Notes under the pieces: generated by a model
Database searches by the model: none
Told to the model about the DNA's origin: nothing
The model's input: the letters and a program-made list of their open reading frames with translations, nothing else
NCBI RefSeq assembly: GCF_057098645.1
Contig: NZ_CM169472.1
Reading direction: 5' to 3' (one strand)
Length of the DNA stretch: 64,000 nucleotides
Part shown: positions 1 through 64,000 of the stretch, in pieces
Layout of the letters: the number at the start of each line of letters is the position of its first letter
Numbering within the stretch: position 1 is the first letter of the stretch
Translations under genes and position numbers: made by a program

Positions 1-99
1 CGTGTTCAGTCCATTATTGATGATCTGCGCGATCAGATAGCCCTGCGGGTGACCGAAGCAGGTGCGGATGATGAGGAGGAATTACAGCAGGAGGAGTAA
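1..99 (+). CDS. Small terminase subunit, 3' end only (partial at window edge)
   Basis: Frame 1 is open from base 1 to TAA at 97-99 and ends in an acidic tail (DDEEELQQEE). The stop overlaps the large-terminase ATG as TAATG. Assignment rests on position alone. Confidence 0.4.
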   Translation, partial: RVQSIIDDLRDQIALRVTEAGADDEEELQQEE

Positions 100-2201
100 T
101 GCTGAATCAGGAAACCGCAAAGGCAGCACGAACCGATTCAGGTTATATCCTTCGCGCACCGAGACGAATGCTGGTTGCTGATGCCGTTGCTCAGTATATG
201 CGGGTGCCCATGGGGGCCGGGAATTCAGTCCCGTGGGATCCGCTGGTGGCACCGTATGTTATTGAGCCGATGAACTGCCTGGCCTCGCGTGAATACGACG
301 CAGTGATATTTGTTGGCCCGGCACGAACTGGCAAGACTATCGGCCTGATTGACGGCTGGGTGATTTACAATGTGATTTGCGATCCTGCTGATATGCTGAT
401 CATTCAGATGACGGAGGAAAAAGCCCGCGAACACTCCAAAAAACGACTTGCCAGAACGTTTCGCGTCAGCCCGGAAGTGGTCAGTCGCCTGAGTCCGAAC
501 AAAAATGACAACAACGTTTATGACAGAACATTCCTTGCTGGCAACTACCTGAAAATCGGCTGGCCGTCAGTCAATATCATGTCCTCATCAGATTATAAAT
601 GCGTGGCGCTGACGGATTATGACCGTTTTCCGGAAGATATTGATGGCGAGGGGGATGCCTTCTCTCTTGCCTCAAAACGTACCACCACATTTATGTCCAG
701 TGGTATGACGCTGGTGGAGAGTTCCCCCGGCAGGGATGTGAAGGATGTGAAATGGCGACGGACTTCACCGCATGAGGCTCCACCAACCACGGGGATACTG
801 TCGCTCTATAACCGTGGCGATCGCCGTCGCTGGTACTGGCCCTGTCCACACTGTGGTGAGTATTTTCAGCCCTGCGGCGATGTGGTTGCTGGTTTCCGTG
901 ATATTGCCGATCCCGTGCTGGCAAGTGAGGCGGCTTATATTCAGTGTCCTTCCTGTTCAGGACGGATTATGCCTGAACAAAAACGTGAGCTGAACGGACG
1001 TGGGGTCTGGTTGCGGGATGGTGAATCCATCAATGCGGATGGCAGTCGTTATGGTGATCCCCGACGCTCACGTATTGCGTCATTCTGGATGGAGGGTCCG
1101 GCAGCTGCTTACCAGACACTCTCGCAACTCGTTTACAAACTGCTTACTGCAGAACAGGAATACGAGACAACCGGAAGTGAAGAAACACTCAAGACGGTTA
1201 TCAATACCGACTGGGGATTACCTTATCTTCCCCGTGCCAGCATGGAGCAACGAAAAAGTGAACTGCTTGAGCAGCGGGCAGAGCCAGTTCCTTCCCGCAG
1301 TGTGCCGGATGGCGTTAATTTCCTGGTGGCGACAGTGGATGTGCAGGCGGGACGTCATCGCCGTTTTGTGGTTCAGGTAACGGGCTATGGCAGCCGTGGC
1401 GAACGCTGGATTATTGATCGTTACAACATCACGCAGTCATTGCGCGGTGACAGCGACGGGGAGAGCCAGCGAATTGATCCGGCCAGCTATCCGGAAGACT
1501 GGGATGTCCTGCTGACGGATGTTTTTCATAAAAGCTGGCCGCTGGCCTCCGATCCTTCTCAACAAATGCGACTGATGGCTATGGCGGTGGACTCCGGCGG
1601 TGAAGACGGGGTCACTGATAATGCCTATAAATTCTGGCGTCGTTGCCGTCGTGATGGCCTTGGTAAACGTATTTACCTGTTTAAGGGCGACAGCATCCGG
1701 CGCGCAAAACTGATCACCCGTACATTCCCTGATAACACCGGACGAACGGGCCGACGGGCGCAGGCCGCAGGTGATGTGCCGCTCTGGCTTCTTCAGACGG
1801 ATGCCCTGAAAGACCGGGTGAATAACGCGTTATGGCGTGACTCTCCAGGTCCCGGCTATGTGCATTTCCCTGACTGGCTGGGGAGCTGGTTTTACGACGA
1901 ACTGACGTATGAAGAGCGGAGTAGTGACGGGAAATGGAGTAAGCCGGGTCGCGGTGCCAACGAAGCTTTTGACCTGATGGTGTATGCCGAGGCTCTGGTC
2001 ATTCTGCATGGATACGAAAAGATCCGCTGGCCGGATGCACCGGAGTGGGCGAGCCTGGAAACCTGGCTGGAGTGTGTCCCGGACAGTACCGAACCGTCAC
2101 CCTCACCGGAACCGGTATCCACGCCTGTTAAAAAACAAAAACGGAAGAAAACAGTAACTGACGATGTTAACCCCTGGCTGACTTCCGGAGGATGGTTATG
2201 A
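99..2201 (+). CDS. Terminase large subunit, GpA family
   Basis: 700 aa ORF with a Walker-A-like motif VIFVGPARTGKT and a CPHCGEYF zinc-finger-like motif comparable to lambda gpA CPHCGEEQ. It is the first gene of the head module. Confidence 0.85.
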   Translation: MLNQETAKAARTDSGYILRAPRRMLVADAVAQYMRVPMGAGNSVPWDPLVAPYVIEPMNCLASREYDAVIFVGPARTGKTIGLIDGWVIYNVICDPADMLIIQMTEEKAREHSKKRLARTFRVSPEVVSRLSPNKNDNNVYDRTFLAGNYLKIGWPSVNIMSSSDYKCVALTDYDRFPEDIDGEGDAFSLASKRTTTFMSSGMTLVESSPGRDVKDVKWRRTSPHEAPPTTGILSLYNRGDRRRWYWPCPHCGEYFQPCGDVVAGFRDIADPVLASEAAYIQCPSCSGRIMPEQKRELNGRGVWLRDGESINADGSRYGDPRRSRIASFWMEGPAAAYQTLSQLVYKLLTAEQEYETTGSEETLKTVINTDWGLPYLPRASMEQRKSELLEQRAEPVPSRSVPDGVNFLVATVDVQAGRHRRFVVQVTGYGSRGERWIIDRYNITQSLRGDSDGESQRIDPASYPEDWDVLLTDVFHKSWPLASDPSQQMRLMAMAVDSGGEDGVTDNAYKFWRRCRRDGLGKRIYLFKGDSIRRAKLITRTFPDNTGRTGRRAQAAGDVPLWLLQTDALKDRVNNALWRDSPGPGYVHFPDWLGSWFYDELTYEERSSDGKWSKPGRGANEAFDLMVYAEALVILHGYEKIRWPDAPEWASLETWLECVPDSTEPSPSPEPVSTPVKKQKRKKTVTDDVNPWLTSGGWL

Positions 2202-2410
2202 ACCAGAATGATATCGAAGCCATGATTCAGCGTTATACGGAAGCTGAAATGGCGGTGCTGGACGGAAAATCCGTCACCTTTAATGGTCAGCAGATGACCA
2301 TGGAAAACTTATCTGAGATCCGGCAGGGACGGCAGGAGTGGGAGCGCCGCCTTGCGGCTCTGATTACACGACGACGGGGGCATCCTGGGTACCGGCTGGC
2401 GAGGTTCTGA
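2192..2410 (+). CDS. gpW-like head-tail joining protein
   Basis: 72 aa ORF directly after the terminase. Its C-terminus (TRRRGHPGYRLARF) resembles lambda gpW (QRRRGPAGFYV). Start overlaps the terminase end. Confidence 0.6.
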   Translation: MVMNQNDIEAMIQRYTEAEMAVLDGKSVTFNGQQMTMENLSEIRQGRQEWERRLAALITRRRGHPGYRLARF

Positions 2411-3918
2411 TGGCAATTCTTGATGATGTGATTGGCGTTTTTTCACCAGGATGGAAAGCGGCAAGGCTGCGTTCCCGTGCGGTGATCCAGGCTTATGAGG
2501 CCGTAAAAACGACACGGACACACAAAGCCCGGCGGGAAAACCGAACTGCCGACCAGTTAAGCCAGTACGGGGCCGTGTCGTTACGTGAGCAGGCCCGTTA
2601 CCTTGATAACAACCACGATCTGGTTATTGGTGTATTTGACAAGCTGGAAGAACGGGTGGTGGGGAAAAACGGGATTATTGTCGAGCCACATCCGGTATTA
2701 CGCAATGGGGCCATTGCCCGTGATCTGGCAGCGGAGATACGCACCCGATGGAGTGAATGGTCTGTCAGTCCGGAAGTCACCGGGCAGTTTACCCGTCCGA
2801 TGCTGGAACGTCTGATGCTGCGTACCTGGCTGCGCGATGGTGAGGTGTTTGCCCAGATGGTTTCCGGGCGCATAAACAGCCTGACGCCTTCTGCCGGTGT
2901 TCATTTCTGGCTGGAGGCGCTCGAGCCGGACTTTATTCCCATGACCAGTGATGAGAGCAACAGGCTGAATCAGGGCGTGTTTGTTGATGACTGGGGGCGT
3001 CCCGAAAAATATCTGGTGTATAAAAGCCGTCCCGTATCCGGGCGGCAGATGGAAACCAAAGAAGTGGATGCAGAGCGAATGCTGCATCTTAAATTTGTTC
3101 GCCGTCTGCACCAGATGCGCGGGACGTCTTTGTTGTCCGGTGTGCTGATCCGCCTCAGTGCCCTGAAAGAGTATGAAGATTCTGAGCTGACTGCAGCAAG
3201 GATCGCCGCTGCTCTGGGGATGTACATCCGGAAAGGCGACGGGCAGAGCTATGAACCGGATGGTAATGGCAGCAAGGAGAATGAACGCGAGCTTACCATT
3301 CAGCCAGGCATTATTTACGACGATCTGAAACCCGGCGAAGAAATCGGAATGGTGAAGTCGGATCGTCCCAATCCTAACCTTGAAACTTTTCGTAATGGTC
3401 AGTTGCGTGCCGTGGCGGCGGGCAGTCGTCTGAGTTTTTCCAGTACGGCACGCAACTATAACGGCACTTACAGCGCCCAGCGTCAGGAACTGGTTGAGTC
3501 TACTGATGGCTACCTGATCCTGCAGGACTGGTTTATTGGTGCCGTCACCCGCCCGATGTATCGTGCCTGGCTGAAACAGGCTGTGGCATCCGGTGTTATC
3601 AGGTTACCCCGCGATCTTGACCGTTCTTCACTGTATACCGCGGTGTATTCCGGACCAGTGATGCCGTGGATTGACCCTGTTAAGGAGGCTGAGGCCTGGA
3701 AAATCCAGATTCGTGGTGGAGCGGCGACAGAATCAGACTGGGTACGTGCTGGTGGTCGTAATCCGGATGATGTCAAACGTCGGCGCAAGGCCGAAATTGA
3801 TGAAAACCGCAAGCTGGATCTGGTATTTGATACCGATCCGGCCAGTGATAAAGGAGGCAGCAGTGCCGCAACGAAACGACAGGAGCCGCAGCACACCGAC
3901 GACCAGTCCGAAGAATAA
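2410..3918 (+). CDS. Portal protein
   Basis: About 502 aa, starting at ATG 2410, which overlaps the W-like stop (ATGA). Position after terminase and W, and size, fit a lambda-family portal. The ORF-track start at 2338 is probably an upstream extension. Confidence 0.75.
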   Translation: MAILDDVIGVFSPGWKAARLRSRAVIQAYEAVKTTRTHKARRENRTADQLSQYGAVSLREQARYLDNNHDLVIGVFDKLEERVVGKNGIIVEPHPVLRNGAIARDLAAEIRTRWSEWSVSPEVTGQFTRPMLERLMLRTWLRDGEVFAQMVSGRINSLTPSAGVHFWLEALEPDFIPMTSDESNRLNQGVFVDDWGRPEKYLVYKSRPVSGRQMETKEVDAERMLHLKFVRRLHQMRGTSLLSGVLIRLSALKEYEDSELTAARIAAALGMYIRKGDGQSYEPDGNGSKENERELTIQPGIIYDDLKPGEEIGMVKSDRPNPNLETFRNGQLRAVAAGSRLSFSSTARNYNGTYSAQRQELVESTDGYLILQDWFIGAVTRPMYRAWLKQAVASGVIRLPRDLDRSSLYTAVYSGPVMPWIDPVKEAEAWKIQIRGGAATESDWVRAGGRNPDDVKRRRKAEIDENRKLDLVFDTDPASDKGGSSAATKRQEPQHTDDQSEE

Positions 3919-3931
3919 TTCCTGGTTCAGG

Positions 3932-5890
3932 ATGCAGGCTGGTCACCAGAGTGACGCGGATATTTATATTTATGACGAGATTGGTTTCTGGGGTGTTACA
4001 GCGAAGCAGTTTATCAGTGATCTGAATGCACTGGGCGATATCACCCACATTAATCTCCATATTAATTCACCGGGTGGCGATGTCTTTGAAGGCATCGCCA
4101 TTTTTAATGCGCTGAAAACACATGGTGCGTCCATTACCGTTTATGTCGACGGTGTGGCGGCGTCAATGGCGTCGGTCATTGCGATGGTGGGAAACCCGGT
4201 CATTATGCCGGAAAACACCTTCATGATGATTCATAAACCATTTGGCTTTACGGGCGGTGATGCGGAGGACATGCGCACCTATGCCGACCTGCTCGATAAG
4301 GTTGAGGCGGTTCTGTTACCCGCTTATGCACAGAAAACCGGGAAAACCACCGATGAAATTGCTGCCATGCTGGCGGATGAGACCTGGATGTCCGGTGCCG
4401 AATGTCTGGCACATGGATTTGCTGATCAGGTAACGCCAGCCGTTAAGGCAATGGCATGTATTCAGTCAAAACGTACAGAGGAATTTAAAAAGATGCCGGA
4501 ATCCATTCGAAACATGATTACTCCGCCACGCAACAGTGCTCCACGCGTACAGGATGATGAACCTGCAGCCTCCCGGACGCCAGTGCAGGCAGCAGCACCC
4601 GTGGTGGATGAAAACAGTATCCGTGCGCAGGTACTGGCAGAGCAAAAAGCGCGTGTAAACGGTATTAATGATCTGTTTGCCATGTTTGGCGGGCGTTATC
4701 AGACGCTGCAGGCTCAGTGTCTTGCCGATCCTGAATGTTCGCTGGAGCAGGCCCGCGAAAAGCTGTTGAACGAGATGGGGCGCGAGTCCACGCCATCCAA
4801 TAAAAATACCCCGGCTCATATTTATGCCGGTAACGGTAATTTTGTGGGGGACGGGATCCGCCAGGCGCTGATGGCGCGTGCCGGATTTGAAAAAACCGAA
4901 CGTGATAATGTCTACAACGGGATGACCCTGCGTGAATATGCCCGTATGTCACTGACTGAACGGGGTATTGGGGTTTCCAGTTATAACCCGATGCAGATGG
5001 TCGGTGCGGCGTTCACACACAGTACGTCTGACTTCGGTAATATTCTGCTGGATGTTGCGAACAAAGCCATTCTGCAGGGCTGGGAAGATGCCCCTGAAAC
5101 CTATGAACAGTGGACGCGGAAAGGTCAGTTGTCTGATTTTAAAATTGCCCATCGTGTGGGTATGGGGGGCTTCAGTGCTCTGCGTCAGGTGCGTGAAGGG
5201 GCGGAATATAAATACGTCACCACCGGAGATAAACAGGCCACTATTGCACTGGCGACCTATGGCGAGCTGTTCAGTATCACCCGTCAGGCCATTATCAATG
5301 ATGATCTGAATATGCTGACCGATGTCCCGATGAAACTGGGCCGTGCGGCGAAATCCACTATTGCCGATCTGGTTTATGCCATTCTGACGTCTAACCCGAA
5401 AATCTCCACAGATAATGTAAGTCTGTTCGATAAAGCGAAACATGCAAACGTACTGGAGAGCGCTGCAATGGACGTGGCATCGCTGGATAAAGCCCGCCAG
5501 TTGATGCGCGTTCAGAAAGAGGGGGAGCGTCATCTGAATATTCGTCCTGCGTTCGTACTGGTACCGACGGCGATGGAGTCTGTTGCTAACCAGGTCATTC
5601 GCTCCTCAAGTGTCAAGGGGGCTGACATTAACGCCGGTATTATTAACCCGGTGAAAGATTTTGCGACCGTTATTGCAGAGCCTCGTCTTGATGATAACAG
5701 CCAGACCACTTTCTACCTGGCTGCGTCCAAAGGCTCCGATACGATTGAAGTGGCTTATCTCAACGGTGTGGATACGCCATATATTGATCAGATGGAGGGC
5801 TTCAGTGTGGATGGCGTGACAACGAAAGTGCGTATTGACGCCGGTGTCGCGCCAGTTGATCACCGCGGTCTGGTGAAATGTACGGCGTAA
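3932..5890 (+). CDS. Prohead protease (ClpP-like) fused to scaffold-like linker and major capsid protein domain
   Basis: Single uninterrupted frame. The N-terminal ~200 aa look like a ClpP/S14 peptidase (INSPGGDV, MASV.A, MIHKP). A charged Pro/Ala-rich linker follows, then a C-terminal ~330 aa capsid-like domain. Start chosen at the first ATG after the portal stop. Confidence 0.7.
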   Translation: MQAGHQSDADIYIYDEIGFWGVTAKQFISDLNALGDITHINLHINSPGGDVFEGIAIFNALKTHGASITVYVDGVAASMASVIAMVGNPVIMPENTFMMIHKPFGFTGGDAEDMRTYADLLDKVEAVLLPAYAQKTGKTTDEIAAMLADETWMSGAECLAHGFADQVTPAVKAMACIQSKRTEEFKKMPESIRNMITPPRNSAPRVQDDEPAASRTPVQAAAPVVDENSIRAQVLAEQKARVNGINDLFAMFGGRYQTLQAQCLADPECSLEQAREKLLNEMGRESTPSNKNTPAHIYAGNGNFVGDGIRQALMARAGFEKTERDNVYNGMTLREYARMSLTERGIGVSSYNPMQMVGAAFTHSTSDFGNILLDVANKAILQGWEDAPETYEQWTRKGQLSDFKIAHRVGMGGFSALRQVREGAEYKYVTTGDKQATIALATYGELFSITRQAIINDDLNMLTDVPMKLGRAAKSTIADLVYAILTSNPKISTDNVSLFDKAKHANVLESAAMDVASLDKARQLMRVQKEGERHLNIRPAFVLVPTAMESVANQVIRSSSVKGADINAGIINPVKDFATVIAEPRLDDNSQTTFYLAASKGSDTIEVAYLNGVDTPYIDQMEGFSVDGVTTKVRIDAGVAPVDHRGLVKCTA

Positions 5891-5976
5891 ACGTCGCAGA
5901 CAACAACTCTGATGGCCCGTAAGGGCTTTTTTTGTACCTGAAATCAGCCCCTGAACGGGGCTGTGCGGAGACAGTT

Positions 5977-6300
5977 ATGGCAAAGAATTTTGTAGAAGAA
6001 GGAAAAACGGTGGCGATTGTTGCCAGTGCAGCCATCAGCAGCGGAGATCTGGTGCAGGTGGGCGATGTTTTTGCGGTGGCGCTGACCGATATTCCACAGG
6101 GTGAAACAGGCGACGGCATGACCGAAGGTGTGTTTATGCTGCCTAAGCTGAAAACGGATGACATGAAAACGGGTAAGAAGGTTTATCTGAAGTCCGGAAA
6201 AGTTCAGCTGACTAACAGCGGCTCTGATCCGCTGGTCGGGGTTGTCTGGGCAGATGCCGGAACCAGTGCAGAAGAAGTGCCGGTAAAACTCAATGTCTGA
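5977..6300 (+). CDS. Small phage head protein (DUF2190-like, possible decoration or head-completion protein)
   Basis: 107 aa from ATG 5977, preceded by GGAG. Lies right after the capsid gene. Family assignment is from memory and is weak. Confidence 0.4.
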   Translation: MAKNFVEEGKTVAIVASAAISSGDLVQVGDVFAVALTDIPQGETGDGMTEGVFMLPKLKTDDMKTGKKVYLKSGKVQLTNSGSDPLVGVVWADAGTSAEEVPVKLNV

Positions 6301-6568
6301 TCCCTTTTCCCGGCTGGCAGCGCGTATGGATGCTATCACGGTCAGAAAGATGGGAAAGACAGCCTCGATTAATGATGTCGATATGACTGTGATCCCGGGA
6401 GAAACACTGGCAGAACTGAATGCTCTGTCCGGACCTGCGGTCTCTCTGGTGGTGTTTTCTTCGGGATACCGCCCACGGCGCGGGGATCGCGTTGTTTATG
6501 ACGGACAACAATGGACGGTCACACGGCATGAACGCTTTAACGGTAAGCCAATGATCTTTATTGAGTAA
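6293..6568 (+). CDS. Head-tail connector protein (gpFII-like)
   Basis: 91 aa, translationally coupled to the previous gene (ATG 6293 overlaps its stop). It sits between head and tail genes and has an RRGDRV motif similar to lambda FII RRGDTL. Confidence 0.5.
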   Translation: MSDPFSRLAARMDAITVRKMGKTASINDVDMTVIPGETLAELNALSGPAVSLVVFSSGYRPRRGDRVVYDGQQWTVTRHERFNGKPMIFIE

Positions 6569-6579
6569 AGAGGTGTGGG

Positions 6580-7158
6580 ATGAAGGGGCTTGAGAATGCC
6601 ATCCGTAATCTGAACAGCCTTGATACCCGTATGGTGCCACAGGCCAGCGCATGGGCGATAAACCGTGTGGCACAGAAAGCGGTCTCGGTTGCCACCCGGC
6701 AGGTTGCCGGGAATACCGTTGCGGGAGATAACCAGGTGAAAGGGATCCCCCTGAAACTGGTACGTCAGCGTGTCCGGGTGTTTAAAGCCAGTCCGTCAGG
6801 AAAAATGACGGCCAGGATCCGCGTTAACCGGGGCAATCTGCCCGCCATTAAGCTGGGGACAGCCCGGGTCAGACTGGCCCGGCGTGGTGGAAAACTGCAG
6901 TACCGTGGCAGTGTGCTGAAGGTGGGTAAATATCTTTTCCGGGATGCGTTTATTCAGCAACTGGCGAATGGTCGCTGGCATGTGATGCGGCGTATTGATG
7001 GCAAAAATCGTTACCCCATTGATGTGGTGAAAATCCCGCTTTCCGGACCGCTGACACAGGCATTTGAAGATGCCCGCGACCGCATCATTGCTGCGGAAAT
7101 GCCGAAACAGCTGGGGTATGCACTGAAACAACAACTGAGGTTATGGCTGACCCGATGA
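6580..7158 (+). CDS. Z: Tail completion protein Z
   Basis: 192 aa, the same length as lambda gpZ, with colinear similarity (NGRWHVM.R..GKNRYPIDVVKIP, LGYAL..QLR). Confidence 0.8.
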   Translation: MKGLENAIRNLNSLDTRMVPQASAWAINRVAQKAVSVATRQVAGNTVAGDNQVKGIPLKLVRQRVRVFKASPSGKMTARIRVNRGNLPAIKLGTARVRLARRGGKLQYRGSVLKVGKYLFRDAFIQQLANGRWHVMRRIDGKNRYPIDVVKIPLSGPLTQAFEDARDRIIAAEMPKQLGYALKQQLRLWLTR

Positions 7159-7556
7159 ACCGACATACACAAATCCGCCAGGCCGTACTGGCACGCCTTC
7201 GGGAACAGTGTGGAGACAGCGCCACGTTTTTTGACGGGCTTCCGGCATTTATTGATGCGCAGGAACTGCCTGCCGTGGCGGTGTGGCTGAGTGATGCTCA
7301 GTACACCGGAAAAATGACGGATGAAGATGACTGGCAGGCTGTTCTGCATATTGCTGTCTTCATCCGGGCACAGGCACCGGATTCAGAGCTGGATATGTGG
7401 ATGGAGAGCACCATTTTCCCGGCCCTGAATGATATACCGGCACTTTCCGGACTCATCGACACCCTGATCCCTCTCGGTTTTAACTATCAACGTGATAATG
7501 AGATGGCCACCTGGGCGATGGCGGAAATCACGTACCAGATCACGTACACGAATTAA
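7143..7556 (+). CDS. U: Tail terminator protein U
   Basis: 137 aa with lambda gpU-like motifs (ATFFDG, PAVAV.L, PDSELD.WMES, DIPALS). Confidence 0.8.
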   Translation: MADPMNRHTQIRQAVLARLREQCGDSATFFDGLPAFIDAQELPAVAVWLSDAQYTGKMTDEDDWQAVLHIAVFIRAQAPDSELDMWMESTIFPALNDIPALSGLIDTLIPLGFNYQRDNEMATWAMAEITYQITYTN

Positions 7557-7561
7557 AGGAG

Positions 7562-8311
7562 GTGGCAATGACCACACCAAATCCACTGGCAAAAACGAAA
7601 GGTGCGGGAACGACGTTCTGGATGTACACCGGCAAGGGCGATGCGTTTGCGAACCCTTTATCGGACACTGACTGGCTGCGTCTTGCGATGGTGAAGGATC
7701 TGCAACCTGGCGAAATGACCGCTGATGCAGAAGATGACACTTATCTCGATGATGAAGATGCAGACTGGAAAACGACAACCCAGGGGCAGAAATCCGTCGG
7801 TGATACTTCGGCGACGCTGGCCTGGCGTCCGGGTGACAGCGGGCAGAAAAAACTGGTTCAGTTGTTCGACTCCGGTGAAGTCTGCGCGTTTCGTATCAAA
7901 TATCCCAACGGCACTGTTGATGTTTTCCGTGGCTGGCTGAGCTCACTGGGTAAAACCATTGCCTCAAAAGACGTGATGACCCGCACAGTGAAAATCAGCG
8001 GTGTGGGGCGTCCGTATCTGGCAGAGGAAGGCACTGAAACAGTGAGCGTTACCGGGCTGACGGTGGCACCGGCATCTGCCAGTGTAAAAGTGGGAGCAAC
8101 CACCACGCTGACCTTTACAGTAAAACCTGACGGAGCCAGTGACAAAGCGATCAGTGTGCATTCGACAGATCCACAGACTGCCACGGTGACCCTGAACGGG
8201 CTTGTGGCCACGGTGAAAGGCGTGAAGCAGGGCAGTGTCAGCATTGTGGGCATGACTTCTGACGGCGATTTTGTGGCAGTGGCTGCGGTGGCTGTCAGCG
8301 CCGCAGGTTAA
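7562..8311 (+). CDS. V: Major tail protein V with C-terminal Ig-like domain
   Basis: 249 aa, near-colinear with lambda gpV (KGAGTT.W.Y.G, YLDDEDADW, FRGW.SS.GK). Strong SD AAGGAGG precedes the start. Confidence 0.9.
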   Translation: MAMTTPNPLAKTKGAGTTFWMYTGKGDAFANPLSDTDWLRLAMVKDLQPGEMTADAEDDTYLDDEDADWKTTTQGQKSVGDTSATLAWRPGDSGQKKLVQLFDSGEVCAFRIKYPNGTVDVFRGWLSSLGKTIASKDVMTRTVKISGVGRPYLAEEGTETVSVTGLTVAPASASVKVGATTTLTFTVKPDGASDKAISVHSTDPQTATVTLNGLVATVKGVKQGSVSIVGMTSDGDFVAVAAVAVSAAG

Positions 8312-8331
8312 CAGGACGATACTCATCATTT

Positions 8332-8355
8332 GCCCCGGTTATCCGGGGCTTTTTT
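8332..8355 (+). terminator. Stem-loop with T-run between V and G (possible attenuator)
   Basis: GCCCCGG-TTAT-CCGGGGC followed by TTTTTT, immediately after the V stop. Confidence 0.45.
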
Positions 8356-8368
8356 GCAGGTGGAGAAC

Positions 8369-8758
8369 ATGATGTTTCTGAAACAGGGCACGTTTAATTA
8401 TGAAAAGCAGTCCGTGGTGCTCAGTGAGCTGTCCGGGCTGCAGAGAATTGAATATCTGGCGTTTGTTCAGCAGCGAACGGCAAAGTTTGATGCCGAAGAG
8501 GGAGAACTGCCGGAGGCTGAACGACAGATTGCTTTTCTGCGGATGGGGATGGATATCAATGCCTGGCTGGTTTCCCGCTCACTGTGGAATGCGGAACAGT
8601 CTCAGGATGTTGAGACGCTTTGCGCATCCGTTATTACAACATGGTCGTATGATGCCCTGGGAGCGGGGGCGGAGATGGTTCTGTCGCTGAGCGGTATGGG
8701 AGCCATTGAGAATGCCGGGGATTTGGAGCATGAGGTGCTGACGCCGGAAAAGTCCTGA
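8369..8758 (+). CDS. G: Tail assembly chaperone G
   Basis: Start MMFLKQ parallels lambda G MFLKT, and the LSELSGLQRIEYLA motif matches. The ORF-track TTG start at 8330 lies inside the upstream hairpin and is rejected. Confidence 0.8.
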   Translation: MMFLKQGTFNYEKQSVVLSELSGLQRIEYLAFVQQRTAKFDAEEGELPEAERQIAFLRMGMDINAWLVSRSLWNAEQSQDVETLCASVITTWSYDALGAGAEMVLSLSGMGAIENAGDLEHEVLTPEKS

Positions 8759-9096
8759 CGCGGGAAATGCAGTTTGTCATGCGGCTTGCCCGGGAGTTCC
8801 GGCGGGCAGACTGGCGGCGGATGCTGTCGGAAATGTCGGCCACTGAGCTTGGTGAGTGGGGCGATTATTTCCGGATGCAGAGCTTCAGTGATGTCTGGAT
8901 GGATGCGCAGTTTGCCTCGCTGAAGGCATTGATCGTGAGAATGGTGTCCGGCAGCAGTGATGCTGCGGTGGCTGATTTCAGCCTTTTACCGGAAGAGAAC
9001 GGGATACCGGAGCGAACGGACGAAGAACTGATGCATCTTGGAGAAGGTATTTCCGGAGGTGTGCGTTATGGACCAGATAGCCAACCTGGTCATTGA
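8734..9096 (+). CDS. T: Tail assembly chaperone T segment, expressed as a G-T fusion by -1 frameshift
   Basis: The -1 frame relative to G is open from 8734 and continues to 9096. G ends at 8758, so the shift must occur in 8734-8758. The lambda GGGAAAG site is replaced here by GGAAAAG at 8746-8752. Confidence 0.6.
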   Translation, partial: GADAGKVLTREMQFVMRLAREFRRADWRRMLSEMSATELGEWGDYFRMQSFSDVWMDAQFASLKALIVRMVSGSSDAAVADFSLLPEENGIPERTDEELMHLGEGISGGVRYGPDSQPGH

Positions 9097-12000
9097 TTTG
9101 GGGATTGATGCGGCAGAGTTTAAAAATGAAATTCCCCGTATCAAAAACCTTCTGAATGGTGCCGCCAGCGATGCAGAACGGTCTTCTGCCCGTATGCAGC
9201 GTTTTATGGAGCGTCAGACTCAGGCCGCCCGGCAGACAACGCAGGCGGCTTCTTCGGCTGCAACAGCCGCCTCCGTCCATGCGCAGACGGTGGAGAAGAA
9301 CGCACAGGCTCATGAACGCATGGCCCGCGAGGTGGAGAAAACCCGCCAGCGCATGGAGGCGCTGAGCCAGAAAATGCGCGATGAACAGGCGCAGGCCATG
9401 GCTCTGGCGGAGGCTCAGGATAAAGCGGCTGCTGCGTTTTATCGTCAGATTGACAGTGTGAAACAGGCCAGTGCGGGGCTGCAGGAATTACAGCGTATTC
9501 AGCAGCAGATCCGACAGGCCAGAAACAGTGGCGGGATTGGTCAGCAGGATTATCTGGCGCTGATTTCTGAGGTTACGGCGAAAACCCGTGTTCTTACACA
9601 GGCTGAGGAAGAGGCTACCCGACAGAAAGTGGCGTTTATCCGTCAGCTTAAAGAGCAGGCAACCCGCCAGAATCTTTCTTCTTCTGAGTTGCTTCGTGCT
9701 AAGGCTGCCCAGCTGGGGGTAAGCAGTGCTGCAGAAGTGTATATCCGCAAAATGGAGCAGGCAGGAAAAGCCACGCATTCGCTGGGTCTGAAAAGTGCAG
9801 CGGCCCGCCAGGAGATAGGCGTTCTGATAGGTGAACTGGCTCGCGGCAATTTAGGTGCGCTGAGGGGATCCGGGATAACGCTGGCTAACCGTGCCGGATG
9901 GATAGACACACTGATGTCACCGAAAGGCATGATGCTGGGCGGGGTTATTGGCGGTATTGCCGCGGCCGTCTATGGTCTGGGTAAAGCCTGGTATGATGGT
10001 CAGAAGGAGGGGGAAGAATTTAACCGCCAGTTGTCGCTGACGGGGCATTATGCCGGAGTCACTGCCGGGCAGCTGTGGACGCTCAGTCGTGCTATTTCCG
10101 GGAATGGTATTACGCAACATGCTGCAGCCGGTGCGCTGGCTCAGGTGGTGGGGAGTGGTGCATTTCGTGGAAACGATATCGGTATGGTGGCGAGAGCTGC
10201 CGCACAGATGGAGCGATCGGTTGGCCAGTCGGTCAGCGATACCATAAATCAGTTTAAGCGGCTGAAGGATGATCCTGTAAATGCCGCGAAGGCTCTGGAC
10301 AATGAGCTGCATTTTCTTACTGCCACTCAGCTTGAGCAGATACGCGTCCTTGGGGAACAGGGGCGGTCCAGTGATGCGGCACGGATAGCCATGTCTGCAC
10401 TGGCAGAGGAAACCGGTCGGCGTACTGCGGATATTGATAATAACCTCAATGCGCTGGGCAGTACGCTGAAGTATCTGTCTGATTTATGGAGTCGTTTCTG
10501 GGATGCGGCCATGAATATTGGTCGTGAAGACTCGCTGGATGAACAGATTTCCGCTTTACAGGAGAAAGTGTCGCAGGCGAAAAGACTCCCCTGGACGGCA
10601 TCATCTTCTCAGGTTGAGTACGATCAGCAGCGTCTTAACGAGCTTCAGGAGAAAAAACGCCAGAAGGATTTGCAGGATGCAAAAGAGCAGGCAGAGCGGA
10701 ATTATCAGGAGCAACAGAAACGCCGTAATGCTGAAAATGCTGCACTGAACCGGATGAATGAAACGGAAGCAGCACGACATCAGCGTGAAATTGCGCGTAT
10801 TAATGCCATGCAGTACGCCGATCAGGCTGTCAGGGATGCGGCGATACAACGTGAAAATGAACGTTACGAGAAAGCCCTGGCATCCGGTAAGAAAAAAACA
10901 CGCGAACCCCGTAATGATGAGGCCACCCGGTTATTGCTGCAGTACAGTCAGCAACAGGCACAGGTGGAAGGACAGATTGCTGCTGCCAGACAGTCAGCAG
11001 GCATTGCCACGGAAAGGATGACAGAAGCGCATAAACAGCTTCTGGCTCTGCAGCAGCGCATCAGCGACCTGGACGGGAAAAAACTGACGGCAGATGAAAA
11101 GAGTGTGCTGGCCCGTAAAGATGAACTGATTCAGGCACTGACGCTGCTGGATGTAAAACAGCAGGAGCTTCAGAAACAGACGGCACTCAACGAGCTGAAG
11201 AAAAAAACAATTCAGCTGACCAGTCAACTGGCTGAAGAAGAGCGCGCTCAGCGTCAGCAACATGACCTGGATATCGCCACGGTGGGTATGGGTGATCAGC
11301 AGCGGCAGCGATATCAGGTACAACTGAGTCTTCGCCAGAAATACCAGCAACAGCTGGAACAGTTGAGGCGGGATAGTGAGCAGAAAGGAACATATAACAC
11401 GGATGACTACAGAAAGGCCGAGCAGGCGCTGACGGAGAGCCTGAACCGACAACTGAATGAGAATCGCCGTTACTGGCAACAGCTTGAAGTTGTGCAGGGT
11501 AACTGGAAAAACGGAGTCCTGCGTGCATTTCAGGATTTTACCGTGGATGCAGATAATACGGCAGGAACAGCAGAACAGGTGTTCTCGTCAGCCTTCAGCA
11601 ACATGGGAAATGGCCTGGCAACTTTTGTCACTACCGGCAAACTCAATTTCAAATCCTTCACCTCTTCTGTGCTGTCAGATATGGCGAAAATCCTGGCGCA
11701 GGCAACCATGATGAAATCGATAAAAGGGATTGGCAGTGTACTGGGATTTGATCTCAGCAGCCTTTCCCTGAATGCCAATGGGGGGATTTATCAGTCTGCT
11801 GATTTGAGTCGTTACAGTGGCACGGTGGTTAACCGTCCGACGTTTTTTGCTTTTGCAAAAGGCGCGGGTGTGATGGGGGAAGCGGGACCTGAAGCCATTC
11901 TGCCACTGCGTCGTGGTGCTGACGGTAAGCTGGGGGTTGTGGCGGATATTGGTGGTTCAGGTATGGCGATGTTTGCCCCGCAGTACAACATCGAGATCAA

Positions 12001-12133
12001 TAACGATGGCACGAACGGGCAGATAGGTCCGGCTGCCCTGAAGGTGGTTTATGACCTTGGGAAAAAAGCGGCAGCGGACTTTATGCAACAGCAGGCCCGT
12101 GATGGTGGTCGGTTAAGTGGAGCATATCGGTAA
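9068..12133 (+). CDS. H: Tail tape measure protein H
   Basis: About 1021 aa, coiled-coil-rich. The C-terminus (NDGTNGQIGPAALK.VYD) matches lambda gpH. Start chosen at MDQIANLVIDL, by analogy to lambda H MAEPVGDLVVDL. Confidence 0.85.
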   Translation: MDQIANLVIDLGIDAAEFKNEIPRIKNLLNGAASDAERSSARMQRFMERQTQAARQTTQAASSAATAASVHAQTVEKNAQAHERMAREVEKTRQRMEALSQKMRDEQAQAMALAEAQDKAAAAFYRQIDSVKQASAGLQELQRIQQQIRQARNSGGIGQQDYLALISEVTAKTRVLTQAEEEATRQKVAFIRQLKEQATRQNLSSSELLRAKAAQLGVSSAAEVYIRKMEQAGKATHSLGLKSAAARQEIGVLIGELARGNLGALRGSGITLANRAGWIDTLMSPKGMMLGGVIGGIAAAVYGLGKAWYDGQKEGEEFNRQLSLTGHYAGVTAGQLWTLSRAISGNGITQHAAAGALAQVVGSGAFRGNDIGMVARAAAQMERSVGQSVSDTINQFKRLKDDPVNAAKALDNELHFLTATQLEQIRVLGEQGRSSDAARIAMSALAEETGRRTADIDNNLNALGSTLKYLSDLWSRFWDAAMNIGREDSLDEQISALQEKVSQAKRLPWTASSSQVEYDQQRLNELQEKKRQKDLQDAKEQAERNYQEQQKRRNAENAALNRMNETEAARHQREIARINAMQYADQAVRDAAIQRENERYEKALASGKKKTREPRNDEATRLLLQYSQQQAQVEGQIAAARQSAGIATERMTEAHKQLLALQQRISDLDGKKLTADEKSVLARKDELIQALTLLDVKQQELQKQTALNELKKKTIQLTSQLAEEERAQRQQHDLDIATVGMGDQQRQRYQVQLSLRQKYQQQLEQLRRDSEQKGTYNTDDYRKAEQALTESLNRQLNENRRYWQQLEVVQGNWKNGVLRAFQDFTVDADNTAGTAEQVFSSAFSNMGNGLATFVTTGKLNFKSFTSSVLSDMAKILAQATMMKSIKGIGSVLGFDLSSLSLNANGGIYQSADLSRYSGTVVNRPTFFAFAKGAGVMGEAGPEAILPLRRGADGKLGVVADIGGSGMAMFAPQYNIEINNDGTNGQIGPAALKVVYDLGKKAAADFMQQQARDGGRLSGAYR

Positions 12134-12462
12134 TGGAGACGTTTCACTGGAAAGTGCGCCCGGATATGAATGTGGTATCAGAGCCGAAAGTGGTGACAGT
12201 GAAGCTGGGCGATGGTTATGAACAGCGTCGTGCGGCGGGACTGAATAACCAGTTGTCGACTTACAGCGTGACGATACGTGTTCGTAAATGTGAACACCCA
12301 TCTTTAAAAGCCTTTCTGGAACGGCACGGTGGCGTCCGTGCATTTCAGTGGACGCCACCTTATGACTGGAAACCGATTAGGGTGGTTTGTCGTAAATGGT
12401 CGGCAAGCGTGGGGGCGCTGTGGGTAACCATAACGGCAGATTTTGAACAGGTCGTGGCATAG
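12133..12462 (+). CDS. M: Minor tail protein M
   Basis: 109 aa, colinear with lambda gpM (FHWKVRPDMNV, GDGYEQR, TYSV, HGG, WTPPYDWK). Confidence 0.9.
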   Translation: METFHWKVRPDMNVVSEPKVVTVKLGDGYEQRRAAGLNNQLSTYSVTIRVRKCEHPSLKAFLERHGGVRAFQWTPPYDWKPIRVVCRKWSASVGALWVTITADFEQVVA

Positions 12463-12471
12463 GAGGCTCTG

Positions 12472-13170
12472 ATGCAGGATATTCCACAGGAAACACATCA
12501 TGAGACGACACGCCTCACTCAGTCAGCCCAGGTGGTGCTCTGGGAAATCGATCTGACAGAGGTCGGTGGTGAACGTTATTTTTTCTGTAATGAGCAGAAC
12601 GAAAAAGGTGAGCCGGTTACCTGGCAGGGGCGGCAGTATCAGGCATACCCCATTCAGGGGACGGGATTTGAACTGAATGGCAAGGGCAGTGCTGCCCGTC
12701 CGACACTGACGGTTTCTAACCTGCACGGCATGGTCACCGGGATGGCGGAAGACCTGCAGAGTCTGGTCGGCGGAACGGTGGTCAGGCGTAAGGTTTACGC
12801 CCGTTTTCTGGATGCGGTGAACTTCGTCAACGGAAACAGCGACGCCGATCCGGAGCAGGAGGTGATCAGCCGCTGGCGCATCGAGCAGTGCAGCGAACTG
12901 AGTGCGGTCAGTGCCTCCTTTGTGTTGTCCACACCGACGGAAACGGATGGTGCCGTTTTTCCGGGGCGCATCATGCTGGCCAACACCTGCACCTGGACCT
13001 ATCGCAGTGATGAGTGCGGTTATCACGGTCCGGCTGTCGCGGATGAATATGATCAGCCGACGTCCGATATCACGAAGGATAAATGCAGCAAATGCCTGAG
13101 TGGCTGTAAGTTCCGCAATAATGTCGGCAACTTTGGCGGCTTCCTTTCCATTAACAAACTTTCGCAGTAA
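12472..13170 (+). CDS. L: Minor tail protein L
   Basis: 232 aa, nearly identical to lambda gpL as I recall it. Confidence 0.9.
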   Translation: MQDIPQETHHETTRLTQSAQVVLWEIDLTEVGGERYFFCNEQNEKGEPVTWQGRQYQAYPIQGTGFELNGKGSAARPTLTVSNLHGMVTGMAEDLQSLVGGTVVRRKVYARFLDAVNFVNGNSDADPEQEVISRWRIEQCSELSAVSASFVLSTPTETDGAVFPGRIMLANTCTWTYRSDECGYHGPAVADEYDQPTSDITKDKCSKCLSGCKFRNNVGNFGGFLSINKLSQ

Positions 13171-13175
13171 ATCCC

Positions 13176-13919
13176 ATGACAGAGACAGAATCAGCGATTC
13201 TGGCGCACGCCCGGCGATGTGCGCCAGCGGAGTCGTGCGGCTTCGTGGTGAGAACGCCGGAAGGGGAAAGATATTTTCCCTGCGTGAATATCTCCGGTGA
13301 GCCGGAGGATTATTTCCGGATGTCGCCGGAGGACTGGCTGCGGGCAGAGATGCAGGGTGAGATTGTGGCGCTGGTCCACAGCCACCCCGGTGGCCTGCCC
13401 TGGCTGAGTGAGGCTGACCGGCGGCTGCAGGTGCAGAGTGATTTGCCATGGTGGCTGGTCTGCCGGGGGGCGATTCATAAATTCCGCTGTGTGCCGCATC
13501 TTACCGGGCGGCGCTTTGAGCACGGGGTGACGGATTGTTACACGCTGTTCCGGGACGCTTACCATCTGGCGGGGATTGAGATGCCGGATTTTCATCGTGA
13601 GGATGACTGGTGGCGTAACGGCCAGAATCTCTATCTGGATAATCTGGAGGCCACAGGACTGTATCAGGTGCCGTTGTCATCAGCACAACCGGGTGATGTG
13701 CTGCTGTGCTGTTTTGGTTCATCGGTGCCGAATCATGCCGCCATTTACTGTGGTGACGGCGAGCTGCTGCACCATATTCCTGAACAACTGAGCAAACGAG
13801 AGAGGTATACAGACAAATGGCAGCGACGCACACACTCCCTCTGGCGTCACCGGGCATGGCACGCATCTGCCTTTACGGGGATTTACAACGATTTGGCCGC
13901 CGCATCGACCTTCGTGTGA
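13176..13919 (+). CDS. K: Tail tip assembly protein K
   Basis: 247 aa, nearly identical to lambda gpK as I recall it. Confidence 0.9.
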   Translation: MTETESAILAHARRCAPAESCGFVVRTPEGERYFPCVNISGEPEDYFRMSPEDWLRAEMQGEIVALVHSHPGGLPWLSEADRRLQVQSDLPWWLVCRGAIHKFRCVPHLTGRRFEHGVTDCYTLFRDAYHLAGIEMPDFHREDDWWRNGQNLYLDNLEATGLYQVPLSSAQPGDVLLCCFGSSVPNHAAIYCGDGELLHHIPEQLSKRERYTDKWQRRTHSLWRHRAWHASAFTGIYNDLAAASTFV

Positions 13920-14458
13920 AAACGGGGGCTGAAGCCATCCGCGCACTGGCCACACAGCTCCCGGCGTTTCGTCAGAAACTGAGCGACGGCTGGTATCAGG
14001 TACGGATTGCCGGGCGTGATGCAGGCGAAAATGAATTATCAGCCCGTCTTAATGAACCGCTGGCAAATGGTGCTGTGATCCATATCGTGCCGCGTCTGGC
14101 AGGAGCCAAAAGTGGCGGTGTGTTTCAGGCTGTGCTGGGGGCGGCTGTTATGGCGGTTGCTATATGGATGCCGGGGGTAGGAATTATGGCGAGTAATCTG
14201 CTGTTTTCTCTCGGTGCCAGTATGACGCTTGGCGGTGTTGCACAGATGCTGGCCCCTAAACCCAAAACCCCCCGCACACAGACAACGGATAACGGCAAAC
14301 AGAACACCTATTTTTCTTCACTGGATAATATGGTTGCCCAGGGCAATGTCCTGCCCGTTCTGTACGGTGAAATGCGTGTGGGGTCGCGGGTGGTATCTCA
14401 GGAGATCAGCACGGCAGATGAAGGTGATGGTGGTCAGGTTGTGGTGATTGGTCGCTGA
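13817..14458 (+). CDS. I: Tail tip assembly protein I
   Basis: 213 aa. Its N-terminus MAATHTLPLASPGMARICLYGDLQRFGRRIDLRV matches lambda gpI. It overlaps the K 3' end as in lambda. Confidence 0.85.
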   Translation: MAATHTLPLASPGMARICLYGDLQRFGRRIDLRVKTGAEAIRALATQLPAFRQKLSDGWYQVRIAGRDAGENELSARLNEPLANGAVIHIVPRLAGAKSGGVFQAVLGAAVMAVAIWMPGVGIMASNLLFSLGASMTLGGVAQMLAPKPKTPRTQTTDNGKQNTYFSSLDNMVAQGNVLPVLYGEMRVGSRVVSQEISTADEGDGGQVVVIGR

Positions 14459-14518
14459 TGAAAAATGTTTTATGTGAAACCGCCTGCGGGCGGTTTTGTC
14501 GTTTATGGAGCGTGACGA

Positions 14519-17500
14519 ATGGGTAAAGGCAGCAGTAAGGGGCATACCCCGCGCGAAGCGAAGGACAACCTGAAATCCACGCAGTTGCTGAGTGTGATTG
14601 ATGCCATCAGTGAAGGGCCGGTTGAAGGTCCGGTGGATGGATTAAAAAGCGTGCTGCTGAACAGTACGCCGGTGCTGGACAGTGAGGGGAATACCAACAT
14701 CGCCGGTGTCACGGTGGTGTTCCGGGCTGGTGAGCAGGAGCAGACTCCGCCGGAGGGATTTGAATCCTCCGGCTCCGAGACGGTGCTGGGTACGGAAGTG
14801 AAATACGACACGCCGATCACCCGCACCATCACGTCGGCAAACATCGACCGTCTGCGCTTTACCTTCGGTGTACAGGCACTGGTGGAAACCACCTCAAAGG
14901 GTGACAGGAATCCGTCGGAAGTCCGTCTGCTGGTTCAGATACAACGTAACGGTGGCTGGGTGACGGAAAAAGACATCACCATTAAGGGCAAAACCACCTC
15001 GCAGTATCTGGCCTCGGTGGTGGTGGGTAGCCTGCCGCCGCGCCCGTTTAATATCCGGATGCGCAGGATGACGCCGGACAGCACCACAGACCAGCTGCAG
15101 AACAAAACGCTCTGGTCGTCATACACCGAAATCATCGATGTGAAACAGTGCTACCCGAACACGGCACTGGTCGGCGTGCAGGTGGACTCGGAGCAGTTCG
15201 GCAGCCAGCAGGTGAGCCGTAATTATCATCTTCGCGGGCGCATTCTGCAGGTGCCGTCGAACTATAACCCGCAGACGCGGCAATACAGCGGTATCTGGGA
15301 CGGAACGTTAAAGCCAGCATACAGCAACAACATGGCCTGGTGTCTGTGGGATATGCTGACCCACCCGCGCTACGGCATGGGGAAACGTCTTGGTGCGGCG
15401 GATGTGGACAAATGGGCGCTGTATGTCATCGGCCAGTATTGCGACCAGTCGGTGCCGGACGGTTTTGGCGGCACGGAGTCGCGCATCACCTGTAACGCTT
15501 ACCTGACCACACAGCGTAAGGCGTGGGATGTTCTCAGTGATTTCTGCTCGGCGATGCGCTGTATGCCGGTATGGAACGGGCAGACGCTGACGTTCGTGCA
15601 GGACCGACCGTCGGATAAGGTGTGGACCTATAACCGCAGTAATGTGGTGATGCCGGATGATGGCGCGCCGTTCCGCTACAGTTTCAGCGCCCTGAAGGAC
15701 CGCCATAATGCCGTTGAGGTGAACTGGATTGACCCGAATAACGGCTGGGAGACGGCGACAGAGCTTGTGGAGGACACGCAGGCCATTCTCCGTTACGGTC
15801 GTAACGTCACGAAGATGGATGCCTTTGGCTGTACCAGCCGGGGGCAGGCACACCGCGCCGGGCTGTGGCTGATTAAAACGGAGCTGCTGGAAACGCAGAC
15901 TGTGGACTTCAGCGTGGGCGCAGAAGGGCTTCGCCATGTACCGGGCGATGTCATTGAAATCTGCGATGATGACTATGCGGGTATCAGCGTCGGCGGGCGC
16001 GTGCTTGCGGTAAACAGCCAGACCCGGACACTGACGCTCGACCGTGAAATCATGCTGCCATCCTCCGGAACCACGCTGATAAGCCTGGTTGACGGAAATG
16101 GCAATCCGGTCAGCGTGGAGGTCCAGTCCGTCACCGACGGCGTGAAGGTGAAAGTGAGCCGTGTTCCTGACGGCGTTGCCGAATACAGCGTGTGGGGGCT
16201 GAAGCTGCCGACGCTGCGCCAGCGCCTGTTCCGCTGCGTGAGTATCCGTGAGAACGATGACGGCACGTATGCCATCACCGCCGTGCAGCATGTACCGGAG
16301 AAAGAAGCCATCGTGGATAACGGGGCGCACTTTGACGGTGACCAGAGCGGCACGGTGAATGGTGTCACGCCGCCAGCAGTGCAGCACCTGACCGCCGAAG
16401 TCACTGCAGACAGCGGGGAATATCAGGTGCTGGCGCGATGGGACACACCGAAGGTGGTGAAGGGCGTGAGCTTCCTGCTCCGTCTGACCGTAACAGCGGA
16501 TGACGGCAGTGAGCGGCTGGTCAGCACGGCCCGGACGACGGAAACCACTTACCGCTTCACACAACTGGCGCTGGGGAACTACAGGCTGACAGTCCGGGCA
16601 GTAAATGCGTGGGGGCAGCAGGGCGATCCGGCGTCGGTATCGTTCCGGATTGCCGCACCGGCAGCGCCGTCGCGGATTGAGCTGACGCCGGGCTATTTTC
16701 AGATAACCGCCACGCCGCATCTTGCGGTTTATGATCCGACGGTACAGTTTGAGTTCTGGTTCTCGGAAAAGCGGATTGCGGATATCAGGCAGGTTGAAAC
16801 CACAGCACGCTATCTTGGCACGGCGCTGTACTGGATAGCCGCCAGTATCAATATCAAACCGGGCCATGATTATTACTTTTATATCCGCAGTGTGAACACC
16901 GTTGGCAAATCGGCATTCGTGGAGGCTGTTGGTCAGCCGAGTGATGATGCATCCGGTTATCTGGATTTTTTCAAAGGCGAGATAGGGAAAACCCATCTGG
17001 CTCAGGAGCTGTGGACGCAGATTGATAACGGTCAGCTTGCGCCTGACCTGGCTGAAATCAGGACGTCCATTACGGATGTCAGCAATGAAATCACGCAGAC
17101 CGTCAATAAGAAACTGGAAGACCAGAGTGCTGCAATTCAGCAGATACAGAAGGTTCAGGTTGATACAAATAATAACCTGAACAGCATGTGGGCTGTGAAG
17201 CTGCAGCAGATGCAGGACGGACGCCTTTATATCGCGGGTATTGGTGCCGGTATTGAGAATACCCCTGACGGCATGCAGAGTCAGGTGCTGCTGGCGGCGG
17301 ACAGGATTGCGATGGTTAATCCTGCGAATGGCAACACAAAACCGATGTTTGTTGGTCAGGGCGATCAGATATTCATGAACGACGTGTTCCTGAAACGCCT
17401 GACGGCTCCCACCATTACCAGCGGTGGAAATCCGCCGGCATTTTCCCTGACACCAGACGGAAAGCTGACCGCTAAAAATGCGGATATCAGCGGTAATGTG

Positions 17501-18001
17501 AATGCAAATTCAGGGACGCTCAACAATGTCACGATTAATGAAAACTGTCAGATTAAGGGGAAACTGTCAGCCAATCAGATTGAAGGCGATATTGTCAAAA
17601 CGGTCAGCAAGTCTTTCCCCTGCACGAACAGTTATGCCAGTGGCACCATCACGGTAAGAATCAGTGATGATCAGAAATTTGACCGGCAGGTCATGATACC
17701 GCCAGTGTTATTCCGCGGTGGTAAGCATGAGAATTTCAACAGTAATAACCAACAGTCATACTGGTATTCAACCTGCCGGTTAAGAGTGACCCGCAATGGT
17801 CAGGAGATTTTTAAGCAGTCCACGACGGATGCTCAGGGCGTATTTTCCTCAGTTATAGATATGCCTGCCGGACAGGGGACGCTGACACTGACATTCACCG
17901 TATCTTCATCAGGAGCGAATAACTGGACACCAACAACCAGTATCAGCGATCTGCTGGTTGTGGTGATGAAAAAATCCACAGCAGGTATCAGTATCAGCTG
18001 A
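14519..18001 (+). CDS. J: Tip attachment / host specificity protein J
   Basis: 1160 aa in the lambda J position after I, with SD GGAG upstream. Receptor specificity of the C-terminus cannot be assigned from sequence. Confidence 0.9.
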
Positions 18002-18019
18002 ATTTTATAACCCAGAACG

Positions 18020-18043
18020 GGCGTCAGAAATGACGCCTTTTTT
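18020..18043 (+). terminator. Rho-independent terminator after J
   Basis: GGCGTCA-GAAA-TGACGCC followed by TTTTTT. Confidence 0.7.
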
Positions 18044-18067
18044 ATTGCAGAAAAGCGAGAGGTAATT

Positions 18068-18667
18068 ATGCGTAAACTTTATGCCGCCATTTTGTCCGCA
18101 GCCATTTGTCTGGCCGTATCCGGTGCGCCTGCATGGGCGTCTGAACATCAGTCCACGCTGAGCGCGGGGTATCTTCATGCCCGGACGAACGTTCCCGGCG
18201 GTGATGATCTGAACGGGATTAACGTGAAATACCGTTATGAGTTTACGGACACACTGGGGATGGTGACGTCGTTCAGCTATGCAGGAGACAAGAATCGCCA
18301 GATTACCCGTTACAGCGATACCCGCTGGCATGAAGATTCCATTCGTAACCGCTGGTTCAGCGTAATGGCGGGGCCGTCTGTGCGCGTGAATGAATGGTTC
18401 AGCGCGTATGCGATGGCGGGTGTGGCTTACAGCCGTGTGTCGACTTTCTCCGGGGATTATCTCCGCGTAACTGACAACAAGGGGAAAAAGCACGATGTGC
18501 TGACCGGAAGTGATGACGGTCGCCACAGCAACACGTCTCTGGCGTGGGGAGCTGGCGTGCAGTTTAACCCGACCGAATCCGTGGCCATTGATGTCGCTTA
18601 TGAAGGCTCCGGCAGTGGTGACTGGCGCACTGACGGTTTCATCGTGGGTGTCGGTTATAAATTCTGA
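18068..18667 (+). CDS. lom: Lom outer-membrane protein (Ail/PagC/Lom family) moron
   Basis: 199 aa with signal peptide. The C-terminus [25 protein letters not shown] matches lambda Lom. Own SD GAGAGG. Confidence 0.85.
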
Positions 18668-18693
18668 TTAGCCAGGTAACACAGTGTTATGAC

Positions 18694-18720
18694 AGCCCGC
18701 CGGTTCAGGCGGGCTTTTTT
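18694..18720 (+). terminator. Rho-independent terminator after lom
   Basis: AGCCCGCC-GGTTCAG-GCGGGCT followed by TTTTTT. Confidence 0.75.
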
Positions 18721-18725
18721 GTGGG

Positions 18726-21700
18726 GTGAATATGGCAGTAAAGATTTCAGGTGTACTGAAAGACGGCACAGGAAAACCGGTACAGAACTGCACAATCCAG
18801 CTGAAAGCAAAACGTAACAGCACCACGGTGGTGGTGAACACGCTGGCCTCAGAAAATCCGGATGAAGCCGGGCGTTACAGCATGGACGTTGAGTACGGGC
18901 AGTACAGCGTTATTCTGTTGGTGGAGGGATTCCCGCCGTCACATGCCGGGACCATCACCGTGTATGAAGATTCCCGACCCGGTACGCTGAATGATTTTCT
19001 CGGTGCCATGACGGAGGATGATGCCCGTCCTGAGGCACTGCGCCGTTTTGAACTGATGGTGGAAGAGGTGGCGCGTAACGCGTCCGCGGTGGCACAGAAC
19101 ACGGCAGCCGCGAAGAAGTCAGCCAGCGATGCCGGCACATCAGCCCGTGAGGCGGCAACCCATGCGACTGATGCTGCAGGCTCAGCACGCGCAGCCAGCA
19201 CGTCAGCCGGACAGGCCGCGTCGTCGGCTCAGTCAGCGTCTTCCAGCGCAGGAACGGCATCAACAAAGGCCAGTGAAGCATCGAAAAGTGCTGCTGCTGC
19301 AGAGTCCTCAAAAAGCGCGGCGGCTACCAGTGCCGGTGCGGCGAAAACGTCAGAAACGAATGCTGCAGCGTCACAAAAATCTGCAGCCACTTCTGCATCC
19401 ACCGCGACCACGAAAGCGTCAGAAGCTGCCACCTCAGCCCGGGATGCAGCGGCCTCAAAAGAGGCAGCGAAATCATCAGAAACGAGCGCAGCCTCGAGCG
19501 CCAGTAATGCCGCTTCCTCGGCAACAGCGGCAGGAAATTCCGCGAAGGCGGCAAAAACGTCCGAGACGAACGCCAGGTCTTCTGAAACGGCAGCGGAACA
19601 GAGCGCCTCAGCTGCGGCAGACTCTGAGACAACAGCTGCATCATCGGCCCGTGAGGCGTCCATTAAGGCAGAGGAGGCAGCAGTCAGTGCCACCGCCGCC
19701 GGAAAATCGGCAGAAAGCGCCGCATCATCCGCTTCAACAGCCACAACGAAGGCTGGCGAAGCCACTGAACAGGCCAGCGCAGCAGCGAGGTCTGCTTCCG
19801 CAGCGAAGACATCCGAAACGAACGCGAAAGCGTCGGAAACCAGCGCAGAATCCTCAAAAACGGCTGCCGCATCGTCCGCCAGTTCGGCGGCGTCATCGGC
19901 ATCATCGGCGTCTGCTTCAAAAGATGAGGCGACCAGACAGGCGTCAGCAGCGAGGGGCAGCGCCACGACGGCATCCACGAAGGCGACAGAGGCTGCTGGC
20001 AGTGCGGCAGCGGCAGCACAGAGCAAAAGTACGGCAGAATCCGCAGCAACGCGCGCCGAGACAGCAGCAAAACGGGCAGAGGATATTGCATCCGCCGTGG
20101 CGCTTGAGGATGCGAGCACGACGAAAAAGGGGATAGTACAGCTCAGCAGTGCGACCAACAGCACTTCCGAGTCACTGGCGGCAACGCCAAAAGCCGTTAA
20201 GGCCGCGTATGACCTGGCTAACGGGAAATACACCGCACAGGATGCAACGACAGCACAGAAAGGGATAATCCAGCTAAGCAGCGCGACCAACAGCACGTCT
20301 GAAACGCTGGCGGCAACGCCAAAGGCAGTAAAAGCAGCCAATGACAATGCTGAGAAACGTCTGCAGAAAGATCAGAACGGTGCGGATATCCCTGGCAAAG
20401 ACACCTTTACGAAAAATATTGGTGCCTGCCGTGCCTTCGGTGGGTCAGTAAGCACAACAACAGGAAACTGGACGACTGCACAGTTTATCGAGTGGCTGGA
20501 TTCTCAGGGAGCATTTAACCATCCATACTGGATGTGCAAGGGTTCCTGGTCTTATGGCAATAATAAAATCATTACTGATACTGGCTGCGGTAATATTCAT
20601 CTCGCCGGAGCTGTCATTGAAGTAATGGGGATAAAGTCAGCGATGACGATCCGCATTACCACACCGACCACCTCCACTGGTGGTGGAACAACTAACGCCC
20701 AGTTTACCTATATTAATCACGGAACAGATTATTCACCTGGCTGGCGAAGGGACTATAACTCCAGAAATAAGCCAACGGCATCAGAGATCGGGGCGTTACC
20801 GTCAGGTGGAACAGCAGTATCATCAGTTAATCTGTCTTCAAAAGGTCGGGTAACCGCGCTGACAGACAATACGCAGGGGGCAACAGGTCTTGAGTTATAC
20901 GAGGTGTATAACAACGGATATCCAACAGCGTATGGAAATATCATTCACCTGAAAGGGATGACAGCCGTTGGCGAAGGTGAGTTACTCATCGGCTGGAGTG
21001 GTACAAGCGGTGCTCATGCTCCGGCATTTATTCGTTCACGACGGGATACGACCGACGCAAACTGGTCGCCGTGGGCGCAGCTTTACACCTCGGCTCATCC
21101 TCCTGCAGAGTTTTATCCAGTCGGTGCACCAATCCCGTGGCCATCAGATACCGTTCCGTCTGGTTATGCCCTGATGCAGGGGCAGACTTTTGACAAATCT
21201 GCTTACCCGAAACTTGCAGCCGCTTATCCGTCAGGCGTGATCCCTGATATGCGTGGCTGGACGATTAAGGGCAAGCCCGCCAGTGATCGAGCCGTATTGT
21301 CTCAGGAACAGGACGGCATTAAATCACACACCCACAGCGCCAGCGTATCCAGTACGGATTTGGGGACGAAAACCACATCGTCGTTTGATTACGGCACTAA
21401 ATCCACGAATAACACTGGTGCGCATACCCATAGTGTTAGCGGTACGGCTGCTTCAGCCGGTGCACATACCCATTCGATGACATTTGTTTCAGGTGGTTCC
21501 AGTGGTGCTCCGGGAAGTGGATCACCTGATTACTCTAAATACAGTGTTAACACTTCTTCTGCAGGCGCTCATACGCACTCTGTATCGGGTACTGCTGCAA
21601 GCGCAGGTGCACACGCACATACTGTCGGTATTGGTGCTCATACGCACTCCGTTGCGATTGGTTCACATGGACATACCATCACCGTTAACGCTGCTGGTAA

Positions 21701-21755
21701 CGCGGAAAACACCGTCAAAAACATCGCATTTAACTATATTGTGAGGCTTGCATAA
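18726..21755 (+). CDS. stf: Side tail fiber protein Stf (mosaic)
   Basis: 1009 aa. N-terminus [26 protein letters not shown] and the His-rich C-terminus ([55 protein letters not shown]) match lambda Stf. The middle carries an Ala/Ser-rich shaft and an extra Cys-containing domain. Confidence 0.85.
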
Positions 21756-22336
21756 TGGCATTCAGAATGAGTGAACAACCACGGACCATAAAAATTTATA
21801 ATCTGCTGGCCGGAACTAATGAATTTATTGGTGAAGGTGACGCATATATTCCGCCTCATACAGGTCTGCCTGTAAACAGTACCTATATTGCACCGCCAGA
21901 TATTCCGGCTGGTTTCGTGGCTGTTTTCAACAGTGATGAGTCATCGTGGCATCTCGTTGAAGATCATCGGGGTAAAACGGTTTATGACGTGGCTTCCGGC
22001 GACGCGTTATTTATTTCTGAACTCGGTCCGTTACCGGAAAATGTTACCTGGTTATCGCCGGAAGGGGAGTTTCAGAAGTGGAACGGCACAGCCTGGTTGA
22101 AGGATACGGAAGCAGAAAAACTGTTCCGGATCCGGGAGGCGGAAGAAACAAAAAACAACCTGATGCAGGTAGCCAGTGAGCATATTGCGCCGCTTCAGGA
22201 TGCTGCAGATCTGGAAATTGCAACGGAGGAAGAAATCTCGTTGCTGGAAGCATGGAAAAAGTATCGGGTATTGCTGAACCGTGTTGATACATCAACTGCA
22301 CCTGATATTGAGTGGCCAGCAGCACCTGTAGGATAA
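21755..22336 (+). CDS. tfa: Tail fiber assembly protein Tfa
   Basis: 193 aa, near-identical to lambda Tfa as I recall it ([39 protein letters not shown]). Confidence 0.9.
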
Positions 22337-22436
22337 AACAAAAACTTTATATAGAGTGCTCTTTTTACAATGTCAGATAAATGCTGGCCGAAATGTAATT
22401 CATTAGAAGTAAAAAACAGAATGGTTTGAGGGTGTG

Positions 22437-22480
22437 TCATCCCTTTATTATTAATAGTGAAAGGGATGACATTCTTTTTT
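22437..22480 (+). terminator. Rho-independent terminator downstream of tfa
   Basis: 11-bp stem GTCATCCCTTT / AAAGGGATGAC with a 12-nt loop, followed by ATTCTTTTTT. Confidence 0.7.
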
Positions 22481-22676
22481 AAGGAGTGTCTTTTTTATCG
22501 GAATATAAGTTGAGATAATGTTTAACTCGATTATAAAAATGTTTTTTCTTATCTCTTGGAATGCTTACTATTATATGCATTATGGGGCTTGTGTTTGCCG
22601 ATAATTTAGCTGATGCATACATTGAAGCAAGGAATTCAATATCAGTATTGTCAAAATTAAAACTTTCTCCATCCAT
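22479..22676 (-). CDS. Hypothetical 65-aa protein (orphan moron ORF)
   Basis: ORF in low-GC DNA with a plausible SD (AAGGA 8 nt before the ATG on the minus strand). No recognisable motif. Confidence 0.35.
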   Translation of the reverse strand: MDGESFNFDNTDIEFLASMYASAKLSANTSPIMHIIVSIPRDKKKHFYNRVKHYLNLYSDKKDTP

Positions 22677-22982
22677 TTCAATTCCTTATGTGTTTGGCTC
22701 GGTATACTGTATCCCATGAGATTTTACGTAAATTGTCATATCTAATATTGCAATTATAATTGTAGCTAATTATTTTAAATTAGGTGAAAGTTTATTGCGA
22801 ATGATTAACTCGGAAAAAAAGATTTCTCACGGTTAGTAAGTATATTAGGTCAGTATTCAGATATGAGTAGTGTTAACGACTAAATTTGCAATCACATATA
22901 GATTTTTGTTCTAATAAAGATGTTTTATTTGGCGATTCGTCAAGCATCTCCACTTAAGCAATCGTATATATTAAGAGTGCAA

Positions 22983-23078
22983 AAGAGAAGGGACAACGTT
23001 GCTCGCACTCTGGAATAAATATCGGGTATTGTTAAAGTGTGGTGATACATAATTGTACGGGATATTGAGTGGCCTGAA
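22983..23078 (+). pseudogene. Decayed second copy of the tfa 3' end
   Basis: CTGGAATAAATATCGGGTATTG...GATACAT...GATATTGAGTGGCC aligns to the tfa 3' end at about 22240-22330 (CTGGAAGCATGGAAAAAGTATCGGGTATTG...GATACATCA...GATATTGAGTGGCC), but with an in-frame stop and an indel. Confidence 0.5.
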
Positions 23079-23213
23079 GTCCCAGTCATTGAGTAATCTT
23101 TTCGTGATATGCCGCAGAAACGTTGTATGCAGGAACGTGCTGCGGCTAACTGGTGAACTTTCGATAGTGCGGGTATTGAATGATTTCCAGCCGTTACCGA
23201 TTTTACGTGCTAA

Positions 23214-23462
23214 TTAGTGAACAAACCACTCGTCAGCAGACTCCCAGGTATCTTTCAGAGTTTCCTGAACAAAAGTTTTAGCTGAATCTTTATCGGCAGT
23301 GCGCGTAACAGAAAGGCCATCGTTGCTGGTGGTTTTTACGATCACCTCTACATCGTCATAACGCTTACTGATGCGTCGAGTTAATTCTTCCTTTAACGCA
23401 TCCACAGCACCGTTTGGCATTTTAGTCATTTTCTCTTTGGCTATGCAGATCTCAATACGCAT
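23214..23462 (-). CDS. DinI-like SOS protein
   Basis: 82 aa. The N-terminal MRIE..IAK and C-terminal [16 protein letters not shown] match E. coli DinI (MRIEVTIAK ... ILQETWESADDWFV). SD GAGGG upstream on the minus strand. Confidence 0.85.
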
Positions 23463-23475
23463 AAAAATCCCTCTA

Positions 23476-23495
23476 CACTGTGTTTGTATACAGTA
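23476..23495. promoter_or_regulatory. LexA box 1 (SOS operator) upstream of the dinI-like gene
   Basis: CACTGTGTTTGTATACAGTA, which fits CTG-N10-CAG and the consensus TACTGTATATATATACAGTA. Lies 16 bp upstream of the dinI-like start. Confidence 0.7.
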
Positions 23496-23503
23496 TTATT
23501 TTT

Positions 23504-23523
23504 AACTGTATGAATAAACAGTG
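23504..23523. promoter_or_regulatory. LexA box 2 (SOS operator)
   Basis: AACTGTATGAATAAACAGTG, fits CTG-N10-CAG. Its centre is 28 bp from box 1. Confidence 0.65.
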
Positions 23524-23681
23524 TCAATAGAACAAAGATTGCTGCATGTACAAATGTTCTTTGGCTACAAATACACCTACTGATCATGTTCTGCTATGCT
23601 CTGATACCTCCAAAATGTACAATCAGCGGCATGAATTTTTCTTTGTACATATGATTGTACATAATCAAAGAGACAACAATT

Positions 23682-25268
23682 ATGACAAGCCTTTTGGCCG
23701 CAGAGGTAGCGAAAAGAAGAACCTTTGCAATTATTTCTCACCCGGACGCCGGTAAGACTACCATCACCGAGAAGGTGCTGCTGTTCGGACAGGCCATTCA
23801 GACTGCCGGTACAGTAAAAGGCCGTGGTTCCAACCAGCACGCTAAGTCGGACTGGATGGAGATGGAAAAGCAGCGTGGGATCTCCATTACTACGTCTGTG
23901 ATGCAGTTTCCGTATCACGATTGCCTGGTTAACCTGCTCGACACCCCGGGGCACGAAGACTTCTCGGAAGATACCTACCGTACCCTGACGGCGGTGGACT
24001 GCTGCCTGATGGTTATCGACGCCGCAAAAGGTGTTGAAGATCGTACCCGTAAGCTGATGGAAGTTACCCGTCTGCGCGACACGCCGATCCTCACCTTTAT
24101 GAACAAACTTGACCGTGATATCCGCGACCCGATGGAATTGCTCGATGAAGTTGAGAACGAGCTGAAAATTGGCTGCGCACCGATCACCTGGCCAATTGGC
24201 TGCGGCAAGCTGTTTAAAGGCGTTTACCACCTTTATAAAGATGAAACCTATCTCTATCAGAGCGGTAAAGGGCACACCATTCAGGAAGTCCGCATTGTTA
24301 AAGGGCTGAATAACCCGGATCTCGATGCTGCGGTTGGTGAAGATCTGGCACAGCAGCTGCGTGACGAACTGGAACTGGTTAAAGGCGCGTCTAACGAGTT
24401 CGACAAAGAGCTGTTCCTTGCGGGCGAAATCACTCCGGTATTCTTCGGTACTGCGCTGGGTAACTTCGGCGTTGATCATATGCTGGATGGCCTGGTGGAG
24501 TGGGCGCCTGCGCCGATGCCGCGTCAGACCGATACCCGTACCGTAGAAGCGAGCGAAGATAAATTTACCGGCTTCGTATTTAAAATTCAGGCCAACATGG
24601 ACCCGAAACACCGCGACCGCGTGGCGTTTATGCGTGTGGTGTCCGGTAAATATGAAAAAGGCATGAAACTGCGCCAGGTGCGCACTGCGAAAGATGTGGT
24701 GATCTCCGACGCGCTGACCTTTATGGCGGGTGACCGTTCGCACGTTGAAGAAGCGTATCCGGGCGATATCCTCGGCCTGCACAACCACGGCACCATTCAG
24801 ATCGGCGACACCTTTACCCAGGGTGAGATGATGAAGTTCACCGGTATTCCGAACTTCGCACCAGAACTGTTCCGTCGTATCCGCCTGAAAGATCCGCTGA
24901 AGCAAAAACAGCTGCTCAAAGGGCTGGTACAGCTTTCCGAAGAGGGCGCGGTGCAGGTGTTCCGTCCAATCTCCAACAACGATCTGATCGTTGGTGCAGT
25001 TGGTGTGCTGCAGTTTGATGTGGTGGTAGCGCGCCTGAAGAGCGAATACAACGTTGAAGCAGTGTATGAGTCAGTCAACGTTGCCACTGCCCGCTGGGTA
25101 GAATGTGCAGACGCGAAGAAATTCGAAGAGTTCAAGCGTAAGAACGAAAGCCAACTGGCGCTTGATGGCGGCGATAACCTCGCTTACATCGCTACCAGCA
25201 TGGTCAACCTGCGCCTGGCACAGGAACGTTATCCGGACGTTCAGTTCCACCAGACCCGCGAGCATTAA
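23682..25268 (+). CDS. prfC: Peptide chain release factor 3
   Basis: 528 aa with the GTPase motifs [12 protein letters not shown] and DTPGHEDF. Beyond the first ~9 residues it matches K-12 RF3 as I recall it. Start chosen at ATG 23682 (MTSLLAAEV); the ORF-track start at 23655 is an extension. Confidence 0.95.
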
Positions 25269-25660
25269 TTCTTGCCTCCAGGGCGCGGTAGCCGCTGCGC
25301 CCTGTCAATTTCCCTTCCTTATTAGCCGCTTACGGAATGTTCTTAAAACATTCACTTTTGCTTATGTTTTCGCTGATATCCCGAGCGGTTTCAAAATTGT
25401 GAACTATATTTAACAAAGTGATGACATTTCTGACGGCGTTAAATACCGTTCAATGCGTAGATATCAGTATCTAAAGCCGTCGATTGTCATTCTACCGATA
25501 TTAATAACTGATTCAGAGGCTGTAATGGTCGTTATTCATCACTCATCGCTTTTGTGATGGCGACCATTGACTTCTGTAGAGGGTGAAGTCTCTCCCTATT
25601 CAGCAATGCAACCTCGTGTTGCCAGGCTCAAATTACGAGCAAACATACAGGAATAAATCG

Positions 25661-26266
25661 ATGACTATGACAAGACTGAAGATTTCGAAAACTCTGCTGG
25701 CTGTAATGTTGACCTCTGCCGTCGCGACCGGCTCTGCCTACGCGGAAAACAACGCGCAGACTACCAATGAAAGCGCAGGGCAAAAAGTCGATAGCTCTAT
25801 GAATAAAGTCGGTAATTTCATGGATGACAGCGCCATCACCGCGAAAGTGAAGGCGGCCCTGGTGGATCATGACAACATCAAGAGCACCGATATCTCTGTA
25901 AAAACCGATCAAAAAGTCGTGACCCTGAGCGGTTTCGTTGAAAGCCAGGCCCAGGCCGAAGAGGCAGTGAAAGTGGCGAAAGGCGTTGAAGGGGTGACCT
26001 CTGTCAGCGACAAACTGCACGTTCGCGACGCTAAAGAAGGCTCGGTGAAGGGCTACGCGGGTGACACCGCCACCACCAGTGAAATCAAAGCCAAACTGCT
26101 GGCGGACGATATCGTCCCTTCCCGTCATGTGAAAGTTGAAACCACCGACGGCGTGGTTCAGCTCTCCGGTACCGTCGATTCTCAGGCACAAAGTGACCGT
26201 GCTGAAAGTATCGCCAAAGCGGTAGATGGTGTGAAAAGCGTTAAAAATGATCTGAAAACTAAGTAA
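25661..26266 (+). CDS. osmY: Osmotically inducible periplasmic protein OsmY
   Basis: 201 aa from [17 protein letters not shown], with signal peptide and two BON domains. The ORF-track start at 25583 is an extension. Confidence 0.95.
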
Positions 26267-26392
26267 TTCGTCGTAATTCGTCCTCCCGAACTTTGTCGGG
26301 AGGCGCGATGTGCACCACACTAAAAATATCGCATTGAGTGATTTTCACGCTCATATCAAGCGGTGACATTAACTATGGTAAAGGAGACGCTT

Positions 26393-26554
26393 ATGTTTCG
26401 TTGGGGCATCATATTTCTGGTTATCGCGTTAATCGCCGCCGCACTTGGGTTTGGTGGTCTGGCCGGTACCGCTGCAGGCGCAGCTAAAATTGTCTTTGTC
26501 GTCGGGATTATTCTGTTCCTGGTGAGTTTGTTCATGGGCCGAAAACGACCCTAG
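26393..26554 (+). CDS. ytjA: Small membrane protein YtjA (DUF1328)
   Basis: 53 aa hydrophobic protein [22 protein letters not shown], preceded by SD AAGGAG. Confidence 0.6.
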
Positions 26555-26675
26555 ATTTCAGACCATTAAGAAAATTTTATCCAAAGCCAGTCCAGCGGAC
26601 TGGCTTTTGCGGTTTTAGCGAATAATAAATTGCGTTACTTTGTCATTCTTTCACAACAAAAACAGGAAGGCAGAG

Positions 26676-27749
26676 GTGGGGCAGCGAATACCTGTAACGC
26701 TTGGTAATATTGCGCCGTTGTCGCTAAGGCCGTTCCAGCCTGGACGAATAGCTCTGGTGTGCGAAGGCGGCGGACAGCGTGGAATTTTCACGGCTGGCGT
26801 GCTGGATGAGTTTATGCGCGCGCAGTTTAATCCTTTCGATCTTTATCTCGGCACATCTGCCGGGGCGCAGAACCTCTCGGCGTTTATCTGCAATCAGCCC
26901 GGTTACGCGCGCAAAGTCATCATGCGCTATACCACAAAACGCGAATTTTTCGATCCATTGCGCTTTGTCCGTGGAGGAAATCTTATCGATCTCGACTGGC
27001 TGGTGGAGGCCACCGCAAGCCAGATGCCGTTGCAAATGGATACCGCCGCGCGGTTGTTTGACAGCGGCAAATCGTTTTATATGTGCGCCTGTCGTCAGGA
27101 TGACTACGCGCCGAATTACTTTTTACCAACCAAACAAAACTGGCTGGATGTGATTCGCGCCTCCAGTGCGATACCTGGCTTTTATCGTAGCGGAGTGTCG
27201 CTGGAAGGCATTAACTACCTGGATGGCGGGATCAGTGATGCGATTCCGGTTAAAGAGGCGGCAAGGCAGGGCGCTAAAACGTTGGTCGTCATCCGCACTG
27301 TGCCGTCACAAATGTACTACACGCCGCAGTGGTTCAAACGCATGGAACGCTGGCTGGGTGACAGTAGCCTGCAGCCGCTGGTCAATCTGGTGCAGCATCA
27401 TGAAACCAGCTATCGTGACATTCAGCAATTTATTGAGAAACCACCGGGCAAGCTGCGGATATTCGAAATTTATCCGCCGAAGCCATTACATAGTATCGCG
27501 CTTGGCAGTCGGATTCCGGCGCTGCGTGAAGACTATAAACTTGGGCGTTTATGCGGTCGTTATTTCCTCGCCACGGTTGGCAAGCTATTAACTGAAAAAG
27601 CGCCGCTTACCCGCCATCTGGTGCCAGTGGTGACGCCGGAATCGATTGTCATTCCGCCTGCGCCAGTCGCCAACGATACGCTGGTTGCCGAAGTGAGCGA
27701 CGCTCCGCAGGCGAACGACCCGACATTTAACAATGAGGATCTGGCTTGA
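26676..27749 (+). CDS. yjjU: Patatin-like phospholipase YjjU
   Basis: GGGQRG and GTSAG (GxSxG) motifs. Start set at GTG 26676 for a 357 aa product. Confidence 0.85.
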   Translation: MGQRIPVTLGNIAPLSLRPFQPGRIALVCEGGGQRGIFTAGVLDEFMRAQFNPFDLYLGTSAGAQNLSAFICNQPGYARKVIMRYTTKREFFDPLRFVRGGNLIDLDWLVEATASQMPLQMDTAARLFDSGKSFYMCACRQDDYAPNYFLPTKQNWLDVIRASSAIPGFYRSGVSLEGINYLDGGISDAIPVKEAARQGAKTLVVIRTVPSQMYYTPQWFKRMERWLGDSSLQPLVNLVQHHETSYRDIQQFIEKPPGKLRIFEIYPPKPLHSIALGSRIPALREDYKLGRLCGRYFLATVGKLLTEKAPLTRHLVPVVTPESIVIPPAPVANDTLVAEVSDAPQANDPTFNNEDLA

Positions 27750-28528
27750 TTTGCCGTTTTATCGATACCCACTGCCATTTTGATTTCCCGCCGTTTAGTG
27801 GCGATGAAGAGGCCAGCCTGCAACGCGCGGCACAAGCGGGCGTAGGCAAGATCATTGTTCCGGCGACAGAGGCGGAAAATTTTGCCCGTGTGTTGGCATT
27901 AGCGGAAAATTATCAACCGCTGTATGCCGCATTGGGCTTGCATCCTGGTATGTTGGAAAAACATAGCGATGTGTCTCTTGAACAGCTACAGCAGGCGCTG
28001 GAAAGGCGTCCGGCGAAGGTGGTTGCGGTGGGGGAGATCGGTCTGGATCTCTTCGGCGACGATCCGCAATTTGAGAGGCAGCAGTGGTTACTCGACGAAC
28101 AACTGAAACTGGCGAAACGCTACGATCTGCCGGTGATCCTGCATTCACGGCGCACGCACGACAAACTGGCGATGCATCTTAAACGCCACGATTTATCGCG
28201 CACTGGCGTGGTTCACGGTTTTTCCGGCAGCCTGCAACAGGCCGAGCGGTTTGTACAGCTGGGCTACAAAATCGGCGTAGGCGGTACTATCACCTATCCA
28301 CGCGCCAGTAAAACCCGCGATGTCATCGCAAAATTACCGCTGGCATCGTTATTGCTGGAAACCGACGCGCCGGATATGCCGCTCAACGGTTTTCAGGGGC
28401 AGCCTAACCGCCCGGAGCATGCTGCCCGTGTGTTTGCCGTGCTTTGCGAGTTACGCCCGGAACCCGCGGATGAGATTGCCGAAGTGTTGCTTAATAACAC
28501 GTATGCGGTGTTTAACGTTCGTGGGTAG
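27746..28528 (+). CDS. yjjV: TatD-family metal-dependent hydrolase YjjV
   Basis: 260 aa with the HCHFD motif. Start overlaps the yjjU stop. Confidence 0.9.
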   Translation: MICRFIDTHCHFDFPPFSGDEEASLQRAAQAGVGKIIVPATEAENFARVLALAENYQPLYAALGLHPGMLEKHSDVSLEQLQQALERRPAKVVAVGEIGLDLFGDDPQFERQQWLLDEQLKLAKRYDLPVILHSRRTHDKLAMHLKRHDLSRTGVVHGFSGSLQQAERFVQLGYKIGVGGTITYPRASKTRDVIAKLPLASLLLETDAPDMPLNGFQGQPNRPEHAARVFAVLCELRPEPADEIAEVLLNNTYAVFNVRG

Positions 28529-28530
28529 TT

Positions 28531-28945
28531 TGCCCTTCGTAGGCAGCATCCGGCAGTCGGCGCATAATGCCTGATGCGACGCTTAACGCGTCTTATCATG
28601 CCTACAGGTTTGTGCCGAACCGTAGGCCGGATAAGGCGTTCACGCCGCATCCGGCAGTTGGCGCACAATGCCTGATGCGACGCTTGTCGCGTCTTATCAT
28701 GCCTACAAGTCTGTGCCGAACCGTAGGCCGGATAAGGCGTTCACGCCGCATCCGGCAGTCGGCGCATAATGCCTGATGCGACGCTTGTCGCGTCTTATCA
28801 TGCCTACAGGTTTGTGCCGAACCGTAGGCCGGATAAGGCGTTCACGCCGCATCCGGCAGTTGGCGCACAATGCCTGATGCGACGCTTGACGCGTCTTATC
28901 AGGCCTACAAGTCTGTGCCGAACCGTAGGCCGTATCCGGCATGTC
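28531..28945. repeat. REP/BIME cluster, about four tandem ~101-bp units
   Basis: Direct repeats of GCCTGATGCGACGCTT...CGTCTTATCATGCCTACA...CCGTAGGCCGGATAAGGCGTTCACGCCGCATCCGGCAG, each containing palindromic REP motifs. Confidence 0.8.
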
Positions 28946-29807
28946 ACAAATAGAGCGCCGGAAATATCAACCGGCTCACCCCGCGCACCTTTAATGCATC
29001 AGCCAACGGCTCAACGTCTTCCGGCGTGGCGCTCGCCCAGCTTTGCGCCTCGCCATACACGCCGTGGGCATGAAACGCGTTCAGGCGAACCGGAACATCG
29101 CCAAGTCCCTTGATAAACGCCGCCAGTTCTTCGATGTGTTGCAAATAATCCACCTGGCCTGGGATCATCAGCAAACGCAGTTCCGCCAGCTTGCCGCGCT
29201 CTGCCAGCAAATAGATGCTGCGCTTAATCTGTTGATTATCGCGTCCGGTTAATTGTTGATGACATTCGCTACCCCATGCTTTGAGATCGAGCATTGCGCC
29301 GTCACACACCGGGAGTAATTTTTCCCAGCCGGTTTCGCTCAACATACCGTTACTGTCCACCAGACAGGTGAGATGGCGCAGTTGCGGATCGTTTTTGATA
29401 GCAGTAAACAGCGCCACTACAAACGGCAGTTGGGTCGTGGCTTCGCCGCCGCTTACCGTTATCCCTTCAATAAACAGCACCGCTTTGCGCACATGGCTAA
29501 GCACCTCATCCACGCTCATGGATTGCGCCATTGGCGTGGCATGTTGCGGACACCTCTTCAGGCTGGTATCACATTGCTCGCAGACCACAGCGTTCCACAC
29601 CACTTTGCCGTCAACAATCTGCAACGCCTGATGCGGACACTGTGGCACGCACTCCCCACAGTCATTGCAACGTCCCATCGTCCACGGATTGTGACAGTTT
29701 TTGCAGCGCAGATTGCAGCCCTGCAAAAACAGAGCCAGACGACTGCCTGGCCCGTCAACGCAGGAGAAGGGGATAATCTTACTGACTAAAGCGCATCTGC
29801 TGTTCAT
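28944..29807 (-). CDS. yjjW: Glycyl-radical enzyme activating protein (radical SAM) YjjW
   Basis: 287 aa with the CxxxCxxC motif [11 protein letters not shown] and extra Cys clusters. Confidence 0.9.
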
Positions 29808-42186: not shown

Positions 42187-42234
42187 CGCATTCAGCGCAT
42201 ATTTAGCAAATTACGTAATGGGTTCCTCGCGCGA

Positions 42235-42447
42235 TTATTTATACAGTTCGGCACTCATGGTGACGGTATTGCCCATGCGAGCGCTGGTAATTTTGTATTC
42301 AGAGGCGTTCATCTCTTTCGCTTTCTGCGCAATAACCGCTTCAGCGGAATCCAGTGTTGTACCGGTTGCTGTCACGCTTTGCGCCGATGCGTTAAACGCC
42401 GCGACAGAGAAAAGAGAAGCCGTAAAAATTGCGATGATCGTTTTCAT
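42235..42447 (-). CDS. DUF1471 (YhcN/BhsA/McbA-family) small periplasmic stress protein
   Basis: 70 aa from MKTIIAIFTASLFSVAAFNASA (signal peptide). Mature part ends TSA..GN....A.LYK, typical of the family. The ORF-track start at 42615 is an extension. Confidence 0.5.
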   Translation of the reverse strand: MKTIIAIFTASLFSVAAFNASAQSVTATGTTLDSAEAVIAQKAKEMNASEYKITSARMGNTVTMSAELYK

Positions 42448-42604
42448 GTTTATATTCCAGAGTGTCTTAATTGTTTGGCGTTTATTAACGCGATGGGGAG
42501 AGAATACGCCTGCTGCCTGATAACATAAATGATACAAATGGCAATAGACTATTCTGTTTTTGTTAATAATCAGACGCCGGACGTTCCGACGCCTGTCGAT
42601 CGCA

Positions 42605-43021
42605 TCAGGCAACAAAGTTGTCCTTTAGCGCCTTGAGACCATCCCGATAGATGCCGGTAAACAGCGCCTCGGCCTCTTCGTTCGTCACATTCACCGGGGT
42701 GAATTCACCGAACCATTCCACACGGGAAACCTGGCTGTCGGCGGTTTCATGAACGGTAATGGTGGAGAGGTAATCCACCACCGGGAACGGAGCCTGAATA
42801 ATGGAATAGGTATAACTGCGTTGACGGTTATCAAACGCTTCCAGACGTTCAACCACAGTGCCGCCGTCAGAGGTTGTCAGCGAACGAACGCGACCGCCTT
42901 CTGTCACTACGCTTTTCGGGATGAACGGCAGCCAGTCTGGCAGCGCATCAAAGCCGCCCATCAATTGCCATACGGCGTCGGCAGAAGCCGGAATTTCGAT
43001 CGATACAGTTGTTTTAGCCAT
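42605..43021 (-). CDS. SRPBCC (Bet v1-like / polyketide-cyclase-like) ligand-binding protein
   Basis: 138 aa. The pattern A.AD.VWQL...FD.LP.WLP looks SRPBCC-like to me. Family assignment is by inspection only. Confidence 0.5.
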   Translation of the reverse strand: MAKTTVSIEIPASADAVWQLMGGFDALPDWLPFIPKSVVTEGGRVRSLTTSDGGTVVERLEAFDNRQRSYTYSIIQAPFPVVDYLSTITVHETADSQVSRVEWFGEFTPVNVTNEEAEALFTGIYRDGLKALKDNFVA

Positions 43022-43046
43022 GATAATTTTCTCTTAATTTATAGGG

Positions 43047-43844
43047 TTACATTGTCAGGGTGTCGACGACGCCGCCATCGACGCGCAGGGCTGCCCCTGT
43101 GGTTGCCGAGGAAAGCGGTGACGCGAGATAAACCGCCAGATTCGCCACTTCTTCCACATCTGCTGCACGCTGGATGATGGAACTCGGACGCGAGGTTTTA
43201 ACAAACTCATCGGCCTGTTCACGCGCACTGCGTCCCGATTGTGCAGCGGCATCCGCCAGCATCTCTTTCAGGCCATCGGTAAAGGTTGGCCCTGGCAGAA
43301 TGGCGTTGACGGTCACACCGGTCCCCGCCAGTCGTTTCGCCAGACCATGAGAAACCGCCAGATTCGCGGCTTTGGTGACGCCGTAGTTGATCATGTCGCC
43401 AGGGATTGCCACGCCGGATTCGGACGAGACAAAGATAATCCGCCCCCAGCCCTGTTCCGTCATGCCTGGCGCATAGTGACGCGCCAGACGAACGCCGGAG
43501 AGGACGTTGACGTTATAGAAGTGCATCCACTCATCATCCGGAACGCTAAAGAAATCTTTATCGTTAAAAATGCCCAGATTATTGACCAGCACATCAGCCG
43601 TTGGGACTGCAGCGAGCAGCGCAGCCACGCCGTCTTCGGTGCTGAGATCCGCCACCACGCCGCGCAGTGACGCTGTGGGAGTTTGTGCCGCAATCGCAGC
43701 CATGGCGTCATCAACGCCGCTCTGTTTACGGCCGACGACAACCACCGTTGCGCCTGCTTTTGCCAGTCCGGCGGCGATACCCTGCCCAATGCCGGAGGTT
43801 GAGCCGCTGACCACCGCGACTTTACCTGTCAGATCCAGTTTCAT
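43047..43844 (-). CDS. Short-chain dehydrogenase/reductase (SDR)
   Basis: 265 aa from MKLDLTGKVAVVSGSTSGIGQGIA (glycine-rich NAD(P)-binding motif), with NNLG. The ORF-track start at 43946 is an extension. Confidence 0.8.
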   Translation of the reverse strand: MKLDLTGKVAVVSGSTSGIGQGIAAGLAKAGATVVVVGRKQSGVDDAMAAIAAQTPTASLRGVVADLSTEDGVAALLAAVPTADVLVNNLGIFNDKDFFSVPDDEWMHFYNVNVLSGVRLARHYAPGMTEQGWGRIIFVSSESGVAIPGDMINYGVTKAANLAVSHGLAKRLAGTGVTVNAILPGPTFTDGLKEMLADAAAQSGRSAREQADEFVKTSRPSSIIQRAADVEEVANLAVYLASPLSSATTGAALRVDGGVVDTLTM

Positions 43845-43863
43845 CGTTTTCTCACCAGGTTGA

Positions 43864-44874
43864 TTAACGGGTCGGCAGCGGAGCGTTTTCCGCAACCAGA
43901 TTTTGACGGCACATTTCTGCCCAGAATTCAGCCGGAACAGGCGCATTCAGTGCAGCCAGATCTTCTGCCATACGGCCAGGACGGCTGGAGCCAGGAATAA
44001 CCGCTGCAACGGCCGGGTTTGCCAGCGCGAACTGCAGCGCAGCCGCTTTAACGTTCACATTGAAACGTGTGGCAATGGCGTTAATTTGCGCCACTTTCTG
44101 CTGGATGGCCGCAGAGGCTTTCTGATATTCAAAGTGCTCGCCGCCTGCCAGTACGCCAGAGCTGTATGGACCGCCCACAACGATATCCACGTTCTGTTCC
44201 AGTGCTTCTGGCATCAGGCGTTGCAGCGCACGTTCGTGATCCAGCAGGGAATAACGCCCCGCCAGCAGGAACGCATCCGGCTTCGGTTCGTCCAGCGCCA
44301 GCGTCAGTTCGCAAGGTTCGACGCGGTTCACACCCAGTCCCCAGGCTTTAATCACACCTTCGTCACGCAAACGCGTCAGCGCACGAAATGCACCGGTACG
44401 GGCAATGTTGAACTGCTCCAGCCAGCTGTCACCGTAGAAGTCCTGCGCCGGGTCGTGGATCCAGACAATGTCCAGACGGTCTGTTTTCAGGCGTTTCAGG
44501 CTGTCTTCAATCGATCGCAGCGTGGCGTCAGCAGAGTAGTCATTCAGAATTTTGTTTTTCAGGCCGTGTTCGAACAGGCCACCTTTTTCACCGAAATCCC
44601 GTTTTGCCGGATCTTCCATTTCGTCCAGCATGATGCGACCGACTTTGCTACTCAGAACGTATTCATCGCGTGGATACTGAGACAGCGCTTCACCCATGCG
44701 GATTTCAGAAAGGCCAGAGCCGTACAGCGGCGCGGTATCAAAGTAACGCACACCCAGGTTCCAGGCTTCGCTCACGGTGGCGTGGGCCTCTTCTTCCGGA
44801 ATGGCACGGAACATGTTGCCAAGTGGTGCGCCGCCTAAGCCAATTTTGCCGGGGAGTAAATTTTTAATGCTCAT
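43864..44874 (-). CDS. Aldo/keto reductase
   Basis: 336 aa with FDTAPLYG and AKR-typical spacing. SD GAGGA. Confidence 0.8.
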   Translation of the reverse strand: MSIKNLLPGKIGLGGAPLGNMFRAIPEEEAHATVSEAWNLGVRYFDTAPLYGSGLSEIRMGEALSQYPRDEYVLSSKVGRIMLDEMEDPAKRDFGEKGGLFEHGLKNKILNDYSADATLRSIEDSLKRLKTDRLDIVWIHDPAQDFYGDSWLEQFNIARTGAFRALTRLRDEGVIKAWGLGVNRVEPCELTLALDEPKPDAFLLAGRYSLLDHERALQRLMPEALEQNVDIVVGGPYSSGVLAGGEHFEYQKASAAIQQKVAQINAIATRFNVNVKAAALQFALANPAVAAVIPGSSRPGRMAEDLAALNAPVPAEFWAEMCRQNLVAENAPLPTR

Positions 44875-44927
44875 AAGATGTCCTCAATTATTCGGTTTGG
44901 GTTAGGGCGTTTTTTTGCTATCGCCCT

Positions 44928-44951
44928 GTGACGTGGATCACAATACCTTGC
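44928..44951. promoter_or_regulatory. Candidate LysR-type operator dyad in the divergent promoter
   Basis: TCACAA-N12-TTGTGA inverted repeat between the divergent AKR and LysR genes. Confidence 0.35.
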
Positions 44952-45007
44952 GAGGTTGTGACTTGATAGGACATAATTCGTCTGACTTAAGTCCTTTGAG
45001 GTCTAAC

Positions 45008-45895
45008 ATGATTGATTTACGCCAACTGAAGTACTTCGTGGTGGTCGCAGAAGAAGAGCACGTGGGACGCGCAGCCGAGCGATTACATATCTCGCAATCG
45101 CCGCTGAGCCGCCAGATTGCACAACTGGAAGAACGACTGGGGCTGACGCTGTTTGAGCGTAATCAGCAGCGCATTCGCCTGACCGCTGATGGACAGACAT
45201 TCCTTGCCGAAACACGTTCGTTGCTGACACACGCCAACCGCCTGGAGTCGTTAGGCAAACGCCTGGGACGGGGGGAAGATGGGGGCTTGTGTATTGGCTA
45301 TATCGAAAACGCCATGCATTCCGGTGTACTTTCTACGGCGTTACGTACGTTACGTGTATCGCGTCCGAATGTGCATATCGCTCTTTACAGCCAACCACCG
45401 GCTACCCAGATTGAAGGCCTGCGCCAGCGCAGTCTCGATTTTTCTCTGGTCGATACGCCGCCCGCCGACAGCGAGCAGGATCTGGAATATATTCAGGTTC
45501 TGGATGATCGAATGTTGTTGGCCTTACCGCAAAATCATCCTCTGGCGCAGGAGGAAAACCTTGTCGCGTCACAACTTGGCGATGAGCAGTGGATTGCGGT
45601 GATTCATAACGACGATGCGCATTCTCGCGATCATTTTGTCGCCGCCTGTGTTAACGCCGGGTTTAATCCTGATATTCGCCTGGAAGCGGGTGAACCCCTC
45701 ACGGCATTAGGTCTGGTCGCTGCGGGATTAGGTCTGGCCTTAATTCAACATAGTCTGCGTCATAATGCGCCGGAAGGGGTGGTATTACGTGAATTGCCGT
45801 GGATGAATTATTCAACGCAATTATGGGCAGCCTGGCATAAAGCCAACCAACGTCCGCTGGTTTCCCATTTCCGCCAGATCCTGCGCGGTGAATAA
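45008..45895 (+). CDS. LysR-family transcriptional regulator
   Basis: 295 aa from MIDLRQLKYFVVVAEEEHVGRAAERLHISQSPLSRQI (LysR HTH). Divergent from the AKR-SDR gene set. Confidence 0.85.
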   Translation: MIDLRQLKYFVVVAEEEHVGRAAERLHISQSPLSRQIAQLEERLGLTLFERNQQRIRLTADGQTFLAETRSLLTHANRLESLGKRLGRGEDGGLCIGYIENAMHSGVLSTALRTLRVSRPNVHIALYSQPPATQIEGLRQRSLDFSLVDTPPADSEQDLEYIQVLDDRMLLALPQNHPLAQEENLVASQLGDEQWIAVIHNDDAHSRDHFVAACVNAGFNPDIRLEAGEPLTALGLVAAGLGLALIQHSLRHNAPEGVVLRELPWMNYSTQLWAAWHKANQRPLVSHFRQILRGE

Positions 45896-46048
45896 AACGT
45901 TAAGCGGGAACCATGAGTTCCCGCTTGATTTGAGATGTCAGTCCGCATCTGAGCTAATACACTTAAAGAGAATTCTGCCTTTTCGGGGACTCATCATTTA
46001 ACTAATGCCGGATGCGATGCTGGCGCGCCGCACCCGGCATTTTACGCA

Positions 46049-47716
46049 TTACTTCGCAATACGCTTGTACTTGATACGCTTCGGCTCCAGCGCGTCTGCG
46101 CCCAGCGTGCGTTTTTTGTACTCTTCGTATTCGGTAAAGTTACCTTCGAAGAACTCAACTTTACCTTCATCCTGGTAGTCCAGGATGTGCGTGGCGATAC
46201 GGTCGAGGAACCAACGGTCGTGCGAGATAACCATCGCACAGCCCGGGAACTCCAGCAGGGCGTTTTCCAGCGCGCGCAGGGTTTCGATATCCAGGTCGTT
46301 GGTTGGTTCGTCGAGCAGCAGCATGTTGCCGCCAACCTGCAGCAGCTTCGCCAGATGCAGACGACCGCGCTCACCACCGGAAAGTTCACCAACGCGTTTA
46401 CCCTGATCAACCCCTTTAAAGTTAAAGCGGCCAACGTAGGCGCGGCTTGGCATCTCGGTGTTGCCGATCTTCATAATATCCAGCCCGCCGGAAACTTCTT
46501 CCCAAACGGTTTTGCTGTTATCCATTGAGTCACGGAACTGATCAACCGACGCCAGTTTCACCGTTTCACCCAAAGTGATGGTGCCGCTGTCCGGCTGTTC
46601 CTGACCAGAGATCATACGGAACAGGGTCGATTTACCCGCACCGTTCGGACCGATGATCCCGACGATCGCCCCTTTCGGGATCGAGAAGCTCAGGTCATCA
46701 ATCAGCAGGCGATCGCCGTAGGATTTACGCAGGTTGCTGACTTCCAGCACTTTATCGCCCAGACGCGGTCCAGGTGGAATAAACAGTTCGTTGGTTTCGT
46801 TACGTTTCTGGTATTCGGTGCTGTTCAGCTCTTCAAAGCGTGCCAGACGTGCTTTACCTTTCGACTGGCGGCCTTTAGTTCCCTGACGTACCCACTCCAG
46901 CTCTTTCTCGATCGACTTACGACGCGCCGCTTCTTGTGAAGCTTCCTGCGCCAGACGCTGATCTTTCTGCTCCAGCCAGGAGGAGTAGTTACCTTCCCAC
47001 GGAATACCTTCACCGCGGTCAAGTTCGAGGATCCAGCCCGCAACGTTATCGAGGAAGTAACGGTCGTGGGTAATCGCCACCACGGTGCCTTCGAAGTCGT
47101 GCAGGAAGCGTTCCAGCCAGGCCACGGATTCGGCATCCAGGTGGTTGGTCGGTTCGTCGAGCAGCAGCATGTCTGGTTTTTCCAGCAGCAGGCGGCACAA
47201 CGCTACGCGACGACGTTCACCACCGGAGAGGTTAGCGATTTTCGCGTCCCAGTCCGGCAGACGCAGCGCATCCGCCGCACGCTCCAGCTGTACGTTCAGG
47301 TTATGACCGTCGTGAGCCTGAATGATCTCTTCCAGACGGCCTTGTTCAGCGGCCAGCTTGTCAAAATCGGCATCCGGATCGGCGTACAGCGCATACACTT
47401 CATCCAGGCGTTTCAGGGCGTTAACCACTTCTGAAACCGCTTCTTCAATGGACTCACGCACGGTGTGTTCCGGGTTCAGCTGCGGTTCCTGCGGCAGATA
47501 ACCAATCTTGATGTCTGGCTGCGGACGCGCTTCACCTTCGATGTCTTTATCAATGCCCGCCATAATGCGCAGCAGGGTGGACTTACCCGCGCCATTCAGA
47601 CCCAGGACACCAATTTTTGCCCCAGGGAAGAAACTCAGAGAGATATTTTTCAAAATATGACGTTTCGGCGGAACAACTTTGCCGACACGATGCATGGTAT
47701 AAACGAATTGAGCCAC
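46049..47716 (-). CDS. ettA: Energy-dependent translational throttle protein EttA (ABC-F ATPase)
   Basis: 555 aa with two ABC cassettes (GLNGAGKST, GPNGAGKST; LSGGE signatures). Confidence 0.95.
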   Translation of the reverse strand: MAQFVYTMHRVGKVVPPKRHILKNISLSFFPGAKIGVLGLNGAGKSTLLRIMAGIDKDIEGEARPQPDIKIGYLPQEPQLNPEHTVRESIEEAVSEVVNALKRLDEVYALYADPDADFDKLAAEQGRLEEIIQAHDGHNLNVQLERAADALRLPDWDAKIANLSGGERRRVALCRLLLEKPDMLLLDEPTNHLDAESVAWLERFLHDFEGTVVAITHDRYFLDNVAGWILELDRGEGIPWEGNYSSWLEQKDQRLAQEASQEAARRKSIEKELEWVRQGTKGRQSKGKARLARFEELNSTEYQKRNETNELFIPPGPRLGDKVLEVSNLRKSYGDRLLIDDLSFSIPKGAIVGIIGPNGAGKSTLFRMISGQEQPDSGTITLGETVKLASVDQFRDSMDNSKTVWEEVSGGLDIMKIGNTEMPSRAYVGRFNFKGVDQGKRVGELSGGERGRLHLAKLLQVGGNMLLLDEPTNDLDIETLRALENALLEFPGCAMVISHDRWFLDRIATHILDYQDEGKVEFFEGNFTEYEEYKKRTLGADALEPKRIKYKRIAK

Positions 47717-47926
47717 GTTGGACTTCGCCTCTATGTTTATCGTGATGATGAGTTTTCAAAGGCGAAGTGTAGCCTTTTTCCCCGCCTAATCCCAGTTGGT
47801 CGATCACCTTCGCAGTAAAAGTAAAAAAGTGTCCGTAACGTGGCGTAAACGGCAATGACTGGTTAGCATAAATCTATTACGCGGCATGACGCTGCATTGA
47901 TGTATTTACACTTAGAGGATGCGCTT

Positions 47927-49864
47927 GTGGAAAAAGCCAAACAAGTTACCTGGCGGCTGTTGGCTACCGGTGTCTGTCTGCTGACGGTCAGCAGCGTGGC
48001 GCGAGCCGACTCACTGGATGAGCAGCGTAGTCGTTACGCGCAAATCAAGCAGGCCTGGGATAATCGACAAATGGATGTGGTCGAACAAATGATGCCTGGA
48101 CTGAAGGATTATCCGCTTTATCCCTACCTGGAATTCCGCCAGATCACCGATGACCTGATGAATCAACCGGCGGTGACGGTCACTAACTTTGTTCGCGCTA
48201 ACCCCACGCTTCCTCCCGCTCGCACGCTGCAATCTCGTTTCGTCAATGAACTGGCGCGGCGTGAAGACTGGCGTGGCTTGTTAGCCTTTAGCCCGGAAAA
48301 GCCCGGAACTACCGAAGCGCAATGTAATTACTACTATGCGAAATGGAACACCGGGCAGAGTGAAGAAGCCTGGCAAGGGGCGAAAGAGCTGTGGCTAACC
48401 GGCAAGAGCCAGCCTAACGCCTGTGACAAGTTATTTAGCGTCTGGCGTGCGTCAGGTAAACAAGATCCGCTGGCGTATTTAGAGCGTATCCGTCTGGCGA
48501 TGAAAGCGGGTAACACTGGCCTGGTAACAGTGCTGGCAGGGCAGATGCCTGCCGATTACCAGACTATCGCCTCGGCAATCATTTCACTGGCGAACAACCC
48601 TAATACGGTACTGACCTTCGCGCGTACAACCGGAGCGACCGATTTTACCCGTCAAATGGCGGCGGTGGCGTTTGCCAGTGTGGCGCGGCAGGATGCTGAA
48701 AATGCACGGCTGATGATCCCGTCGCTTGCCCAGGCGCAGCAGCTTAATGAAGATCAGATTCAGGAGCTGCGCGATATCGTCGCCTGGCGTTTGATGGGCA
48801 ACGATGTCACCGACGAGCAGGCGAAATGGCGCGATGACGCCATTATGCGCTCGCAATCTACTTCGCTTATTGAACGCCGTGTGCGAATGGCGCTTGGCAC
48901 CGGCGATCGTCGCGGCCTGAATACCTGGCTGGCGCGTCTGCCTATGGAAGCGAAAGAGAAAGATGAATGGCGTTACTGGCAGGCGGATTTATTGCTGGAA
49001 CGCGGACGTGAAGCTGAAGCAAAAGAGATTTTGCATCAACTCATGCAACAGCGTGGTTTCTACCCGATGGTTGCTGCACAACGCATCGGCGAAGAGTATG
49101 AGCTGAAGATTGATAAAGCGCCGCAGAATGTTGACAGCGCCCTGACTCAGGGGCCGGAGATGGCGCGCGTGCGCGAGTTGATGTACTGGAATCTCGATAA
49201 CACCGCGCGTAGCGAGTGGGCCAATCTGGTGAAGAGCAAGTCAAAAACAGAGCAGGCTCAACTGGCGCGGTATGCTTTCAACAACCAATGGTGGGATCTT
49301 AGCGTTCAGGCAACGATCGCCGGGAAGCTGTGGGATCATCTGGAAGAGCGATTCCCGCTGGCTTACAACGATCTTTTCAAACGTTACACCAGTGGGAAGG
49401 AGATCCCGCAAAGCTATGCGATGGCGATTGCCCGTCAGGAGAGCGCCTGGAATCCGAAAGTGAAATCACCGGTAGGGGCCAGCGGCCTGATGCAGATTAT
49501 GCCGGGCACGGCGACCCATACGGTGAAGATGTTCTCTATTCCTGGTTATAGCAGCCCTGGGCAATTGCTGGATCCGGAAACGAATATCAACATTGGCACC
49601 AGTTACCTGCAATATGTTTATCAGCAATTTGGTAATAACCGTATTTTCTCCTCAGCAGCTTATAACGCCGGACCTGGACGGGTGCGAACCTGGCTTGGCA
49701 ACAGCGCCGGGCGTATCGACGCTGTGGCATTTGTCGAGAGTATTCCGTTCTCCGAGACGCGCGGTTATGTGAAGAACGTGCTGGCTTATGACGCTTACTA
49801 CCGCTATTTCATGGGGGATAAACCGACGTTGATGAGCGCCACGGAATGGGGACGTCGTTACTGA
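47927..49864 (+). CDS. slt: Soluble lytic murein transglycosylase Slt70
   Basis: 645 aa from GTG (MEKAKQVTWRLL), with signal peptide and catalytic motif ESAWNP. Confidence 0.95.
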   Translation: MEKAKQVTWRLLATGVCLLTVSSVARADSLDEQRSRYAQIKQAWDNRQMDVVEQMMPGLKDYPLYPYLEFRQITDDLMNQPAVTVTNFVRANPTLPPARTLQSRFVNELARREDWRGLLAFSPEKPGTTEAQCNYYYAKWNTGQSEEAWQGAKELWLTGKSQPNACDKLFSVWRASGKQDPLAYLERIRLAMKAGNTGLVTVLAGQMPADYQTIASAIISLANNPNTVLTFARTTGATDFTRQMAAVAFASVARQDAENARLMIPSLAQAQQLNEDQIQELRDIVAWRLMGNDVTDEQAKWRDDAIMRSQSTSLIERRVRMALGTGDRRGLNTWLARLPMEAKEKDEWRYWQADLLLERGREAEAKEILHQLMQQRGFYPMVAAQRIGEEYELKIDKAPQNVDSALTQGPEMARVRELMYWNLDNTARSEWANLVKSKSKTEQAQLARYAFNNQWWDLSVQATIAGKLWDHLEERFPLAYNDLFKRYTSGKEIPQSYAMAIARQESAWNPKVKSPVGASGLMQIMPGTATHTVKMFSIPGYSSPGQLLDPETNINIGTSYLQYVYQQFGNNRIFSSAAYNAGPGRVRTWLGNSAGRIDAVAFVESIPFSETRGYVKNVLAYDAYYRYFMGDKPTLMSATEWGRRY

Positions 49865-49887
49865 TCCACACGTTTATGATATGCTAT

Positions 49888-49908
49888 CGTACTCTTTAGC
49901 GAGTACAA
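49888..49908. promoter_or_regulatory. TrpR operator in the trpR promoter
   Basis: CGTACTCTTTAGCGAGTACAA, containing the palindrome GTACTC...GAGTAC, about 45 bp upstream of the trpR start. Confidence 0.6.
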
Positions 49909-49938
49909 TCGGGGGAGGCATTTTGCTTCCCCCGCTAA

Positions 49939-50280
<342 letters not shown>

Positions 50281-50282
50281 TT

Positions 50283-50898
<616 letters not shown>

Positions 50899-50937
50899 TC
50901 AGAAAATTAACGTTACAGCAGTATACGGAAAAAAAGC

Positions 50938-51585
50938 ATGTTACAGGTATACCTAGTCCGCCACGGTGAAACGCAGTGGAACGCCGAGCGACGTATTCAG
51001 GGCCAGTCTGACAGCCCGCTGACCGCCAAAGGTGAGCAACAGGCGATGCAGGTGGCAACCCGTGCCAAAGAGCTTGGCATTACGCATATCATCAGTAGCG
51101 ATTTAGGACGCACCCGGCGTACGGCGGAAATCATCGCCCAGGCCTGCGGCTGTGACATCATCTTTGATTCTCGCCTGCGTGAATTAAACATGGGTGTGCT
51201 GGAAAAAAGACATATCGATTCTCTGACCGAAGAAGAAGAGAACTGGCGTCGGCAGCTGGTCAATGGCACCGTTGACGGGCGTATTCCTGAAGGCGAGTCA
51301 ATGCAGGAGCTCAGCGATCGCGTCAATGCGGCACTGGAATCTTGCCGGGACTTACCGCAGGGAAGCCGACCGCTGCTGGTGAGTCATGGTATTGCACTGG
51401 GATGCCTGGTGAGTACGATTCTCGGATTACCAGCATGGGCAGAGCGCCGCTTACGTCTGCGTAACTGTTCTATTTCGCGCGTGGATTATCAGGAAAGCCT
51501 GTGGCTGGCGTCTGGCTGGGTCGTTGAAACCGCAGGGGACATCTCGCATCTGGACGCCCCTGCATTAGATGAGCTGCAGCGTTAA
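50938..51585 (+). CDS. gpmB: Phosphoglycerate mutase GpmB (histidine phosphatase family)
   Basis: 215 aa with the LVRHGETQWN motif. Confidence 0.9.
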   Translation: MLQVYLVRHGETQWNAERRIQGQSDSPLTAKGEQQAMQVATRAKELGITHIISSDLGRTRRTAEIIAQACGCDIIFDSRLRELNMGVLEKRHIDSLTEEEENWRRQLVNGTVDGRIPEGESMQELSDRVNAALESCRDLPQGSRPLLVSHGIALGCLVSTILGLPAWAERRLRLRNCSISRVDYQESLWLASGWVVETAGDISHLDAPALDELQR

Positions 51586-52451
51586 CGACGGATCGGAATC
51601 AGCAGTTCACAGCGCAGATTAATTGGGCGATCTCCCGCTTTGGCGTCTTCTGCCGGGTAGTATCGCTCAATATCCTGACCTTTACGGCGCGTCAGGTTGA
51701 GCATTGGCATGCACGTTCCGTATACCGTCAGGATAAACTCCTGCACGCCGGTTCCCAGACCTTCATAGGTAAACATCACATATTCGCCGCCCTGCAGCAT
51801 CACCGGATGCCCCGTCAGTACATAGCCATCTGCCTGATCCTGGGCTAACGCGGTGGTATAGAATACCTCTTGTTCGTCGTCTTTATCCTGACTCGGACGC
51901 GTTTCATTCAGGCCGTAGAGCACTGGCGGAATGGTCGGCGCGTTGCCGAGAAAATCGTGCCAGAACTGATAACGCATTTCATGGCGGAAATCAGAGATTT
52001 GCTCCAGCGAACAGGAGTAGCTCTGGGTAACACCAATCAGCGGCGTATCTTCCAGGGTGACAAATTTATGCTCTGGCATAGTGAATTCACCCAGACGCAG
52101 CGGCGGGCGAATACCAAAGGCGCTCCATTCAGGAGAACGGCGGTAAAGTGCAGGAGTCTGGGTAAACTGCTTCTTGAATGCGCGGGTAAATGTCTGTTGA
52201 GAGTCGAAGCGGTATTGCAGCGCGATGTCCAGAATCGGACGCGCAGTCAGGCGTAGTGCGACCGCCGATTTCGACAAACGACGAGCACGAATATACGCGC
52301 CAATAGCATGGCCAGTGACATCTTTAAACATTCTCTGTAAGTGCCACTTGGAATAACCTGCTTTCGCCGCTACATTGTCGAGCGACAGGGGCTGATCCAG
52401 ATGACCTTCCAGCCAGATTAAAAGGTCGCGAATAATGCCGGCCTGATCCAT
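51582..52451 (-). CDS. rob: Right origin-binding protein Rob (AraC/XylS family)
   Basis: 289 aa with an N-terminal AraC-type HTH. Confidence 0.95.
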   Translation of the reverse strand: MDQAGIIRDLLIWLEGHLDQPLSLDNVAAKAGYSKWHLQRMFKDVTGHAIGAYIRARRLSKSAVALRLTARPILDIALQYRFDSQQTFTRAFKKQFTQTPALYRRSPEWSAFGIRPPLRLGEFTMPEHKFVTLEDTPLIGVTQSYSCSLEQISDFRHEMRYQFWHDFLGNAPTIPPVLYGLNETRPSQDKDDEQEVFYTTALAQDQADGYVLTGHPVMLQGGEYVMFTYEGLGTGVQEFILTVYGTCMPMLNLTRRKGQDIERYYPAEDAKAGDRPINLRCELLIPIRR

Positions 52452-52661
52452 AAAATATCCTCATCCTTTCAACAACGAGCACCTGACATCAGGTAATTGG
52501 ATAATAGCATTTTTTGCTGTTTTAGCATTCAGTGTTTTTTTCTTAGTAGAGTATGTTTTAGGTCTTGACGGAAATAAAAGTATTGAGATTTTGTTCTTAA
52601 TCAATATGTTATTTACCGTGACGAACTAATTGCTCGTGTAATAGATAAAAATGGTAACAAT

Positions 52662-53135
52662 ATGAAATACAAGCATTTGATCCTGTCTTTAAGCCTGATA
52701 ATGCTGGGGCCATTGGCTCATGCAGAAGAGATTGGTTCGGTCGACACCGTATTTAAAATGATCGGCCCGGATCACAAAATTGTTGTGGAAGCCTTTGACG
52801 ATCCCGATGTGAAAAATGTCACCTGTTATGTGAGCCGGGCGAAAACAGGTGGTATTAAAGGGGGATTGGGTCTGGCGGAAGATACCTCCGATGCGGCTAT
52901 TTCTTGTCAGCAAGTCGGGCCGATTGAACTGTCGGATCGTATTAAAAACGGCAAAGCTCAGGGCGAGGTAGTATTCAAAAAACGCACGTCCCTGGTCTTT
53001 AAGTCGTTACAGGTCGTGCGCTTTTATGACGCCAAACGCAACGCGCTCGCTTATCTGGCTTACTCCGACAAAGTTGTAGAAGGTTCGCCGAAAAACGCGA
53101 TTAGCGCGGTTCCTGTCATGCCGTGGCGGCAATAA
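52662..53135 (+). CDS. creA: CreA periplasmic protein
   Basis: 157 aa with signal peptide, upstream of creBCD. Confidence 0.9.
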
Positions 53136-53147
53136 CAGAGGCGATTT

Positions 53148-53837
53148 ATGCAACGGGAAACGGTCTGGTTAGTGGAAGATGAGCAAGGGATAGCCGACAC
53201 GCTGGTCTACATGTTGCAGCAGGAAGGTTTTGCCGTCGAGGTCTTTGAGCGAGGCTTGCCGGTGCTGGATAAAGCTCGCCAGCTGGTTCCCGACGTCATG
53301 ATTCTCGATGTTGGTTTGCCTGATATCAGCGGCTTTGAATTGTGCCGCCAGTTACTGGCGCTCCATCCGGCGTTACCTGTACTGTTCCTGACGGCCCGAA
53401 GTGAAGAGGTCGATCGCCTGCTTGGGCTGGAAATTGGCGCTGACGACTATGTGGCTAAACCGTTTTCACCCCGCGAAGTGTGCGCCAGGGTGCGCACCTT
53501 ACTGCGTCGGGTGAAGAAGTTCTCGTCGCCGTCTCCCGTCATCCGTATTGGTCATTTTGAATTGAATGAACCCGCGGCGCAGATCAGCTGGTTTGACACG
53601 CCATTAACGCTGACGCGGTATGAGTTTTTATTGCTGAAGACGTTACTCAAGTCGCCAGGCCGCGTCTGGTCCCGCCAGCAACTAATGGATAGCGTATGGG
53701 AAGATGCGCAGGACACCTACGATCGCACCGTCGATACCCACATTAAAACGTTGCGTGCCAAGCTGCGCGCCATCAACCCCGATCTTTCACCGATTAATAC
53801 TCATCGCGGCATGGGATATAGCCTGAGGGGCCTGTAA
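53148..53837 (+). CDS. creB: Response regulator CreB (OmpR family)
   Basis: 229 aa, receiver domain plus winged-helix domain. Confidence 0.95.
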   Translation: MQRETVWLVEDEQGIADTLVYMLQQEGFAVEVFERGLPVLDKARQLVPDVMILDVGLPDISGFELCRQLLALHPALPVLFLTARSEEVDRLLGLEIGADDYVAKPFSPREVCARVRTLLRRVKKFSSPSPVIRIGHFELNEPAAQISWFDTPLTLTRYEFLLLKTLLKSPGRVWSRQQLMDSVWEDAQDTYDRTVDTHIKTLRAKLRAINPDLSPINTHRGMGYSLRGL

Positions 53838-55261
53838 TGCGTATCGGCATGCGGTTGTTGCTGGGCTATTTTTTACTGGTGGCGGTGGCGGCCTGGTTCG
53901 TACTGGCTATTTTTGTCAAAGAAGTTAAACCGGGCGTGCGAAGAGCAACGGAGGGGACGCTGATCGACACCGCAACGTTGCTGGCGGAGCTGGCGCGTCC
54001 CGATTTGCTCTCTGGGGACCCAACGCATGGGCAACTGGCGCAGGCGTTTAATCAGCTACAACATCGCCCGTTTCGCGCCAATATCGGTGGCATTAACAAA
54101 GTGCGCAATGAATATCATGTCTATATGACCGATGCGCAGGGCAAAGTATTGTTCGATTCGGCAAATAAAGCCGTTGGGCAGGATTATTCGCGCTGGAATG
54201 ACGTCTGGCTAACGTTGCGTGGCCAGTATGGTGCGCGCAGCACGTTGCAAAATCCTGCCGATCCCGAAAGTTCGGTGATGTATGTTGCCGCGCCGATTAT
54301 GGACGGCTCGCGGCTTATTGGCGTTTTGAGCGTAGGCAAACCGAACGCGGCGATGGCTCCGGTCATTAAGCGCAGCGAGCGGCGAATTTTATGGGCCAGC
54401 GCCATTTTGCTGGGGATTGCACTGGTGATTGGCGCAGGCATGGTTTGGTGGATCAACCGCTCCATTGCCCGGCTCACTCGCTATGCCGATTCCGTCACTG
54501 ACAATAAGCCCGTTCCTCTTCCTGAACTCGGCAGTAGCGAGTTGCGTAAGCTTGCGCAGGCGCTGGAAAGTATGCGCGTGAAGCTGGAAGGGAAAAACTA
54601 TATTGAGCAGTATGTTTATGCGTTAACCCATGAGCTAAAAAGCCCACTGGCGGCGATTCGTGGCGCGGCGGAAATTTTACGCGAAGGTCCGCCGCCTGAA
54701 GTAGTGGCTCGTTTTACTGACAACATTCTGACGCAAAATGCGCGTATGCAGGCATTGGTAGAAACGTTACTACGCCAGGCAAGACTGGAGAATCGTCAGG
54801 AAGTCGTTCTGACTGCTGTTGATGTGGCGGCATTATTTCGCCGCGTCAGCGAAGCGCGCACCGTGCAGTTGGCAGAAAAAAACATCACTTTGCATGTTAT
54901 GCCTACTGAGGTTAACGTTGCTGCTGAACCGGCGTTACTGGAGCAGGCGCTGGGGAATTTACTGGATAACGCCATCGATTTTACCCCCGAGAGCGGTCGC
55001 ATAACGCTAAGCGCCGAAGTGGATCAGGAACTCGTCGCCCTTAAGGTGCTGGATACCGGTAGTGGTATTCCTGACTACGCGCTGTCACGTATTTTTGAAC
55101 GTTTTTACTCTTTGCCGCGTGCAAATGGGCAAAAAAGCAGCGGTCTGGGGTTGGCGTTTGTCAGTGAGGTCGCCCGTTTGTTTAACGGCGAAGTCACGCT
55201 GCGCAACGTGCAGGAAGGTGGCGTGCTGGCCTCGCTTCGACTTCACCGTCACTTCACATAG
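53837..55261 (+). CDS. creC: Sensor histidine kinase CreC
   Basis: 474 aa, two transmembrane segments, H-box HELKSPL, ATPase domain. Confidence 0.95.
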   Translation: MRIGMRLLLGYFLLVAVAAWFVLAIFVKEVKPGVRRATEGTLIDTATLLAELARPDLLSGDPTHGQLAQAFNQLQHRPFRANIGGINKVRNEYHVYMTDAQGKVLFDSANKAVGQDYSRWNDVWLTLRGQYGARSTLQNPADPESSVMYVAAPIMDGSRLIGVLSVGKPNAAMAPVIKRSERRILWASAILLGIALVIGAGMVWWINRSIARLTRYADSVTDNKPVPLPELGSSELRKLAQALESMRVKLEGKNYIEQYVYALTHELKSPLAAIRGAAEILREGPPPEVVARFTDNILTQNARMQALVETLLRQARLENRQEVVLTAVDVAALFRRVSEARTVQLAEKNITLHVMPTEVNVAAEPALLEQALGNLLDNAIDFTPESGRITLSAEVDQELVALKVLDTGSGIPDYALSRIFERFYSLPRANGQKSSGLGLAFVSEVARLFNGEVTLRNVQEGGVLASLRLHRHFT

Positions 55262-55318
55262 CTTCAAATTCTTCCCACATAGTCTTCGTATCCTGCTGCC
55301 ATTGCAAAGGAGAAGACT

Positions 55319-56671
55319 ATGTTGAAATCCCCCCTGTTCTGGAAAATGACCACCCTGTTTGGTGCAGTATTGCTGTTGTTGATTCCGATAATGCTGATTC
55401 GGCAGGTGATTGTCGAACGTGCCGATTACCGTAGCGATGTGGAAGATGCGATTCGCCAAAGTACCAGCGGGCCGCAAAAACTCGTTGGGCCGCTCATCGC
55501 TATTCCTGTGACCGAGCTTTATACGGTGCAGGAAGAGGATAAAACCGTGGAGCGGAAACGAAATTTTATCCATTTTTGGTTACCTGAGTCATTGATGGTT
55601 GATGGCAATCAGAACGTGGAAGAACGTAAGATAGGGATTTATACCGGTCAGGTCTGGCACAGTGATTTAACGCTAAAAGCCGATTTCGATGTTTCGCGTC
55701 TTAGCGAACTCGACGCGCCAAATATCACCTTTGGCAAGCCATTTATTGTGATTAGCGTCGGGGATGCGCGTGGTATTGGTGTGGTGAAAGCGCCTGAAGT
55801 TAACGGAACGGCGCTGACCATTGAACCCGGCACCGGGTTAGAGCAAGGCGGGCAGGGCGTGCATATCCCTTTACCCGAAGGGGACTGGCGCAAGCAGAAC
55901 CTGAAGCTGAATATGGCACTGAATTTAAGCGGTACCGGCGATCTTTCTGTGGTGCCTGCGGGGCGTAATAGCGAAATGACCTTAACCAGCAACTGGCCGC
56001 ATCCCAGTTTTTTAGGTGATTTTCTACCAGCCAAACGGGAAGTTAGTGAGTCAGGTTTTCAGGCGCAATGGCAAAGCAGCTGGTTTGCTAATAATCTCGG
56101 TGAGCGTTTTGCTTCAGGCAATGATACCGGCTGGGAAAACTTCCCCGCGTTTAGCGTCGCAGTGACGACGCCAGCCGATCAATACCAATTAACTGACCGG
56201 GCGACTAAGTATGCCATTCTGCTGATTGCGCTGACTTTTATGGCGTTCTTTGTTTTTGAAACGCTCACCGCGCAACGCTTACACCCAATGCAATATTTGC
56301 TGGTGGGGCTTTCATTGGTGATGTTTTATTTGCTCTTGCTGGCGCTTTCTGAACATACCGGTTTTACCGTGGCATGGATAATCGCCAGTCTGATTGGGGC
56401 GTTAATGAACGGTATTTATTTGCAGGCGGTATTGAAAGGTTGGCGCAACAGCATGTTGTTTACCCTCGCGCTGTTGTTGCTGGATGGTGTGATGTGGGGA
56501 CTGCTCAACTCTGCCGATAGCGCGCTGTTGTTGGGAACCAGTGTGCTGGTGGTGGCGCTGGCCGGCATGATGTTTGTGACCCGTAATATCGACTGGTATG
56601 CGTTTTCACTGCCGAAAATGAAAGCCAGTAAAGACGTTACAACGGACGATCAATTACGTATCTGGAAATAA
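55319..56671 (+). CDS. creD: Inner membrane protein CreD
   Basis: 450 aa polytopic membrane protein. Confidence 0.9.
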   Translation: MLKSPLFWKMTTLFGAVLLLLIPIMLIRQVIVERADYRSDVEDAIRQSTSGPQKLVGPLIAIPVTELYTVQEEDKTVERKRNFIHFWLPESLMVDGNQNVEERKIGIYTGQVWHSDLTLKADFDVSRLSELDAPNITFGKPFIVISVGDARGIGVVKAPEVNGTALTIEPGTGLEQGGQGVHIPLPEGDWRKQNLKLNMALNLSGTGDLSVVPAGRNSEMTLTSNWPHPSFLGDFLPAKREVSESGFQAQWQSSWFANNLGERFASGNDTGWENFPAFSVAVTTPADQYQLTDRATKYAILLIALTFMAFFVFETLTAQRLHPMQYLLVGLSLVMFYLLLLALSEHTGFTVAWIIASLIGALMNGIYLQAVLKGWRNSMLFTLALLLLDGVMWGLLNSADSALLLGTSVLVVALAGMMFVTRNIDWYAFSLPKMKASKDVTTDDQLRIWK

Positions 56672-56676
56672 GGTTG

Positions 56677-56713
56677 AAAAATAAAAACGGCGCTAAAAAG
56701 CGCCGTTTTTTTT
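56677..56713. terminator. Bidirectional terminator between creD and arcA
   Basis: A-run, then AACGGCGC-TAAAAA-GCGCCGTT, then T-run. Confidence 0.8.
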
Positions 56714-56730
56714 GACGGTGGTAAAGCCGA

Positions 56731-57447
56731 TTAATCTTCCAGATCACCGCAGAAGCGATAACCTTCACCGTGAATGGTGGCGATGATTTCCGGCGTATCC
56801 GGCGTAGATTCGAAATGTTTACGAATACGGCGGATCGTCACGTCTACAGTACGGTCGTGCGGTTTCAGCTCACGGCCGGTCATTTTCTTCAGCAGTTCAG
56901 CACGGGACTGAATTTTGCCTGGGTTTTCACAGAAGTGAAGCATGGCGCGGAACTCGCTGCGCGGCAGCTTGTACTGCTCGCCATCAGGGCCGATCAATGA
57001 ACGGCTGTTGATGTCCAGTTCCCAACCATTGAACTTGTAGCTTTCAACGCTACGACGTTCTTCGCTGACAGTACCCAGATTCATGGTACGGGACAGCAGG
57101 TTGCGTGCACGAATCGTCAGTTCACGCGGGTTGAACGGTTTGGTGATGTAGTCATCTGCACCGATTTCGAGGCCGAGAATTTTATCGACTTCGTTGTCAC
57201 GGCCAGTCAGGAACATCAACGCAACATTCGCCTGCTCGCGCAGTTCACGCGCTAACAGAAGACCGTTCTTACCCGGCAGATTGATATCCATGATCACCAG
57301 GTTGATGTCATATTCAGAGAGGATCTGATGCATTTCCGCGCCATCTGTCGCTTCGAAAACATCATAGCCTTCCGCTTCGAAAATACTTTTCAACGTGTTG
57401 CGTGTTACCAACTCGTCTTCAACGATAAGAATGTGCGGGGTCTGCAT
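56731..57447 (-). CDS. arcA: Aerobic respiration control response regulator ArcA
   Basis: 238 aa, full-length match to ArcA as I recall it ([20 protein letters not shown]). Confidence 0.95.
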
Positions 57448-57542
57448 GTTTGCTACCTAAATTGCCAACTAAATCGAAACAGGAAGTACAAAAGTCCCTG
57501 ACCTGCCTGATGCATGCTGCAAATTAACATGATCGGCGTAAC

Positions 57543-57683
57543 ATGACTAAAGTACGTAATTGCGTTCTTGATGCACTTTCCATCAACGTCAACAACATCA
57601 TTAGCTTGGTCGTGGGTACTTTCCCTCAGGACCCGACAGTGTCAAAAACGGCTGTCATCCTAACCATTTTAACAGCAACATAA
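57543..57683 (+). CDS. yjjY: Small ORF YjjY (46 aa)
   Basis: MTKVRNCVLDALSINVNNIISLVVGTFPQDPTVSKTAVILTILTAT, at the K-12 position 95 bp from the arcA start. Whether it is expressed is uncertain. Confidence 0.45.
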   Translation: MTKVRNCVLDALSINVNNIISLVVGTFPQDPTVSKTAVILTILTAT

Positions 57684-58082
57684 CAGGCTAAGAGGGGCCG
57701 GACACCCAATAAAACTACGCTTCGTTGACATATATCAAGTTCAATTGTAGCACGTTAACAGTTTGATGAAATCATCGTATCTAAATGCTAGCTTTCGTCA
57801 CATTATTTTAATAATCCAACTAGTTGCATCATACAACTAATAAACGTGGTGAATCCAATTGTCGAGATTTATTTTTTATAAAATTATCCTAAGTAAACAG
57901 AAGGATATGTAGCATTTTTTAACAATTCAACCGTTAGTACAGTCAGGAAATAGTTTAGCCTTTTTTAAGCTAAGTAAAGGGCTTTTTCTGCGACTTACGT
58001 TAAGAATTTGTAAATTCGCACCGCGTAATAAGTTGACAGTGATCACCCTGTTCGCGGTCATTTGGTCAAGAAGAGTGGCAAT

Positions 58083-58769
58083 ATGCGTATAACGATTATT
58101 CTGGTCGCACCCGCCAGAGCAGAAAATATTGGGGCAGCGGCGCGGGCAATGAAAACGATGGGGTTTAGCGAACTGCGGATTGTCGATAGTCAGGCACATC
58201 TGGAGCCAGCCACCCGCTGGGTCGCACATGGATCTGGTGATATTATTGATAATATTAAAGTTTTCCCGACGCTGGCTGAATCGTTACACGATGTCGATTT
58301 CACTGTCGCCACCACTGCGCGCAGTCGGGCGAAATATCATTACTACGCTACGCCAGTTGAACTGGTGCCGCTGTTAGAGGAAAAATCTTCATGGATGAGC
58401 CATGCCGCGCTGGTGTTTGGTCGCGAAGATTCCGGGTTGACTAACGAAGAGTTAGCGTTGGCTGACGTTCTTACTGGTGTGCCGATGGTGGCGGATTATC
58501 CTTCGCTCAATCTGGGGCAGGCGGTGATGGTCTATTGCTATCAATTAGCAACATTAATACAACAACCGACGAAAAGTGACACAACGGCAGACCAACATCA
58601 ACTGCAAGCTTTACGCGAACGAGCCATGGCATTGCTGACGACTCTGGCAGTGGCAGATGACATAAAACTGGTCGACTGGTTACAACAACGCCTGGGGCTT
58701 TTAGAGCAACGAGACACGGCAATGTTGCACCGTTTGCTGCATGATATTGAAAAAAATATCACCAAATAA
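58083..58769 (+). CDS. lasT: SpoU-family RNA methyltransferase LasT (YjtD)
   Basis: 228 aa from MRITIILVAPARAENIGAAARAMKTMGF. The ORF-track start at 58062 is an extension. Confidence 0.85.
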   Translation: MRITIILVAPARAENIGAAARAMKTMGFSELRIVDSQAHLEPATRWVAHGSGDIIDNIKVFPTLAESLHDVDFTVATTARSRAKYHYYATPVELVPLLEEKSSWMSHAALVFGREDSGLTNEELALADVLTGVPMVADYPSLNLGQAVMVYCYQLATLIQQPTKSDTTADQHQLQALRERAMALLTTLAVADDIKLVDWLQQRLGLLEQRDTAMLHRLLHDIEKNITK

Positions 58770-58979
58770 AAAACGCCTTAGTAAGTATTTTTCAGCTTTT
58801 CATTCTGACTGCAACGGGCAATATGTCTCTGTGTGGATTAAAAAAAGAGTCTCTGACAGCAGCTTCTGAACTGGTTACCTGCCGTGAGTAAATTAAAATT
58901 TTATTGACTTAGGTCACTAAATACTTTAACCAATATAGGCATAGCGCACAGACAGATAAAAATTACAGAGTACACAACA

Positions 58980-59048
<69 letters not shown>

Positions 59049-59072
59049 CGCGTACAGGAAACACAGAAAAAA

Positions 59073-59103
59073 GCCCGCACCTGACAGTGCGGGCTTTTTT
59101 TTC
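59073..59103 (+). terminator. thr attenuator terminator
   Basis: AGCCCGCA-CCTGACAG-TGCGGGCT followed by TTTTTTT, just upstream of thrA. Confidence 0.85.
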
Positions 59104-59128
59104 GACCAAAGGTAACGAGGTAACAACC

Positions 59129-61591
59129 ATGCGAGTGTTGAAGTTCGGCGGTACATCAGTAGCAAATGCAGAACGTTTTCTGCGGGTTGCCGATATTCTG
59201 GAAAGCAATGCCAGGCAGGGGCAGGTGGCCACCGTCCTCTCTGCCCCCGCCAAAATAACCAACCACCTGGTGGCGATGATTGAAAAAACCATTAGCGGCC
59301 AGGATGCTTTACCCAATATCAGCGATGCCGAACGTATTTTTGCCGAACTTTTGACGGGACTCGCCGCCGCCCAGCCGGGGTTCCCGCTGGCGCAATTGAA
59401 AACTTTCGTCGACCAGGAATTTGCCCAAATAAAACATGTCCTGCATGGCATTAGTTTGTTAGGGCAGTGCCCGGATAGCATTAACGCTGCGCTGATTTGC
59501 CGTGGCGAGAAAATGTCGATCGCCATTATGGCCGGCGTGTTAGAAGCGCGTGGTCACAACGTTACCGTTATCGATCCGGTCGAAAAACTACTGGCAGTGG
59601 GGCATTACCTCGAATCTACCGTCGATATTGCTGAGTCCACCCGCCGTATTGCGGCAAGTCGTATTCCGGCTGATCACATGGTGCTGATGGCAGGTTTCAC
59701 CGCCGGTAATGAAAAAGGCGAACTGGTGGTGCTTGGACGCAACGGTTCCGACTACTCCGCGGCGGTTCTGGCTGCCTGTTTACGCGCCGATTGTTGCGAG
59801 ATTTGGACGGACGTTGACGGGGTCTATACCTGCGACCCGCGTCAGGTGCCCGATGCGAGGTTGTTGAAGTCGATGTCCTACCAGGAAGCGATGGAGCTTT
59901 CCTACTTCGGCGCTAAAGTTCTTCACCCCCGCACCATTACCCCCATCGCCCAGTTCCAGATCCCTTGCCTGATTAAAAATACCGGAAATCCTCAAGCACC
60001 AGGTACGCTAATTGGTGCCAGCCGTGATGAAGACGAATTACCGGTCAAGGGCATTTCCAATCTGAATAACATGGCAATGTTCAGCGTTTCCGGCCCGGGG
60101 ATGAAAGGAATGGTCGGCATGGCGGCGCGCGTCTTTGCTGCAATGTCACGCGCCCGTATTTCCGTGGTGCTGATTACGCAATCATCTTCCGAATACAGTA
60201 TCAGTTTCTGCGTTCCGCAAAGCGACTGTGTGCGAGCTGAACGGGCAATGCAGGAAGAGTTCTACCTGGAACTGAAAGAAGGCTTACTGGAGCCGCTGGC
60301 GGTGACGGAACGGCTGGCCATTATCTCGGTGGTAGGTGATGGTATGCGCACCTTGCGTGGGATCTCGGCGAAATTCTTTGCCGCGCTGGCCCGCGCCAAT
60401 ATCAACATTGTCGCCATTGCTCAGGGATCTTCTGAACGCTCAATCTCTGTCGTGGTAAATAACGATGATGCGACCACTGGCGTGCGCGTTACTCATCAGA
60501 TGCTGTTCAATACGGATCAGGTTATCGAAGTGTTTGTGATTGGCGTCGGTGGCGTTGGCGGTGCGCTGCTGGAGCAACTGAAGCGTCAACAAAGCTGGCT
60601 GAAGAATAAACATATCGACTTACGTGTCTGCGGCGTTGCTAACTCGAAGGCTCTGCTCACCAATGTGCATGGCCTAAATCTGGAAAACTGGCAGGAAGAA
60701 CTGGCGCAAGCCAAAGAGCCGTTTAATCTCGGGCGCTTAATTCGCCTCGTGAAAGAATATCATCTGCTGAACCCGGTCATTGTTGACTGCACCTCCAGCC
60801 AGGCAGTGGCGGATCAATATGCCGACTTCCTGCGCGAAGGTTTCCACGTTGTCACGCCGAACAAAAAGGCCAACACCTCGTCGATGGATTACTACCATCT
60901 GTTGCGTCATGCGGCGGAAAAATCGCGGCGTAAATTCCTCTATGACACCAACGTTGGGGCTGGATTACCGGTTATTGAGAACCTGCAAAATCTGCTCAAT
61001 GCTGGTGATGAATTGATGAAGTTCTCCGGCATTCTTTCAGGTTCGCTTTCTTATATCTTCGGCAAGTTAGACGAAGGCATGAGTTTCTCCGAGGCGACTA
61101 CGCTGGCGCGGGAAATGGGTTATACCGAACCGGATCCGCGAGATGATCTTTCTGGTATGGATGTAGCGCGTAAACTATTGATTCTCGCTCGTGAAACGGG
61201 ACGTGAACTGGAGCTGGCGGATATTGAAATTGAACCAGTGCTGCCCGCAGAGTTTAACGCCGAGGGTGATGTTGCCGCTTTTATGGCGAATCTGTCACAG
61301 CTCGACGATCTCTTTGCCGCGCGCGTGGCGAAGGCCCGTGATGAAGGAAAAGTTTTGCGCTATGTTGGCAATATTGATGAAGATGGCGTCTGCCGCGTGA
61401 AGATTGCCGAAGTGGATGGTAATGATCCGCTGTTCAAAGTGAAAAATGGCGAAAACGCCCTGGCCTTCTATAGCCACTATTATCAGCCGCTGCCGTTGGT
61501 GCTGCGCGGATATGGTGCGGGCAATGACGTTACCGCTGCCGGTGTCTTTGCCGATCTGCTACGTACCCTCTCATGGAAGTTAGGAGTCTGA
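59129..61591 (+). CDS. thrA: Bifunctional aspartokinase I / homoserine dehydrogenase I
   Basis: 820 aa from [23 protein letters not shown]. The ORF-track start at 59087 is an extension. Confidence 0.97.
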
Positions 61592-61592
61592 C

Positions 61593-62525
61593 ATGGTTAA
61601 AGTTTATGCCCCGGCTTCCAGTGCCAATATGAGCGTCGGGTTTGATGTGCTCGGGGCGGCGGTGACACCCGTTGATGGTGCATTGCTCGGAGATGTAGTC
61701 ACGGTTGAGGCGGCAGAGACATTCAGTCTCAACAACCTAGGACGCTTTGCCGATAAGCTGCCGTCAGAACCACGGGAAAATATCGTTTATCAGTGCTGGG
61801 AGCGTTTTTGCCAGGAGCTTGGGAAGCAAATTCCAGTGGCGATGACTCTGGAAAAGAATATGCCGATCGGTTCGGGCTTAGGCTCCAGCGCCTGTTCGGT
61901 GGTCGCGGCGCTGATGGCGATGAATGAACACTGTGGCAAGCCGCTTAATGACACTCGTTTGCTGGCTTTGATGGGCGAGCTGGAAGGACGAATCTCCGGC
62001 AGCATACATTACGACAACGTGGCACCGTGTTTTCTTGGTGGTATGCAGTTGATGATCGAAGAAAACGACATCATCAGCCAGCAAGTGCCAGGGTTTGATG
62101 AGTGGCTGTGGGTGCTGGCGTATCCGGGGATTAAAGTCTCGACGGCAGAAGCCCGGGCTATTTTACCGGCGCAGTATCGCCGCCAGGATTGCATTGCGCA
62201 CGGGCGACATCTGGCAGGCTTCATTCACGCCTGCTATTCCCGTCAGCCTGAGCTTGCCGCGAAGCTGATGAAAGATGTTATCGCAGAACCCTACCGTGAA
62301 CGGTTACTGCCTGGCTTCCGGCAGGCGCGGCAGGCGGTCGCGGAAATCGGCGCGGTAGCGAGCGGTATCTCCGGCTCCGGCCCGACCTTGTTCGCGCTGT
62401 GTGACAAGCCGGATACCGCCCAGCGCGTTGCCGACTGGTTGGGTAAGAACTACCTGCAAAATCAGGAAGGTTTTGTTCATATTTGCCGGCTGGATACGGC
62501 GGGCGCACGAGTACTGGAAAACTAA
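61593..62525 (+). CDS. thrB: Homoserine kinase
   Basis: 310 aa, GHMP kinase motif [10 protein letters not shown]. Confidence 0.97.
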
Positions 62526-63812
62526 ATGAAACTCTACAATCTTAAAGATCACAATGAGCAGGTCAGCTTTGCGCAAGCCGTAACCCAGGGGTTGGGCAAA
62601 AATCAGGGGCTGTTTTTTCCGCACGACCTGCCGGAATTCAGCCTGACTGAAATTGATGAGATGCTGAAGCTGGATTTTGTCACCCGCAGTGCGAAGATCC
62701 TCTCGGCGTTTATTGGTGATGAAATCCCGCAGGAAATCCTGGAAGAGCGCGTGCGCGCGGCGTTTGCCTTCCCGGCTCCGGTCGCCAATGTTGAAAGCGA
62801 TGTCGGTTGTCTGGAATTGTTCCACGGGCCAACGCTGGCATTTAAAGATTTCGGCGGTCGCTTTATGGCACAAATGCTGACCCATATTGCGGGCGATAAG
62901 CCAGTGACCATTCTGACCGCGACCTCCGGTGATACCGGAGCGGCAGTGGCTCATGCTTTCTACGGTTTACCGAATGTGAAAGTGGTTATCCTCTATCCAC
63001 GAGGCAAAATCAGTCCACTGCAAGAAAAACTGTTCTGTACATTGGGCGGCAATATCGAAACTGTTGCCATCGACGGCGATTTCGATGCCTGTCAGGCGCT
63101 GGTGAAGCAGGCGTTTGATGATGAAGAGCTGAAAGTGGCGCTGGGGTTAAACTCAGCTAACTCGATTAACATCAGCCGGTTGCTGGCGCAGATTTGCTAC
63201 TACTTTGAAGCAGTTGCGCAGCTGCCGCAGGAAGCGCGCAACCAGCTGGTTGTCTCGGTGCCAAGCGGAAACTTCGGCGATTTGACGGCGGGTCTGCTGG
63301 CGAAGTCACTCGGTCTGCCGGTGAAACGTTTTATTGCTGCGACCAACGTGAACGATACCGTGCCACGTTTCCTGCATGACGGTCAGTGGTCACCCAAAGC
63401 GACTCAGGCGACGTTATCCAACGCGATGGACGTGAGTCAGCCGAACAACTGGCCGCGTGTGGAAGAGTTGTTCCGCCGCAAAATCTGGCAACTGAAAGAG
63501 CTGGGTTATGCAGCCGTGGATGATGAAACCACGCAACAGACAATACGTGAGTTAAAAGAACTGGGCTACACTTCGGAGCCGCACGCTGCCGTAGCGTATC
63601 GTGCGCTGCGTGACCAGTTGAATCCAGGCGAATATGGCTTGTTCCTCGGCACCGCGCATCCGGCGAAATTTAAAGAGAGCGTGGAAGCGATTCTCGGTGA
63701 AACGTTGGATCTGCCAAAAGAGCTGGCAGAACGTGCCGATTTACCCTTGCTTTCGCATAATCTGCCCGCCGATTTTGCTGCGTTGCGTAAATTGATGATG
63801 AATCATCAGTAA
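62526..63812 (+). CDS. thrC: Threonine synthase
   Basis: 428 aa, PLP enzyme (FHGPTLAFKD). Confidence 0.97.
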   Translation: MKLYNLKDHNEQVSFAQAVTQGLGKNQGLFFPHDLPEFSLTEIDEMLKLDFVTRSAKILSAFIGDEIPQEILEERVRAAFAFPAPVANVESDVGCLELFHGPTLAFKDFGGRFMAQMLTHIAGDKPVTILTATSGDTGAAVAHAFYGLPNVKVVILYPRGKISPLQEKLFCTLGGNIETVAIDGDFDACQALVKQAFDDEELKVALGLNSANSINISRLLAQICYYFEAVAQLPQEARNQLVVSVPSGNFGDLTAGLLAKSLGLPVKRFIAATNVNDTVPRFLHDGQWSPKATQATLSNAMDVSQPNNWPRVEELFRRKIWQLKELGYAAVDDETTQQTIRELKELGYTSEPHAAVAYRALRDQLNPGEYGLFLGTAHPAKFKESVEAILGETLDLPKELAERADLPLLSHNLPADFAALRKLMMNHQ

Positions 63813-63835
63813 CATCTATTCATTATCTCAATCAG

Positions 63836-63868
63836 GCCGGGTTTGCTTTTATGCAGCCCGGCTTTTTT
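63836..63868 (+). terminator. thr operon terminator
   Basis: GCCGGG ... CCCGGC stem followed by TTTTTT, after the thrC stop. Confidence 0.7.
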
Positions 63869-64000
63869 GTGAAGAAAATATGGAGAGAAACGACAGGGAA
63901 AAAGGAGAAATTCTCAATAAATGCGGTAACTTAGAGATTAGGATTGCGGAGAATAACAACCGCCGTTCTCATCGCGTAATCTCCGGATATCGACCCATAA

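Follow-up and report, generated by a model that had tools for sequence, protein, structure and literature searches.

A degraded copy of the 3' end of tfa lies downstream of the intact tfa gene at the right end of a lambda-like prophage. It is best explained, with a probability of about 0.8, by recombination that joined a left phage arm carrying stf, tfa and an AT-rich insert to a point inside the tfa gene of a right arm carrying tfa, a hairpin and dinI. According to this reading, the fragment would be the dead 3' end of a tfa gene that once bordered directly on the right-end hairpin and dinI-like gene of a lambdoid phage. Two collinear lambdoid genomes would have recombined, the left arm bringing an stf of its own, a complete tfa that differs in its C-terminal tail, and the AT-rich insert with a minus-strand ORF of 65 aa, and the right arm having been broken within its tfa, some 147 bp short of the stop codon. 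The left-hand joint of the fragment would most likely have been illegitimate (non-homologous), and the fragment would later have decayed, mainly by GC-to-AT changes and single-base deletions.

The stretch of DNA analysed here (the window) is 64 kb long, and its first 23.7 kb constitute the right part of the prophage (Table 1). The prophage is integrated within the 5' end of prfC, with the att junction at about 23733, and supplies a replacement promoter region together with the first ~17 codons of prfC, which differ from the native start. Homology common to prophages at other integration sites stops at about 23527, near-identity to the prfC of non-lysogens starts at about 23733, and the prfC junction is present in 643 genomes. 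In strain 210205630, which is 99.9% identical over 22337-23213, the genes are annotated as in the window, and the RefSeq annotation of this genome holds no feature at the site of the tfa fragment.

Table 1. Features of the prophage right end, in window coordinates.
Feature	Coordinates	Strand	Basis or remark
J	14519-18001	+	
lom	18068-18667	+	
stf, side tail fibre gene, 1009-aa ORF	18726-21755	+	ORF list; annotated by RefSeq as phage tail protein in the 99.9%-identical locus
Intact tfa, 193 aa	21755-22336	+	Pfam Caudo_TAP PF02413, E 2.9e-43
Native 3' flank of intact tfa	22337-22490	+	Terminator-like hairpins 22428-22445 and 22468-22490
65-aa ORF, cargo of the AT-rich insert	22479-22676	-	Annotated hypothetical protein WP_000348577
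AT-rich region upstream of the 65-aa ORF	22677-22949	.	Composition (~29% GC); minus-strand promoter-like sites
tfa 3' pseudogene fragment, last ~49 codons	22950-23096	+	Secure core 22997-23096
Spacer from tfa fragment to dinI, part of the conserved right-end module	23097-23213	.	
Conserved hairpin directly past the ancestral tfa stop	23111-23146	.	Minus-strand fold, -16.6 kcal/mol
DinI-like gene, 82 aa	23214-23462	-	Pfam DinI PF06183, E 1e-19; RefSeq WP_001217546
Prophage right end, up to the att junction inside prfC	23463-23732	.	
prfC	from ~23682	+	

The similarity between the fragment and tfa lies far above the level obtained from shuffled sequence. A local alignment of tfa with 22346-23213 reaches a score of 48; the scores of 300 dinucleotide shuffles average 11.8 (sd 1.4) and peak at 18. 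The blastn match between tfa and the downstream copy has an E value of 1.1e-11. The preliminary description had reported a decayed copy of the tfa 3' end downstream of the intact gene, and this is confirmed. The two sequence blocks that it had named, ATATCGGGTATTG and GATATTGAGTGGCC, are real, and the fragment is not low-complexity sequence of the kind that might have produced such a match. Two ungapped blocks of direct repeat account for most of the alignment, one pairing 22239-22292 of tfa with 22997-23050 (54 nt, 78%) and the other pairing 22294-22329 with 23051-23086 (36 nt, 75%); they are set apart by a 1-base deletion in the downstream copy, and the offset of the direct repeats is 758 bp. 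The core of the fragment thus repeats the final 100 bp of tfa in direct orientation, and the longest exact match between fragment and intact gene is 14 bp.

The limits of the fragment were set separately on each side. Leftward, 22950-22996 aligns to tfa 22190-22238 in a fixed register, with matches in 28 of 49 columns, a score that only 2 of 2000 shuffles reach. The same fixed-register test shows no tfa homology in 22900-22949 or 22850-22899, and an independent local alignment of 22800-22996 with the rest of tfa is no better than shuffles. The alignment to the Rfam family discussed below reaches back to 22873, but it is not trusted beyond about 22950 because both tests fail upstream of that point. 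Rightward, the fragment runs to an in-register ancestral stop codon at 23094-23096. The span given in the preliminary description (22983-23078) therefore contained true homology but was too short at both ends, and its single figure of about 75% identity is replaced by about 78% for the core of 100 bp and about 71-73% for the full 147 bp. The left joint itself is too decayed to be placed exactly.

The fragment is a pseudogene. It is collinear with the 3' end of a tfa gene (Caudo_TAP, PF02413) through the stop codon, it retains the native downstream context of such a gene (hairpin, spacer and dinI), and once two 1-base deletions are repaired it reads ...SAKEKGTTLLALWNKYRVLLKCGDTSIVRDIEWPEVPVIE*. 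It has no start codon, and it preserves only the last ~49 codons, with at least three frame breaks and an in-frame TAA, which is incompatible with a functional Tfa chaperone. The loss of one base in GATACAT(C)AATTG (23050/51) creates the TAA at 23050-23052, so that the stop and the frameshift noted in the preliminary description are both present, although they result from this one deletion rather than from two lesions. The reading frame is broken by at least two further 1-base deletions, near 22964 and at 22986-22990. The TAA-creating deletion is common to the copy at the prfC site and to the copy found in prophages at the Qin site, and it is therefore older than the split between these lineages, while the deletion at 22986-22990 is specific to the lineage of the window. 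Relative to intact genes, about 20 changes from GC to AT have accumulated against about 10 from AT to GC; an excess of this kind is the expectation for unconstrained DNA in E. coli. Moreover, among prophage gene fragments of its class this one is unusually decayed. Between the prfC-site and Qin-site lineages, however, it is 91% identical (22950-23096 against L002 6613-6760), whereas the insert and the spacer beside it are only 66-85% identical. Such a difference is not predicted by pure neutral decay, and gene conversion, constraint and chance are all possible explanations.

On its right side, the fragment runs straight into the hairpin, the spacer and the dinI-like gene. The same hairpin-spacer-dinI sequence also stands 3' of tfa fragments in mEp460, PhiR49_2, O157:H7, O111:H8 and several other prophages, in which the spacer is 83-97% identical to that of the window. 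A composite query, made by joining the tfa body of the window to an O157-type tail, hairpin and dinI, was matched as one 949-bp piece with 95-98% identity in many E. coli genomes. Coverage of this query reaches at least 80% in 97 E. coli genomes, where an intact tfa is followed directly by the hairpin and dinI; in the locus L010, for instance, an intact tfa of 585 bp lies 115 bp from dinI. Therefore, an uninterrupted stf-tfa-hairpin-dinI arrangement exists, and the fragment in the window is its tail end.

The stem of the hairpin is kept in seven sequence variants that have different inner stem pairs. In the variants of O157, mEp460 and L005 (a prfC-site prophage of another strain), a U-tract follows the minus-strand hairpin, and hairpin and U-tract together have the form of a canonical dinI terminator. 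The U-tract is absent from the window variant, whose hairpin is probably the stem of the dinI terminator. Part of the spacer (23120-23213) also matches a fixed chromosomal relic present in more than 4000 E. coli genomes. This relic has the order yagU, tfa fragment, ykgJ, a stretch of ~94 bp that is 87% identical to the hairpin-dinI spacer, and ecpE (L003 3387-4094). It looks like the remains of the right end of an ancient prophage, with ykgJ in the position of cargo.

The intact tfa of the window belongs to a different sequence type from the fragment. It is 94-100% identical to the annotated tfa genes of six comparison loci (L001, L002, L010, L011, L012 and L014), and its identity to other tfa genes is 97.5%, against only 78% to the fragment. 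The two copies end differently, the intact gene in AAPVG* and the fragment in EVPVIE*, and they are followed by different sequences, the intact gene by AAAACAAAAACTTTATATAGAGTGC... and the fragment by the hairpin. The AAPVG* tail and its flank recur in Qin-site prophages as a second tfa fragment (fragment A), which is followed by the native flank of the intact tfa at L002 5904-6040. The order in these prophages is a fragment with the AAPVG*-type tail and flank, then the same AT-rich insert, and then the same fragment as in the window. The different tails and flanks of the two tfa copies thus indicate that different phage lineages were joined, rather than that one gene was duplicated locally. 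The preliminary description had seen in the fragment the scar of an earlier exchange of tail-fibre modules, and the native dinI-side context of the fragment, together with the different tail and flank of the intact gene, bears this out in substance.

The insert between the two copies (22337-22949) has 30% GC, compared with 47% in tfa and 55% in stf. Minus-strand promoter-like matches occur at 22801-22772 and 22788-22759; they are consensus matches only, and promoter-like and terminator-like consensus matches are no commoner in the insert than in shuffles. The 65-aa ORF has no Pfam, PHROG or NCBIfam match. Compared with its Qin-site counterpart, to which it is 79% identical in nucleotide sequence, it has no indels, and its codon differences comprise 20 non-synonymous and 9 synonymous ones. 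The 877-bp region that includes this ORF (22337-23213) is covered to at least 80% in 578 genomes and occurs in two lineages that are ~82% identical. In the phage collection, no record joins the region of the 65-aa ORF to the fragment, the phage matches starting at 22997 or later, and no donor phage was found in which this region runs into a right flank other than this tfa fragment.

Fragments of the tfa 3' end were found in 12 related loci, with about eight distinct left breakpoints, all within the last ~210-240 bp of the gene. In tfa coordinates, the left ends fall at 374 (L006), 409 (L011), 433 (L004 and L007, the O157 and O111 loci), ~436 (the window, L001 and L012), 440 (L008, which is mEp460, and L013), 465 (L005 and L009), 484 (fragment A in L002, L013 and L014) and 344-406 in the yagU-ykgJ chromosomal relic. 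If illegitimate joints formed at random, their confinement to this part of the gene would call for some further filter, whether selection, subsequent deletion or a hotspot at the site. In O157 and O111, type III effector genes, namely espW, espM2 and DUF1076 genes, lie as cargo to the left of the fragment, while other fragments have a methyltransferase gene, alternative fibre genes or small AT-rich ORFs in this position. Some loci carry serial fragments, two in L002 and L014 and three in L013. In the Qin-site remnants (L013 2026-3589 and L002 4734-6736), each serial fragment is followed by a different AT-rich cargo, and the layered fragments record successive joins.

A matched pair of prophages at the yecD integration site illustrates how such a layout may arise. 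One of them (L010) has the order tfa-hairpin-dinI. The other (L011) has a tfa ending in TNPVSE*, a hairpin, a minus-strand gene for a SAM-dependent methyltransferase, a tfa fragment that starts at position 409 and ends in EEPDTM*, a second hairpin and dinI. The two tfa ends of L011, whose repeats are ~89% identical, are plainly different alleles, each with its own hairpin variant. Judged from gene order and alleles, this is the layout to be expected from one unequal join of two collinear phage genomes, in which the left arm would extend up to and including the minus-strand gene in the usual place of dinI, and the right arm would start inside tfa. The window has the same layout, its cargo being the 30%-GC insert with the minus-strand 65-aa ORF.

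Breakpoints also occur on the right-hand side of the fragments. A spread sample was taken of the matches to a segment combining the final 210 bp of tfa with the spacer and dinI. In this sample the start of the dinI module varies, some copies beginning inside tfa, others at its stop codon or hairpin, others past the hairpin, and others only at the dinI ORF. Very many E. coli matches to tfa end at about position 563, where the tails diverge. L005 and L009 have an identical left flank and breakpoint and split after GATATTGA(A/G)TGGCC, past which L005 continues into a flank of the type adjacent to pin and L009 into the hairpin-dinI flank. Likewise, L008 and L013 have a common breakpoint and fibre-gene flank and split at the same place, L008 continuing into hairpin-dinI and L013 into a tfaQ-type tail and another AT-rich cargo. 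In both pairs, the divergence on the right starts inside the last ~60 bp of the fragment. The conserved block before the variable tail is thus a recurrent switch point, in an intact gene as well as in a fragment, and its use shows recombination, not selection for the fragment. The stf-tfa region had also been called a recombination hotspot. In the comparative sense this holds, given about eight left breakpoints, the varied left boundaries of the dinI module and two cases in which the crossover fell inside a fragment.

Among the alternatives to a join of two phage arms, similarity by chance or through low complexity has a practically negligible probability, in view of the score and E value given above, the collinearity with the end of tfa as far as the stop codon, and the independent fragments of the same kind in 12 other loci. 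The direct repeats that flank the insert at an offset of 758 bp are the arrangement that an in-place tandem duplication of the tfa 3' end would leave, if the AT-rich sequence had been inserted afterwards and the second copy had decayed. This course of events is very improbable, since the two copies differ in C-terminal tail and in 3' flank and each is ~90% or more like a separate lineage, the intact copy being far closer to other tfa genes than to the fragment. The two copies of L011, which are clearly different alleles, argue against it as well.

The preliminary description had also considered a lost invertible fibre segment and had suggested looking for an invertase or its sites. Invertible tail-fibre segments are known from Mu (G/Gin), P1 (C/Cin) and e14 (P/Pin), and the window resembles them in having a duplicate tfa-type sequence near stf-tfa, with a Pin-like gene in a relative at the same integration site. 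For the fragment to be a relic of such a Gin/Cin/Pin-type segment, an alternative copy of tfa and the invertase would have to have decayed or been lost. The search brought to light a recombinase-family (Pin-like) gene right after the partial tfa of L005, and the intact tfa of the window has a tail resembling the pin-adjacent type; this resemblance, however, concerns the intact copy and not the fragment. Unlike the alternative copies of invertible segments, which are inverted, the fragment is in direct orientation, and no inverted tfa match was detected by blastn or tblastn. A tblastn search with the Pin-like protein of L005 against the whole 64 kb gave a best E value of 0.98. No hix/gix-like crossover site lies near stf-tfa, according to a ~26-bp consensus that defines the site approximately; at 3 mismatches a single match turns up, at 44587, against a chance expectation of 0.15. 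The AT-rich insert contains no pin remnants, as the L005 region matches only the tfa tail and ~17 bp of flank. The 3' flank of the fragment is the hairpin-dinI module rather than a fibre gene or an invertase, and like fragments occur in phages and at prophage ends that have no annotated invertase nearby. On the grounds of direct orientation, the absence of an invertase from the 64 kb and of a crossover site from the neighbourhood of stf-tfa, and the dinI flank, the lost invertible segment was rejected as a source of the fragment, and its probability is very slight.

In the join of a left and a right phage arm favoured here, the insert would also be expected to persist. The recombination of E. 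coli has requirements for the length of homology, and the 14-bp longest exact match between the two tfa copies would probably be too short for efficient homologous deletion of the insert.

A further question is whether the fragment is kept for a function, either as a portable patch of homology for swaps of right-hand modules or as an expressed RNA of the IS009 type. IS009 is an E. coli candidate small RNA (Rfam RF02111) whose model aligns both to the fragment and to the 3' half of tfa. The fragment scores 37.8 bits (E 8e-7), well below the gathering threshold of 117, and many of the predicted pairs are broken or non-canonical in it. The 3' halves of intact tfa genes score 212-224 bits (window 22098-22296, L002 5077-5275 and L011 3844-4042), the value for the window gene being 223.6. 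The score is lower, 193.6 bits, for the yagU-ykgJ relic (L003 3387-3587) that most E. coli carry. Although filed as a gene for a small RNA, RF02111 looks like tfa-derived sequence and not a distinct RNA gene; if so, the IS009 match adds nothing beyond the homology to tfa. The homology-patch version can draw on the occurrence of the same fragment with different right-hand modules (L005 against L009, L008 against L013), on the very many tfa matches that end where the tails diverge, and on the higher conservation of the fragment than of its flanks between lineages. Against this, recombinational use does not show selection, the window copy shares an exact match of at most 14 bp with the intact tfa, and the IS009 model is essentially tfa coding sequence. 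On balance, retention for a function is unlikely.

A more general and still rather doubtful suggestion is that the last ~100 bp of tfa, whether in a gene or in a fragment, may serve as a reusable homology linker for stacking, swapping and deleting right-hand modules. The two fragments joined to different right-hand modules and the conservation of the fragment above that of its flanks are the hints that point to it. Were it correct, dinI, pin, methyltransferase genes, effector loci and small AT-rich ORFs would be exchangeable among lambdoid prophages, and a role as linkers could be what preserves the fragments or keeps them uniform through gene conversion.

The fragment can be placed among known arrangements at prophage ends. 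PMC8112680 applies the term exchangeable effector loci to the regions that encode effectors at the extreme end of lambda-like prophages, and a literature search on tfa fragments flanking morons or effector loci returned only this general definition and nothing specific to the fragments. The right border of such loci in O157 and O111 consists of a tfa fragment and the dinI that comes after it. The window agrees with the partial tfa next to DinI-like genes in O157:H7 and O111:H8 in the gene end involved, in the hairpin-spacer-dinI sequence and in the position between cargo and prophage end. It differs in that its cargo is the 65-aa ORF instead of type III effectors, its fragment is ~78% identical to intact tfa instead of ~93%, the fragment is unannotated in the 99.9%-identical RefSeq genome, and an intact tfa lies upstream. 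In position and composition, 22337-22949 corresponds to a moron or exchangeable locus, lying between the fibre genes and the att junction and being poor in GC. It falls outside the strict definition of an effector locus, as its only conserved ORF encodes 65 aa without a family match. The mosaic joints and morons of lambdoid phages reportedly arise by non-homologous recombination followed by selection (Hendrix, Juhala and colleagues). Like a moron, the window contains a low-GC insert between conserved modules, with promoter- and terminator-like signals and a gene fragment at the joint, although its promoter and terminator are consensus matches only.

Prophage gene fragments of this class are well known, and the one described here is an ordinary example that has gone unannotated; recombination scars of this type are common and ordinary in E. 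coli prophages. In itself the fragment is of little importance, giving the date and place of a single recombination joint in a single prophage family. Nevertheless, a tfa 3' fragment that is followed by the hairpin and dinI reliably marks the right edge of the accessory-gene zone of lambda-like prophages, effector loci of EHEC included, and the order of stacking of cargo units can be read from serial fragments. Moreover, IS009 matches inside prophages should be read as tfa sequence and not as genes for small RNAs, because the same sequence underlies this Rfam family.

Two phage records, both deposited as complete genomes, have no annotated tfa and carry only a tfa 3' fragment between the fibre genes and dinI, namely mEp460 (L008 1310-5216) and PhiR49_2 (L009 2319-5214). 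In L013, a fibre gene with a 3' end of the mEp460 type is annotated as an S74-family peptidase, a fibre type reported to carry its own chaperone domain.

Follow-up and report, generated by a model that had tools for sequence, protein, structure and literature searches.

At the right end of a lambdoid prophage, next to the gene prfC, is a small element that is most likely an autonomous prophage cargo cassette, in whose sequence a strong predicted sigma-70 promoter and two LexA operators are followed by a ribosome-binding site, one gene and a 3′ hairpin. The gene encodes a protein of the DinI family, and the reading that we favour, with a probability of roughly 0.8, is that the cassette is repressed by LexA, induced by DNA damage, and serves to restrain the co-protease activity of RecA. 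The element was studied in a stretch of 64 kb (64,000 nucleotides of contig NZ_CM169472.1), referred to here as the window, and positions are those of the window unless another sequence is named. The copy in the window is one more instance of a very common and already annotated cassette; it is ordinary because the cassette is found in a third of sequenced E. coli genomes and has relatives that are known to be LexA-controlled. What is mildly new is that the E. coli class of 82-residue proteins consistently has two strong operators and a single gene, whereas the Salmonella class has one operator and an operon.

The plus strand between positions 23476 and 23523 reads CACTGTGTTTGTATACAGTA, then TTATTTTT, then AACTGTATGAATAAACAGTG. 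Contained in it are the CTG-N10-CAG cores of two boxes, CTGTGTTTGTATACAG at 23478–23493 and CTGTATGAATAAACAG at 23506–23521, with their first bases at distances of 16 and 44 nt from the initiating A (position 23462) of the dinI-like gene; the initial annotation had placed two near-consensus boxes at exactly these distances upstream of a gene for an 82-aa DinI-like protein. The proximal predicted LexA box, O1, occupies 23476–23495 on the minus strand (gene-strand 20-mer TACTGTATACAAACACAGTG) and lies over the predicted transcription start, and the distal one, O2, occupies 23504–23523 on the same strand (gene-strand 20-mer CACTGTTTATTCATACAGTT) and fills the spacer between the −35 and −10 elements. 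Scored with a symmetrised position weight matrix of 23 E. coli K-12 LexA operators, of which the dinI operator alone was checked against the K-12 genome sequence, the O1 20-mer reaches 21.9 bits (heterology index of about 6.4) and the O2 20-mer 23.8 bits (heterology index of about 4.9). These values are in the range of the known recA and chromosomal dinI operators of K-12, which score 23.7 and 23.3 bits with the same matrix, the polB operator scoring 13.1 bits; the next best LexA-like site of the window after O1 and O2 has 13.6 bits.

The 16-bp palindrome CTGT-N8-ACAG, with its A/T-rich centre, is matched twice in the 64-kb window, by O1 and O2 and by no other site. The looser pattern CTG-N10-CAG has 29 matches as against 15.8 expected, and the remaining 27 are G+C-rich and do not resemble LexA sites. 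No LexA site of at least 18 bits arose in any of 60 dinucleotide shuffles of the window, and when the A+T-rich 219-bp intergenic region was shuffled 5,000 times, one such site was seen in 7 shuffles and two sites in none. Because the shuffles do not yield two such sites, a chance origin of the boxes is excluded. Both boxes share the properties of E. coli-type LexA operators, namely the palindrome, a score and heterology index like those of experimentally proven operators, overlap with a predicted promoter, and conservation despite divergence of the flanks. They look like working LexA operators, as had been proposed, with sequence, score, promoter position and conservation across phages all as expected, and control of the dinI-like gene by LexA is, on this basis, very likely.

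The promoter that the boxes overlap begins with a −35 hexamer of perfect consensus, TTGACA (23522–23527, minus strand). Its −10 element, placed from the sequence, would lie between the boxes (23498–23504, minus strand) and reads TAAAAA if the spacer is taken as 17 nt or AAAAAT if it is taken as 18 nt; a promoter scan returned TTGACA-18-AAAAAT, with 10 of 12 matches. The −10 element of this predicted promoter is imperfect. A Shine–Dalgarno sequence, GAGGGA (23468–23473, minus strand), read from the sequence and conserved in related loci, precedes the ATG by 5 nt, and the order on the gene strand is thus TTGACA, O2, −10, O1, GAGGGA, TTTTT, ATG. With O2 in the −35/−10 spacer and O1 over the predicted start, both operators are placed where a bound repressor excludes RNA polymerase. 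From centre to centre, O1 and O2 are separated by 28 bp. This distance does not correspond to a whole number of helical turns and puts the two dimers on different faces of the helix; cooperative binding of LexA therefore cannot be assumed.

The gene itself (23214–23462, minus strand) is annotated in RefSeq as ‘DinI-like family protein’ (WP_001217546.1). Its 82-aa product matches the DinI family of Pfam (PF06183) over the whole model (positions 1–63 of 63, E = 1.3e-19), PHROG 189, described as RecA filament binding protein DinI (E = 5.5e-31), and the structure of PDB 1ghh over residues 1–81 (E = 8e-13), with a further match to the DinI structure 7ywa. Aligned along its entire length, it shares 46% identity with K-12 DinI. 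The earlier assignment as DinI-like is borne out by these comparisons, from which membership of the DinI family is certain, and the fold is settled because of the sequence homology to the solved DinI structure. In the pairwise alignment with K-12 DinI the W-ESAD-WF motif is retained, and all positions matching E65, E69, E72, D75 and D76 are occupied by E or D; the acidic C-terminal helix of DinI is the surface that binds RecA, and it mimics DNA (Voloshin et al. 2001, as cited in PMC3121763).

Compared with the DinI equivalog of NCBIfam (NF007893), the product reaches 72.5 bits, short of the 111 bits that the curated threshold demands of a true orthologue, and is therefore a DinI paralogue, in keeping with its RefSeq name; as a paralogue it could differ from DinI in its activity on RecA. 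The chromosomal dinI gene of K-12 (b1061) is alike in fold family, in length (to within one residue), in the acidic C-terminal helix and in having a LexA box near the ATG, but it differs in sequence by the margin given above and has a single box, as against the two strong boxes of the cassette.

Marking the downstream edge of the cassette is a hairpin, GCCGCAG...CTGCGGC (23112–23147, minus strand), which lies about 65 nt beyond the stop codon of the dinI-like gene and is a candidate terminator. It is seen in both the minimum-energy and the centroid folds, and in the window it is not followed by a U-tract. A terminator scan of the minus strand gave no canonical intrinsic terminator after the dinI-like gene, and the 132-nt stretch folded around the hairpin is of unremarkable stability (z = −0.83). 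In other loci a compensatory change from G-C to A-T is seen at the foot of the stem, which suggests that the hairpin is under selection despite the lack of a U-tract here.

The same arrangement recurs in many phages. A scan of IMG/VR with a peptide pattern gave 191 relatives, of which 80 were kept and 57 had 100 bp of upstream sequence; the layout of −35, O2, −10 and O1 is present in all 57 of these loci, with O1 at a constant distance from the ATG, and the sequences upstream of the −35 hexamer fall into at least five unrelated classes. In BLAST comparisons homology breaks off at 23527–23531 on the upstream side and most often at 23111/23112 on the downstream side, some loci reaching to about 22997. 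As these boundaries coincide with the −35 hexamer and the hairpin, the conserved unit consists of the promoter, the operators, the gene and the hairpin. This 317-bp cassette occurs in 1,818 of 5,426 complete E. coli genomes, and a single genome can carry as many as 7 copies. The gene had been called a moron in the initial annotation, and the term is apt, as it has its own promoter and its own 3′ stem-loop, with a putative role as terminator, and is found in multiple genomic contexts.

Relatives are also encoded in 133 records of the phage collection, among them cdtI, mEp460, BP-4795, YYZ-2008 and dozens of Stx-converting phages, mostly at the genome end and frequently annotated as dinI already. 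The copies of 2H10, PhiR63_1, cdtI, mEp460 and many Stx1a-, Stx2a- and Stx2c-converting phages are at the same genome end as the copy in the window, with proteins 94–99% identical; their records name the product DinI or ‘RecA filament binding protein DinI’, and there is no material difference from the window copy. Eleven diverse relatives that were sampled form two classes, of 82 aa and 77 aa. The 82-aa class is found in E. coli phages at 60–79% protein identity, near int, att or tail fibres, and the two-box layout is kept in these phages down to 60% identity, with degraded boxes in BP-4795 (15.3 and 14.4 bits); a member of this class from Klebsiella has one box. The 77-aa class, which includes the genes of the Gifsy phages, is 37–51% identical and has one strong box and a small same-strand gene directly downstream; the latter was seen in Gifsy-1, mEp237, SEN34, pAEv1818 and the Klebsiella phage ST405phi1.3.

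Up to position 23743, the window is the right end of a lambdoid prophage, with genes for the terminase, for head and tail proteins, for a tail fibre of 1009 aa and for tail fibre assembly. The phage DNA ends in the attR core, ATTATTTCTCACCC (14 bp, 23730–23743, plus strand), which lies inside codons 17–21 of prfC and, by alignment, is common to the window, K-12 prfC and the attP of phage 2H10; records of Stx phages annotate it as an insertion duplication. To the left of the core the window follows phage 2H10 and to the right of it the K-12 chromosome, and this switch shows that the phage supplies prfC codons 1–16 (23682–23729, plus strand) and everything upstream, in agreement with the earlier view that the prfC promoter comes from the phage. 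The phage-borne 5′ end is a diverged copy relative to the K-12 version, and prfC (23682–25268, plus strand) stays intact, with 528 aa in RefSeq.

The dinI-like gene is 268 bp from the attR core and thus indeed at the prophage end, as first described. In phage 2H10 the order is the dinI-like gene (minus strand), attP and int (plus strand). The junction of dinI, attR and prfC is present in 653 of the 5,426 complete E. coli genomes, and prfC is already recognised as a prophage integration site; Bobay et al. 2013 (PMC3603311) count it among the genes that integrating prophages have ‘disrupted’. The immunity region is not part of the window and was read from strain YPE10, in which the junction is 100% identical to that of the window; the YPE10 prophage is about 45 kb long, ends at int and a 5′ remnant of prfC beside yjjG, and encodes a repressor of 224 aa, of the LexA family (YmfK-like), with a Peptidase_S24 domain.

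The boxes lie in the 219 bp that separate the divergently oriented dinI-like gene and prfC, a location that would allow control in both directions, LexA also repressing the plus-strand gene, which is prfC in the lysogen and int in the free phage, and thereby coupling release factor 3 or the integrase to the SOS response. More than 1.3 kb of sequence upstream of prfC is free of co-directional genes, so that transcription of prfC must start from a promoter in phage DNA, and one plus-strand promoter-like sequence, TCTACA-16-TATTAT (23472–23499), overlaps O1. It is, however, a weak match (9 of 12), the sole one on the plus strand to overlap a box, and the region as a whole has 7 promoter-like matches as against 5.1 ± 1.8 in shuffles, that is, no excess; a prfC promoter overlapping the boxes was rejected on these grounds. 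O2 ends 159 bp upstream of the prfC ATG, and better −10 candidates for prfC, read from the sequence, are nearer to it (TACAAT at 23618–23623 and CATAAT at 23660–23665). In 2H10, int starts about 470 bp from the boxes, past the entire attP. The boxes and the −35 hexamer, at which homology breaks, travel with the dinI-like gene into contexts that have neither prfC nor attP. Control in both directions is accordingly improbable, and the initial suggestion that LexA occupancy might influence prfC is not upheld, given the distance, the mobility of the boxes with the dinI cassette and the weakness of the only overlapping match.

Between the dinI-like promoter and the prfC ATG, the palindrome TGTACA occurs four times in 115 bp (23547–23661), out of 10 copies in the whole window. 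Phage 2H10 has four more on the other arm of attP, just upstream of int (L001 3797–3853), and the cluster probably represents arm-type binding sites of the integrase. In the lysogen these copies overlap the stretch that must contain the prfC promoter.

The best-studied relatives of the gene are those of the Salmonella prophages Gifsy-1, -2 and -3. A LexA box precedes the dinI homologue in each of the three, the DinI homologue of Gifsy-2 accumulates after treatment with mitomycin C, and the homologues head LexA-controlled operons whose second gene, for an antirepressor, brings about prophage induction (Lemire et al. 2011, PMC3121763). All three were listed as SOS genes, with 4.6- to 23-fold induction by nalidixic acid and with single boxes of heterology index 3.9–5.3; Salmonella dinI itself has a strong box and a very weak second one, with indices of 4.0 and 17.6 (Merida-Floriano et al. 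2021, PMC8072944). The Gifsy genes thus resemble the gene in the window in being prophage genes of the DinI family with a LexA box over the promoter, and they are induced by damage. They differ in that their proteins have 77 aa and are 42.5% identical to the window protein, that they have one box and not two, and that they are located in the early-right (nin) region, whereas the window gene adjoins the attP end. The Gifsy gene is moreover the first of an operon with the antirepressor gene and irsA, whereas here a single gene is found and no antirepressor.

It could still be that the dinI-like gene in the window is the first of a Gifsy-type transcript for SOS induction, the key product of which is a small antirepressor encoded downstream, as just this place is occupied by a small same-strand gene in all of the phages of the 77-aa class named above. 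All open reading frames of at least 25 codons in 22337–23215 were therefore listed in search of such a gene. The only minus-strand frames, of 49 and 65 codons, are situated 125 and 538 bp beyond the gene and outside the conserved cassette, and their products have no match in NCBIfam or PHROGs; no conserved same-strand frame, and hence no antirepressor gene and irsA, directly follows the dinI-like gene. Homology of the cassette mostly stops at the hairpin, about 100 bp beyond the stop codon, and in three of five sampled records of the 82-aa class all annotated downstream genes are on the opposite strand. An exception is BP-4795, with a same-strand gene about 155 bp downstream; the P-EibC record is partial and leaves the dinI-like frame itself unannotated, and in 2H10 a pair of minus-strand genes follows at a distance of several hundred bp. 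The S24-type repressor of the prophage is, furthermore, expected to cleave itself, so an antirepressor would not be needed. The operon reading fails because the antirepressor gene is absent, and we consider it very improbable.

The tail fibre assembly gene is separated from the dinI cassette by an A+T-rich and nearly gene-free module of 0.87 kb (22340–23205), which is about 82% identical to the tfaQ–ydfJ end of Qin-like prophages in other E. coli. The module contains the 65-aa frame, which is annotated as hypothetical. A structured RNA was considered and rejected: an Rfam scan gave a weak match to IS009, a candidate sRNA (22873–23054, plus strand; 37.8 bits as against a gathering threshold of 117), and a chance match to a snoRNA, neither of which overlaps the boxes.

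A further group of relatives is formed by Tum of coliphage 186 and the split tum genes of PSP3 and Fels-2, which are likewise LexA-controlled and have a DinI-like domain (PMC3121763). Tum, of 146 aa, joins an antirepressor half to a DinI-like half, whereas the cassette encodes the DinI domain alone, with no antirepressor nearby. For the E. coli cassette, no direct results on LexA binding or expression were found in the searchable literature, which holds indirect evidence only: in an array study the prophage dinI-like gene c0943 moved together with sulA, umuD, recN and dinI (PMC2817434), and several studies annotate the prophage dinI-like gene of E. coli as cargo.

That the boxes and the gene are functionless relics, kept by selection on the flanking att/int module, is scarcely credible: deletions of the related Gifsy genes gave no phenotype, the non-polar deletion of the Gifsy-1 and Gifsy-3 homologues having no significant effect on induction (PMC3121763), an imperfect comparison because the Gifsy phages use antirepressors and not repressor cleavage, and the boxes of BP-4795 are degraded, but the reading frame is unbroken, both operators persist at the level of 60% protein identity in several unrelated contexts, the cassette is present in one third of complete E. 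coli genomes at up to 7 copies, and conservation stops sharply at the −35 hexamer, an edge that points to selection on the promoter itself.

The scheme that we infer for the LexA-controlled cargo cassette comprises LexA binding, induction by damage, RecA binding and an effect on prophage induction. Lambdoid phages with prfC as their integration site carry the cassette beside attP and int. In an undamaged lysogen, LexA dimers would sit on both operators, covering the promoter spacer at O2 and the start at O1 and excluding RNA polymerase. DNA damage would lead to RecA filaments, self-cleavage of LexA and clearance of the operators, and the DinI-like protein would be made. By homology with DinI, this protein may bind RecA filaments through its acidic C-terminal helix and restrain their co-protease activity on slowly cleaved substrates, such as UmuD and, plausibly, the prophage’s own S24-type repressor. 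Damage would thereby induce a brake on both SOS mutagenesis and the induction of the prophage. The premise of the initial annotation that the protein could tune repressor cleavage is reasonable in light of the YPE10 copy of the same prophage, with its Peptidase_S24 repressor; the Gifsy-1 and Gifsy-3 deletions described above, which left induction unaltered, speak against it, with the reservation given there.

A more far-reaching proposal, which we regard as doubtful, is that the 82-aa, two-operator class constitutes a distinct brake, encoded by prophages, on the cleavage of S24-type proteins that RecA stimulates. In this reading the class always consists of one gene, located in E. coli lambdoid phages at the end with att or with the tail fibres. 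If it were true, the two strong operators would permit expression only once LexA is well depleted, and the phage’s own CI-like repressor, the repressors of co-resident prophages and UmuD would be protected from RecA. Poly-lysogens would then owe their induction threshold to this class, which would also reduce SOS mutagenesis. The reported statistical links of a prophage DinI-like gene with drug-susceptible ST95 (PMC10783064) or with emerging quinolone-resistance mutations (bioRxiv 10.1101/2023.06.20.545734) could have the same explanation.

The cargo cassette of the window is, as a single finding, of little weight, and the class as a whole merits more attention. It is among the commonest SOS-wired cargo genes of E. 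coli prophages, many Shiga-toxin phages included, and its effect on RecA could influence SOS mutagenesis and the induction of prophages and toxin by DNA-damaging antibiotics. To our knowledge, no phenotype has so far been assigned to any prophage DinI homologue.

Other LexA-related features were seen in the YPE10 prophage and elsewhere in the window. In the YPE10 prophage, a LexA-like 20-mer of 23 bits, CACTGTTTATTTTTACAGTA (L005 4546–4565), lies in codons 3–9 of a DNA methyltransferase gene, which is located between the Q antiterminator and the lysis genes. Within L005 17018–20845, that prophage also has a gene for the anti-phage defence protein Dsr1 (a sirtuin), which adjoins int, and, in the nin region, one for a second, small ‘LexA family transcriptional regulator’ of 108 aa. 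The third-best LexA-like site of the window, TGCTGTTTTAGCATTCAGTG at 52515–52534, is marginal and could be due to chance (13.6 bits, heterology index of about 12). It is situated between divergent open reading frames of 289 aa (minus strand) and 157 aa (plus strand), which from their size and position are probably rob and creA.

Follow-up and report, generated by a model that had tools for sequence, protein, structure and literature searches.

What happens to a conserved host gene when a prophage integrates within its first codons is the question raised by the 5' end of prfC, the gene for the translation factor RF3, in the 64-kb stretch of E. coli DNA analysed here (the window). A sequence-only reading had placed a prophage-host junction at this point and had proposed that the phage supplies both a replacement 5' end and a promoter. 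We consider it highly probable that positions 23463-23743 are the attR of a 45-kb lambdoid prophage of the prfC type, that the phage-borne 5' end rebuilds prfC, and that RF3 would be made from transcription in phage DNA.

The prophage and its junction with prfC

Positions 1-23729 (+ strand) are the right-hand 23.7 kb of a lambdoid prophage of 45,156 bp and run from the terminase and tail fibre genes through a cargo region and a dinI-like gene to the P arm. The DNA upstream of prfC, read from the outset as prophage, holds a gene for a 1009-aa tail fibre, a tail-fibre assembly gene (PHROG 105, E = 1e-96) and the dinI-like gene. The window was 100% identical to strain YPE10 over 21700-23700 and differed from it by one mismatch over 1-6500, and the YPE10 annotation past the window comprises terminase, portal, capsid, lysis, Q-like, repressor, and integrase genes and yjjG. 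For an ORF of 65 aa within the AT-rich cargo (22479-22676, - strand), no PHROG match was obtained.

The dinI-like gene (23214-23462, - strand) is part of a conserved att-proximal module, other prfC phages being conserved from about 23112 to the attachment core. Its product was similar to NCBIfam NF007893, "DNA damage-inducible protein I" (E = 2.8e-20, 72.5 bits, short of the curated cut-off of 111 bits), and the same gene carries a DinI-like annotation in lysogens and phages. The dinI promoter region (23478-23527, - strand) contains TTGACA at 23527-23522, a -10 element near 23503-23498, and two LexA-box-like palindromes, CTGT-N8-ACAG, at 23478-23493 and 23506-23521, 12 nt apart; the 64-kb window held no other match to this palindrome.

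The att core (O), the crossover region of attR, is the 14-bp sequence ATTATTTCTCACCC at 23730-23743 (+ strand), corresponding to prfC codons 17-21 (IISHP), and a four-way alignment showed it to be the only stretch common to the attP of phages 2H10 and cdtI and the attB of the prophage-free strain REL606. In the free genomes of both phages the junction-side sequence lies mid-record; it is identical to the window up to ...TTTGCAATTATTTCTCACCC (23743) and then runs on into phage DNA (CAATAATTAA...), whereas the window continues from 23744 into host DNA (GGACGCCGGTAAG...), as in the empty site. The core occurs once in the window, so attL lies outside it. In YPE10 (NZ_CP041448.1) it recurs as a direct repeat 45,156 bp away at attL, where on one side of it are yjjG, the DNA natively upstream of prfC, and the gene's own first codons, and on the other phage DNA and a tyrosine integrase gene. 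The same layout, with the core at attL, surrounds a decayed 30-kb prophage in RM9872 (O145). Immediately before the core, attR has the base of the phage (GCA) and attL that of the host (GCC), and strand exchange therefore took place inside the core. With attL as B-O-P' and attR as P-O-B', this is textbook conservative site-specific integration: all four sites were recovered, and attR and attL can be derived from the free-phage attP and the empty attB of REL606. Integration at the 5' end of prfC and a direct repeat of the junction at the other prophage end, both anticipated from the letters alone, were thereby borne out. The span first given for the junction, 23530-23735, needs extension; the junction is real, but the core reaches 23743, 8 nt past the end coordinate.

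A megablast search of 5,426 complete E. coli genomes with positions 23480-23900 recovered the whole junction in 698 (~13%), while 4,700-odd genomes matched only from about 23702 rightwards. Every examined genome with the phage-type N-terminus carries a prophage and empty sites carry the native one, so that prophage-free strains differ, as expected by the sequence-only reading, in both their N-terminus and their upstream DNA. One match starting at query position 242, a candidate for a second type of element at prfC, proved to be an empty site.

The hybrid prfC gene

The hybrid prfC reading frame (23682-25268, + strand) starts at an ATG at 23682-23684 and consists of sixteen phage codons (23682-23729), the core, and host codons (23744-25268, the B' side, which follows attB and leaves attP from 23744). 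Its product is 528 aa plus stop, compared with 529 aa for the native protein. Codons 1-16 are identical in the free phages 2H10 and cdtI, which establishes the phage origin proposed for the first RF3 codons. The K-12 N-terminus against which that proposal was made is also that of the prophage-free REL606 allele; relative to REL606, residues 2-8 differ and the phage version is one residue shorter. The two consecutive AGA codons that had drawn attention to this segment are codons 12-13 (23715-23720) and are the sole AGA or AGG codons in prfC, the remaining 29 arginine codons being CGT or CGC; no tRNA gene that might decode AGA was found in the window. GC content was 0.54 in the host-derived part of prfC and 0.32 in the 219 nt of upstream phage arm.

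Over codons 9-16 (VAKRRTFA) the phage and host alleles differ at eight nucleotides, and all eight differences are synonymous, whereas random placement of eight substitutions in the 27-nt segment of codons 8-16 preserved the peptide in 0 of 200,000 trials. Because the differences are exclusively synonymous, the phage codons have been kept as coding sequence, and by this comparison the phage copy of the prfC 5' end is old, diverged, and under purifying selection as coding sequence. Such a pattern is hard to explain unless the phage copy is translated as the N-terminus of RF3, and it supports the earlier suggestion that the replacement 5' end would keep the gene working. The host-derived part differed from REL606 at 15 codons, with 15 synonymous and 0 nonsynonymous differences. 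PGAP annotates prfC as intact in the lysogens RM9872, SHP24, and YPE10, and it is intact even where the prophage has decayed, as in RM9872 (IS3 and a deletion) and SHP24 (a frameshifted dinI). RF3 is non-essential, so an intact reading frame in a recent lysogen would by itself be weak evidence.

The residues replaced by the phage fall in a segment that varies between genera, the native starts preserved in stubs reading MSNSPFLQEV in Xenorhabdus, MSNTPFLSEV in Vibrio, and MTKQAAEV in Pseudomonas, and the phage-borne end of the restored gene keeps both the reading frame and the conserved EVAKRRTFA. We take IISHP to be the beta-1 strand of RF3, just before the P-loop. Since the cut falls 48 nt into prfC, the phage arm carries a copy of the 5' end.

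Taken as a mechanism, these data describe a member of the prfC-type group, to which the cdtI phage, 2H10, Ayreon, and many Stx1a and Stx2c phages belong, that entered the gene by recombination within the core, the enzyme being a tyrosine integrase of the IntSXT cluster. The P arm brings a diverged ribosome-binding context together with codons 1-16 and so gives a full-length prfC of 528 aa, and what integration displaces, the promoter and RBS of the host gene with its first 21 codons, stays behind at attL as a 24-codon stub upstream of int.

Putative arm-type sites in the P arm

The P arm of attR (23463-23681) is AT-rich, identical to attP, and includes the RBS region. TGTACA motifs occur in it at 23547, 23616, 23644, and 23656, that is, four times in 152 nt compared with six times in the other 63.8 kb (Poisson P ~2e-9). 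Phage 2H10 has a 22-nt repeat, TGTACATATG(A/C)TTGTACATAAT, with a copy in each arm flanking the core at a spacing of 264 bp; the P-arm copy is at 23644-23665 in the window, where it is situated 17 nt upstream of the prfC ATG. We infer that the repeat and the TGTACA cluster are putative integrase arm-type sites, a reading consistent with the DUF4102 arm-binding domain of the integrase. A search of the whole window with the looser pattern TTGTACATAA, allowing two mismatches, gave 34 matches against 38 expected, significance being confined to the local clustering of exact TGTACA.

The integrase and the displaced prfC stub

The integrase gene lies outside the window and encodes a tyrosine recombinase of 407 aa with matches to PF00589, PF13356 (DUF4102), and PF22022. 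A distance of 230 nt separates int from the core in both attP and attL. The stub at attL, 24 codons long, joins 21 native codons, behind their own promoter and RBS, to two phage codons and a stop, and int follows about 230 nt downstream on the same strand with no terminator predicted between the two. In 2H10 the gene annotated as an excisionase lies on the other strand.

More distant relatives of the integrase, with 51-85% identity, came from Salmonella, Xenorhabdus innexi, Vibrio diabolicus, Pseudomonas, Acidovorax carolinensis, and a metagenome-assembled genome labelled Micavibrio, and each of their genes follows, at 203-231 nt and in the same orientation, a prfC stub cut directly behind IISHP. 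The cut after IISHP is thus shared by seven genera, and conservation of the site and of the stub-then-int layout therefore reaches far past E. coli. By sequence the integrase belongs with the prfC-targeting IntSXT cluster, the placement of the cdtI and SXT integrases in that cluster being taken from PMC8138268; relatives in Vibrio and Shewanella were about 51-52% identical.

Possible sources of prfC transcription in the lysogen

Because integration replaces the 5' end of prfC, the signals for initiating both transcription and translation must come from the phage, and phage-derived signals are a logical necessity if prfC is expressed at all. RF3 in lysogens would come from transcription starting in phage DNA, probably at a level weaker than, or regulated differently from, that of the native gene. 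The promoter in the original proposal gained no support here, for although the replacement 5' end is phage-borne, no sigma-70 match above background was found in the P arm: over 23495-23690, in the conserved part of the arm, the highest position weight matrix (PWM) score for the + strand was 6.5, a value reached by 41% of random windows, and a consensus promoter scan of the + strand of the P arm returned no site. The native yjjG-prfC spacer, by comparison, contains a sigma-70 candidate, TTGCCT-16-TAAAAT, with a PWM score of 11.7, above all 300 random windows, and this strong candidate promoter is left at attL after integration.

The arrangement at the two ends suggests, as a tentative extension that we hold to be somewhat improbable, a reciprocal exchange of promoters in which the native prfC promoter and stub would drive int while RF3 would come under weak signals of the phage arm. 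The stub-then-int layout is kept from E. coli to Acidovorax and also in lepA-targeting phages. If such an exchange takes place, Int would continue to be made in the lysogen, and this supply from the native promoter would matter, since int points away from the early operon of the phage. The signals for RF3 would be embedded in the putative arm sites, about 150 nt from a divergent promoter controlled by LexA, and lysogeny would alter RF3 dosage, and with it termination and quality control, in about one in eight E. coli strains.

We give a fairly low probability to the alternative that prfC is expressed by transcription entering from further upstream in the prophage, with no dedicated promoter in the P arm, in which case the level of RF3 would depend on the cargo and the state of the phage. 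Three sources can be named: a near-consensus sigma-70-like site, TTGTCA-16-TATAAT, at 22733-22760 (+ strand, 11 of 12 consensus positions), a weaker site on the + strand at 23472-23499 (TCTACA-16-TATTAT, 9 of 12), and Q-antiterminated late transcripts on induction. The first points toward prfC and is a candidate source of read-through, no + strand terminator being predicted between 22770 and 23800 and none between the second site and prfC. The first site is, however, in the variable AT-rich cargo region, and since the stretch 22400-23110 is absent from other prfC phages it cannot be part of a general design. Near-consensus hexamers are, moreover, common in DNA of 29% GC (3 found, 4.2 expected). 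The second site overlaps LexA box 1 and may be a by-product of the palindromes, and a transcript from upstream would run antisense through dinI.

We regard it as unlikely that prfC is knocked out or strongly silenced in lysogens, the reading frame persisting without promoter and RBS as an unexpressed gene whose loss is tolerated because RF3 is dispensable. Removal of the native promoter and RBS to attL and the lack of an above-background promoter in the P arm would both agree with silencing, and in the literature Ogura et al. 2007 leave expression open and Bobay et al. 2013 list the gene as disrupted. An untranslated copy, on the other hand, would not be expected to keep EVAKRRTFA through eight changes that are all synonymous, the hybrid gene keeps the ATG context AATTATGAC, prfC has stayed free of decay in lysogens even where the prophage is degraded, and the insertion is present in 13% of complete genomes. 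SXT, at the same site, is reported (in the 1999 work as cited below) to provide a promoter and N-terminus, and a dusA element keeps its target expressed in a lacZ fusion. That the divergent N-terminus is merely an ordinary host allele of prfC with a prophage beside it, conceivable a priori and on no other ground, is refuted by the free phages, which carry the exact 5' end followed by phage DNA, by the native 5' end kept as a stub at attL, and by the strict association of N-terminus and prophage among the genomes examined.

Relation to other elements at prfC

Rebuilding of prfC by phage DNA, then, remains the reading we prefer, and in outline it was already known. The earlier analysis read the locus correctly, with the promoter as the one unproven element, and what it put forward as possibly new had been described for an Stx1 phage in 2007 (PMC2323221) and, according to later citation, for SXT in 1999. 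Ogura et al. 2007 (PMC2323221) reported an Stx1 phage at prfC in EHEC O103 and stated that transcription and translation of prfC in such a lysogen were not known. Integration of the cdtI phage at prfC is credited to Asakura et al. 2007 (as cited in PMC8138268), and Stx1a and Stx2c phages occupy prfC in CC119 (PMC10132054). The prophage studied here (YPE10 or a near-identical strain, from pork) uses the same site as these phages, with an attP/dinI module 96-98% identical (96.8% between the group and cdtI) and an integrase 97-98% identical within the group. It differs from them in having no stx or cdt genes in the cargo slot by dinI and in carrying a Dsr1 defence gene beside int. The papers on prfC phages that we consulted give no account of the exact core, the synonymous-only divergence, or the orientation of int. 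Bobay et al. 2013 placed prfC among genes "disrupted" by prophages, a label against which the sequence comparison argues in this case.

[quoted passage not shown] The 17-bp attP consensus of SXT is ATcATcTCtCACCCtGA (PMC9058013); the present element uses the same prfC codons, and its core lies within ATTATTTCTCACCCGGA, the E. coli version of the 17-bp site. Smyshlyaev et al. 2021 (PMC8138268) grouped the cdtI-phage and SXT integrases in one "SXT cluster" that inserts at prfC, and like SXT the prophage has a tyrosine integrase with a DUF4102 arm-binding domain. The SXT/R391 family is defined by a nearly identical IntSXT and a conserved conjugative backbone (PMC2791158), whereas this element has the terminase, portal, capsid, tail, and lysis genes of a lambdoid phage. 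Since these phage genes are present and conjugation genes are absent, it is not a member of that family. SXT int requires the SetCD activator (PMC4344509), and unlike SXT the prophage has no setCD. At the att site, the element nevertheless acts in the same way as SXT.

Comparable solutions are known at other genes. The dusA elements, such as IMEVchUSA3 (bioRxiv 10.1101/2021.06.18.448947 = PMC8409611), likewise enter a conserved housekeeping gene at its 5' end, although with a different target and integrase family, and in a lacZ fusion expression of the target was reduced but present; by analogy, prfC expression in the lysogen may well be lower than native. In the classic case, phage 21 and e14 integrate into the coding sequence of icd and carry a duplicate of the displaced gene end that keeps the length of the ORF (as cited in PMC3603311). 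The displaced end is duplicated on the prophage in our case as well, but at icd it is the 3' end that is replaced, with promoter and start signals remaining native, whereas here it is the 5' end.

A parallel was also seen outside the prfC group. The nearest phage integrases there, at 46% identity, belong to the Gifsy-1-type phages SPN3UB of Salmonella and Kpn_R1 of Klebsiella, in which int is preceded at about 230 nt, in the same orientation, by a phage-borne stub, MKNIRNFSIIAHIDN*, that matches the 5' end of E. coli lepA. The end of this stub corresponds in position to the cut in prfC and falls in the beta-1 strand ahead of the P-loop, again in a translational GTPase, although the target is the paralogous EF4 and not RF3. 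The lepA and prfC cores, ATCATTGCTCAC and ATTATTTCTCAC, are identical at 10 of 12 positions, and the shared motif of the translational GTPases is ATYATYNCNCAY. A Moraxella phage carries a gene-mimicking stub too. The Gifsy-1 excision site has been placed within the first 123 bp of lepA (PMC13090387), and a non-exhaustive literature search returned no paper linking the prfC and lepA targets.

Implications

To the known picture the present analysis adds the exact core and its coordinates, a signature of selection on the phage-borne codons, a displaced strong native promoter facing int with no recognisable replacement promoter, the frequency of the junction (698 of 5,426 genomes), and the breadth of the architecture across genera. 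The sequence evidence is at odds with the "disrupted" label of a large-scale survey, and the precise att map makes prfC expression in lysogens directly testable. The locus shows cleanly how an element can land in a highly conserved coding motif and leave the gene undestroyed, and the gene in question, that of a translation factor, carries the junction in about 13% of complete E. coli genomes, among them many lysogens of Shiga-toxin and cdt phages.

Integrase relatives and their target genes

Relatives of the prfC-phage integrase with 51-85% identity were found in Vibrio diabolicus, Xenorhabdus innexi, Pseudomonas, Acidovorax carolinensis, Salmonella, and a MAG labelled Micavibrio, and in all six of these sources a prfC stub ending after IISHP lay on the same strand as int and upstream of it. 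At these loci (L008, L009, L010/L011, L016, L017, and L018, with int at 4001 or 3001 of the respective locus) the stub was 203-231 nt upstream of int. The start of the P' arm, CACCCCTAGCGCATTCTTCGCGTCAAGGGGGTG, was identical between the Acidovorax and 'Micavibrio' loci, reflecting either one element in two classes or a mis-binned MAG.

The integrases of Salmonella phage SPN3UB and Klebsiella phage Kpn_R1 were 46% identical to that of the prfC phage, and about 230 nt upstream of int, on the same strand, both carried the stub MKNIRNFSIIAHIDN followed by a stop (about 1225-1272 of L012, the SPN3UB locus, and the equal position of L013, the Kpn_R1 locus). This stub matched the 5' end of E. coli lepA, encoding EF4, at 84% and ended at the equivalent of the prfC core position, in the beta-1 strand preceding the P-loop. 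The cores of the prfC and lepA phages, ATCATTGCTCAC and ATTATTTCTCAC, were identical at 10/12 positions. Related integrases thus insert at one and the same structural position in genes for paralogous translational GTPases, and each brings along a replacement 5' end. The more distant integrase of Moraxella phage Mcat15 (L014; 41% identical) was preceded by the stub MMPTPSHLTTISIIGHTNDDI and a stop (about 1290-1360), in which 'ISIIGH' looks like a GTPase beta-1 strand as well, with two TTGTGTACATAA repeats immediately ahead of int.

Genes and cargo next to the att site

Adjoining the att site, the dinI-like gene has a promoter (TTGACA) and two LexA-type boxes within window positions 23472-23527; these boxes, CTGTGTTTGTATACAG (23478-23493) and CTGTATGAATAAACAG (23506-23521), were the only such matches in the window. 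A LexA-controlled dinI/antirepressor unit is likewise present in Gifsy-1, a phage that integrates at lepA (PMC13090387), and dinI, attP, and int may therefore form one module shared between prfC and lepA phages.

The tail-fibre assembly gene is separated from dinI by an AT-rich segment (window 22400-23110; 29-32% GC) that is absent from other prfC phages. This segment contained terminator-like hairpins (22428-22490), a plus-strand promoter-like site matching 11/12 consensus positions (22733-22760), and an orphan minus-strand ORF of 65 aa (22479-22676) for which a PHROG search returned no match. Elsewhere the same slot held cdtABC, or an invertase with ydfK. At the attL end of the same prophage in YPE10, outside the window, a gene bearing the annotation Dsr1, an anti-phage defence-associated sirtuin (1,275 aa; L015 22518-26345, YPE10 record 4134517-4138344), directly adjoins int and is defence cargo in an att-proximal slot. 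In the tail-fibre ORF (1009 aa; window 18726-21755), low-complexity repeats rich in Ala, Ser, and Thr occupy about 350 residues and, read in other frames or from the opposite strand, yield long spurious ORFs.

Integrity of prfC

Comparison with E. coli SHP24 (L007 4125-4215) showed the phage-borne N-terminus to be polymorphic, with MTSLLATEV and MTSLLAAEV as alternatives; in SHP24, prfC was intact despite a frameshifted dinI and a truncated tail fibre. A large prophage survey (PMC3603311, section 'Integration Hotspots') lists prfC with the core genes that integrating phages have 'disrupted'. The anatomy of the att site shows that integration rebuilds the prfC ORF, and 5' insertions that restore their target gene may thus be wrongly scored as disruptions in automated surveys.

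Follow-up and report, generated by a model that had tools for sequence, protein, structure and literature searches.

Our finding that the TGTACA hexamers located upstream of a hybrid prfC gene recur at the other end of the same lambdoid prophage, in the attP of free phages and in diverged relatives suggests to classify them as arm-type sites of the phage integrase, that is, as candidate sites of the P arm that are retained in attR. We consider this assignment, which is based on sequence comparison, to be very probable, and these same three observations support the arm-type alternative among the readings offered by the original prediction. Arm-type sites as such are textbook knowledge and expected for the heterobivalent class of integrases. 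The present comparison provides a concrete and testable arm code (tG-TGTACA-W-A, arranged as a 12-bp tandem pair ∼80 bp from the core), which covers prfC-targeting integrases including those of Stx- and CDT-converting phages and of the SXT/R391 antibiotic-resistance ICEs.

The prfC junction and the TGTACA cluster in attR

Positions 1-23729 of the window (the entire stretch of 64,000 nucleotides that was analysed) constitute the late half of a lambdoid prophage with terminase, portal and tail genes, a Lom-like protein and a tail fibre, and its right end comprises a DinI-like gene (23214-23462, - strand) followed by the hybrid prfC gene. The prophage is a cdtI/2H10-like lambdoid phage, of which the late half only is contained in the window. 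It is inserted at codons 17-21 of prfC, and the N-terminus of the hybrid product differs from the native MTLSPYLQEVAKRR start, which implies that the phage supplies the first 16 codons, as had been proposed at the outset; these codons are likewise contiguous with the arm in the attP of free phages. Records of Stx phages label the 14 bp of core identity as 'duplication due to insertion', and the exact junction is present in 644 of 5426 complete E. coli genomes (∼12%). The reconstructed attP contains, at the core, an inverted repeat (AATTATT/AATAATT) which, judged from its sequence, might represent the core-type integrase site.

The features are collected in Table 1. Four copies of TGTACA within ∼115 bp had been predicted, and both count and span are correct, with one copy starting at 23616 rather than at 23626. 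The predicted direct repeat, TTGTACATA-TGA-TTGTACATA (23643-23663), is also present, and the ATG of prfC (23682) is located 18 nt beyond its end instead of 20. When the hexamers are extended to 8-mers their orientation becomes apparent, the two distal copies (ATGTACAA) being the reverse complement of the two proximal ones (TTGTACAT). The heptamer ATGTTCT is repeated between the distal TGTACA sites (23553 and 23586; ATGTTCTTTGGCTA and ATGTTCTGCTATGCT) and possibly represents an excisionase site.

Table 1. Positions of the attR features and of the repeat pair of Moraxella phage Mcat15; arm- and core-type assignments are candidates.
Feature	Position	Strand	Sequence or remark
TGTACA copies	23547, 23616, 23644, 23656 (window)		
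Candidate distal arm-type site	23546..23553	-	ATGTACAA, which is TTGTACAT on the - strand; core 183 bp away
Candidate second distal arm-type site	23615..23622	-	ATGTACAA; core 114 bp away
Candidate proximal arm-type site, tandem unit 1	23643..23651	+	TTGTACATA; TGTACA at -86 from the core
Candidate proximal arm-type site, tandem unit 2	23655..23663	+	TTGTACATA; TGTACA at -74 from the core
Phage-supplied prfC codons 1-16, part of the P arm	23682..23729	+	judged by comparison with the native 5' remnant displaced to attL
AATTATT, left half of the attP inverted repeat AATTATT-N9-AATAATT	23729..23735	+	read from the reconstructed attP
14-bp core identity, crossover region, prfC codons I17-P21	23730-23743	.	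ATTATTTCTCACCC, common to attL and attR
Mcat15 repeat pair	1468-1489 (Mcat15 locus)		tgTGTACAtaattgTGTACAtaat

In the 64-kb window TGTACA exhibits no overall excess (10 copies observed, shuffle mean 10.2), while 4 of the 10 are confined to 115 bp. Of 2000 window shuffles that preserve dinucleotides, none contained at least four copies within 120 bp (the maximum being three, in 2 shuffles), and four were reached in 2 of 20000 shuffles of the local 220-bp intergenic region (32% GC), so that the cluster is indeed remarkable for DNA of this base composition, a point on which the original prediction had made itself dependent.

Both arms of attP and the cognate integrase

The other prophage end lies outside the window and was taken from the near-identical lysogen NZ_CP015912.1 (50-kb locus; 99.7% identity at the junction), in which attL comprises, in this order, yjjG, a 23-codon remnant of native prfC, a spacer of ∼230 bp and the gene of a 407-residue tyrosine integrase. 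The original prediction had suggested to search this end for the motif, and four TGTACA copies are in fact located directly upstream of int (6668, 6680, 6689 and 6719 of the locus, i.e. 10-66 bp upstream of the ATG). This second cluster reads cTGTACATATGcTTGTACATAATGTACAAAG...TTTGTACAAGGTGA, with the first two sites at a 12-bp period, and none of 20000 local shuffles yielded four copies in the attL arm. Taken together, the two att arms hold 8 of the 11 TGTACA copies of the 50-kb locus.

Joining the phage side of attR to the phage side of attL yielded a reconstructed attP of 1127 bp, which is matched contiguously by the free phages 2H10 and cdtI (97-98% identity over all 1127 bp) and, over 73% of its length, by phage Ayreon. 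These free phages carry 4 or 5 TGTACA copies on one side of the core and 4 on the other, so that both clusters are present in the attP of related phages, as had been proposed for comparison, and the motif is kept in diverged relatives too. Relative to the core the copies are located at -183, -114, -86 and -74 in the P arm and from +165 to +216 in the P' arm. They are thus part of the DNA contributed by the element, flank the core on either side at a distance from the crossover, are unlike the AATTATT/AATAATT of the core, and share a 12-bp tandem period in both arms. In Ayreon, unrelated DNA takes the place of the segment with the DinI-like gene and the LexA boxes, and the fifth TGTACA (position 1489 of its locus) is located just beyond the homology breakpoint.

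The 407-residue protein (i) contains an N-terminal Arm-DNA-bind_3 domain (Pfam PF13356; residues 3-90, E-value 1.9e-16, 60 bits with a cut-off of 27), as expected for the integrase cognate to arm-type sites, (ii) likewise contains the central and the catalytic domain of phage integrases according to Pfam, and (iii) matches with its N-terminus the solved N-domains of CP4-like integrases (3JTZ and 3JU0). The integrase of phage cdtI is 98.8% identical. Smyshlyaev et al. 2021 (PMC8138268) have grouped the integrases of the cdt1 phage and of SXT together, in a prfC-targeting cluster of the IntSXT subgroup, a subgroup defined by its arm-binding domain, and the kinship of cdtI phage and SXT integrases is thus already published. 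The prophage integrase exhibits both the DUF4102-type arm domain and the insertion at prfC that characterize this subgroup and its SXT cluster, and it belongs to the IntSXT/P4-type heterobivalent integrases.

A second repeated motif is found in the P' arm of attL (TCCTTTCA/TTCTTTCA; 6539-6558 and 6614-6633 of the NZ_CP015912.1 locus). It also occurs inverted, as TTAATTGAAAG, is present in two copies each in the P' arms of Salmonella and Pantoea, and is a candidate for an accessory-protein site (IHF, Fis or Xis) or an additional integrase site. No xis gene is annotated adjoining int in the NZ_CP015912.1 lysogen.

Conservation among prfC-targeting elements

The P' arms of seven integrase homologues were compared (Salmonella 85%, Pantoea 83%, Xenorhabdus 64%, Serratia 61%, Erwinia 55%, Vibrio 52% and Shewanella 51% identity), all of which adjoin a displaced prfC 5' remnant. 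These arms are for the most part unalignable with that of the prophage, and TGTACA is nonetheless kept just upstream of int: Salmonella, Pantoea and Xenorhabdus each possess four copies, which are the only ones in the respective 6.2-kb loci, three each are found in Serratia, Shewanella and Vibrio, and Erwinia mallotivora has a single exact copy plus GAGTACATAA. Within E. coli, a scan of IMG/VR with an integrase alignment gave a best 80 matches that are all E. coli copies of 98-100% identity, and 21 distinct P' arms of the E. coli type differ from each other in ∼45 columns, none of them within the four hexamers. Hence, TGTACA is conserved with the integrase lineage while the flanking arm DNA diverges. 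The upstream regions of native prfC and attB are devoid of TGTACA across the prophage locus and the examined relatives, and the motif is therefore not a signal of host prfC.

For the P arm, one genome per species was scanned for TGTACA-N{3,33}-TGTACA-N{50,80} followed by degenerate prfC core codons, which returned at least 120 matching DNA stretches where an estimated ∼6 are expected by chance. Since two TGTACA copies are demanded by the pattern, their presence is ascertained, and only the register and the number of matches constitute independent evidence. The pair has a period of exactly 12 bp and is located at -86/-74 (±2) relative to the core in 74 of 80 examined loci. This is the register of the window, and these 74 loci represent 59 distinct sequences with freely diverging flanks. 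The consensus of the arm unit from these 59 P arms is tG-TGTACA-W-A. Other spacings were observed in four matches (Endozoicomonas, one Bacteroidales MAG and two Agathobaculum), which probably arose by chance and are near the expected number. In Moraxella bovis a prfC junction with a TGTACA pair was also observed.

The proximal pair alone is universal. The sites at -114 and -183 were encountered in E. coli, Pantoea and Erwinia only, and the evidence for these distal sites is weaker because they are unconserved outside of this lineage. The counterpart of the site at 23615..23622 is located at -114 in Pantoea stewartii and at -115 in Erwinia endophytica. The site at 23546..23553 is also found in phages cdtI, Ayreon and Stx2c_PV98-693 as well as in one E. 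coli genome of the species scan; being absent from most other prfC-targeting elements, it is specific to the present phage lineage. A search for a third universal P-arm site gave a weak GTAC only, which 17 of 58 sequences possess at -15/-17 relative to the pair.

The comparison extends to conjugative elements. Providencia, Shewanella, Marinomonas, Alteromonas, Pectobacterium and further genera share one and the same P-arm sequence (…agtgTGTACAaatccgTGTACAaactaaaagaatttatacATG), which is preceded by a 215-residue cI/LexA-type repressor and a Cro-like gene and is located at prfC in seven complete E. coli genomes with 99% identity. In one of these, E. coli XH1815, the element encodes a MobH relaxase, an SXT-type TraD, Tra genes, an interrupted umuC/rumB, floR, sul2 and aph genes, and we take it from this gene content to be an ICE of the SXT/R391 family. 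Integration of SXT/R391 at the 5' end of prfC is on record (Hochhut & Waldor 1999, as cited in PMC5812530 and PMC8138268). The P arm of the XH1815 ICE carries the TGTACA pair at -87/-75, and its attL (P') arm holds 3 of only 4 TGTACA copies of a 40-kb locus, namely a pair at a 13-bp period and one further exact copy, which is followed 12 bp later by GAGTACA. Like the prophage, the SXT/R391 ICE targets the same prfC codons, provides a new 5' end of prfC, and has a TGTACA pair in the P arm and TGTACA sites in the P' arm. Unlike in the prophage, int is oriented towards attL and separated from it by xis, and the distance of the P' sites from the core is 130-370 bp, whereas those of the prophage abut the start of int. 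The 413-residue integrase of XH1815 shares 38% overall identity with that of the prophage, and the values for the individual domains are 56% (arm), 22% (core-binding) and 40% (catalytic); the arm domain is hence the best conserved part, which fits a shared arm specificity. In attL of the XH1815 ICE (16268-16290) the ICE DNA following the core reads tgatgccgcc and mimics the host sequence ggatgccggt, so that the homology of attP and attB exceeds the 14-bp core in the SXT/R391-type ICE, which is not the case in the phage.

Proposed function, alternative readings and related arm codes

In the mechanism that we propose, the prophage would recombine with prfC across the 14-bp core and thereby swap the first 16 prfC codons for its own. 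The N-terminal arm-binding domain of the integrase would dock on the ∼10-bp sites with the consensus tG-TGTACA-W-A, and the core-binding and catalytic domains would engage the core, for which AATTATT/AATAATT is the candidate inverted repeat. Bridging of arm and core on bent DNA, as in lambda and P4, would then assemble the complexes of integration and excision, in which the four P sites would be used along with the four P' sites. The tandem pair at 23644/23656 constitutes the conserved centre of the P arm, to which the inverted distal copies at 23547 and 23616 have been added in a lineage-specific manner. The location and clustering of the motifs, their counterpart at attL, their conservation and the domains of the integrase are observations, and binding by the integrase, the need of the sites for recombination and any regulatory effect on int or hybrid prfC are what we infer.

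Among other readings, core-type integrase sites, which the original prediction had likewise considered, can be dismissed, because the motifs are located 74-183 bp from the 14-bp crossover identity; even the nearest copy is 74 bp away, and attB is devoid of TGTACA. It might be argued that the cluster arose fortuitously in AT-rich intergenic DNA, with which the lack of any TGTACA excess in the window (10 observed, 10.2 expected) is in line, yet the shuffles of the window and of both att arms, and the retention of the motif in diverged relatives, make such an origin next to inconceivable. The original prediction had further proposed operator elements of the promoter that the phage supplies to prfC. 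A reading on these lines, in which the motifs primarily serve as operator or promoter elements of prfC (and of int in the other arm) and are bound by a regulator of transcription, draws on their location: the proximal pair ends shortly upstream of the hybrid prfC ATG, the fourth attL site abuts the Shine-Dalgarno sequence of int, arm sites overlapping the int promoter would allow for autoregulation, and the proximal repeat exhibits additional conservation at A+19 (58 of 59 sequences) and T+21 (45 of 59), giving a weakly -10-like cAWAnT. However, a scan of 23150-23800 revealed no sigma-70-like + strand promoter in 23600-23682, and none was found in the attL arm, although the scan leaves room for a weak or non-canonical promoter of hybrid prfC. 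By hand inspection, moreover, the gap of 10-11 nt between TGTACA and CATAAT is too short for a -35/-10 pair, and with such a -10 element the transcript would start within or beyond the purine-rich stretch for ribosome binding. In addition, the P' motifs of the SXT-type ICE, at the distance from the core given above, adjoin no gene start, and the motif tracks the integrase across elements whose regulatory modules are unrelated, namely from a lambdoid phage to an ICE that encodes a SetR-like repressor. A primarily regulatory function thus appears improbable, and a secondary operator role of the arm sites (int autoregulation, control of hybrid prfC) may exist.

Sites for an excisionase (recombination directionality factor) or for IHF/Fis, rather than for the integrase, would be compatible with the tandem direct repeats and with the location of the P-arm pair between the distal sites and the core, since lambda Xis binds tandem direct repeats between arm and core. 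The sites of lambda Xis are confined to one arm, however, and TGTACA is found in both arms and in both orientations; it is also unlike the IHF consensus, for which an exact search of the reconstructed attP (WATCAR-N4-TTR) gave no match, and the comparison with the SXT-type integrase, in which the arm domain is far better conserved than the core-binding domain, is in keeping with an arm code shared by the integrases. We regard this alternative as still less probable than a primarily regulatory one. Somewhat less remote than either, but unlikely as well, is that the TGTACA pair serves two purposes, being at once the universal arm code of pan-proteobacterial prfC-targeting integrases and an integrase-responsive operator, the latter owing to its constant location, 18-40 bp upstream of the prfC start that the element provides. 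If this were the case, such a dual-purpose family would span lambdoid phages, SXT/R391 ICEs and other islands, and the occupancy of the integrase, and hence the decision to excise, would be coupled to the expression of release factor 3.

The assignment as arm-type sites also finds parallels in well-known systems. In lambda, the arm-type sites of Int (P1, P2 and P'1-P'3) are accessory to the core-type sites and differ from them; both phage arms carry such sites, attL and attR retain them, and the integrase, which is heterobivalent, reads them with its N-terminal domain. The prophage resembles lambda in having accessory sites in both arms and apart from the core, but differs in its arm consensus (C/AAGTCACTAT in lambda), in its dimensions (an attP of ∼240 bp in lambda, sites spanning ∼420 bp here), and in that lambda inserts between genes whereas the prophage replaces the 5' end of a host gene. 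Phage P4, the record of which annotates 12-bp 'attP arm sequence repeat' units (ATTGGGGGCATA), shares with the prophage the arrangement of the repeats, which form tandem pairs with a period of 12 bp in each arm and recur in inverted orientation at the start (ATG) of int, as well as an integrase with an N-terminal arm-binding domain of the DUF4102/Arm-DNA-bind_3 type. The repeat itself is different (ATTGGGGGCATA versus tgTGTACAwA), and the integrases are only ∼24% identical. The target of P4 is a tRNA-Leu gene, not prfC.

A different repeat is found in Klebsiella phage 5 LV-2017, which has a different att site and an integrase of 45.6% identity. Four GTGTCCATCA/TGATGGACAC repeats are located at the equivalent place, just upstream of int, and the arm domain of this integrase departs from those of all TGTACA users at otherwise invariant positions, e.g., S29W and Q41F; on the basis of this alignment, it is tempting to speculate that S29 and Q41 set the specificity for the repeat. 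Moraxella phage Mcat15, the integrase of which is only 41% identical, still possesses a pair of TGTACATAAT units directly upstream of int, with a period of 12 bp (Table 1), and neither a prfC-like core nor a second cluster was found within 4 kb.

Arm sites mapped for the present prfC integrases or for IntSXT were not found in the searchable literature, outside of which the primary SXT papers are located, so that a prior mapping is possible. In combination with the prfC core the motif constitutes a simple DNA signature for finding attR ends, as illustrated by the stretches matched in the species scan, and the prevalence of the junction among complete E. coli genomes adds practical weight.

Finally, the DNA between the DinI-like gene and the att arm contains two LexA-box-like palindromes (ACTGTGTTTGTATACAGT and ACTGTATGAATAAACAGT; 23475-23524). 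A promoter-like - strand sequence, TTGACA-18-AAAAAT (23527..23498), extends over the second box, which is the arrangement to be expected of a dinI homologue under SOS control, and a promoter-like + strand sequence, TCTACA-16-TATTAT (23472-23499), overlaps the first box and faces hybrid prfC. The latter is the only + strand promoter candidate upstream of prfC in the scan of 23150-23800, and this hints that prfC of the lysogen might be transcribed from a phage promoter under SOS regulation, in which case the arm sites would be contained in a leader of ∼175 nt.

Follow-up and report, generated by a model that had tools for sequence, protein, structure and literature searches.

A REP352-type BIME-2 array between the convergent genes yjjV and yjjW of an O145-type Escherichia coli

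What fills the interval between the convergent genes yjjV and yjjW of Escherichia coli, and what might it do for the genes on either side? In the 64,000-nt stretch of DNA analyzed here (the window), an earlier note had described this interval as a tandem array of palindromic REP motifs, which could act as a transcription terminator, an mRNA stabilizer or a binding site for gyrase or IHF. REPs are imperfect palindromes of 30–40 nt, in which a conserved GTAG precedes the stem on the 5′ side and a mismatch interrupts the stem itself (PMC3333891). Among the elements built from them, BIME-1 is one pair of z1 and y whose long linker binds IHF, whereas BIME-2 combines z2 and y in inverse orientation with a short S linker, is arranged in tandem and varies in copy number among strains (Ton-Hoang 2012, PMC3333891).

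Our analysis identifies the array as an ordinary BIME-2 element that is already known and catalogued. We consider it highly probable that the best overall explanation of the locus combines BIME-2 identity and the anatomy described below with an inferred bidirectional 3′-UTR element and a probable gyrase site, parts that we grade separately.

Location and flanking genes

The left neighbor of the array, yjjV, encodes a TatD-family metal-dependent hydrolase on the plus strand (27746–28528) and ends with a TAG stop codon at 28526–28528. On the right, yjjW encodes a YjjW-family glycyl-radical enzyme activase on the minus strand (28944–29807), with its stop codon at 28944–28946. Both gene names are taken from the annotation of the E. 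coli O145 str. RM9872 RefSeq record, which is 100% identical. The gap between the two stop codons spans 28529–28943 (415 bp) and is occupied by the BIME-2 array; the coordinates proposed earlier, 28531–28945, were correct to within 2 nt.

A TRF analysis of positions 27500–30000 returned one array only (28546–28932), with a period of 101 bp, 3.8 copies, 94% matches, 0% indels and a score of 690. A seed-and-extend repeat search, separate from TRF, found three 196-nt copies at a spacing of 101 bp and with 94–96% identity. TRF, the open reading frames and the RefSeq annotation of the RM9872 record agree in placing the array between convergent yjjV (+) and yjjW (−), as had been proposed. Furthermore, yjjU lies upstream of yjjV, which is the final gene of a plus-strand unit, and yjjI lies upstream of yjjW on the minus strand, so that the array forms the 3′ UTR of yjjV as well as that of yjjW.

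Anatomy of the array

Read on the plus strand, each unit consists of a 13-nt linker, a 37-nt inverted Z2 REP, a 16-nt linker and a 35-nt Y REP, and this plan is repeated four times. The REPs follow the order Y′(+) Z2(−) Y(+) Z2(−) Y(+) Z2(−) Y(+) Z2(−) Y′(+), in which Y′ denotes a truncated copy. Seven REPs are therefore intact, three Y and four Z2, and one truncated Y remnant lies at either end. Together with the 3.8 copies reported by TRF, this bears out the original description of about four units of ~101 bp made of REP palindromes; all of the units align to the Y/Z2 consensus.

The three Y REPs, all on the plus strand, occupy 28622–28656, 28723–28757 and 28824–28858. The first matches the consensus exactly, with a 5′ GTAG and an AA/GC stem mismatch, and all three 35-nt copies are identical to one another and to the consensus. 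The four 37-nt Z2 REPs lie on the minus strand at 28569–28605, 28670–28706, 28771–28807 and 28872–28908 and carry 0–2 mismatches. Z2 REP 1 has its GTAG on the minus strand and is hence an iREP when the plus strand is read, and only in Z2 REP 4 is the base of the stem paired throughout (CAGGCC). All seven intact REPs have the conserved GTAG/CTAC as well as an AA/GC mismatch (bubble) inside the stem. In 100 shuffles of the window, 0.00 matches were expected for the Y pattern and likewise for the Z2 pattern.

At its left end, the gap opens with 10 nt of unique sequence, TTTGCCCTTC, after the yjjV stop codon. This is followed by a truncated Y remnant (GTAGGC-AGCATCCGGCA; 28539–28556, plus strand), from which the central ~17 nt are absent and which has no stable hairpin (−1.4 kcal/mol). 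At the right end, a second Y remnant (GTAGGCCG-TATCCGGCA; 28925–28941, plus strand) forms only a weak 4-bp hairpin and stops 2 nt short of the yjjW stop codon. Both terminal REPs are thus truncated remnants and not whole palindromes.

Two types of linker separate the REPs. In unit 1, the short (S) linker that joins the REPs head to head is of variant “a” (GTCGGCGCATAAT) and lies at 28557–28568, with ends that overlap the adjacent REPs by 1 nt, and the linker recurs ahead of each further Z2 REP at ~28657–28669 (variant b), ~28758–28770 (a) and ~28859–28871 (b). The 16-nt tail-to-tail linker, AGGTTTGTGCCGAACC, lies at 28606–28621 and recurs at 28707–28722, 28808–28823 and 28909–28924, where AGGTTTG and AAGTCTG variants alternate. 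The linker pair GTCGGCGCATAAT/AGGTTTG is common to units 1 and 3, and the pair GTTGGCGCACAAT/AAGTCTG is common to units 2 and 4. Units 2 and 4 differ from each other at 2 positions, compared with 4–6 differences between adjacent units. This A-B-A-B pattern of linkers, with units 2 and 4 closest to each other, suggests that the latest expansion was probably a 202-bp duplication of two units.

Short palindromic repeats of 37 nt at regular spacing bear a superficial resemblance to a CRISPR array. In contrast to CRISPR, however, the 64-nt segments between the Z2 copies are repeats themselves (94–100% identical to one another), alternate repeats are inverted, and the neighbors are yjjU, yjjV, yjjW and yjjI, with no cas genes adjacent. 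The caution in the earlier note against taking the array for a CRISPR locus was well founded. Similarly, several open reading frames of 47–114 aa cross the array, but 101 is not a multiple of three, so that changes in copy number would shift any reading frame, and RefSeq annotates no gene there in the examined records. The chance that the array is a CRISPR locus, a coding region or an intrinsic terminator (discussed below) is negligible in our judgment. Labeling it as BIME-2/REP352 prevents it from being miscalled as a CRISPR array, an sRNA gene cluster or a set of small ORFs, and has little significance beyond annotation.

Classification as BIME-2

The individual repeats have the characteristics of REPs: They are palindromes with GTAG and a stem mismatch, they are extragenic, lying between two stop codons, they are dispersed, and they are a target of IS1397. 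A 1.1-kb query had matches in 5425 of the 5426 complete genomes of E. coli, with a median of at least 25 sites per genome. At the level of the array, Y and Z2 alternate in inverse orientation, the S linker measures 13 nt and the tail-to-tail linker, which in BIME-2 is of the s, l or r type, 16 nt, the units are in tandem, and the copy number is variable. Every feature that defines BIME-2 at the sequence level is thus present, and the array is therefore a BIME-2 array, namely of the REP352 type, an identification that is as good as certain.

The array has inverted REPs, and the Y REP in particular, in common with BIME-1 (RIP/RIB elements). These, however, are single-copy elements with Z1 and a long L linker that carries an IHF site, whereas the array has a 13-nt linker, Z2 as the partner of Y, and tandem units. 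The IHF core WATCAANNNNTTR is absent from both strands of the array. We therefore exclude a BIME-1 element or an IHF site, and the suggested IHF binding does not apply here, because it belongs to the long linker of BIME-1 and the array is BIME-2.

Three Y-S-Z2 doublets of the array match the Rfam family naRNA4 (RF02564; gathering score 59.5 bits), which was built on the BIME-2 array REP325. The matches lie on the plus strand at 28625–28703 (76.7 bits), 28726–28804 (77.3 bits) and 28827–28905 (83.1 bits), the last of which also matches on the minus strand (61.0 bits). One could accordingly take the units as genes for naRNA4-like nucleoid-associated RNAs that act with HU to link DNA cruciforms and compact the chromosome. 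Besides the three units above the curated Rfam threshold, this explanation can draw on the reported HU- and naRNA4-dependent condensation, naRNA4 having been defined on REP325, and on the reported transcription of ~80% of REPs (Qian 2015, PMC4550694). It is opposed by the findings that deletion or over-expression of REP325/naRNA4 leaves the nucleoid volume unchanged, and that neither a stable HU–cruciform–naRNA4 complex nor HU-dependent REP–REP contacts could be found (Harris 2026). The condensation model is contested and, for its founding member REP325/naRNA4, largely refuted, and we regard it as very unlikely for the units described here. The Rfam match reflects the common Y-S-Z2 sequence and does not by itself point to a function.

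RNA structure and termination signals

Transcribed from either side, the array would be strongly structured. The gap as a whole, folded as RNA and compared with shuffled sequences, has z scores of −9.1 (plus strand) and −11.0 (minus strand). The Y hairpins have folding energies of −20.9 kcal/mol (plus) and −21.3 kcal/mol (minus), and the Z2 hairpins range from −13.8 to −21.3 kcal/mol, with Z2 REP 4 at −21.3 (plus) and −20.4 kcal/mol (minus). The terminal remnants fold poorly (−0.6 to −6.8 kcal/mol). In three of the four Z2 copies, an uncompensated change from G to T affects the base of the stem, which gives −14.7 compared with −21.3 kcal/mol, and these mismatches suggest that selection on hairpin strength may be weak.

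Within the array, no hairpin is followed by a U-tract or T-run, there is no run of four or more T or A, and a terminator scan found no terminator-like site. An intrinsic (Rho-independent) terminator is thus ruled out, since none of the hairpins precedes a U-tract, and any termination in the array would be Rho-dependent or of the leaky REP kind. The idea that the array might act as a terminator accordingly loses its intrinsic form and stands, by analogy with other arrays, as possible leaky or Rho-dependent termination. A sigma-70 promoter-like match at 28540–28568 was attributed to chance (1 match vs 1.3 expected in shuffled sequences).

Copy number among E. coli strains

The occurrence of the locus was analyzed in 5426 complete E. 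coli genomes with a repeat-free query, in which 300 bp of yjjV were joined to 300 bp of yjjW. The locus was present in 5423 of these genomes, and both halves of the query were joined in 5389. In a first BLAST search, ~1,900 genomes apparently lacked the yjjV end. This looks like an artefact of piece-joining, because with the repeat-free query the two genes are joined in 5389 of the 5423 records; two of the genomes concerned have five units.

Gap lengths were tallied for 60 rows spread down the ranking, a non-random sample in which laboratory derivatives of K-12 are over-represented. Three of these 60 genomes have a gap of ~30–33 bp with no unit and a lone Y REP, 16 have one unit (112–113 bp), 11 have two (213–230 bp), two have three (314 bp), ten have four (414–416 bp by BLAST span; the window has 415 bp, and K-12 has 419 bp by annotation), and 18 have five (515–516 bp). 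The comparison with other strains that had been suggested as a check thus revealed 0–5 units among the 60 sampled genomes, in steps of 101 bp: The array expands and contracts in register, by whole units. Annotating it as BIME-2/REP352 explains the assembly and length differences that strains show between yjjV and yjjW.

Sequences were read for 12 alleles. The zero-unit allele consists of exactly one Y REP that bridges both stop codons and fills the 33 bp between them; the array of the window sits inside what some strains have as this single Y REP. In longer alleles, the same linker variants recur in mosaic combinations, which fits unequal exchange in register. The two-unit class includes the blood isolate EC100, in which the halves of the query are unjoined because yjjW is frameshifted; yjjW is annotated there as a frameshifted pseudogene, and the adjoining two-unit array is intact. 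In JNE25-001, the orthologous array has a copy of IS1397 (IS3 family) in the loop of its first Z2 REP, flanked by a 3-bp GAC target duplication. According to Clement 1999, as cited in PMC3333891, IS1397 inserts specifically into REPs of BIMEs, at the palindrome loop.

The variation in copy number also bears on the question of whether the array has any function for its host. It could be a selfish or neutral repeat, made of REPINs that were seeded by a REP-associated tyrosine transposase and then multiplied by slippage or unequal recombination, with no meaningful host function at yjjV–yjjW and tolerated because the ends of two convergent genes are a safe place. The free variation between 0 and 5 units among the 60 sampled genomes and the mosaic patterns of the linkers, which fit unequal exchange, agree with such an origin, as do the uncompensated mismatches that weaken three of the four Z2 stems. 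TnpA_REP requires GTAG, the stem mismatch and C|T cleavage motifs in vitro (PMC3333891). The array contains these features, including the cleavage motifs TGCC|TGAT and GCC|TAC, and each of its ~85–100-bp Y-Z2 doublets is a REP doublet, as in REPIN/RAYT (TnpA_REP) systems; it differs from them in that no RAYT gene adjoins it. RAREFAN predicted seven of eight REP regions to be RAYT-associated REPINs, a list from which REP352 is absent (bioRxiv 10.1101/2024.07.17.603846). The effects that REPs reportedly have on expression vary widely, which also favors a neutral repeat, but convergent gene pairs with REPs show raised expression genome-wide (Harris et al. 2026). Further points against it are the exact conservation of the three Y REPs, which argues against rapid drift, and a copy number that looks stable within lineages (~416 bp in all K-12 derivatives, 213 bp in O157:H7). 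An array without host function is a reasonable reading that nevertheless appears somewhat unlikely to us. A selfish history would explain the origin of the array as much as its function, and it is compatible with the 3′-UTR role discussed below.

The K-12 orthologue and two forms of the yjjV 3′ end

The array of the window is the E. coli O145-type allele of K-12 REP352a–h. The latter is the EcoCyc name of the K-12 orthologue, which overlaps yjjV by 2 nt (bioRxiv 10.1101/2024.07.17.603846). We took the name from this source because the version of the NC_000913.3 record used here lists no repeat features. Both alleles lie at one locus between the same genes, contain four 101-bp Y/Z2 units and agree exactly at the right junction. 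They differ in length and at the left end: REP352 fills a gap of 419 bp with eight REPs and a full first Y REP, whereas the window has 415 bp and seven intact REPs. The linker of unit 1 is variant “b” in K-12 and variant “a” in the window.

The 3′ end of yjjV takes two forms, which these alleles exemplify. YjjV of the K-12 type ends in ...NVP*, and the TAG stop codon falls within the GTAG of the first full Y REP, in agreement with the reported 2-nt overlap. In the window type, YjjV ends in ...NVRG*, followed by TTTGCCCTTC and the truncated Y REP. A REP-associated rearrangement has thus altered both the last residues of YjjV and the distance between the stop codon and the first stable hairpin, which is about 1 nt to a few nt in the K-12 type versus 40 nt in the window.

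A REP located ≤15 nt from a stop codon regulates translation, as quoted in bioRxiv 10.1101/2024.07.17.603846. By this rule, alleles of the K-12 type would affect YjjV translation, and the window allele would not. A broader proposal is that the lineage-specific array, through its copy number and its form of the yjjV 3′ end, is a heritable non-coding dial on the flanking operons, which strikes us as improbable. If it were such a dial, copy number would set the amount of convergent read-through that reaches yjjW and yjjI, a glycyl-radical enzyme system. The series from zero to five units and the two yjjV stop alleles provide natural alleles for relating REP number and REP–stop distance to convergent expression.

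Proposed role as a bidirectional 3′-UTR element

The transcripts of yjjU–yjjV from the left and of yjjI–yjjW from the right would both run into the array. There, the stacked hairpins would block 3′-to-5′ exonucleases, and the array would cause leaky, partly Rho-dependent termination that limits read-through into the opposing gene. Since both transcripts would enter the array, a bidirectional 3′-UTR element appears the most likely role, judged from work on other BIME-2 arrays, chiefly REP325. By this analogy, we favor, with moderate confidence, an RNA-level effect, a bidirectional hairpin barrier in the 3′ UTRs combined with a leaky terminator, as the main effect on the host.

REP325 is the best-studied model of BIME-2 function and, like the window array, consists of tandem Y-S-Z2 doublets. 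In plasmid constructs, its 12 Y/Z2 REPs stabilized the upstream mRNA >100-fold (Harris et al. 2026 preprint). Read-through was attenuated ~8-fold, and a part of this attenuation was Rho-dependent, though only if the array was complete (Harris et al. 2026). The two arrays differ in that the 12 REPs of REP325 (naRNA1–6) lie between tandem genes of one operon, yjdM–yjdN, whereas the window has seven intact REPs and two remnants; unlike REP325, these lie between convergent genes, so that transcription would reach them from either flank. Across the genome, the presence of REPs between two convergent genes correlates with raised expression of each, and predicted bidirectional terminators contain 78 REPs (Harris et al. 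2026). The same study describes wide, context-dependent variance of REP effects, and terminal REPs did not generally alter mRNA half-life (Harris et al. 2026); in its supplement, yjjW appears on one line only, in what is apparently a differential-expression table. Against a need for a long array stands the sampling of strains: Because ~5% of the 60 genomes have a single REP and 27% have one unit, a long array is unnecessary.

A candidate DNA gyrase site

At the DNA level, the array would also be a preferred site of DNA gyrase. Gyrase cleavage sites are over-represented in BIME-2 elements in vivo, with Y REPs preferred to Z2 REPs, and this enrichment does not depend on transcription; the signal increases when transcription is blocked (Sutormin 2018, PMC6379681). 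The array might thus act mainly as DNA, as a strong, transcription-independent gyrase site with cruciform-prone Y/Z2 pairs that relieves positive supercoils between the convergent units. Its position between convergent operons agrees with such a role. In addition, K-12 REP352 is among eight exonuclease-protected REP regions, for which the authors consider protein binding or a change of topology, and its protected coverage is raised under SDS or copper stress (bioRxiv 10.1101/2024.07.17.603846). Cleavage, however, was found in only a subset of BIME-2 elements (Sutormin 2018, PMC6379681), and strains with a single REP are viable. The available part of the supplementary text of that study names neither yjjV nor yjjW. 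Extrapolating from BIME-2 elements in general, we see a gyrase role that matters, and likewise a mainly DNA-level role, as plausible but less likely than not. Such a gyrase role and the RNA-level role in the 3′ UTRs are compatible with each other.

Other features of the window

Two further REP sites were found in the window. A second BIME-like pair at 50281–50368 consists of a Z2 REP (−) and a Y REP (+), the latter with one mismatch to the Y consensus, and fills the convergent trpR–yjjX gap. A lone degenerate Y-type REP lies at 32423–32456, in the deoC–deoA intergenic region within the deo operon.

The genes on either side of the array each contain an exact copy of a K-12 sigma-54 motif. The sequence CTGGCATCGTTATTGCT, inside yjjV (28340–28356, plus strand), corresponds to an intragenic sigma-54 ChIP-seq motif, and CTGGCTCTGTTTTTGCA, inside yjjW (29722–29738, minus strand), to a motif with a FAT score of 17 (PMC4591121). 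Both point at the REP array, and any transcript that starts from them would run into it. The yjjW motif overlaps a terminator-like hairpin call at 29753–29732.

Directly upstream of prfC, the window contains lambdoid prophage genes (~1–23,500; up to ~5350600 in RM9872), which encode tail assembly proteins, the tail tip protein J, Lom, a tail fibre, a recombinase and a DinI-like protein. In K-12, prfC is preceded by yjjG, and a prophage has therefore integrated next to prfC in the strain of the window. Finally, the nadR–ettA interval (~42,000–45,900; 5369171–5373026 in RM9872) contains five intact genes, which encode a DUF1471 protein, an SRPBCC protein, an SDR oxidoreductase, an aldo/keto reductase and a LysR regulator, as well as one annotated gene fragment. 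As K-12 presumably has no genes between nadR and ettA, this group looks like a small strain-variable island.

Follow-up and report, generated by a model that had tools for sequence, protein, structure and literature searches.

Organisation of the divergent control region

The region studied here is the 133-bp gap (44875-45007) between the start codons of an AKR gene, read on the reverse strand (44872-44874), and of a LysR-family regulator gene, read on the forward strand (45008-45010). These limits, already given in a preliminary description made from the letters of the window (the whole 64-kb stretch of DNA analysed), were borne out, and RefSeq annotates the same two gene starts in an identical E. 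coli O145 chromosome. Gene order and comparison with related loci also uphold the proposal that the gap is a divergent promoter region, placed between the regulator and an AKR-SDR-SRPBCC operon. The genes of this operon are separated by 19 and 25 bp, and their order is maintained across clades. A block of about 4.1 kb (41906-46023) is an insertion relative to K-12, between nadR and ettA, and was found in 482 of 5426 complete E. coli genomes. Beyond the cassette, a DUF1471 gene and a fragment of an N-ethylmaleimide-reductase-like gene are present. A literature search by gene families and RefSeq protein accessions returned no study on the LysR-AKR-SDR-SRPBCC cassette. The features discussed below are collected in Table 1.

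Table 1. Position of genes and of observed or predicted elements in and around the control region.
Feature	Position	Strand	Remarks
Predicted regulated operon	42605-44874	-	AKR 43864-44874, SDR 43047-43844, SRPBCC 42605-43021
Divergent control region	44875-45007		133 bp; AKR operon (-) versus lysR (+); kept in about 80 loci
AKR ribosome-binding site GAGGA	44881-44885	-	6 nt ahead of the ATG; plus-strand CCTC conserved in alignments
Hairpin AGGGCG-N12-CGCCCT	44904-44927	-	In the predicted AKR leader, +7 to +30
CRP-type core TGTGA-N6-TCACA	44927-44942		Perfect; centre 44934.5; candidate host CRP site
Inverted repeat TCACAA-N12-TTGTGA	44938-44961		Real, probably composite or incidental; varies between genera and within E. 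coli
Putative -10 of the AKR operon, TATTGT	44940-44945	-	TAnnnT invariant; predicted start about 44933
lysR promoter	44948-44977	+	-35 TTGCGA 44948-53, 18-bp spacer, -10 CATAAT 44972-77; predicted start about 44984
Whole candidate operator GnC-N7-GAC-N18-GTC-N7-GTC	44960-45003		Two-fold symmetric about 44981.5
ABS-like unit, boxes 1 and 2	44960-44972		GAC-N7-GAC, general form GnC-N7-GAC; centre 44966, about -33 of the predicted AKR start
Weak AKR -35, TATCAA	44963-44968	-	Placed from a 17-bp spacer; overlapped by the ABS-like boxes
RBS-like LTTR box, boxes 3 and 4	44990-45004		AGTCC-TTTGA-GGTCT, imperfect 15-bp dyad, G-N11-C core
LysR-family regulator	45008-45895	+	295 aa

Conservation of the region among related loci

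A scan with the LysR protein, retaining one genome per species, gave 80 loci, distributed over Escherichia, Trabulsiella, Yokenella, Klebsiella, Yersinia, Raoultella, Serratia, Ewingella, Xenorhabdus, Acinetobacter and many Pseudomonas. Copies from Paraburkholderia, Caballeronia and Janthinobacterium were added through exact-protein look-up. The cassette recurs in about 80 genomes of Enterobacterales, Acinetobacter, Pseudomonas and Burkholderiales, and about 90 related loci were compared overall. Wherever the flanks sufficed to judge, LysR faces AKR, and SDR and/or SRPBCC come next in nearly all cases, Xenorhabdus having AKR only. The length of the intergenic region ranges from 99 to 229 bp.

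Twenty clade representatives from gamma- and beta-proteobacteria were then aligned, the alignment being anchored on GACATAAT. Not a single indel was found between positions 44938 and 45007; to the left of this block, length and content vary freely. The ribosome-binding sites are conserved as well. Twenty-one columns are invariant and fall in the two promoters and in four short GnC boxes described below: A44940, T44944, A44945, G44950, G44960, C44962, A44968, G44970 to A44975, T44977, T44987, T44988, A44990, G44991, C44993, G45000 and G45001. On the protein side, the winged-helix region of LysR, HVGRAAERLHISQSPLSRQIAQLEERLGL, is essentially invariant among the same 20 representatives, with two conservative changes outside the helix, and the recognition helix itself, ISQSPLSRQIAQLE, is invariant across clades. 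Since the helix that reads DNA does not change, its operator is expected to be invariant as well. Moreover, because nothing else explains conservation across such different hosts, we infer that the interval is recognised by a factor borne by the cassette, most simply the LysR protein.

The TCACAA-N12-TTGTGA repeat is probably not the LysR site

The preliminary description had singled out an interrupted repeat, TCACAA-N12-TTGTGA, as a LysR-type dyad. The repeat does exist, as a single copy in the window; its position had been miscounted by 10 bp, at 44928-44951 instead of 44938-44961, and its identity as a LysR-type dyad is unsupported, in view of its conservation, its geometry, its position and the elements it overlaps.

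We estimated how often such a repeat arises by chance. The exact 12-base pattern was found in 0 of 100 shuffles of the 64 kb, a figure to be read knowing that the pattern had been picked after looking. When the class of perfect inverted repeats with 6-bp arms and a spacer of 0 to 20 is considered, shuffling the interval 5000 times with dinucleotides preserved gives at least one in 29.7% of cases, and cutting the window into 133-bp tiles gives at least one in 43% of the tiles. Two repeats of this class are present in the interval, the other being AGGGCG-N12-CGCCCT (44904-44927), and 10% of the shuffles equal or better this number. As 30 to 43% of comparable sequences contain such repeats, the presence of TCACAA-N12-TTGTGA is not beyond chance.

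The arms are not conserved. On the left, TCACAA or TCACAT is found solely in the ten closest enteric loci, Serratia has TAAAGA, and sequences beyond are unrelated. For the right arm, Klebsiella has TTATGA, Yersinia TTAGGA, E. whittamii CTGTGA, and Pseudomonas either TCGGAC or TTTTGA. The Klebsiella pair is TCACAT/TTATGA, and Pseudomonas retains neither arm. Even within E. coli the dyad is broken, in one arm each, by strain E69 (TCACAT) and isolate 68 (TTATGA). An unchanged reading head should go with an unchanged site, and variation of the arms next to an invariant recognition helix makes the dyad unlikely as a LysR site.

Its geometry differs as well from that of the boxes bound by LysR-type regulators (LTTRs), which are T-N11-A dyads (or N9-N10) located near -65 (PMC8407307). 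Like these, TCACAA-N12-TTGTGA is an interrupted inverted repeat in an interval divergent from a LysR gene, but it has a 12-bp spacer, its innermost pair is A..T, it lies away from -65, and it is not conserved together with the regulator. In particular, its symmetric pairs run from T..A at N22 to A..T at N12, with none at N9-N11; the arm centres are 18 bp apart, for 24 bp overall, and the centre of the dyad (44949.5) falls at about -16 of the predicted AKR start. Finally, each arm shares bases with another element: the left one (44938-43) overlaps the AKR -10 and the right half of the CRP core, and the right one (44956-61) runs into box 1 (G44960, A44961). We conclude that TCACAA-N12-TTGTGA is probably not the site of the LysR regulator.

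A candidate LysR operator made of four GnC boxes

The indel-free block contains four boxes, which read GAC-N7-GAC-N18-GTC-N7-GTC in this locus, 44 bp from core to core. In its general form, GnC-N7-GAC-N18-GTC-N7-GTC, this arrangement was found between the two genes in 79 of the 80 loci, the exception being Xenorhabdus; elsewhere, neither 667 kb of DNA flanking the loci nor the 64-kb window yielded a match. The boxes go together with the invariant helix, and form two units. In the unit made of boxes 1 and 2, G44960, C44962 and G44970 to C44972 are invariant among the 20 representatives, and box 1 differs between clades in its middle base (GAC, GTC in Paraburkholderia, GCC in Janthinobacterium). 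In the unit made of boxes 3 and 4, A44990, G44991, C44993, G45000 and G45001 are invariant. This second unit, AGTCC-N5-GGTCT, is symmetric at four of its five pairs, around a core which is G-N11-C and not T-N11-A. Within each unit, the triplets can also be read as a direct repeat (GAC..GAC) rather than as a strict palindrome.

The centre of boxes 3 and 4 (44997) would be placed at about -64 of the AKR start, and the unit itself at +7 to +21 of the lysR transcript. If the predicted AKR start, on which both values depend, is right, the unit centres at -64 and -33 are 31 bp apart and fit the LTTR layout, in which the RBS lies near -65, the ABS at -35, and the two cover 50 to 60 bp in total (PMC8407307). 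Seen from the other side, the boxes span the spacer, the -10 and the +7 to +21 region of the predicted lysR promoter; this position, which is what was observed, is the usual arrangement for autorepression. It is therefore likely that the LysR dyad is AGTCC-N5-GGTCT, about 40 bp to the right of the repeat proposed initially, with boxes 1 and 2 as its partner unit.

Box 2 overlaps the lysR -10 and box 4 the lysR ribosome-binding site, and these overlaps could account for part of the conservation. Nevertheless, the GTCT of box 4 is retained in two Pseudomonas loci (L077 and L078) and in Janthinobacterium (L083) despite 11 to 15 extra bases before the ATG. Since box 4 is kept where such insertions bring a new ribosome-binding site, it is not merely the lysR ribosome-binding site.

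Other candidates in the same block were set aside. The pair T44987-N11-A44999, nearly universal, has no internal symmetry, and the G-N11-C units were preferred to it. The motif GGAC-N7-GTCT (44969-44983) was considered as a third LysR unit; its right half is not retained in Pseudomonas, Acinetobacter and beta-proteobacteria, and it is palindromic in Enterobacterales and may be a lineage-specific feature. An FNR-like sequence, TTGAT-N4-CATAA (44963-76), has a poor right half and is found in enterics only.

Boxes in diverged relatives of the regulator

We then compared the DNA upstream of regulators 44 to 64% identical to LysR, taken from a protein library at 50% identity, after right-alignment on the start codon. 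Most of them keep SQSPLSRQ in the recognition helix, and they face different genes, which encode a methyltransferase, a CMD protein together with an acetyltransferase, a 589-aa protein, or a muconolactone-isomerase-like protein and an AKR. Among the six informative relatives, four have GnC-N7-GnC at exactly the offset that 44991-45003 has here, -17 relative to the start codon, and two of these sequences are perfect palindromes (AGACC-AGAAA-GGTCT in L094 and AGACC-TGAGA-GGTCT in L097). At -38/-39, where box 2 lies, GAC or GTC was read in all of the six, with (A/G)GAC among these sequences, and two, L098 and L099, have box 1 at -48. Fits were partial for L095, without box 4, and L096, with an N8 spacing. 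The region upstream of L093, which comes from an AT-rich organism and is not divergently arranged, had no boxes, and was set aside as uninformative. As relatives with other divergent genes retain the offset of the box, the box appears tied to the helix and not to the cargo. We propose AGACC-N5-GGTCT, approximately, with its G-N11-C core, as the candidate LTTR box of this subfamily.

Two predicted outward promoters

The predicted lysR promoter, TTGCGA-18-CATAAT, scored 9/12 in a promoter scan of the window, and the scan also called its positional counterpart in Pseudomonas, Janthinobacterium and Acinetobacter. G44950 and CATA.T are its invariant bases in the 20 representatives. The same scan of the window called no minus-strand promoter for AKR, the E. 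coli -35 (TATCAA) being weak. A weak -35 is expected of an activator-dependent promoter. The putative AKR -10 is marked by the invariance of A44940, T44944 and A44945 in the 20 representatives (T-7, A-11 and T-12 of the hexamer), the middle three bases being variable: TATTGT in E. coli, and elsewhere TAATGT, TATCTT, TATATT, TACTAT, TAGGAT, TAGTAT, TAAACT or TATTCT. Homologues of the -35 are TGGACA in Janthinobacterium and TGGACG or TTGGAC in Pseudomonas, and a minus-strand promoter TGGACA-17-TATTCT is called by the scan at the homologous place in Janthinobacterium. The AKR promoter cannot lie much farther downstream, because intergenic regions of 99 to 100 bp leave a leader of 25 to 26 nt. Both transcription starts, near 44933 for AKR (minus strand) and near 44984 for lysR (plus strand), are thus predictions drawn from conservation.

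A CRP-type core over the predicted AKR promoter

The pattern TGTGA-N6-TCACA is present once in the window, for 0.09 copies expected, and was called a CRP-type site from its perfect core and its conservation. Both pentamers are invariant in all ten closest loci (Escherichia, Trabulsiella, Yokenella, Klebsiella, Yersinia and Raoultella), in which two to three of the six spacer positions change, as do the neighbouring positions 44943 and 44946-47. Known CRP operators (consensus TGTGA-N6-TCACA) have the same perfect 16-bp core, with conserved pentamers and a variable spacer among enterics; relative to the 22-bp CRP consensus, the A/T-rich flanks are poorly matched here (CCC on the left, ATA on the right). 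In the clade alignment, the core was not found in Serratia, Ewingella, Xenorhabdus and outward. Serratia and Ewingella possess CRP. This absence fits a site for a host factor added in one lineage, unlike the boxes, which are found cassette-wide, and the core is probably a host-specific overlay gained in the Escherichia-Klebsiella-Yersinia lineage.

The centre of the core would be at about -1.5 of the AKR start and about -49.5 of the lysR start, off the activating positions (-41.5, -61.5, -72.5 and so on) for both predicted promoters. Unlike in CRP operators of class I or II, no activating position is occupied here, and the putative AKR -10 and +1 are covered. As neither position is activating, occlusion of the promoter would be the simplest reading. 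A class II CRP-dependent AKR promoter, with a start at about 44893 and a -10 at about 44900-05, was also considered, and discarded: its best hexamer, TAACCC, matches at only 2 of 6 positions.

The core overlaps the -10, the +1 region and an arm of the leader hairpin, and its conservation in the ten close loci could partly reflect this. It may even be that the core is not a working site, and was kept in these loci merely through the overlap. We lean against this explanation while giving it appreciable weight, because the ten loci are closely related (LysR 91 to 100% identical) and 52% of the aligned columns are invariant in this set anyway, to which are added the lack of an in-phase activating position for either predicted promoter and the loss of the core in Serratia and Ewingella. 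However, the core matches at ten of ten positions, at an expectation of 0.09 per window, and these positions stayed invariant while the spacer and adjacent bases changed, which is how CRP sites evolve. Perfect CRP cores bind cAMP-CRP tightly.

Comparison with BenM, CatM and CbnR

The closest solved relatives of the LysR protein are 7w06 and the BenM/CatM/CbnR group. Among solved structures, its DNA-binding domain (residues 3-89) is closest to those of CatM, CbnR and BenM, with E values of about 1e-17 to 1e-18. BenM and CatM of Acinetobacter baylyi (targets benA and catB) and CbnR of Cupriavidus (target cbnA) are likewise encoded divergently from their target. Their operators, too, contain a 15-bp unit of the 4-N7-4 type near -64 and, some 30 bp downstream, another that covers the -35, and the site likewise overlaps the promoter or leader of the regulator's own gene.

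Differences concern the sequence read, the symmetry and the cargo. Half-sites are RGAC/GTCY here, with a G-N11-C core; BenM reportedly reads ATAC-N7-GTAT, that is a T-N11-A core, a motif attributed to Alanazi et al. 2013, a study that PMC11739112 cites. The helix reads SQSPLSRQ here and AQPPLSRQ in BenM and CatM, a difference that includes the first proline of BenM, and one may guess that the change from the T of BenM to G is tied to this Pro-to-Ser change in the helix. Unlike in BenM, CatM and CbnR operators, the two units here mirror each other about 44981.5. Lastly, the cargo is an AKR-SDR-SRPBCC set, and not aromatic catabolism as in those systems.

Proposed mechanism and alternative explanations

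Taken on its sequence, the interval is an ordinary LysR-type divergent promoter, with nothing surprising for the family. With a probability of roughly two in three, we read it as a compact, back-to-back LTTR control region in which LysR reads the GnC units, the initially proposed dyad is no such unit, and a CRP site is overlaid. Two overlapping sigma-70 promoters would fire outward, from starts about 51 bp apart. The cassette's LysR would most likely bind two units of 13 to 15 bp built on GnC-N7-GnC. The first, AGTCC-N5-GGTCT (44990-45004), may serve as the high-affinity recognition site, at about -64 of P_akr and inside the lysR leader; the other (44960-44972), centred at about -33, may be the activation site, and covers both the P_akr -35, which is weak, and the P_lysR spacer. 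By analogy with LTTRs of the BenM/CatM/CbnR type, a LysR tetramer on both units would repress lysR and, when an inducer is present, would activate the AKR-SDR-SRPBCC operon. The CRP core, centred at about -1.5 of P_akr, would occupy a repressing position.

Three other explanations were weighed against this reading, and bear on the dyad or on the boxes. That TCACAA-N12-TTGTGA (44938-44961) would itself be bound by LysR and control the reductase genes seems very improbable. It is a perfect repeat between the two genes, its right arm holds the invariant G44960, and published LTTR sites reach up to 24 bp, with dyad symmetry in their flanks (PMC8407307). These points are outweighed by the lack of conservation of the arms facing an invariant helix, two E. 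coli isolates (E69 and 68) each breaking one of them, by the lack of a symmetric T-N9..11-A core and a centre at about -16, and by the fact that each arm is accounted for by another element while 30 to 43% of comparable sequences have such a repeat. A milder version, which we still consider improbable, would make the dyad region a weak, lineage-specific third LysR subsite beside the conserved boxes, akin to ABS-10 or to site 3 of BenM, and used in the uninduced state. LTTRs are said to contact a low-affinity site near -10 when inducer is missing (PMC8407307), the dyad is centred at about -16, and a direct repeat TGTGAC.TG, at 44927 and 44957, is spaced by 30 bp, its 44927 copy putting a box-1-like sequence three helical turns leftward. 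Yet the dyad region holds no GnC-N7-GnC unit, the left copy is conserved in the enteric subgroup only and is shifted by 3 bp in Pseudomonas, and low-affinity subsites are of a kind that sequence alone cannot judge.

The boxes themselves could have been kept as parts of the lysR promoter, transcript start, leader or ribosome-binding site, the LysR site being elsewhere or poorly conserved. Box 2 indeed abuts the -10 CATAAT, box 3 is at the beginning of the predicted lysR transcript, and box 4 shares bases with the GAGG of the ribosome-binding site. We give this explanation little credit, about as little as the third subsite: box 4 persists where insertions displace the ribosome-binding site, G44970/A44971 and G44960/C44962 are outside any sigma-70 hexamer, the leader has neither a conserved RNA fold nor an Rfam match, and the perfect palindrome found at the same offset in relatives is the signature of a protein site, not of a promoter or leader.

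Going beyond the two-unit reading, and tentatively, the locus may possibly belong to a horizontally mobile LysR-AKR-SDR-SRPBCC sensor-reductase cassette, whose unusually rigid 44-bp two-fold operator (subfamily consensus AGACC-N5-GGTCT) would exemplify the DNA code of a wider SQSPLSRQ/G-N11-C subfamily of LTTRs, and in which, through the CRP site placed over the transcription start in enteric hosts, the catabolite signal of the host would veto the response to inducer. AGACC-N5-GGTCT is a candidate recognition code for a widespread LTTR subfamily without a studied member, and could aid in searching for inducers or in building biosensors.

Consequences for experiments

The value of the present map lies in corrected experimental targets, the LysR site being a prediction from sequence comparison. 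An EMSA on the whole 133-bp fragment, as suggested with the original proposal, would probably come out positive and yet mislead, since the boxes at 44960-45003 are on the same fragment. Mutations in either arm of the dyad would likewise mislead, as they would also hurt the AKR -10, the CRP core or box 1. On the corrected map the targets can be separated, with the regulator addressed at 44990-45004, CRP at 44927-44931 and the promoter at 44940-44945.

A hairpin in the predicted AKR leader

An Rfam scan of 44700-45200 gave no match at E <= 1, which ruled out a riboswitch or known leader in this segment, and RNAalifold gave no consensus structure for 11 predicted AKR leaders. As the register of the hairpin shifts between clades, leaders were also folded one by one. 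A 5'-proximal hairpin, of another sequence, is found at the same place in most clades, most z-scores being modest. In the locus studied here, the minimum-free-energy fold of the AKR leader hairpin is at -9.2 kcal/mol (z = -3.3), an observation that we take as supportive only.

Regulator and candidate operator in diverged loci

Beyond the cassette copies, the loci L094, L097, L099 and L095 carry diverged LysR-type regulators. The regulators are 44-49% identical and have the DNA-reading recognition helix in common. The loci also share the layout of the candidate operator, with fixed offsets from the start codons. The genes facing these regulators are unrelated: an LCM methyltransferase; a CMD protein with an acetyltransferase; a 589-aa protein of unknown function; and an MIase-like protein with an AKR. 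The same helix and operator layout opposite unrelated genes suggest that the regulator and its putative operator form a reusable module.

In the Janthinobacterium copy (L083, 2470-2500), GAGGTC.AAC is duplicated directly 5' of the lysR start (AAAGGTCTAATGAGGTCAACC). The duplication shifts the ribosome-binding site, and box 4, a GnC triplet of the candidate operator, is still in register with the other boxes. In the window, a direct repeat, TGTGACGTG / TGTGACTTG, is spaced 30 bp (three turns), its first copy being the left half-site of the candidate CRP core and its second extending into box 1.

Island and cargo

Compared with E. coli K-12, the block carrying the cassette is an insertion; it is found in 482/5426 complete E. 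coli genomes. The corresponding K-12 site, between nadR and ettA, holds ~135 bp of REP-type palindromic repeats. At the edge of the island lies a 63-aa ORF whose match to N-ethylmaleimide reductase is confined to the N-terminal ~50 residues of that enzyme, and RefSeq annotates a partial pseudogene nearby; this ORF is a gene remnant.

Coordinates of the island and of features within it
Feature	Position	Strand	Remark
Island	41906-46023		nemA-like fragment, DUF1471, SRPBCC, SDR, AKR, LysR
63-aa ORF	41995-42186	minus	N-ethylmaleimide reductase match NF007899, E 7e-13
SRPBCC gene	42605-43021	minus	
AKR gene	43864-44874	minus	
T7 run	44910-44916		loop of leader hairpin
Direct repeat, first copy	44927-44935		
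Direct repeat, second copy	44957-44965		

Among proteins of solved structure, the AKR is nearest to plant L-galactose dehydrogenases (E 2e-29) and the SRPBCC protein to Bacillus XoxI-like proteins, whose function is unknown (E 4e-52); neither likeness names a substrate. Operon gene loss concerns L023, L025, L036, L043, L082-L084 and L098. The P. batumici/gingeri subgroup and the beta-proteobacterial copies lack the SDR gene and have AKR-SRPBCC only. In Xenorhabdus, AKR is the sole operon gene kept, and box 4 is degenerate.

Variation in the AKR leader

Among E. coli strains, the T7 run is T6 in several (isolate 68, 504239, AR_0067), and single-base changes are also seen in the hairpin arms. 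In copies from Klebsiella, Trabulsiella odontotermitis, Yersinia and Raoultella (L006-L010), 12-17 additional bp lie in the stretch that separates the AKR ribosome-binding site from the first hairpin, and they form a short GC hairpin of their own (e.g. CTCCCG-TAAC-GGGAG); E. coli has no such insert. Longer AKR-leader inserts, of 35-115 bp, are present in some Pseudomonas copies (L022, L024, L037, L071, L080). They contain long palindromes, e.g. CTGTAGGAGCCGGCTTGC...GCAAGCCGGCTCCTACAG, and look like REP-type repeat elements. The lysR-proximal conserved core is unaltered in these copies.
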